NCBI GenBank assembly: GCA_003224995.1
Contig: QIAI01000073.1
Location: forward strand, 1,792 to 27,872
Length of the DNA: 26,081 nucleotides
Reading direction: 5' to 3'
From: Acidobacteriota bacterium
Lineage (GTDB): Bacteria > Acidobacteriota > Terriglobia > Terriglobales > Acidobacteriaceae
A program made the translations under genes and the position numbers. Below the pieces are notes generated by a model, which did no database searches, was not told the origin of the DNA, and saw nothing but the letters and a program-made list of their open reading frames with translations. Every line of letters starts with the position of its first letter. The stretch's first letter is position 1. Below are positions 1 to 26,081 of the stretch, one piece after another.

Positions 1-658
1 CCAGGGCGAAGCGCAGTCCGCCTTCGATGGCGCGAGCGACTAATGCTCCTGCGCAGAAGTCGGTGCTGATTCCCAAAGACTCCAGCTTGGAGCCGAGCGT
101 TGCTCCCGCGATGCCCCGGTACAGGCAGGTGACCATACCCGTCTTCTCCCTCCGCAGTGGCGCGATGACTCGCTGCAGAGAATCGGGTTCAATTCGAATG
201 TCGGTGTCGCTGACGACGAAATGATCGTAGCGGGCCGCGCGGGCCATGTGCGCGAGATTGCTGACTTTCGCATTCTCGCCCAGAACCTCGGGACTCACGA
301 GCAGATGAATCGAATGCCGGGGGAACTCTTCCCGGAGGCGCTCGACCGACGCAATGGCGGGATCATGCTTATCGTTGACTCCAAAAATGATTTCATACTG
401 CGGGTACTCTTGCAGGCAGTAACTGCGAAGGCTCTGATACATTTCAGGGTCTTCACCCTTCAACGGCTTCAATATGGAGACTGGCGGCAAGTCTTTCGAG
501 GTGCGCTCGCTTGATTCGGACTGGAGTGGAGCAACTCGAGTTCTCAGGTAAGAGCGCGCGCTCCATAAACAAGCCAGGTAAAAGGCAATTCCACCGATCG
601 CCCCTAGAGCAGCAACCAGGCCGACTACTTCGCGGAAAGGATGAAGGAAGGAATTCAC
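1..658 (-). CDS. hpnI: Hopanoid-associated GT2 glycosyltransferase (HpnI / ceramide glucosyltransferase-like), 5' part, runs off the window
   Basis: Not in the ORF track (no stop in window). Manual translation from GTG at 658: MNSFLHPFREVVGLVAALGAIGGIAFYLACLWSAR...LPPVSILKPLKGEDPEMYQSLRSYCLQEYPQYEIIFGV...NAKVSNL...FVVSDTDIRIEPDSL...GMVTCLYRG; N-terminal TM helix, PVSILKPLKG, KVSNL and DxD-type motifs of this family. Confidence 0.8.
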   Translation of the reverse strand, partial: MNSFLHPFREVVGLVAALGAIGGIAFYLACLWSARSYLRTRVAPLQSESSERTSKDLPPVSILKPLKGEDPEMYQSLRSYCLQEYPQYEIIFGVNDKHDPAIASVERLREEFPRHSIHLLVSPEVLGENAKVSNLAHMARAARYDHFVVSDTDIRIEPDSLQRVIAPLRREKTGMVTCLYRGIAGATLGSKLESLGISTDFCAGALVARAIEGGLRFAL

Positions 659-670
659 AGCGTAAGGAGA

Positions 671-676
671 ATACTA
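671..676 (-). promoter_or_regulatory. Putative sigma70 -10 box (TAGTAT) for hpnI
   Basis: TAGTAT on the minus strand 12 nt before the GTG at 658; no SD in between. Confidence 0.4.
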
Positions 677-710
677 GGGTGCGGGCTCGGGGCGAGGAAC
701 AACCATCGCA

Positions 711-716
711 TATAAT
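711..716 (+). promoter_or_regulatory. Putative sigma70 -10 box (TATAAT) for rnpB
   Basis: Perfect TATAAT 10 nt upstream of the rnpB P1 stem. Confidence 0.6.
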
Positions 717-726
717 AGAAGAGGTT

Positions 727-1113
727 GGCAGCCGGACCGGACGGTCGCTCTCCGCAAGGAGGGAGGAAAGTCCGAACTCCGCAGGGCAGTGTGCCGGATA
801 ACGTCCGGGAAGCCGGGTTCAAGCCCGGTTGACGGAAAGTGCCACAGAAAACATACCGCCTCGCTTATGGCGAGGTAAGGGTGAAAAGGTGCGGTAAGAG
901 CGCACCGCCGCGGCAGTAATGTCGCGGGCAGGGCAAACCCCACACGGAGCAAGACCAAATAGGGAGGGAATTTCAGCTTCGGCTGGAACACGTGCCGGCC
1001 CGGTGCGTCCCAACCTCCGGGTAGGTCGCTAGAGCCATGCAGTAATGCGTGGCCCAGAGGAATGACCGTCCCGCCGCAAGGCGGACAAAATTCGGCTTAC
1101 AGGTCCGGCTGCC
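727..1113 (+). ncRNA. rnpB: RNase P RNA (bacterial type A)
   Basis: GAGGAAAGTCCGAACTC, GGAAAGTGCCACAGAAA, AAACCCC...GGAGCAAGACCAAATAGG and ACAAAATTCGGCTTACAG hallmarks; 12-bp terminal helix GGCAGCCGGACC (727-738) / GGTCCGGCTGCC (1102-1113). Confidence 0.97.
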
Positions 1114-1519
1114 ACACGAGTCAATAATCAGTTCTGCGCGCGGTACTGTCGCCCCCTGGTTGAATGTTGGCCACGACCGTGATGTGAATCCGTCTCACGT
1201 GTGAGCTGACGTTCTTCTTCTTCCTTATCCCGTCATGCAATGTGCGCCAAGCACAACGAGACGGGACCAGCCGAAATGTGTACTGAAGGACAGAATCTCT
1301 GTTTTTGAAACCTGCTGGAAATAGTCTCTATACGTGGTTTACCTGATTGATCCAGCTTAGAATTGGGTATTGCCTACAGGTGAGGGATGCGGGTATCTGC
1401 GAGACGTTACCGGTAGGCTTCTTCCCGTTGCGCCTTTCACATCCGTCGACCTTAGTCACACTGAATCAATCGCTTGAGATTCCAGTCAGGCGTATCGTTT
1501 CCGAATAAATCAAGTCAGT

Positions 1520-1546
1520 CCGCCGCGGCTGCGGCGGTTTCCCTTT
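1520..1546 (+). terminator. Terminator-like hairpin in the unexplained spacer
   Basis: CCGCCGC-ggct-GCGGCGG (7-bp GC stem) followed by TTTCCCTTTC. Confidence 0.45.
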
Positions 1547-1781
1547 CACCTCCTAACCAAAAACAGTAGCGAGCAGATTCACACGCGTAATACGGGCACT
1601 GGAAGATCTATGCTGCTCGACATCCATCAATTGCAATTCGTGAAAATCGCTGAGTGATCCGGTTCGCTTTCATCCAGCGCGAACGAGACGCACGGTTACA
1701 AAGGCCCACTCAGTTCGGTTTTCGCGAGTACAAGAAACCGATGGCTATGAAATGCGTCGGCGAAGAAAGAAGGAGACAATT

Positions 1782-2585
1782 ATGAAAATCGTGGTGATCG
1801 GCGGCACAGGCCTCATTGGATCAAAGCTTGTCAACAAGCTTCGCGAGCAGGGGCATGAAGCAGTAGCGGCAGCACCCAACACAGGAGTCAACACTCTCAC
1901 GGGCGAAGGACTGACCGAAGTGCTGAAGGGCGCCTCGGTAGTCGTTGACGTATCAAACTCTCCCTCCTGGGAGGATGCAGCAGTGCTGAAGTTCTTCGAA
2001 ACGTCAACTCGCAACCTCCTCACCTATGAAGCGGCCGCAGGGGTGCGACATCACGTTGCGTTATCGGTGGTGGGAACCGACCGGCTGTCTGAAAGCGGTT
2101 ACTTCCGGGCCAAGATTGCTCAGGAAAAATTGATCAAAGAATCTTCAATCCCTTACTCCATCGTGCACGCGACGCAGTTCTTCGAATTCCTCAAGGGCCT
2201 CGCCGACATTTCCATCGTCGGCGGCAAGGTGCATTTGCCAGATGTGCTTTTCCAGCCAATGGCCGCCGACGATGTCGCGAGTGGTGTGGGCAGGGTTGCA
2301 GTAGGTCAGCCGGTAAACGGCATCGTCGAAATTGGAGGCCCGGAACAGTTTCGCGTGGATGAACTAGTCCGGCGGCGGTTGGCCTCGCTCAAAGATCCCC
2401 GCGAAGTCATCGCTGACCCAAATGCGCTTTACTCTGGGGCGAGACTCGGCGAGAAAACGCTAGTCCCTGGCGATAACGCAAGACTCGGCGAGACCCGTGT
2501 CGAAACCTGGCTGACTCAGGCCGCAGCACAAATTCCGAGTGCGCATGCTCAAGCTAAAGGCGCAGCGGTGAAAAAAGCTAGCTGA
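1782..2585 (+). CDS. NmrA-like / atypical SDR NAD(P)H-binding oxidoreductase
   Basis: MKIVVIGGTGLIGS Rossmann motif, YFRAK (YxxxK-like), ATQFFEF; SD AGGAG at 1771-1775 supports ATG 1782 rather than 1752. Confidence 0.9.
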   Translation: MKIVVIGGTGLIGSKLVNKLREQGHEAVAAAPNTGVNTLTGEGLTEVLKGASVVVDVSNSPSWEDAAVLKFFETSTRNLLTYEAAAGVRHHVALSVVGTDRLSESGYFRAKIAQEKLIKESSIPYSIVHATQFFEFLKGLADISIVGGKVHLPDVLFQPMAADDVASGVGRVAVGQPVNGIVEIGGPEQFRVDELVRRRLASLKDPREVIADPNALYSGARLGEKTLVPGDNARLGETRVETWLTQAAAQIPSAHAQAKGAAVKKAS

Positions 2586-2649
2586 TATCAGCACGGCGGA
2601 CGCACGAGGGCGCACTGAAATTTCCGTCGGTCAAGCGAAAGGTCAATTT

Positions 2650-3037
2650 ATGACGTTCACAAAACTAATATTGGCGCTGGCATGTCTCATGTCCGGTGCG
2701 CTGGCAGCCCAGCAGGCCAAGGTAACGGAGCTCCTGTCGAAAGATTTGACCAATCTTCCTGGCAAAGAAGGTCTGATGGTCACCGTGGAGTATCCGCCGG
2801 GCAGTTCGGACCCGATCCATCGCCACAATGCGCATGGGTTTATTTACGTGCTGGAAGGCTCGATCGTGATGCAGGTGAGAGGCGGGAAAGAAGACTTTGA
2901 CACCTGGTCAGACCTTCTATGAAGGCCCGGAGGATATTCACGTGGTTGGGCGGAACGCAAGCAAAACCAAACCGGCGAAATTCGTCGTGTTCTTCGTGAA
3001 GGACAAAGGCGCTCCGGTGCTAGTGCCCGCCAACTAA
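2650..3037 (+). pseudogene. Exported cupin-domain protein, frameshifted near 2893
   Basis: Signal peptide and PIHRHNAHGFIYVLEG cupin motif in frame 1; after GGC GGG AAA GAA G the cupin continues in the +1 frame from 2894 (TLTPGQTFYEGPEDIHVVGRNASKTKPAKFVVFFVKDKGAPVLVPAN, TAA 3035-3037). Confidence 0.85.
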
Positions 3038-3091
3038 AACCAGAAACCGCGAGTAGTTCTGCTCGCCCAAACTTATAAGGAGAAAATTCAT

Positions 3092-3937
3092 ATGAGCACG
3101 ATCACGGTAAAAGACGGCACGACAATCTACTACAAAGACTGGGGCAAAGGCCCGGTGGTCACGTTTTCGCACGGATGGCCGCTGAATTCCGACGCATGGG
3201 ACGGACAAATGCTTTTCCTCGCACAGAATGGTTTTCGCGTGATTGCGCACGACCGGCGTGGCCACGGCCGGTCCAGCCAAGCATCGTCCGGGAACGACAT
3301 GAATGGGTACGCCGACGATCTGGCTGCTGTGATTGAGGCGCTGGATCTCAAGGATGCGACTCTGGTGGGACACTCCACGGGTGGAGGCGAAGTTGCGCGC
3401 TACATCGGACGTCACGGCACGAAGCGAGTTGCCGCGGCCATCCTGATCGCCGCTGTGCCGCCGATCCTGGTTAAGTCCGCATCCAACCCGGAGGGGCTCC
3501 CGATCGAGGTGTTTGACGGATTGCGAAGCGGTCTTGCCAAAGATCGCTCACAGTTCTACAAAGACTTTGCCGTAATGTTCTACGGCGCCAACCGGGCAGG
3601 TGCGAAGGTCTCGCAGGGAATGCTGGACCAGTTCTGGCTATGGAGCATGCAGGCCGGCCTCAAGAACTCCTACGACAGCATCAAGGCATTTTCCGAGACT
3701 GACTTCACCGAGGACCTCAAGAAATTCGATGTGCCAACACTGGTCATGCATGGTGAGGACGACCAGGTCGTGCCGATCAAGGATTCAGCGAAGAAATCGG
3801 CCAGGCTGATCAAGGGGGCGCAGGAAATTTACTATCCGGGCAGGCCGCACGGCCTCACCGCCACACACCAAGACGAGGTCAATACCGACCTGCTGAAATT
3901 TCTGAGGTCGGTCCAACAAGCTCGCAAGGCAGCCTGA
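3092..3937 (+). CDS. cpo: Non-heme chloroperoxidase / arylesterase-type alpha/beta hydrolase
   Basis: [29 protein letters not shown] nucleophile elbow, [12 protein letters not shown] catalytic His; SD AAGGAG upstream. Confidence 0.9.
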
Positions 3938-3950
3938 ATCTTTGCGTCGC

Positions 3951-3978
3951 GGCAGATCGCATACCATCGCGGTCTGCC
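3951..3978. terminator. Hairpin between convergent cpo and RDD genes
   Basis: GGCAGATCGC-ataccatc-GCGGTCTGCC (10-bp stem with one G-U); no clear U-tract on either side. Confidence 0.35.
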
Positions 3979-4023
3979 CGGCGTAAGGTCCCGATAAGAG
4001 TTGCGGGAGCCAGATGGAAAGCT

Positions 4024-4779
4024 TTAACTGAACCGGCCGCTGTCCCGCACCTGGCGGGCCACCGATTCGAGAAAGTCGTCAATCGTCTCTCCGGGCTGAC
4101 GCTGCAAACCCGTCTTGGCCTTAATCCTCTCGGCAATCTGATTCGAGGCGGAGAAACGCACTACCGGATCGAGATCCCAGCGGCGGTGAAGATAAGTCTC
4201 GATCAGGACTAACTCTTCGGCGGAAACACGGGCCATCTGAGGGCTCGCGGAGGCTGTGGATTCAGTGGCGTTCCAGGCGGGCCTGACTTCGTCGGTAAGT
4301 TTCTCGTGTACCACGACAGTTCCCGCCACAAAGTCGCCGAGGCGGCGATTTTGCTTGTTCAGCATCATGCACGCCAGCCCCACACCGTAGATTCCTGGAA
4401 GGCCGTCAACCGCCCGTAGCAGGTTTCGTCCAATGGCTTCGAAGGCATCAATGGGGCGGCCCGTTTCCTTGATGACGCGAATCCCGGCATATCGCTTACC
4501 AGGCGTTTGCCCCTTCCAGATGATTTCGAAAAAAGCGAAGTATCCCCAATACACACAAAAGAGAAGGAGGACTGCGATGGCAGGACCCCACGACCAGGAA
4601 CGGAGGCTGAACAGCCCGCTGGCGAATGGAAGCGCGAAAACGAATACGAAAGCCCCTACTGTGTACAGGATACTTTGCAGTAAAGTATCGATACCGAGAG
4701 CGAGGAACCGGCTTCCGATTCCGGCCAACGGAAGTTCGAGGGCTATTTGCTCAGGAGTATCAATTTTTAACTCGTCCAT
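4024..4779 (-). CDS. RDD family membrane protein
   Basis: From ATG 4779: MDELKIDTPEQIALELPLAGIGSRFLALGIDT...YFAFFEIIWKGQTPGK...IRVI...RNLLRAVD...RRLGDFVAGTVVV. The upstream extension to 5016 overlaps the SpoIIM gene and is not protein-like. Confidence 0.9.
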   Translation of the reverse strand: MDELKIDTPEQIALELPLAGIGSRFLALGIDTLLQSILYTVGAFVFVFALPFASGLFSLRSWSWGPAIAVLLLFCVYWGYFAFFEIIWKGQTPGKRYAGIRVIKETGRPIDAFEAIGRNLLRAVDGLPGIYGVGLACMMLNKQNRRLGDFVAGTVVVHEKLTDEVRPAWNATESTASASPQMARVSAEELVLIETYLHRRWDLDPVVRFSASNQIAERIKAKTGLQRQPGETIDDFLESVARQVRDSGRFS

Positions 4780-4791
4780 CGAGTCACACCT

Positions 4792-5745
4792 ATGATCACA
4801 ACACGCTGGCTGCAGAAACGGAAGCCTCACTGGAGCAAACTGGAGGAGCTTCTGAATCTGACAAACCGCCAGGGTCTGAAAGCACTCTCGCGGTACGATC
4901 TGCAGGAATTGAGTCTGCTTTACCGTCAGACGGCAGCCGATTTGGCTGCGATCCGCGAGGATCCTGGCTCCGTACATTTCTCGCGCTATCTGAACCAGCT
5001 CCTGGCTCGGGCTCACAATACCATCTATTCGGGACAGCGGGCGAGCCCGCGTGGGTTACTATCGTTTTTCTGGGTAGATTACCCGCAGATCTTCCGCCGG
5101 AACCTGAGCCCCTGTGGCCTGGCGACGGCCATTTTTGTGCTCGGCGTTTTCGTGGGAGCGGCCTTGACTTACCAGGATCCGGATTTCAAGGTGAAGTTTT
5201 TGGGGCCGCAGATGGTCGAGACGATCGATCATCATAAAATGTGGACGCACTCCATCGTTGCCATTAAGCCGCTGGCCTCCAGTTCGATCATGACGAACAA
5301 CATCGGGGTGGGGTTCACCACCTTTGCTTTCGGTATCACCGGAGGAATTGGCACGGTCTACATGATGCTCTTCAACGGATTATTGATGGGCGTCATAGGA
5401 ATGGCGTGCCGGATTGCGGGGATGAGCCAGGATTTGTGGAGTTTCGTGGCGCCACATGGGGTGCTCGAGCTACCTGCCATTTTCATCGCGGGCGGTGCCG
5501 GATTCCGCGTCGCCCAAGGTTTGCTGTTTCCGGGAGTACTGCCCCGACGTGAATCGCTGGCAAAGGCTGGAGCGGAGGCGGTTCGCTTGCTGCTCGGGAC
5601 TGTTCCCATACTGATCGTGGCAGGGATCGTCGAAGCCTTTGTATCGCCTACCAGTCTGGCCGTCTCATTGAAGTTTTCGATGGCGGCGGCTTTGTTCACG
5701 CTCTTGTTGTTCTATCTGTTCCGTCCAGTCCAAGCGAATGTATAA
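4792..5745 (+). CDS. Stage II sporulation protein M (DUF95) family membrane protein
   Basis: W..LE.LL N-terminus, LYRQTAADLA, YLNQLLARAHNTIY, IMTNNIGV, FVAPHGVLELPAIFIAGGAG, AGIVEAFVSP; multiple TM segments. Confidence 0.9.
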   Translation: MITTRWLQKRKPHWSKLEELLNLTNRQGLKALSRYDLQELSLLYRQTAADLAAIREDPGSVHFSRYLNQLLARAHNTIYSGQRASPRGLLSFFWVDYPQIFRRNLSPCGLATAIFVLGVFVGAALTYQDPDFKVKFLGPQMVETIDHHKMWTHSIVAIKPLASSSIMTNNIGVGFTTFAFGITGGIGTVYMMLFNGLLMGVIGMACRIAGMSQDLWSFVAPHGVLELPAIFIAGGAGFRVAQGLLFPGVLPRRESLAKAGAEAVRLLLGTVPILIVAGIVEAFVSPTSLAVSLKFSMAAALFTLLLFYLFRPVQANV

Positions 5746-5747
5746 GT

Positions 5748-7127
5748 CTACAGGCGGTTGCGCGCTTTCACTTCAAGATAAGAGTTCACCAGCACAGAAG
5801 CCAGCGAAGCGGAACTCACTTCCAGGGCCAAAGCTCCTCGCTCCCGTAAGCGCGCAAGTAATAACTCACGGCGATGAATCATCTCCTGGGCGGCCGCAAT
5901 CTTGAACATCTGTTCCTCGTTCTCCGGTTGCCGCGAAGCCAGGTCGTCCAAGTCGGGCTGTCCGATGACGACGAACAAGACGAGGTGCCGCGGCATCATT
6001 TGCGATGCAGCTTCTATGACTTCAGGCGTCATGGCAGTCTCCGCTAAATCGGTCAGCCATACCACCAGGCTGCGACGTTTTTGATCCGTAAGGAGAAGTC
6101 CGGCAGTGCGCAAGTGGTCTGCTTCCGAGGCCTCTTCATGGATGGTCGACAACTGTTCGATCATTTGCCTGAGGTGCGTGCTGCCTCGTGCAGCCGGAAG
6201 GCGCTGCTGTAATTTTCTGCCGTAAGCCAGAAGTCCCACGCGGTCGCCAGAGTACAGGGCAACCTGCGCCAGGCTGAGTGCGGCATTCACGGCATAGTCA
6301 AGCTTGGTGAGGTCGCGAATGCGGGCACGCATCAGACGACCGGAGTCGATCACAATCCAGACGGTCTGGCTGCGTTCGACCTGGTAGATGCGGGTAACGA
6401 GTTTGCCGCGACGTGCCGCGGCCGTCCAGCAAATGTCGCGATATTCGTCCCCTTCGCGATATTCGCGGAGACTTTCGAACTCCCGGCCAATCCCGCGCAT
6501 GCGGGAATGGCGTTTTTCCATTTCGATCTGGCGGCTGCGTACCAGGAACGAAGATTGCTTTTTGGCTTCGTCCAGATTGGGATAAATCTGGACGCGCTGT
6601 TCCATGGACGCGCGAGCCCACCGCTCCGCGATCCGGAACGTGCCCTGATAGCGGAGGTAGATATCTGCCAGGGTTACCGCTCCCCGCTGCGTGGGCTGAA
6701 TCGTGTATTTTCGCGAAGCTTCGCCGTGGCCGGGGACGCTGATTTCGAGTTCGGGAGGTTCGGAACGCAGTTGTGCCGGGACGGAATCGAGAGCGAGAAC
6801 GTGCACGGTCGAAGCCGACTGGTTAACCAGAGTTAGTTCTACTTCCGAGGAAACCGACAGGGCCGGTGGGCTGTGCCAAATGCGTTGCACTTTAAGCTGT
6901 CTCGGCTTTGGCAACGTGAGGAGATCCACGGCCCACGCCAACAATGCCCCAAGATCCCAAGCCAGCATGGCGTAGACCCAGCGCAGTTCGAAAAAAGCCA
7001 GAGTAAGCCAAAGCAGACCAAGCAACAGAAGCAGAAAAAAGCGCGGGCCAAACGCAAAGCTGAAACGAGTATGGGACCGAGCCACGGCGGACTGGGTCGC
7101 CGGCACCAGGCCTTGCTGGCCACTCAC
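5748..7127 (-). CDS. DUF58 domain (VWA-like) protein, MoxR partner
   Basis: N-terminal TM pair, QIYPNL, GREFESLREYREGDEYRDICWTAAARRGKLVTRIYQVERSQ, VIDSGRLM; GTG start overlaps the MoxR TGA (GTGA). Confidence 0.9.
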   Translation of the reverse strand: MSGQQGLVPATQSAVARSHTRFSFAFGPRFFLLLLLGLLWLTLAFFELRWVYAMLAWDLGALLAWAVDLLTLPKPRQLKVQRIWHSPPALSVSSEVELTLVNQSASTVHVLALDSVPAQLRSEPPELEISVPGHGEASRKYTIQPTQRGAVTLADIYLRYQGTFRIAERWARASMEQRVQIYPNLDEAKKQSSFLVRSRQIEMEKRHSRMRGIGREFESLREYREGDEYRDICWTAAARRGKLVTRIYQVERSQTVWIVIDSGRLMRARIRDLTKLDYAVNAALSLAQVALYSGDRVGLLAYGRKLQQRLPAARGSTHLRQMIEQLSTIHEEASEADHLRTAGLLLTDQKRRSLVVWLTDLAETAMTPEVIEAASQMMPRHLVLFVVIGQPDLDDLASRQPENEEQMFKIAAAQEMIHRRELLLARLRERGALALEVSSASLASVLVNSYLEVKARNRL

Positions 7128-8071
7128 TTGGGCACCTCGACGGCGCGAATCACGTCCTGCAAAATCTGGTCAGGAGTGATTCCTTCGAGATCGGCCTCGG
7201 GGCGGAGCATGATGCGATGGCGGAAGGTCGGCGGCACGGAGGTCTTCACGTCATCCGGGATCAGGTAGTCTCGTCCCTCGATGGCGGCGACTGCCTTCGA
7301 GACCGCCATCAAGCTCACCGCGGCGCGCGGACTGGCGCCCAGCGAAAGGGACGGCCAATCCCTTGTCCGGCGAGCGATTTGGACAATGTATTGAAACAAA
7401 GATTCCTGAACGCTGATGGCGCGTATCTCACGCTGCGCTTGCGCCAGGAGTTCGGGGTCGACTGCCTGCAAGCCCAGGGCATCCAGATTGCCGGCGTCAA
7501 AGCCATTCTGCACATTGGTGAGTAAGCGAATTTCGTCTGCGGCTTCGGGATATGGAACGCTGATTTTCAGCAGGAACCGGTCGAGTTGAGCTTCCGGCAA
7601 GGGGTAGGTGCCCTCGAATTCCACCGGGTTCTGCGTGGCAAAGACAGTGAAAAATGAAGAAAGCTCGTAGCGGGTGCCGTCGATTGTAACCTGATGCTCT
7701 TCCATGCACTCGAGCAAAGCGGCCTGGGTGCGGGGAGGCATGCGGTTGACCTCGTCGACGAGAAACAAGTCGGTGAAAACCGGGCCCTGATGCAACTGGA
7801 AGGCGCTGGTGGCCATATTCAGGACGTTCGTACCGACGATATCGGCGGGCATCAGGTCGGATGTGCATTGCACCCGCCGGAACTGCAGGCGCACGAGCCG
7901 GGACAGAGTCTTGACCACGAGAGTCTTGGCAATTCCAGGAACTCCTTCGAGCAGCACATGTCCCTGGCAGAGGAGAGCGATCAGGCATTGAGTTTTCAAC
8001 TCTTCCTGGCCGACTACCACGCGAGCCATTTCGTCGCGGATGTGCTGCACCAGTTTTGGAACCGCTTCCAT
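7124..8071 (-). CDS. moxR: MoxR-family AAA+ ATPase
   Basis: HVLLEGVPGIAKT Walker A, DLMPADIVG, LVDEVNR Walker B, TQAALLECMEEHQVTIDG, ATQNPVEFEGTYPLPEAQLDRF, GASPRA. Confidence 0.95.
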   Translation of the reverse strand: MEAVPKLVQHIRDEMARVVVGQEELKTQCLIALLCQGHVLLEGVPGIAKTLVVKTLSRLVRLQFRRVQCTSDLMPADIVGTNVLNMATSAFQLHQGPVFTDLFLVDEVNRMPPRTQAALLECMEEHQVTIDGTRYELSSFFTVFATQNPVEFEGTYPLPEAQLDRFLLKISVPYPEAADEIRLLTNVQNGFDAGNLDALGLQAVDPELLAQAQREIRAISVQESLFQYIVQIARRTRDWPSLSLGASPRAAVSLMAVSKAVAAIEGRDYLIPDDVKTSVPPTFRHRIMLRPEADLEGITPDQILQDVIRAVEVPK

Positions 8072-9249
8072 CAGTCTTTCTCCTTGGAGTTGGTAAGCCG
8101 CGGAAACAATTTGAGCCGGGCTGCAAAATCGTGCAGTGCCCGAATCAGCGACAAGGCTTGCGCCGGTTTGAGATCGGTATGGTACCGCGCGGACTCACAT
8201 TCGCGCAGAGTCGCGGAGAAGCGCTCGTCCTTGAGAAGCGAACGCTGTCCCACGGCACGTTGCAAGTCATCGGCGGATGCGTTGCCGGCCATGCCCAGGC
8301 GCCGTGTCAGCCAGTAGCGAAAACGCTGGTATGCGATATCGACGGCGACCGATCCTGCCCCGGCGCGCTGGTAGAGTCCTCCGAGAGTCTGAACAAATTC
8401 GAGCGGGGAACGGCGCACATCGTGGATCGGCTGAAGAACAGGGCCGCTCCGTCGCGAGAAAGTGAGCAGTATAGCGGTAGCCAACAGAGTGCATTGCAGC
8501 ACCAGCCAGAGCAGAGGCGAGCGCACAAGCGATGCTCCCAATGTTTCCCGATATCCGTGGATGTATTCGTCCCACAGGACCTCGCGCCGGCTGTCGCCAA
8601 TGGAAGCAAGCAGGAACTCGAGGTTTCCCGGTTCGCGCAATCCTGCGTTCGTCAGAGGCGTGGCCGAAGCCCACCACATGACTTCACCCTTACCGAAAGC
8701 GTATTTCACCACCCGGACGTTGTCCTCATCTCCATACAACGGGGTTGCGCTATCGTCGCTCTGCCACCGAGCCTGGGGCGCTAATGTGATCTCCGGAGCC
8801 TGGCGCGTGATTGCGGAGGGGGAAAGAGGCCGCTCTTTCTTCCAAAGCATACCCTCGACGAAGTCGGGTAGGGAGGAGCCCGTGGGAAGAAAGGCGGTTG
8901 CGAACATTCCAGTTGCGATGACGTGCCCGCCGCCGGAAATAAATTTCTCCACTTGCTTCTTGTCTTGCCGGGTTGGAGCTTCTTCCGGGTCGGCCAGCAC
9001 CAGGGTCTTGCCGGCGGGATCGGGCAACTCGGCCAATGGTCTTTGCCAGCGACTCACCGGATTGCCGGACTCTTGCAGGAGCAGATAAGCAGCTTTCGCA
9101 CCCTCCGAGCCAGCCGAGTAGGTTGTCGGGACTTCAGCTTTCGAACCCGCTTTGCTCGCGAACAAGATCCCGCCGACGACCATAGCGCCAAAGATCACCG
9201 CCACGCCAATGAACAGCTTGCGGTCGGCGGCGCTCAGCCTCAGCGGCAT
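8071..9249 (-). CDS. DUF4350-like membrane-anchored extracytoplasmic protein
   Basis: Start ATG 9249 (MPLRLSAADRKLF) with GGAGAAG upstream; TM, PTTYSAGSEGAKAAYLLL, LTNAGL...GNLEF, LWDEYIHG, second TM, RRSGP, EFVQTLGGLYQRA; stop TGA coupled to the MoxR ATG (TGATG). Confidence 0.8.
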   Translation of the reverse strand: MPLRLSAADRKLFIGVAVIFGAMVVGGILFASKAGSKAEVPTTYSAGSEGAKAAYLLLQESGNPVSRWQRPLAELPDPAGKTLVLADPEEAPTRQDKKQVEKFISGGGHVIATGMFATAFLPTGSSLPDFVEGMLWKKERPLSPSAITRQAPEITLAPQARWQSDDSATPLYGDEDNVRVVKYAFGKGEVMWWASATPLTNAGLREPGNLEFLLASIGDSRREVLWDEYIHGYRETLGASLVRSPLLWLVLQCTLLATAILLTFSRRSGPVLQPIHDVRRSPLEFVQTLGGLYQRAGAGSVAVDIAYQRFRYWLTRRLGMAGNASADDLQRAVGQRSLLKDERFSATLRECESARYHTDLKPAQALSLIRALHDFAARLKLFPRLTNSKEKD

Positions 9250-10187
9250 CCTAGCTTCTCCAATTCTGCGAGTGTTTGCGAAAACGCCTGGGCATCCGCC
9301 GGCTGCCCGCCGTACCACACTAACTCGAACTTGCGGGTCAGGGCGGTGAGGGTGGGCCGGTGCTCGTTCGCAGAAGACATGAGGCGGAGATATTCGCGAG
9401 GCGTGCGAGCTGAATCGGGACGCCAGACTCCTTGCGATTCGAGCAGGGAGATCCCCGCCCAATACGCCAAGTGGATCGCGTCGCGCCAGTTTCCCCGCTG
9501 GGCGGCTTCGCGAGCCTCGGCGAGCCAAACGGTCCACTCACGCGCGGAGACAGGCAATGACTCCGGAAGAATGCTTTCTACTCTTGCGCTGTTTCGAATG
9601 CTCTTGAATACCCAATAGGACAATGCCAGAAAAGCGATGGCCATTAAGGCATAAACAAAGTATTTGCCAATGTTGGATACCATCGACGACGTGATCGCCC
9701 TACCAAGCAGCCGGATGAGGAACTGAACCAGGCGTTGCTTCAGTCGGTCGGACCAAGTGGGACCATGAATACTGCCAAATTCGGAGCGATCCAGAATGCG
9801 AGTAACCAGGGCACGCTGTTCAGAATCGTCATGCCGGTTTTCCTGGTATGCCTCGAGATCGGCGCGTTGACTCGCTAGACGATCACGGATTTTGCTTACC
9901 AGATCCCCGTCGTACTTCTTCTCCAATTGGCCCAGGTTGTTGCGCAGCCATTCGGTAGATACATCGAAGTTGCCGCGATCGGTGTGGACGCGCCAGGCAG
10001 ATGGCAGGCTGCTGACCAGTTCCGGGATTTGAGGTCCTGGCGTTTCGAGGTGTTCAGTCGCTGATAGAACCCGATCCAGGTCAGCCCGGTATTCGGCGGC
10101 GGTGAGGACCGCGCCGTTATCGATTCCGAGACATGGCGCGACAACGGCGAGGATGAACAGCAAGATGCCAACACGGCGTGCAGTCAT
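9240..10187 (-). CDS. DUF4129-like domain protein
   Basis: Signal/TM N-terminus, central TM, C-terminal AREAAQRGNWRDAIHLAY...RTPREYL...LTRKFELVWYGG. Confidence 0.8.
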   Translation of the reverse strand: MTARRVGILLFILAVVAPCLGIDNGAVLTAAEYRADLDRVLSATEHLETPGPQIPELVSSLPSAWRVHTDRGNFDVSTEWLRNNLGQLEKKYDGDLVSKIRDRLASQRADLEAYQENRHDDSEQRALVTRILDRSEFGSIHGPTWSDRLKQRLVQFLIRLLGRAITSSMVSNIGKYFVYALMAIAFLALSYWVFKSIRNSARVESILPESLPVSAREWTVWLAEAREAAQRGNWRDAIHLAYWAGISLLESQGVWRPDSARTPREYLRLMSSANEHRPTLTALTRKFELVWYGGQPADAQAFSQTLAELEKLGCR

Positions 10188-10193
10188 GCGAAC

Positions 10194-11006
10194 CTAGGTG
10201 GCGTGAGCCAGCCCGGGCTGCGTTCCATCCAGCGTTTCCATCATGTGGTGAAGATCGAATGCCTCTTTGCGCACGCGCTGATCATAGTACAAAAGTGAGA
10301 ACCCGATGGTTGCTAAGGGGCCGACAAGACATTGTGAAATGAAACTGGCAATTGCGGATGCTACCTGGATTCCTGCCGAGTTGACGGCCTTTGCTCCCAA
10401 CATTCCGGCGACCAGACCGATCGGCCATTCAATCAGAAAAGCCACAACAATGCTTAGCACGATGAACATGACCCAGATGACAAAAATCCGCCACCGGCTA
10501 CCTTTTGTGAGTTCCGAGCTACGGGAAACCGAATCGTTGATGCCACGATCTTCGAGGATGGCAACGGGAACCGCCAGCGACCACATCAGGGCAAGGATGA
10601 TACCGGGTATGACCAGCAAGACAAACCCCAAACCTACGCCCAGTCCTACCACAATGGTGAGGAGCGCCACCCTTACAATGCGACCTTTCACGCGAGAATA
10701 AGCGTCGCTCACGCTAGTGGGCCGACCCAAATGTAATTGCGAGACCGCGACCACGGTCGCAGCCTGCGAGGCTGCTGCCACCATCAGAGAGACAAGCGCG
10801 AATACCAGCCCCCACAAAGCCGCACCGAATGCTGCGGACAACCCGGTTTGCGACCGCAAGGAGATACTCGAGAGTTGCACTGCCAGGGAAATCAGCCTGG
10901 GAAGGGCGACGATCCCGACAAAAAGAGCAAAATTGTCTTTGTATAGAGAGAAGGTGCGATCGAGTAATTCACCAGTTGTTAAAGGACGGAGTGGCGCAGT
11001 AGTCAT
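10194..11006 (-). CDS. Polytopic membrane protein (GDPD-membrane-anchor-like), copy A
   Basis: MTTAPLRPLTTGELLDRTFSLY...VLVIPGIILALMWSLAVPVAILED...SRSSELTKGSRWRIF...LLYYDQRVRKEAFDL; about 6 TM segments. Confidence 0.85.
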   Translation of the reverse strand: MTTAPLRPLTTGELLDRTFSLYKDNFALFVGIVALPRLISLAVQLSSISLRSQTGLSAAFGAALWGLVFALVSLMVAAASQAATVVAVSQLHLGRPTSVSDAYSRVKGRIVRVALLTIVVGLGVGLGFVLLVIPGIILALMWSLAVPVAILEDRGINDSVSRSSELTKGSRWRIFVIWVMFIVLSIVVAFLIEWPIGLVAGMLGAKAVNSAGIQVASAIASFISQCLVGPLATIGFSLLYYDQRVRKEAFDLHHMMETLDGTQPGLAHAT

Positions 11007-11044
11007 GAAGACTTCGCCTCAACATAAGACTAAGAACACGCAGG

Positions 11045-11056
11045 ATACTAGCACAG
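11045..11056 (-). promoter_or_regulatory. Extended -10 promoter (TGTGCTAGTAT) for copy A and the MoxR operon
   Basis: TGn+TAGTAT 38 nt before ATG 11006; identical 12-mer upstream of copy B. Confidence 0.6.
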
Positions 11057-11161
11057 AAACATCGCTCCAGCTTTAGGGAAACAGCGAGAAATAAAGTCTA
11101 TCGATGAAACTATGTCACTCCAGGTATGAAAGAAAGTCGACAAAGATGACTCCTTTTGGAG

Positions 11162-11980
11162 TTAAGTCAACACGCTCGACGGTTGCGCACTGCTGGATGC
11201 CATACTATCAAGGGCGTCCATCATGTATTGAAGATCGAAAGCTTCTTTCCGTACGCGCAAGTCGTAGTACAGAAGTGAAAAGGCGATTGTGGCCAGCGGT
11301 CCCGCCAGGCATGCGGATATAAACTTCAGGAGCGTAGATGCTGCATTCAGCCAGGGGAAAAGATACCGTGCATGGTGAGTGATAGCTGAGGCCGTCGCGA
11401 TTTGGACGGGCCACTGAAACAAAAGGGTCATAGAGAGGGAAAGAGCAAAGAATAAGATCCAAATGACAAATACTCGCCAGCGGTAACCTTTCGTCAAAGA
11501 TGCACTGCGGGACATGGAGTCTATGATCCCCTGGTCCTCAAGGACGGCGACCGGCACTACCAGGGACCATTTCAAGGCCAGCAGAATTCCGGGAACGACA
11601 AAGAAAAATGCGCCGAGTCCCGCGCCCATCGCGACCAGCAGGCTGAGGAGTATGACGCCAACGATGTTGAATTGCACTTTCGAATAGGCATCGATGACGC
11701 CCGTGGTACGGTCAAGGTAGATTTCGGACACGGCCATGACAGTGGCCGCATGTGCAACCGCGCCGACAAGCACCGAAATCAATGCTCCGAGCCAAACCCA
11801 GCCCAAAAAATTCAGCCCCAAATAGATGCGCAGAGGATTGGCAAATAGTCCAAGAGCAAATGAGAAGAGATGGGGCAAAGCCGTAATTCCGAAGAACAGA
11901 CCAAAGTGCTCCCGGTAAAGGGCGAAGGTCCGATCCAGCAGCTCACCGGTGGTCAAGGGACGCAGGGGGCCAGTCGTCAC
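11162..11980 (-). CDS. Polytopic membrane protein, copy B (tandem paralog of 10194-11006)
   Basis: GTG start; MTTGPLRPLTTGELLDRTFALY...VVPGILLALKWSLVVPVAVLED...SRSASLTKGYRWRVF...LLYYDLRVRKEAFDL. Confidence 0.85.
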   Translation of the reverse strand: MTTGPLRPLTTGELLDRTFALYREHFGLFFGITALPHLFSFALGLFANPLRIYLGLNFLGWVWLGALISVLVGAVAHAATVMAVSEIYLDRTTGVIDAYSKVQFNIVGVILLSLLVAMGAGLGAFFFVVPGILLALKWSLVVPVAVLEDQGIIDSMSRSASLTKGYRWRVFVIWILFFALSLSMTLLFQWPVQIATASAITHHARYLFPWLNAASTLLKFISACLAGPLATIAFSLLYYDLRVRKEAFDLQYMMDALDSMASSSAQPSSVLT

Positions 11981-12012
11981 GGCTTCGCCTCAGGACGGAC
12001 TATTGGGCAGGC

Positions 12013-12024
12013 ATACTAGCACAG
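12013..12024 (-). promoter_or_regulatory. Extended -10 promoter (TGTGCTAGTAT) for copy B
   Basis: Same 12-mer as 11045-11056, 32 nt before GTG 11980. Confidence 0.6.
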
Positions 12025-12261
12025 GCAACCATCGCTGCCAGAGGAAAGCAGAGGGTCACTGGCTGCGGTTCTAGTGTCTTCGACGGCCCGCTCGGCCCAA
12101 TCGGCTGTGCAGTTTCACAGAATCTCTCCGAGGCAGGAAACCCTGCAAAATCATAGCGGTTGGAGTGCATCGCCCATCGATAGCTTGTGATTTGACGCGG
12201 TTTTGAGGGGCACCGGGTTTGACCGTTGCCGCCTTTATGTTACATATTTAGACGGAACGGA

Positions 12262-12441
12262 ATGGAAACCGAGCAGATCATCGCTGAAATTGAGTGGCTA
12301 GAACGCGTCTATGCCACGCCGGACACCCGACCTCTGAGCCCGAGTGATGTCTCGGCTGCGAATCGACGACACGACGAGATGAATGCAGGCAGCCCCTGGT
12401 TCCGGCTTTGGCAGCGCTACGGCATCTGTTGTCGTCCCTGA
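12262..12441 (+). CDS. Small hypothetical protein (59 aa)
   Basis: METEQIIAEIEWLERVYATPDTRPLSPSDVSAANRRHDEMNAGSPWFRLWQRYGICCRP; protein-like amphipathic pattern, purine-rich GGAACGGA before the ATG, occupies otherwise empty space. Confidence 0.55.
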   Translation: METEQIIAEIEWLERVYATPDTRPLSPSDVSAANRRHDEMNAGSPWFRLWQRYGICCRP

Positions 12442-12597
12442 TGCGCCGGCCGGCACGGCGTTGGTTACGGGTTCGCCTTGGTCCGCGGCTTACTCCAACA
12501 AACCTCTTTCGTAGTCGCACCACCTTCAAACTTGCACTCACATTCTGATCGCGCCTACGAAAACTAACCTTAGCTGTTGCGGTAACGCGGAGCGAGC

Positions 12598-13334
12598 ATG
12601 CTCATAGAAGTCGGCCATGTGGAGGCGATCTTCCGTTATCCCGTGAAGTCCATGAGTGGCGAAAGGCTAGAGGCCGCCAACCTTGGCTGGTATGGGCTGG
12701 AGGGTGACAGACGTCTGGCGTTCCGGCGGCTGGACAACCGCAGCGGAATGCCCTGGCTGACAGCAAGCAAGCTTCCCGACCTGCTCTTGTTTGCTCCGCA
12801 AGACGGGGCTCCGGGAGAAGTTCCCTCGCAGATTCGCACGCCGGATGGCGAAGACATGCCTGTGTTCGGGGAGGACTTGGCCGCGGAGATCGGGCGTCGG
12901 TACGGGGCTCCCGTGCAGATGATGCAGTTGAATCATGGCATCTTCGATGAAGCGAGCATCTCCGTGATCGCATCCGATACGGTGCGCGAGATCGGAAGAC
13001 TCGCGGGGCTGAGTCTCGACGTGCGACGATTTCGTCCGAACATACTGGTCCGTTTACAGCGACCGGTTCCCTTCCACGAGGACGAGTGGGTAGTCGGTGT
13101 GCTCTCATTCGGGGAGGGAGACGACGCCCCTCTGTTGCCGTCACTATGCGCGACCTCCGCTGCTCGATGGTGAATCTTGATCCCGAGTCAGCCGAGCCAG
13201 CGACAGAAGTGATGAAGACGATTGTTGGCGCGAACCAGAACCACGCGGGAATTTACGGCACAGTCACTCGCATCGGCCGACTTGCGGTCGGACAGACCAT
13301 ACTCTTCCGTGCAGCGAACCGTGAACGTGCGTGA
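12598..13334 (+). pseudogene. MOSC domain protein (YcbX/mARC-like), frameshifted near 13127-13131
   Basis: IFRYPVKSMSGE, GDRR, RRFRPNILV in frame 1; the C-terminal MOSC half (VAVTMRDLRCSMVNLDP...GIYGTVTRIGRLAVGQ) follows in the -1 frame right after EGDDAP. Confidence 0.85.
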
Positions 13335-13337
13335 TAG

Positions 13338-13377
13338 AAAAAAGTCGGACAGCTCTCACCCAAACTTAGAGCTGTTC
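13338..13377 (-). terminator. Probable intrinsic terminator downstream of the GT4 gene (possibly bidirectional with MOSC)
   Basis: Stem 13347-13356 / 13368-13377 (GGACAGCTCT / AGAGCTGTTC), 11-nt loop, A6 run at 13338-13343 giving a minus-strand U-tract. Confidence 0.5.
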
Positions 13378-13439
13378 TGGATAGTTTGTGAAGGGGTTGG
13401 GAGGAGTGCGTCCGCAATGACGGTAGCTTTGGATTGCAG

Positions 13440-14630
13440 CTAAGCGCGCAGCCTGGGACGTTCCGCCTCAGTGGCTTCAGGTACATCGTCGCCTTCTTTT
13501 CCGGATACAACTTCTTTGTAGATTCGCAGAATCCGCCGCGCGGAAGAGTCCCATGAAAAACGCTTGGCCTGCTCGTATCCTCGTTGCCTGAGCTTTTCAC
13601 GCAAGGCTTGATCCACCAAGACCCGATGGGTTGCACGCATGATCTCGAAGACGTTCTCCGGGTTGACCAGTACGGCCGCATTTCCGACGACTTCGGGAAG
13701 AGACGAAGTGTTGGAGGTCACGACCGGCGTGCCGTGCGCCATGGCTTCCAGCGGCGGCAAGCCAAAACCTTCATAGAGTGAGGGGAAGATGAAGACATTG
13801 GCTACGTCATAGAAAATACGGAGCACATCGATGGGTACAAATCCAAAGAAACGTACTTCATTGTGCACGCCGCTGCGAATAACTGTCCGACGCAAGTCAG
13901 GATGGCCGGAGAGGTCGTCTCCGATAATGATGAGCTTCAGATCAGGAAACTTGTGTTCCTTTTCCAGTTCTCCCCGCAATGCCGAAAAGGCCTCGATGAT
14001 GCGGATCAGATTCTTATGCGGACTGATACGGCCGGCATAAAGCAGGAAAGGGTAAGTCACCAGATAGCGCTCGGCAATCAGTTGTCGATCAGCATCGCTG
14101 GCATGTCCGTGGAGGAAACGCTCATCGATCGCGTTGTAAACCACTTCGACGCGTTGCGAGGGGATGCCAAACAGCTGCTCGATCTCGCTCTTGGAGAATT
14201 GAGAAACCGCGAAGATGCGAGCCGCTCCCTTCAGCACTCTCCGCGTAAATTGATAATGCATGGAACGCCGCAGCCCCGACTGGCCCCTGGAGCCCGACAT
14301 ATGTTCCAGCAGATCGTGAACCGTCATGACATACGGACACGGAAGCGACCGGGGAAGCCAGAAAAGATGGGGGATGTGTACCAGATCACAGTGCAGACGC
14401 TTGAGGATGGTGCGAAATTCAAAATACCCTTTTGCCGTCGTATCCTGTTCCAACAGCGGCACGGTATGGAAGTTAGGCGGGAGCGGACCAATCTCCTTCA
14501 CCTTTTCCGGCGAACCGATCAGAAAATACTTACTATTCCGGTCGAGCCGACCTAGCGCGCGCACCACGTTGCGCGTGTAAGTACCGATCCCGAACTCCGT
14601 CATGCGACGGATATCGATGGCAATCTTCAC
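13440..14630 (-). CDS. Glycosyltransferase family 4 (GT-B)
   Basis: GIGTY, VMTVHDL, FAVSQFSK, VVYNAID, LYAGRISPHKNL, PSLYEGFGLPPLEAMAHGTPVVTSNTSSLPEVVG, FSWD. Confidence 0.92.
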   Translation of the reverse strand: MKIAIDIRRMTEFGIGTYTRNVVRALGRLDRNSKYFLIGSPEKVKEIGPLPPNFHTVPLLEQDTTAKGYFEFRTILKRLHCDLVHIPHLFWLPRSLPCPYVMTVHDLLEHMSGSRGQSGLRRSMHYQFTRRVLKGAARIFAVSQFSKSEIEQLFGIPSQRVEVVYNAIDERFLHGHASDADRQLIAERYLVTYPFLLYAGRISPHKNLIRIIEAFSALRGELEKEHKFPDLKLIIIGDDLSGHPDLRRTVIRSGVHNEVRFFGFVPIDVLRIFYDVANVFIFPSLYEGFGLPPLEAMAHGTPVVTSNTSSLPEVVGNAAVLVNPENVFEIMRATHRVLVDQALREKLRQRGYEQAKRFSWDSSARRILRIYKEVVSGKEGDDVPEATEAERPRLRA

Positions 14631-14748
14631 GGGACGATTTAACCACAGGAAAGACGCCCCGAACTAAGGTTTTCGCCTGAACCAGGGAATGGCCAACCTG
14701 TACTTTGCAGGTGTCAGGTCTGAAGTGTTCGGGTAGACGCGATCGGAC

Positions 14749-16038
14749 CTACCCACGAACCTCGGCTTGGGCTTTGGCACGCCGCTCGGCGTAAAGCGGA
14801 AACGTTTCCGCCAGTTCCAGTACCTGCCGGCGGACCTTCTGCAGCACGCCGGTGTCTGTACGATGCTGCAGAACTTCGGAGATCCAGCGCCCCACCTGCC
14901 GCATCTCCGACTCTTTCATGCCGCGGGTGGTCAACGCCGGGGTCCCGATGCGGATGCCGCTGGGTTTCAGGGGCGGGTTGGTGTCAAAGGGGATGGCGTT
15001 TTTATTGACCGTGATGGCCGCCTCGCCCAAAGCCTTCTCGGCCTCGCTACCAAGCATGCCCTTGGCAAAGACGTCGACCAGCATGACATGGGTATCGGTC
15101 CCGCCCGAAATGATGCGATAGCCCTCGGCGGCCAGCGTTTCGGCCAGCACCTTGGCATTGGACACCACCTGGCGGGCGTATACCTTGAATTCGGGCTGCA
15201 TCGCTTCCAGGAAGCAGACGGCCTTCGCGGCCATGATGTGCACCAGCGGGCCACCCTGCATCCCGGGAAATACGGTTTTGTCGATCGCCGGGCCCAGGTC
15301 GGCCTTGGCAAGGATCATGCCGGCACGCGGTCCGCGCAATGTCTTGTGGGTGGTGGAGGTGACGATGTGCGCATGCGGAACGGGGGACGGATGGGCTCCG
15401 CCGGCAACGAGTCCGGCGAAGTGCGCCATATCCACAAGATAGATTGCCCCGACTTTGTCGGCGATCTGCCGCATGCGGGCAAAATCGATGATGCGCGGGT
15501 AGGCGCTGCCGCCTCCGATAATCATCTTGGGATGTTCTTTGTCCGCCAGTCGCTCCAACTCGTCGTAGTCAATCGTTTCCGTCTCTTTGGTTACGCCGTA
15601 CGGGACGATCTTGTAAGTCTTGCCGGAAAAATTCAGGTGATGACCGTGGGTGAGGTGACCGCCATGAGCGAGATTGAGACCAAGAATCGTGTCGCCAGGC
15701 TGCAGCACGGCCGCGTAGGCTTCCATATTGGCTTGCGATCCGGCATGCGGCTGCACGTTCACGTATTCGGCGTTAAACAGTTGCTTGGCGCGAGTGCGCG
15801 CCAGGTCTTCGACCACGTCAGTAAACTCGCATCCGCCGTAGTAACGCTTCCCCGGATAGCCCTCGGCGTACTTGTTCGTGAAAACAGATCCCGCGGCCTC
15901 CAGAACCGCTTCGCTCACGAAGTTCTCGGATGCAATCAGTTCCAGGCCTTCATGCTGGCGACGCGTTTCATTGTCAATAGCGGCCGCAATCTGCGGATCG
16001 GCCTCGGACAGGGAACGATACATGGACTGATTGCTCAT
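14749..16038 (-). CDS. glyA: Serine hydroxymethyltransferase
   Basis: [52 protein letters not shown] (PLP Lys), [14 protein letters not shown]; SD GGAG upstream. Confidence 0.98.
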
Positions 16039-16122
16039 GCTTAAATCTCCGGGTGACGCGGGAATCTCGTGATACCTGCGATCGAGCCGCGTGCGATTGG
16101 ACGCTCCGAACTGCTTACAATT

Positions 16123-17151
16123 CTACGCTTCAAATGCGGTTCGGAAAAATGAAGCCAGCTGCCAGCCGTCCATGTATTTATAGGGGGTTTCGCCGGTCGT
16201 GTAGTGGCCGCAGGGGAGGACCACAACCTTATGATCCAGATGGTGAGCGGCAAACTCTCGCACTACTTCCCGGGAGAATTCGGGCAGGAACGTCAGATCG
16301 TAGTTTGCGTAAACCACCAGAGATCGCTTTCGGTAGCGGGCAAATTTGTCGAAGTACACCATCGGGCTGATTGCGAGCCATAGCCGCCGCAAGCGATCCA
16401 GATCGATCGCGCTTTCGATGCCCTGGCGAATATGACGCGTGGTTTGCCCGTGCCAAACGACGTCGGCAACGTAGGTGGAAGCATGATTGAACGCGGCCGC
16501 TCGGATTCGCGGATCGCAGCATCGAATATCGATGACACCCTGACGGACCGCATCCATCGTGCGTCCGATATTTGCCGACACTGCAAAATCGGCGCGCCTC
16601 GTCTCTGCGGGCATGCGAATGTCGTGATAGGGCATGCTGAGCCGCAATACTGCTACCCCCAACAGATTCAGAACCTTGCACAGGCCGGTATACGACAGAG
16701 CATCGGCATTCCAGTGCGGCAGCAGCACAACGGCGCGCCGTCCGCGCGCCGGGAACCAACGCGCATTCACCAGATTGTTTTCGGGATAGGGCGTTCGCAC
16801 CGGAGAAGTAAATCGAAGAAAGTTCGCGTGCGTGCCGCGCACTTTTTCTTCTAACCTCGGATCAGGAATTTCACGCGTGCTGAACACCCGCACCTCACGC
16901 TGCTCCAGACGGAAGTCGGACGGTACCCGGTATGAATAGAACTCATCGCTCGCGGCGATGATGCGCTGGTTGTAGTCGGCAAAAAACGTCTCCGGGTCGG
17001 CAGGCATCTGCCCGGCGGGAATCCCATTGCGACAGGGCCAGTCCTGCGCGAATTCGACACCCCAGTCGAGCGCGCGGATTACCCGGTTATTGTCGACCGA
17101 CGTAAGCCGGTCTTCCCAGTCGTACATCCATTTGGCGTAACGGGCTCGCAT
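16123..17151 (-). CDS. Alpha/beta hydrolase-family protein lacking the GxSxG elbow (probable in-frame deletion; possibly inactive)
   Basis: From ATG 17151: VVLLPHWNAD, LRLSMPYH, VSANIGRT...QGVIDIRCC|DPRIRAAAFNHAS, YDLTF (acid), PCGHY (His); no GxSxG anywhere in the protein. Confidence 0.75.
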   Translation of the reverse strand: MRARYAKWMYDWEDRLTSVDNNRVIRALDWGVEFAQDWPCRNGIPAGQMPADPETFFADYNQRIIAASDEFYSYRVPSDFRLEQREVRVFSTREIPDPRLEEKVRGTHANFLRFTSPVRTPYPENNLVNARWFPARGRRAVVLLPHWNADALSYTGLCKVLNLLGVAVLRLSMPYHDIRMPAETRRADFAVSANIGRTMDAVRQGVIDIRCCDPRIRAAAFNHASTYVADVVWHGQTTRHIRQGIESAIDLDRLRRLWLAISPMVYFDKFARYRKRSLVVYANYDLTFLPEFSREVVREFAAHHLDHKVVVLPCGHYTTGETPYKYMDGWQLASFFRTAFEA

Positions 17152-17161
17152 CTCTTTTCCG

Positions 17162-17170
17162 ACTATAACA
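17162..17170 (-). promoter_or_regulatory. Extended -10 (TGTTATAGT) for the hydrolase (and possibly glyA)
   Basis: TGn+TATAGT 10 nt before ATG 17151. Confidence 0.5.
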
Positions 17171-17380
17171 AAGCCAGGTGAAACGGGCACTGTGGACGCA
17201 TCCAGCAGCGAAATGCTGCATTTAGCGGCTGTTTTTGCCCGTGTTTGCACGGCTCGGCGTCATGCCGTGCCCCATTCAAGAGTGCTGAGGACATTCACAC
17301 GAGAAACGGAGCGAAGTGCCTGACTTCACATATTTCAAAGAAGAATCAAATCAATACCGCATTACCGATCAAGCCCTTTG

Positions 17381-17481
17381 CCACAGAGGATACAGATATC
17401 GATCACTAATTCGCCGAAGAGTTCGGGCGAGTGCCGAACCTCGTACTGATTGTCTTTGCGTGCCTCTGTGTTCCTCTGTGG
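17381..17481. repeat. REP-like palindromic element downstream of alr
   Basis: CCACAGAGGATACAGA (17381-17396) pairs imperfectly with TCTGTGTTCCTCTGTGG (17465-17481); inner hairpin TCGCCGAA-gag-TTCGGGCGA (17411-17430). Confidence 0.65.
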
Positions 17482-17489
17482 TTCAAGCT

Positions 17490-18665
17490 CTATGGCAAGT
17501 GAACGCGTGGCACGCGCTTTGAAATTCCGCACAGGATTTCGTAAGGCACCGTGCCGGAGAGTTCGGCGAGCTCCACCGCGTCTACGCGCAGCGATCCGGT
17601 GCTGCCGATCAGCATCACATCGTCGCCTTCCGCGGCACCCGGGATGTTCGTGACGTCCACCAGGGTGAGGTCCATGGAAACCGCGCCGACAATCGGGGCG
17701 TACGCCTTCCGGATGATCACGCGACCACGATTTGAAAGGGCGCGGCGATATCCATCTGCGTAGCCAACCGGAAGGACGGCGATACGCGACGGCTGCCTGG
17801 TTACGTAGCTGCCGCCGTAGCCCAGAGGCATGCCTGCATCGAATTGCCGGATAGAAATGATACGCGTCCTCCAGGAAAGAGCGGGCTTAAGGGGCAGTGT
17901 GGGCCCTTTCGCTTCGGAGTTATCTTTCCTGCGGAGCGGCAGACTGTAACCATAGAGTGCGATTCCCGGACGAACCAGGTCATTCCAGGTGTCCGGCCGC
18001 GCAAGGATCCCGCCCGTGTTATCCATGTGGCACAGGCGGGGCGAGAGGCCGGCTTCTTTCAGGGTACGGAGTGCTTGCTTGAAATTCTCGATCTGGAGTT
18101 CGGTCTCCGATGCGTCCACAATTTCGGAGGAAGCAAAGTGAGTGGACACGCCTTCCAGGGATACGTGCGGTGACCGCCGGATTAGCTGGCACATGACAGG
18201 AAGGTCTGCCAACCGCACACCAAGTCGGCCCATGCCGCTGTCGACCTTCAGGTGAATCGGCTGCGGGGGTGCGTCTAACTTCTTCGCGGTGTCGGCGACG
18301 ACCTCCACATGCCACGGTTCCCAGACGGTTGCGGTCAGGCGCTGGCGGACGACTTCTTCCTCTTCGCCTCGCCAGAATCCGGTCATCAACAGAATGCGGC
18401 CGCGCAATCCGGCAGATCGCAGGGGCATGCCTTCATCCGTGGTGGTCACGCCGAACCACTGAGCGCCGGCCGCTTCCAAAGAGAGCGCGCATGCGGTGGC
18501 TCCGTGACCGTAAGCGTCTGCCTTGATGACGGCGCAAACGGTTACACGCGCGCCCACATGAGCCTGCACGCAACGAAAGTTGTCAGACAGCGCGCTGAGC
18601 GAAATTTCCGCCCAGGTTGGTCGAACCGATTGCCAGCGAGCGACGTCGAGGGTGGCTGAACTCAC
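17490..18665 (-). CDS. alr: Alanine racemase
   Basis: PTWAEISLSAL, AVIKADAYGHG (PLP Lys), HLKVDSGMGRLG, STHFAS, VRPGIALYG, GYADGYRR, VGAVSMD, YEILCGISKRVPR. Start GTG 18665 preferred (TTG 18671 sits 1 nt from the -10 box). Confidence 0.96.
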   Translation of the reverse strand: MSSATLDVARWQSVRPTWAEISLSALSDNFRCVQAHVGARVTVCAVIKADAYGHGATACALSLEAAGAQWFGVTTTDEGMPLRSAGLRGRILLMTGFWRGEEEEVVRQRLTATVWEPWHVEVVADTAKKLDAPPQPIHLKVDSGMGRLGVRLADLPVMCQLIRRSPHVSLEGVSTHFASSEIVDASETELQIENFKQALRTLKEAGLSPRLCHMDNTGGILARPDTWNDLVRPGIALYGYSLPLRRKDNSEAKGPTLPLKPALSWRTRIISIRQFDAGMPLGYGGSYVTRQPSRIAVLPVGYADGYRRALSNRGRVIIRKAYAPIVGAVSMDLTLVDVTNIPGAAEGDDVMLIGSTGSLRVDAVELAELSGTVPYEILCGISKRVPRVHLP

Positions 18666-18672
18666 AGTCAAA

Positions 18673-18678
18673 ATTATA
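18673..18678 (-). promoter_or_regulatory. -10 box (TATAAT) for alr
   Basis: Perfect TATAAT exactly 7 nt before GTG 18665. Confidence 0.55.
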
Positions 18679-18766
18679 TCGGCTCACCCGGTCGCACCGA
18701 CCGACGCCCCATGTTCTAACTTGGTGCGACTCCAAATTGCGCCGTGCTTCATCCCCCTCGAATGAA

Positions 18767-19498
18767 CTAGCCGCCCGACAACGAGAAGTTCACGGTGATC
18801 TGGGTTTCGACTTCGACCGCTTCGTCGTTCAAAATGTAAGGCCGGTAGCGCCACTGCCACACGGCATCAATGGCAGCGCCGACCAGCATGGGGTGCCCAT
18901 CGAGGGCCTGCAGATTTCCAATCGTTCCCGTACGGCTGATGATGGCGCGCAAGTGCACCGGACCCTGGATTCGCGCTGCCCGCGCCAGGGGCGGATAAAT
19001 GGGCTGTACCCGGTAGATCAGGTTGCCCTCCATCATGTGAGAAACTCGTGGAGGGCGCGCCGCGGGTTTGGGCGGAGCGGGAATCGGAACCGCGGCTGTG
19101 CCAATGGAGCCCGGAATCGGATTGGCACTGGCCATCGTTCCAGTTGCGCCGGGAACACAGATAGCACAAGGCGGCGCCTCTGCTGCGGAGGCATCGTCCA
19201 CATCATGTGCCACACCAATGGGAATGGTGGGAGGCGACACGATGAGGCCGCGGAACATGTTGCTTTGTGTTGCCGATCTCGTCGTTCCGTGCCGTTGCGT
19301 AACTGGTGGCGGCCCCGGAGGCGGACCCAAAGGTGCGCTCAAGATCAGATGAAGTTTGGGAAGTCCCTCGGTGTAGAGCAGCGGCAGCATCAAAACCACC
19401 GCGATCCCCAACGATTGCAGCGCGAACGATGCGAGTGTGGTCCAGCCACGACGGCCATGGTTGGACCAGTGATTTTCAAGCAGGCTGTCAGCGAACAT
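18767..19498 (-). CDS. TonB-family energy transducer
   Basis: ATG 19498 with SD GGAGGA; N-terminal TM, Pro-rich linker, C-terminal VQPIYPPLARAARIQGPVHLRAIISRTG...AAIDAVWQWRYRP...ITVNFSL. Confidence 0.9.
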   Translation of the reverse strand: MFADSLLENHWSNHGRRGWTTLASFALQSLGIAVVLMLPLLYTEGLPKLHLILSAPLGPPPGPPPVTQRHGTTRSATQSNMFRGLIVSPPTIPIGVAHDVDDASAAEAPPCAICVPGATGTMASANPIPGSIGTAAVPIPAPPKPAARPPRVSHMMEGNLIYRVQPIYPPLARAARIQGPVHLRAIISRTGTIGNLQALDGHPMLVGAAIDAVWQWRYRPYILNDEAVEVETQITVNFSLSGG

Positions 19499-19565
19499 GG
19501 TGTCCTCCAAGCGAAACTGGATAGCTCTAAGGACACCGCATCCACAGCGTGCGACTGAGACTTCG

Positions 19566-19598
19566 AAAAAGAAAAAGGCCGCGCGATGGGCGCGGCCT
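19566..19598 (-). terminator. Rho-independent terminator of skp
   Basis: 9-bp stem AGGCCGCGC / GCGCGGCCT followed on the minus strand by TTTTTCTTTTT. Confidence 0.85.
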
Positions 19599-19635
19599 CG
19601 GGGAACATTTGCGACACTTGCGGTGTCGCTCGAGT

Positions 19636-20343
19636 TTACTTAGGCGGCTCGGCGGGCTTCACCGGGGGTGGGGTTGGTTTCGCACCGGTGCCTGCCGGTC
19701 GGGTGGGACCAGCGGGCTTAACGGCTCCGCTCGCTGGCGGAGGCGCCACCCCGGACTGGGCGTTGAACACTTCGACCACGGGCTTGGTCACGTCGACGGA
19801 CTCGCCCCACCATACCACCGGGCTTTGCGGCCAGGGTTGGGAAGTGTCCACGATCATGCCGAAACCGTTGTCGGTTGCATACTTGATGAGCACGGGGCCG
19901 AGCTTCTGCAAGATTCGCTGCGCAATTTCGTTCTGTTGATTCTGCGCGTCTTCGCGAGCGTCCTGCAGCTGCCGGTCAAGAGACTTTTTCTTGGTCTCGA
20001 TCTGCTTCACCAGGTTGGCGCGGGCGTCTTCATTCAGCTTGTCGCCCTGGGTATTGAGCTGTTTCTGCAGGCTCTCAATCTCGTCGTTCTGGCCCTTCAA
20101 TTCGTTCTGTTTGGGCTCAAGCTTCTTGCTCAGCGCTTCGAAATCACGCCGGCCTTCGTTGGTGGCGAAAATCGCCTGCTCCATGCTGATGGTGCCAATC
20201 TTGGTGCCGGGTCCGGTCGCCGCAGGTGCAGGCGAAGCGGGAGTGGCGGCTGGAGTGGCCGCCGCGCTGCCGGTTTGAGCCAGGGCGGCAACCGAAATTA
20301 CGAAAGCCGTGGCCAGAAGGATGCGCGTGAACTTGCTTTTCAT
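19636..20343 (-). CDS. skp: OmpH/Skp periplasmic outer-membrane-protein chaperone
   Basis: ATG 20343 with AAGGAG upstream; signal peptide, KIGTISMEQAIFATNEGRR, long coiled coil, YATDNGFGMIVD, VDVTKPVVEVFN; directly downstream of bamA. Confidence 0.9.
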   Translation of the reverse strand: MKSKFTRILLATAFVISVAALAQTGSAAATPAATPASPAPAATGPGTKIGTISMEQAIFATNEGRRDFEALSKKLEPKQNELKGQNDEIESLQKQLNTQGDKLNEDARANLVKQIETKKKSLDRQLQDAREDAQNQQNEIAQRILQKLGPVLIKYATDNGFGMIVDTSQPWPQSPVVWWGESVDVTKPVVEVFNAQSGVAPPPASGAVKPAGPTRPAGTGAKPTPPPVKPAEPPK

Positions 20344-20549
20344 TGGATCGCTTGAACTCCTTGGAAATTGTTCCGGGAAATTTGGCTTGCTCTCTCTCCC
20401 AGGCTTACGCTGGGCCGTACCACTAGGCTGACTGGGTCTTGGAAGCGGACCATCACTCACAACCGGAGCTCATTCAACAGCTCCGTATGCCGAACCTGAT
20501 ATGCGTGGCAGCACACCCCGACCGTCATACTCAGGGCGGAAGTCGTTTC

Positions 20550-20558
20550 ATTATAGCA
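20550..20558 (-). promoter_or_regulatory. Extended -10 (TGCTATAAT) for skp
   Basis: Perfect TGn+TATAAT in the bamA-skp spacer, ~200 nt upstream of the skp ATG. Confidence 0.65.
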
Positions 20559-20603
20559 TTTGCCCTCAAAACAACCGCACACCCTGCCGACTCCACTGAT
20601 TGA

Positions 20604-23435
20604 TCAGAACGTCGTCGCCACGGTAAAGCGGAAGGTCTTACGAGGCTCGCGCAGCGTGAAGTTCGCACCGTACGTATTAATAGCTTGCGTGTAGGTGTAA
20701 TCCCCCGCTGCCTTGTACAGGAATGGCGCAGTTGCTCCGGGGAACATGCTACGCGTGATCGCAGTGGGCGCAATGGCGGTCGAATCCAGCCGCAGCGGAT
20801 TATAAGCCCAATAGATGCGGAACGGCGCATTGATAACCGGCAGCATCACCTGCAATTCCAGGCCGGTCGACATACGCGGCGTCCAGTTCGTGCCCGCCAC
20901 CGGTTTCAGATATTGCGAAAAGGAGAGTTTCTCTCCGCCAATGCAGTTCAGAGCGATGTCCAACTGGGGACATCCGAAAGGCGTGTTGTTGATGTCGCTG
21001 AGCTGGCCGGGATTGATGCGCAACTGCGTGGTCCGGAGAATGGGATCGATGCCCATATCCATAAAAGGCGCTATCGTTACCGGCCCCACAATCGAGATGC
21101 GGTACTCCACGTTGCCAAAGACGCTCAGGTCGCCGCCGGGTTGCACAATCGATTGAATGGGCAGCGGAATGGTGTAGGCGCCAGCACGCGGGTTGGAAGG
21201 ATCCTTCAGCACTATGGATCCGTCGGGATTTGAAAGGTTAATGACGGCCTTGTTGGGCAGGAAGGCAATCGGAGAAACGGACCGGATATCGAATCCGCGC
21301 AAGTCGTTTTCGCCGCCCATGTAGAACCGCTGAAACGGCGGTGCGACCAGACCGCCGTAGCCGGAGAGAAAGGATCCCTGAAAGTTCACGCCAATGGCGT
21401 TTCTTCGCTTCTGCACCGGGAAAAATTGCTTGTACTGCACGATGGGGCGCACCGATTTCACGGTGCCACCCAGTCCGGCAAGCTAGCCGCCTACGAAAAG
21501 CTGCTTGCCACTATGCGGTTGGTACGAAGCATCCAGCGTATTGATGGAGAAACTCGGAAGAATCTTGCTGGTGATAATTCCACTCAGTGCGTTCGGGCCG
21601 GAAATCCCTCGAAACGCGAGGTTCGTGAACAATGCCTTAGAAGCGTCGCTCAGGGCGATTAACGAGGAGTCATCGAAGGAGTAGGTGAGCCCAACCCGCT
21701 TCAGGGAGCGATGCAGAGGATAACTGAGCGAACCGGTGAAGCCCGTGCTCGACTGCGTGTAATTCTGCAGGTTTTGCAGATAGTAAGACGGCAGGTTGAG
21801 CTGCTGTCCGCTGAGGATGGCGTACTGTCTGGCCTGGTTGTAGCTGGTACGGGTGGTGTACACCGTGAAGCCAGCTTGTAGCGGACGATCCCACAGGTAA
21901 GGCTCAGTAAAGCCGAACAACACGCTACGCATCAGGTTACCGATGCTGGCTTGAACCTGCAGCGTCTCGCCCAATCCCAGGAAGTTGTTGGTGGTGTAGC
22001 TCAAGCCCACGAACGCGCCTTCCAGTCCGCTGACACCGCCGTTCAAGCCGATACTGTTCTTGCCCTTCTCATGCACTTTCAGCGCAAGGTCGACGCTGCC
22101 TTCCTTCTCGTCGAGCTTCTTGTCGGTGGTGTTCGGATCGTCCGGCTTCAGCTGCTCGAAGTAGCCCAGCTGGTTGAGGCGCAGGAGACTGAACTCCCAC
22201 AGCCGCGAATTGTAGACCTGACCTTCTTCGAGAGCGATTTCGCGGCGGATGACTTTATCGCGGGTAGTGGTATTCCCCTGAAATTCGATGCGGCGGACGT
22301 AAAACTGCTTGCCTTCGTCCACGTCGATTTCCAGAAAGATCAGCTTCTTTTCGTCGTCAAACTTCGTATCCGGAACCGAAGTGAAATTGATGTAGCCGTA
22401 CTCTCCGTAAGCCTTGCGAAGATTTTCCAGGCCCTTGCCGACCTTTTCACGGCTGAAGATGTCGCCATCTTTAATCGGAAACAAGGAACGGAGGGCTTTG
22501 CTGTTCGGGATGGCTTTATTATTTTTGAACGTGATGCTCGCCAATTTGTAGCGGTCGCCTTCCTCAATCGGCATAGTGATGTCGACCGCCTTGCCGGGGC
22601 CCTTCTGGATCAGGGGGATATGAGGACCGCTATGGCCAGTGTCGTGAATCTCCGTTCTGGGATCCTGCACCAGCACCTTGAAAAATCCGCGGTTCTGGTA
22701 TTCGCTGCGGACGCGTTCCGTATCCTCTTCCAGCTTGGTCGCGTCGTAAGTCTTGGCGAATATGTTCTCAAGGAAGATGGAGTGGGGAACGCCGATGGGC
22801 TTCAGGTTCTTCATCGCCGCCCGTAGCGTCCGGCTCTTGATGTTGCGATTTCCCTGGAACCGGATACGGCCTACCTTGACCTTAGGACCTTCCTTCACCA
22901 CGAAGGTGATGCCGACGGCGGCGGGAGGAATCGGCCGAACTTCCGAGCGGATGCTCGCGAACTGCCGCCCGTGTTCGGCCAGCAATTCCTTGATGGCGAC
23001 CTCGGCCTTCTTGATACGGGTCGGATCGTACTGGCTTTCCACGGAGAGACCGACTTTGCGCTCCTTAAAGCGGTCGAGCACATCGCTGGTGGAAACCGAA
23101 CTTAAACCGGTGTAGTTGATTTCCCGGATGGTCGGCTTTTCTTTGACGTAGACGTGGATCCGCCAACCCTTTGGGGTCTGTTCGCGTTCGATGCGGATGT
23201 CTTCAAAGTAACCGGTATTCCACAGGGAATTGAAGTCGCGCTCAAGCCCGGCCGCGTCATAGACGTCGCCTGGATGGGTGAAAATGCGCGCCTTCACCGT
23301 GTCCGCGGGAATGCGGCGGTTGCCGTGAATCTGGATGTCGGTGACCAGATCCTGCTGCGCCCATCCCTGTTGACAGAAGAAAACGACGAGCGCGAGCATC
23401 AGGCCCGTGAAAGAACGCCGCCAGCCTTGGCGCAT
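20604..23435 (-). CDS. bamA: Outer membrane protein assembly factor BamA, interrupted by one in-frame TAG at 21483-21485
   Basis: ATG 23435, signal peptide, POTRA repeats (GNRRI, RIEFQGNTTTRDKVIRRE, LNQLGYFE), barrel with YTTNNFLGLGE, FTEPYL, FYMGGENDLRGF and terminal FRFTVATTF. The two track ORFs (21483-23582, 20604-21461) are the same frame separated by GGC GGC TAG CTT GCC GGA. Confidence 0.93.
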
Positions 23436-23581
23436 CGATCCCAAAAACCCCGAGAAAGATTGGGAGGAATGCGTCGAGGTCAGCGAGGTAGCAAACTCGC
23501 TCGACCGTGTGACAGGGATATCCGGATGAAAGCGAAAGAGAATCGCTACTACCTCGGCCTCTGGGAGTCGGGAAAACGGCA

Positions 23582-23587
23582 ATTATA
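23582..23587 (-). promoter_or_regulatory. -10 box (TATAAT) for bamA
   Basis: Perfect TATAAT ~30 nt past the upstream gene's stop; overlaps the track's TTG 23582, which argues against that start. Confidence 0.55.
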
Positions 23588-23617
23588 CGGTAGACCTCGG
23601 GTTAGCGTCCAAAACGA

Positions 23618-25750
23618 TCACAGCTTGCACTTGCCATTCAGCAAGCTTGGTTTAGAAAGCTCCACCTCAACCAAGACGGAATAAAACGTGGCGGAGTTGC
23701 CCATGTCGGTAAGTTTTTCTGAAGTGAGCACGTTGACGTTGCAGCCACCCGGGGTAAGTTTGGCCCAATTGAGCGCGGCGGCGACCACTCCGGGCTGCAC
23801 CGCACCGTTCACGCGCGCTCGCAAACGCATTTCGCCACGCCCATTGAATACCCGCACGGCATCGCCGTCGCGAATGCCCCGCGGATGCGCATCTTTGGGA
23901 TGCAGTTCCAACAGACCAGGCTCTTCCATGCTCTGCACGGAGGGCAGGTTCGAGAATGTGGAATTGAGGAAATTATCGGCCTTGCGCGCCAGCAGCTCGA
24001 GGGGAAGCGTCTGACTGCTCCCGCCGTGCCGCGATTCCAGGGGAGGAACAAACTCCGCCACCGGGTCCAGCCCCTGCGCCGCAAGTGCCGGATTGTAAAG
24101 TTGTGCTTTCCGATCGGGAGTTTGAAATCCACCCTGCGCGAATGGCAAGAACGGAGCGGGTGGGCGGGCATTCGCTCCCGAGCCTTCGAAATTCAGCCGA
24201 ACATGACCCTCGGTTTCTAGCCGACCGCGGTCGATACCGTGTAGCCAGGGATTGGAAGAGTTGAGCGCCTCATCAATTAATTCCTCAACTGATGCACGAA
24301 AGCAGTCTTCCTCGAATCCCATGGCCTGCGCCAGGGAGCGAAACACTTCCACGTTTGAACGGCATTCGCCCAAAGGCTCAATGGCCTGATTCGATACCTG
24401 CAGGAAGTAATGCCCGTAGGCGGTCTGCAGATCTTTCTGCTCGAAAAACGTGGTGGCCGGGAGCACGATATCGGCATAATCCGTTGTATCGGTGAAGAAC
24501 TGCTCGTGTACCACCGTGAAGAGGTCGTCTCGGCGAAGCCCGCGGATCACTTCGTTGTGGTTCGGGCAGACCGCGGCCGGATTCGAGTTGTACACAAACA
24601 GTCCTTGAATGGGGGGATCCGTGAGCGTATTGAGCGCCTTTCCGAGTTCCACCATGTTGACGACGCGGGCTGGACGACCCAGCGTCTGCTGCATCAGATC
24701 CGCACGCTCCAGCGCATCCTTCTTCAGTCCCCATGCTCCGCTTAAAGAAAGCTGCAGCCCGCCCCCGACTTCTTTCCAGGAACCTGTGATGCAGGGAAGC
24801 ATGGCGATGGCGCGCGAGGCCATGCCTCCGTTTTCGGAGCGCTGCACGCCGTAGTTCATACGAATCACCGCCGGACGGACAGTAGCGTATTCGATGGCCA
24901 GCTTCCGTATGTCTGCAGCCGAAAGGCCTGTCCATTGCGCCACCCGCTCGGGCGGATAGCTCTTGACCTTCTCACTCAATTGCTCGAAGCCGGTGGTGTA
25001 CTTCGAAACGTAGTCTGCATCGTGCAATCCCTCGGCGATGATGACATGCATCATGCCTAGCGCCAGGGCGGCGTCCGTGCCCGGATTGATAGGCAGATAC
25101 CAATCGGCGCACTTTGCGGTGCGGGTGCGATAGGGATCAATAACCACCAGCTTTGCACCGGCGCGTCGGGCCTCTTCGATAAAGGGCCACAAATGCACAT
25201 TGTTGCCATGAATATTGGCGCCCCATGCCAGGATGTAACGCGACTCGCGAAACTGTTCTGGCTCGGTGCCCAGCTTCACACCGGTGACAGAACGGAGTCC
25301 GGCTTCGCCCGCAGCCGAACAAATGGAGCGCTCCAGTTGCGATGCGCCGAGCCGATGGAAAAAACGCCGGTCCATGGAGGCGCTACTTAAAGCGGCAAGG
25401 GTGCCGCCATAGGAATAGGGAAGGATAGCTTCACTGCCGAACTCGGACGCGATCTGCTTGAAGCGAGCGGCAATCTCTTCGAGAGCTTCTTCCCATGAGA
25501 TACGTTCGAAGTCACGCGCATCCTTGTGGCCGCTGCCTTTTTTCGCGACTCTCCGCATGGGATAGAGAACTCGATCCGGCGAGTACACCCGGTCGAGGTA
25601 CTTGGAAACTTTGGCACAAAGAAAACCTCGTGTAACCGGATGCGCGGGGTCTCCTTTGATCTTGGTGGCGCGTCCATCCTCGATAGTGATCAGCACTCCA
25701 CAAGCATCCGGGCAGTCGTGCGGGCAGGCGGCATGAACAACTTTCTTCAT
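23618..25750 (-). CDS. Molybdopterin (bis-MGD) oxidoreductase family protein with N-terminal 4Fe-4S site
   Basis: CPHDCPDAC, HPVTRGFLCAK, RISWEEAL, WGAN, VVIDPYRT, NPGTDAALALG, TTDYADIVLPAT, C-terminal binding domain ELHPKDAHPRGIRDGDAVRVFNGRG...NVNVLT. Confidence 0.92.
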   Translation of the reverse strand: MKKVVHAACPHDCPDACGVLITIEDGRATKIKGDPAHPVTRGFLCAKVSKYLDRVYSPDRVLYPMRRVAKKGSGHKDARDFERISWEEALEEIAARFKQIASEFGSEAILPYSYGGTLAALSSASMDRRFFHRLGASQLERSICSAAGEAGLRSVTGVKLGTEPEQFRESRYILAWGANIHGNNVHLWPFIEEARRAGAKLVVIDPYRTRTAKCADWYLPINPGTDAALALGMMHVIIAEGLHDADYVSKYTTGFEQLSEKVKSYPPERVAQWTGLSAADIRKLAIEYATVRPAVIRMNYGVQRSENGGMASRAIAMLPCITGSWKEVGGGLQLSLSGAWGLKKDALERADLMQQTLGRPARVVNMVELGKALNTLTDPPIQGLFVYNSNPAAVCPNHNEVIRGLRRDDLFTVVHEQFFTDTTDYADIVLPATTFFEQKDLQTAYGHYFLQVSNQAIEPLGECRSNVEVFRSLAQAMGFEEDCFRASVEELIDEALNSSNPWLHGIDRGRLETEGHVRLNFEGSGANARPPAPFLPFAQGGFQTPDRKAQLYNPALAAQGLDPVAEFVPPLESRHGGSSQTLPLELLARKADNFLNSTFSNLPSVQSMEEPGLLELHPKDAHPRGIRDGDAVRVFNGRGEMRLRARVNGAVQPGVVAAALNWAKLTPGGCNVNVLTSEKLTDMGNSATFYSVLVEVELSKPSLLNGKCKL

Positions 25751-25759
25751 GGCCTACCG

Positions 25760-25765
25760 ATTATA
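25760..25765 (-). promoter_or_regulatory. -10 box (TATAAT) for the molybdopterin oxidoreductase
   Basis: Perfect TATAAT 9 nt before ATG 25750. Confidence 0.55.
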
Positions 25766-25782
25766 CGATTGGAGAGGTGGAG

Positions 25783-25933
25783 AAGACTTTAAACGCGGAA
25801 CGTCGCCCAGAACAGCCGTGCAAAGTTCGCCAGCAAAGTCTTAAACCGCGGAGCTCACAGAGAAGATCCCCCGCGATCGCGGAGCAGGGCAAGATCGGAT
25901 TCCCTCGGCGTCCTTCGCGGTCTGGGATCTTCT
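25783..25933. repeat. Cluster of palindromic / REP-like units
   Basis: IRs AAGACTTT (25783-25790)/AAAGTCTT (25835-25842) and AGAAGATCCC (25861-25870)/GGGATCTTCT (25924-25933); palindrome CCGCGATCGCGG (25871-25882); repeated AAAC(C)GCGGA. Confidence 0.55.
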
Positions 25934-25951
25934 GCACGGCAGGTTGTATGT

Positions 25952-26081
25952 TTAGCGATCATAGAATTCGCGCGCGACGAACTCCGGATATTGGACTGCG
26001 GGCAGAGGACGTTTCCGCTCCCCCCACAAAAATTTCGCTTCGCGAGTCGCGCCATGACTTGTTCTGGACGCAATCTCGCTG
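25952..26081 (-). CDS. 3' end of an unidentified gene entering from the right edge
   Basis: Open frame SEIASRTSHGATREAKFLWGERKRPLPAVQYPEFVAREFYDR ending TAA 25952-25954, protein-like and followed by the palindromic cluster. Confidence 0.45.
   Translation of the reverse strand, partial: SEIASRTSHGATREAKFLWGERKRPLPAVQYPEFVAREFYDR

Follow-up and report, generated by a model that had tools for sequence, protein, structure and literature searches.

A conserved MoxR–DUF58 membrane gene cluster in Acidobacteriota and a predicted DUF58–DUF4350 contact

Eight genes at positions 4024–11980 of a 26,081-nucleotide stretch of DNA (the window) from a soil Terriglobales bacterium (Acidobacteriota) belong to a conserved cluster built around a MoxR-type AAA+ ATPase and a DUF58 protein. 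Our leading reading, which we hold tentatively, is that they encode a self-contained MoxR–DUF58 membrane module acting as an ATP-driven inner-membrane remodelling or assembly complex, in which DUF58 grips the tail of the DUF4350 protein. More broadly, the cluster likely has a role in envelope or membrane homeostasis. Our search of the literature and databases found no function-assigning paper, solved structure, curated functional family or defence-system model for the cluster, in keeping with the first-pass annotation, which had presented it as lacking a described function. Its rating as the best candidate for an undescribed system was too strong, since the gene association had been published before (Makarova et al. 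2015, PMC5898192).

Gene layout and protein families

Each of the eight products matched a Pfam family in agreement with its earlier assignment, and DUF4129, DUF4350, MoxR, DUF58, SpoIIM and RDD are all present in the window; the cluster is complete, as had been claimed. Hydropathy scans located transmembrane (TM) segments in all products but MoxR, again as anticipated. By sequence, the module comprises MoxR, DUF58, a polytopic SpoIIM–RDD pair, one or two further polytopic proteins that are YciC-like, and the bitopic DUF4129 and DUF4350 proteins. The latter two each combine a periplasmic domain with a conserved cytoplasmic helical tail. The gene junctions read from the coordinates are exactly those first described: a 6-nt gap between memB and the DUF4129 gene, a 10-nt overlap between the DUF4129 and DUF4350 genes, TGATG at the DUF4350/MoxR junction and GTGA at the MoxR/DUF58 junction. 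The DUF58 and SpoIIM genes converge with their stop codons 2 nt apart, while the SpoIIM and RDD genes diverge from start codons separated by 12 nt.

The cluster is led by two genes for polytopic membrane proteins of one YciC/UPF0259/GPDPase_memb-like family, memA (11162–11980, minus strand, 272 residues) and memB (10194–11006, minus strand, 270 residues), which are paralogues sharing 55% identity. In Pfam, memA matched GPDPase_memb (E 2.5e-6) and UPF0259, and memB matched GPDPase_memb (E 1.5e-8) and DUF7544 (E 3.2e-7); the NCBIfam matches of both to YciC are weak. Five hydrophobic segments were found in memA. Most acidobacterial loci have a single gene of this type 5′ of the DUF4129 gene, at least six have two or three, and memB is the copy found in nearly all related loci. 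The DUF4129 protein follows (9240–10187, minus strand, 315 residues), with an N-terminal TM or signal segment, around 150 residues outside, a TM segment at residues 176–194 and a cytoplasmic helical DUF4129 domain (residues 241–308, 45.8 bits, E 6.2e-12) that carries a conserved ARTPREYL motif.

The MoxR-type ATPase (7124–8071, minus strand, 315 residues) is cytoplasmic and lacks a TM segment. It matched AAA_3 over the full profile (202.2 bits) and AAA_lid_2 (72.5 bits), and its Walker A (GVPGIAKT) and Walker B (LVDEVNR) motifs are intact and line up with those of homologues in four further lineages. This combination of AAA_3 core, both Walker motifs and C-terminal AAA lid places the protein in the MoxR (MRP-like) class of AAA+ ATPases.

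The SpoIIM/DUF95-family protein (4792–5745, plus strand, 317 residues; PF01944, 128.4 bits, E 3.2e-37) is polytopic, with an N-terminal cytoplasmic three-helix bundle, and its gene runs against the others, converging with that of DUF58 and diverging from that of RDD. The AlphaFold2 model (pLDDT 87.8) has the SpoIIM fold, matching in Foldseek the model of Bacillus subtilis SpoIIM (E 3.4e-3, TM by hit 0.60) as well as those of archaeal MJ0793 and MJ0706. Against solved structures, the membrane part matched no specific fold, and it shows no transporter-like fold. SpoIIM of the sporulation DMP engulfment complex is partnered by the autolysins SpoIID and SpoIIP; its homologues in organisms that do not form spores must, according to PMC5898192, have another role. 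The RDD-family membrane protein (4024–4779, minus strand, 251 residues; 83.5 bits, E 2.2e-23) ends in a cytoplasmic tail of about 90 residues. We place its start at Met80 of an open reading frame running to 5016, as supported by conservation from IDTPEQ onwards and an upstream AGGTG.

The DUF58 site and the predicted contact with DUF4350

The DUF58 protein (5748–7127, minus strand, 459 residues) consists of an N-terminal TM hairpin and a cytoplasmic VWA region, and its matches to DUF58 (PF01882, 99.8 bits) and VWA_2 (PF13519, 37.8 bits) identify it as a DUF58/VWA adaptor. At the position of the MIDAS motif DxSxS it reads DSGRL (residues 261–265; 6333–6347, minus strand), so the non-canonical site noted in the first-pass annotation is real and correctly located. 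All of 24 acidobacterial orthologues share D261 and R264, and nearly all share G263. In each lineage examined (Acidobacteriota, Rhizobium, Catenovulum, Nocardia and Prevotella), cluster-type DUF58 proteins have a conserved D-x-G-[R/K]-x-M in place of DxSxS, while Bat-type DUF58 paralogues of the same phylum retain DxSxSM. A canonical MIDAS is absent, and the later Thr and third Asp positions vary across lineages. As judged from these alignments, the site is replaced, not decayed, and D-x-G-R/K-x-M serves as a diagnostic signature of the cluster-type subfamily. Because the MIDAS serines have given way to a conserved Gly and Arg/Lys, classical metal-mediated ligand binding by this VWA domain is not expected; the pattern suggests that cluster-type DUF58 binds its ligand without a metal.

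This bears on the best-documented job of MoxR–VWA pairs (PMC13036017, PMC9976466), cofactor insertion into a particular enzyme, as by NorQ–NorD, CoxD–CoxE or CbbQ–CbbO. We consider such a chaperone function very unlikely here, as the MIDAS, the proposed target-contact site in those systems, is replaced throughout the cluster-type DUF58 subfamily, and the genes flanking the cluster differ in every lineage examined, with no conserved client enzyme among them.

The DUF4350 protein (8071–9249, minus strand, 392 residues; 65.3 bits, E 1.1e-17) starts at Met97 of a long open reading frame. It runs from a TM segment through a periplasmic GATase1/GldG-like α/β domain and a second TM segment to a cytoplasmic helical bundle, which bears a conserved SRRxGP...R-SPLEF-x-TLG-x-LY motif. 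The AlphaFold2 model (mean pLDDT 89.4) resembles GH42/GH164 trimerisation-type domains and STM3548 (Foldseek, E about 1e-4). Across 56 diverse homologues the cytoplasmic tail is more conserved than the periplasmic part, and E284 is invariant.

Modelling of the complex seated the cytoplasmic part of DUF58 on this conserved tail, with ipSAE values of 0.65, 0.62 and 0.67 in three runs. The best value among controls was 0.01, and swapping the DUF4350 tail for an unrelated protein gave 0.00. The ipSAE mark was reached by 58 of 80 solved complexes and by 2 of 110 mismatched pairs, a calibration that is only rough for the present model, with its own alignments and three chains. The predicted interface comprises DUF4350 residues 281–312 and 362–386 and DUF58 residues 268, 363–364 and 389–438, and includes conserved residues on both sides (DUF4350 F285, Y293 and A365; DUF58 helix 412–420). 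In this prediction, DUF58 uses its C-terminal helices to grip the conserved DUF4350 tail in the cytoplasm. The DUF4129 tail is highly conserved too, but it is absent from the confident interface. A pairing of the Arg of the DxGR motif with the invariant DUF4350 Glu284 was not borne out, since the interface on DUF58 is formed mainly by residues 389–438 and the named contacts do not include Glu284. The predicted contact offers a concrete handle that can be addressed by point mutants in tractable hosts.

We propose that the MoxR hexamer would engage the DUF58 VWA domain, by analogy to solved MoxR–VWA pairs such as NorQ–NorD, whose workings are revealed by cryo-EM of NorQD (PMC13036017). DUF58, which its N-terminal hairpin anchors in the inner membrane, would hold the cytoplasmic DUF4350 tail, as in the model, and ATP hydrolysis would pull or twist this tail, by which either a membrane complex may be assembled, disassembled or quality-controlled, or the GldG-like domain of DUF4350 in the periplasm may be made to change state from inside the cell. 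An ATP-driven membrane-protein machine, one of two functions suggested earlier, remains the best reading and gains model support from the DUF58–DUF4350 tail contact. The other, a trans-envelope complex, is unsupported; every component looks inner-membrane anchored and the cluster contains no outer-membrane partner. In an extended form of our reading, which we regard as doubtful though conceivable, the module would be a so far unrecognised type of inside-out envelope machine, in which a cytoplasmic AAA+ ring and a metal-free VWA adaptor on a bitopic tail would mechanically switch the GldG-like domain and a SpoIIM/RDD/YciC-like assembly, and so control export or envelope remodelling.

Signals could also travel in the opposite direction. 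DUF4350 and DUF4129 each have a periplasmic domain joined by a single TM segment to a conserved cytoplasmic tail, and MoxR–vWA pairs signal in the Esr pathway (bioRxiv 10.64898/2026.09.08.750141), so these domains might sense an envelope signal that MoxR–DUF58 turns into a cytoplasmic response. However, Pfam reveals no kinase, FHA protein, transcription factor or other output domain in the cluster, and in DUF4350 the tail is better conserved than the putative sensing part. We judge a sensor distinctly unlikely.

Conservation of the cluster across bacteria

The gene arrangement is not due to chance, because the full pattern mem> DUF4129> DUF4350> MoxR> DUF58> SpoIIM< RDD> recurs cleanly in at least 58 of 99 acidobacterial loci, and the remainder are mostly truncated or split-ORF versions of it. 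The commonest order among these loci is that of the window, including the SpoIIM flip, and it persists unbroken down to 33% DUF4350 identity. Such persistence counts against a biological-conflict or phage-defence system of the MoxR–vWA ternary type, as the cluster is stable in most acidobacterial genomes rather than patchy. The ATPase does match bpMoxR, but weakly (30.4 bits versus 202 for AAA_3), PADLOC gave no match for any of the eight proteins, and no β-propeller, effector or toxin domain was found by Pfam, making defence highly improbable.

Beyond this phylum, the families are co-located in Rhizobium leguminosarum, Catenovulum, Nocardia farcinica and Prevotella, four lineages that have most or all of the gene set, with some family matches weak or missing. 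With occurrences in Acidobacteriota, Pseudomonadota, Actinomycetota and Bacteroidota, the cluster is as widespread as had been stated. The order DUF4129–DUF4350–MoxR–DUF58 is kept in Acidobacteriota, Rhizobium and Prevotella, and Catenovulum retains DUF4350–MoxR–DUF58. While this core order is stable, the SpoIIM/RDD pair moves or flips between lineages; in Nocardia, RDD is flipped instead of SpoIIM. In the lineages examined, the flanks of the cluster show no conserved substrate, enzyme or outer-membrane partner.

Comparison with known systems

The archaeal arCOG01314 neighbourhood shares the trio of DUF4350, MoxR and vWA with the window, and the two agree in the topology and flavodoxin/GATase1-like fold predicted for the DUF4350 ectodomain. 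Makarova et al. 2015 (PMC5898192) predicted that arCOG01314 (DUF4350), the COG0714 ATPase and the vWA protein form a novel secretion or membrane-remodelling complex, and reported that SpoIIM adjoins vWA and COG0714. The window might likewise encode a dedicated secretion or export system, with GldG-like DUF4350 as periplasmic auxiliary, YciC-like, SpoIIM and RDD proteins as conduit, and MoxR–DUF58 assembling or gating it. The Foldseek matches of the DUF4350 periplasmic domain fit the archaeal description, and ABC_transp_aux is weakly matched in the Catenovulum homologue. We nevertheless find this unlikely: in this diderm host the cluster comes with no conserved cargo gene, signal-bearing neighbour or outer-membrane component, and the SpoIIM membrane domain shows no transporter-like fold. 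Nor did the Pfam scan reveal the archaeal S-layer and Ig-like membrane proteins (COG4743/PF07760), as none of the eight products matched PF07760; the bacterial version has DUF4129, SpoIIM, RDD and YciC-like proteins instead.

In NorQ–NorD, CbbQ–CbbO and RavA–ViaA, as in the window, the gene for a MoxR-class AAA+ ATPase lies beside that of its VWA partner (PMC13036017), and such pairs are the probable template for the engagement of MoxR with DUF58. However, VWA proteins of the NorQ–NorD type are soluble, keep the MIDAS and have a known client, whereas the window DUF58 is membrane-anchored, carries DxGRxM for DxSxS and has no known client. Bat-type MoxR–DUF58–BatA–E operons and Pseudomonas aeruginosa PA2875–PA2874–tgpA, which is co-transcribed (PMC3507681), likewise place MoxR, then DUF58, then membrane proteins. 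Assignment as a Bat (aerotolerance) operon was rejected, with no BatA/BatB-type second VWA protein and no TPR match in the eight products. A TgpA-type system was also set aside: TgpA-type proteins end in a DUF4129 domain, according to the Pfam family description, and DUF4129 is present here but no transglutaminase was matched in the eight products.

A close parallel is mycobacterial. The likeness drawn earlier to Mycobacterium tuberculosis Rv3689–Rv3695 agrees, strand flip included, with a table in PMC8191103, which lists Rv3689, Rv3691 (DUF4350), Rv3692 (MoxR; moxR2), Rv3693 (DUF58), Rv3694c (SpoIIM) and Rv3695 (RDD). This locus and its orthologues in M. chelonae and M. abscessus (MAB_0386c–0392c) contain the same families as the window (membrane protein, DUF4350, MoxR, DUF58, SpoIIM and RDD), and here too one member of the SpoIIM/RDD pair is flipped; the window differs in phylum and in its duplicated lead membrane gene. 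The cluster, which the tuberculosis bacillus also carries, is among the more widespread bacterial modules without an assigned function. The mycobacterial genes are co-regulated as a block, being jointly down by 6–8 log2 units in one experiment (PMC8191103).

Gene layout of the MoxR/DUF58 module

The window lies within contig 60 of a metagenome-assembled genome that is 69% complete and split into 725 contigs. Its DNA is present in soil metagenomes of at least 15 studies, and no RNA run was found to contain it. Our analysis confirmed the MoxR/DUF58 cluster picked out by the first-pass annotation at 4024–11980, and Pfam found all of the families named there, upholding the assignment of each cluster gene. 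On the minus strand lie two YciC/UPF0259-like polytopic membrane proteins, memA (11162–11980) and memB (10194–11006), followed by DUF4129 (9240–10187), DUF4350 (8071–9249), MoxR (7124–8071) and DUF58 (5748–7127); SpoIIM (4792–5745) is on the plus strand and RDD (4024–4779) again on the minus strand. The junctions had been read correctly as a 6-nt gap, a 10-nt overlap, TGATG and GTGA. DUF4350 starts at Met97 of its long ORF, which overshoots the gene, and RDD at Met80 of its long ORF, where orthologue conservation starts.

The two lead membrane genes are paralogues, 55% identical, and form a tandem duplication (10194–11980). Two or three copies occur in only a few related loci (at least 6 of 99), so the duplication is lineage-specific. 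SpoIIM is inserted antisense between DUF58 and RDD (4779–4792 and 5745–5748), with the convergent DUF58 and SpoIIM stops 2 nt apart and the divergent SpoIIM and RDD starts 12 nt apart. Tail-to-tail DUF58/SpoIIM overlaps of 4 to 23 nt are found in 36 of the 70 acidobacterial loci with an antisense SpoIIM. Judged from the sequence, the transcripts would have to overlap. The cluster is flanked by genes for an alpha/beta hydrolase (3092–3937) and a MOSC-domain protein (12598–13173), both on the plus strand, opposite to most of the cluster, and outside the conserved module.

Conservation and prior description

We explored the distribution of the module within Acidobacteriota using DUF4350, whose close relatives are in soil genomes of Terriglobales and Candidatus Sulfotelmatobacter. 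Its Pfam family, PF14258, matched in 156 of 201 sampled genomes (including one unpublished genome, G024, which underlies no individual claim made here), an upper bound because PF14258 also matches GldG-like proteins. We compared 99 acidobacterial loci, 20 from the phylum sample and 79 obtained via the DUF4350 alignment. By far the commonest order is lead membrane gene, DUF4129, DUF4350, MoxR and DUF58 in one direction, SpoIIM on the opposite strand, then RDD in the original direction; it is clean and full in at least 58 of the 99, and most of the remainder are truncated contigs or contain ORFs broken up by stop-to-stop calling. SpoIIM and RDD are co-directional with the other cluster genes in three loci of other acidobacterial families. 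The full order is kept in one homologue at 33% DUF4350 identity, where DUF58 and SpoIIM overlap tail-to-tail. In one Terriglobales locus (L059:18562-19434) most of the cluster seems to occur twice within 20 kb, the second time inverted, showing up as many split ORF matches in both orientations; the cause may be genuine duplication or misassembly. In one acidobacterial genome (locus L052, G057:C4:882578-882971) an in-frame TGA breaks MoxR into 114-aa and 223-aa pieces, which may indicate a pseudogene or a sequencing error.

Searching plasmid and chromid records with DUF58 (tblastn) yielded four annotated or readable loci; DUF4350 gave no match to plasmid records. Rhizobium leguminosarum pRL23b5 encodes, in a single direction, two "hypothetical" proteins, MoxR, DUF58, SpoIIM and RDD, the hypotheticals giving sub-threshold matches to DUF4129 (E 5.8e-4) and DUF4350 (E 7.7e-7). 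Catenovulum adriaticum has RDD, SpoIIM, a 515-aa protein, DUF4350, MoxR and DUF58; a possible fusion of the lead membrane protein to DUF4129 is suggested there by a single weak HMM match (E 3.4e-5) that Pfam does not support. At the Nocardia farcinica locus, DUF4129, MoxR and DUF58 are followed by a flipped RDD and a forward SpoIIM, and DUF4350 was not detected. Prevotella has a flipped RDD, then SpoIIM, weak matches to the lead membrane protein and DUF4129, then DUF4350, MoxR and DUF58. The cross-phylum neighbourhood comparison proposed in the first-pass annotation finds most or all of the cluster genes, some by weak matches, co-located in all four genera. The DUF4129-DUF4350-MoxR-DUF58 order is stable in Acidobacteriota, Rhizobium and Prevotella, and Catenovulum retains at least DUF4350-MoxR-DUF58. 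The SpoIIM/RDD pair shifts position as a unit, frequently head-to-head, as also in Nocardia and Prevotella. The flanks are unlike in each lineage examined, thus the module looks self-contained. The mycobacterial parallel drawn in the first-pass annotation is borne out by a published table of the counterpart genes, all of which drop together by 6–8 log2 units in that study (PMC8191103). No tie to this cluster type was established for the SigF-regulated MoxR/DUF58 operon of M. smegmatis.

The earlier interpretation holds in part: the cluster is real and widespread, but the gene association is already in print. PMC5898192 links DUF4350 with MoxR and vWA proteins and states that SpoIIM homologues adjoin a vWA protein and a COG0714 ATPase. 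The window cluster is an ordinary example of a known, uncharacterised module. No functional study of the cluster was found in the literature searched, and no NCBIfam functional model matches any of its accessory proteins. A role in defence is scarcely credible, as PADLOC gives no match.

DUF58 and its predicted contact with DUF4350

The classical DxSxS metal-binding motif of VWA domains (MIDAS) is replaced in the cluster DUF58 by DSGRL, correctly placed by the first-pass annotation at 6333–6347 (residues 261–265). This non-canonical site is conserved across lineages and is not local decay. The position reads D-[SACT]-G-R-L-[ML] in 94 acidobacterial orthologues, DSGRL in Rhizobium, DSGKR in Catenovulum, DSGRV in Nocardia and DKGRV in Prevotella, and an alignment of 24 sequences with identity down to 25% keeps D261 and R264 without exception. 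Neither the Thr nor the Asp position that comes later in MIDAS shows conservation across lineages. Other DUF58 paralogues of Acidobacteriota retain DxSxSM (DFSSSM, DGSESM, DTSGSM). Retention of D-x-G-basic across lineages, together with DxSxSM in the paralogues, indicates at the sequence level that the cluster has its own DUF58 subfamily, distinguished by Gly and a basic residue in place of the serines that bind metal. With the MIDAS motif lost and no client conserved, a cofactor-insertion chaperone becomes very unlikely. We considered the GRxLL motif of the NorQD paper as an explanation of DxGRL and rejected it: GRxLL sits in the helix-2 insert of the ATPase, not in the VWA domain. The Walker A and B motifs of MoxR are intact in all lineages examined.

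Hydropathy places membrane segments in every cluster product except MoxR. Positive residues beside the DUF58 hairpin suggest that its VWA domain is cytoplasmic, on the same side as MoxR. DUF4129 and DUF4350 share a layout in which two membrane segments enclose an external domain and a cytoplasmic tail follows. We co-folded three chains, each with its own alignment: the DUF4350 tail (265–392), the DUF4129 tail (196–315) and, as the scored partner, the cytoplasmic part of DUF58 (80–459). The verdict was "supports binding", with ipSAE of 0.65, 0.62 and 0.67 in three runs; among the controls, the best of three scored 0.01 and an unrelated protein in place of the DUF4350 tail 0.00. The calibration counts for this mark, 58 among 80 solved complexes and 2 among 110 mismatched pairs, are a rough guide here because own alignments and three chains were used. 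On this model confidence, the DUF58 cytoplasmic part is predicted to bind the DUF4350 tail. The confident interface pairs DUF4350 281–312 and 362–386 with DUF58 268, 363–364 and 389–438, taking in conserved F285, Y293 and A365 of DUF4350 and a conserved DUF58 helix at about 412–420. The DUF4129 tail is absent from the confident interface with DUF58 in this model, which is no evidence against its binding.

In the solved NorQ-NorD complexes, the pore of the MoxR ring takes up a finger of the VWA domain, and the VWA C-terminus touches the ring; rotation powered by ATP then stretches a linker, and a client bound to the membrane is remodelled (PMC13036017). On this analogy, and given the predicted DUF58-DUF4350 contact, we propose that MoxR would act on DUF58 tethered to the membrane, that DUF58 would hold the DUF4350 cytoplasmic tail, and that ATP hydrolysis would remodel or assemble the membrane complex or switch its periplasmic domain. 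The proposal builds on demonstrated families, topology, conservation and intact ATPase motifs; that MoxR binds DUF58, which way the force acts and what the module does physiologically are inferred. We give the reading as a whole slightly under an even chance. A secretion system, as proposed for archaeal relatives, is an unlikely explanation of the module, and a sensor is somewhat less probable again. The additions made here, a conserved and apparently metal-free VWA signature and a modelled DUF58-DUF4350 tail interface, are modest and make the question of function more testable.

Three related ideas gained no support. A salt bridge between DUF58 Arg264 and DUF4350 Glu284 was not supported by the model, the confident interface being mostly DUF58 389–438 and Glu284 not a named contact. 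DUF4129-like tails in DUF4350 and RDD were suggested by a common short [ST]-P-x-E-[FY] and a weak Pfam match of the RDD tail (E 0.046); in profile-profile comparison all tail pairs fell below 5% probability, and the idea was rejected. DUF4129 as a general MoxR-DUF58 docking domain was not supported in four acidobacterial genomes, where one of four TgpA-sized DUF4129 proteins outside the cluster adjoins a DUF58 match and none a strong MoxR match.

Folds of the accessory proteins

PDB sequence searches with DUF58, DUF4350, DUF4129, SpoIIM and RDD gave no meaningful match, and the DUF4129 protein matched its own family only in the protein atlas. The SpoIIM model (pLDDT 87.8) matches models of B. 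subtilis SpoIIM and archaeal homologues and no solved membrane fold; the fold search matched only a generic N-terminal three-helix bundle, with Z under the meaningful level for helical proteins.

DUF4350 was modelled with AlphaFold2 at a mean pLDDT of 89.4. In the model an alpha/beta domain stands between two membrane helices, and the second helix leads into a five-helix cytoplasmic bundle. The alpha/beta domain resembles the non-catalytic trimerisation-type domain of GH42/GH164 glycosidases, and STM3548 (Foldseek, E about 1e-4), in agreement with the GldG/flavodoxin-like assignment in PMC5898192. No GATase1 nucleophile-elbow residue is conserved. Among 56 diverse homologues (30–52% identity), much of the strongest conservation is in the juxtamembrane tail (R266, R267, G269, P270, R279, E284, F285, L292 and Y293). 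A periplasmic motif directly before the second membrane helix, VLWDEYxHG (residues 224–232, window 8554–8580), is also strongly conserved, with W226, D227 and E228 nearly invariant in this set and H231 invariant in closer homologues, and might serve to bind a metal or a ligand.
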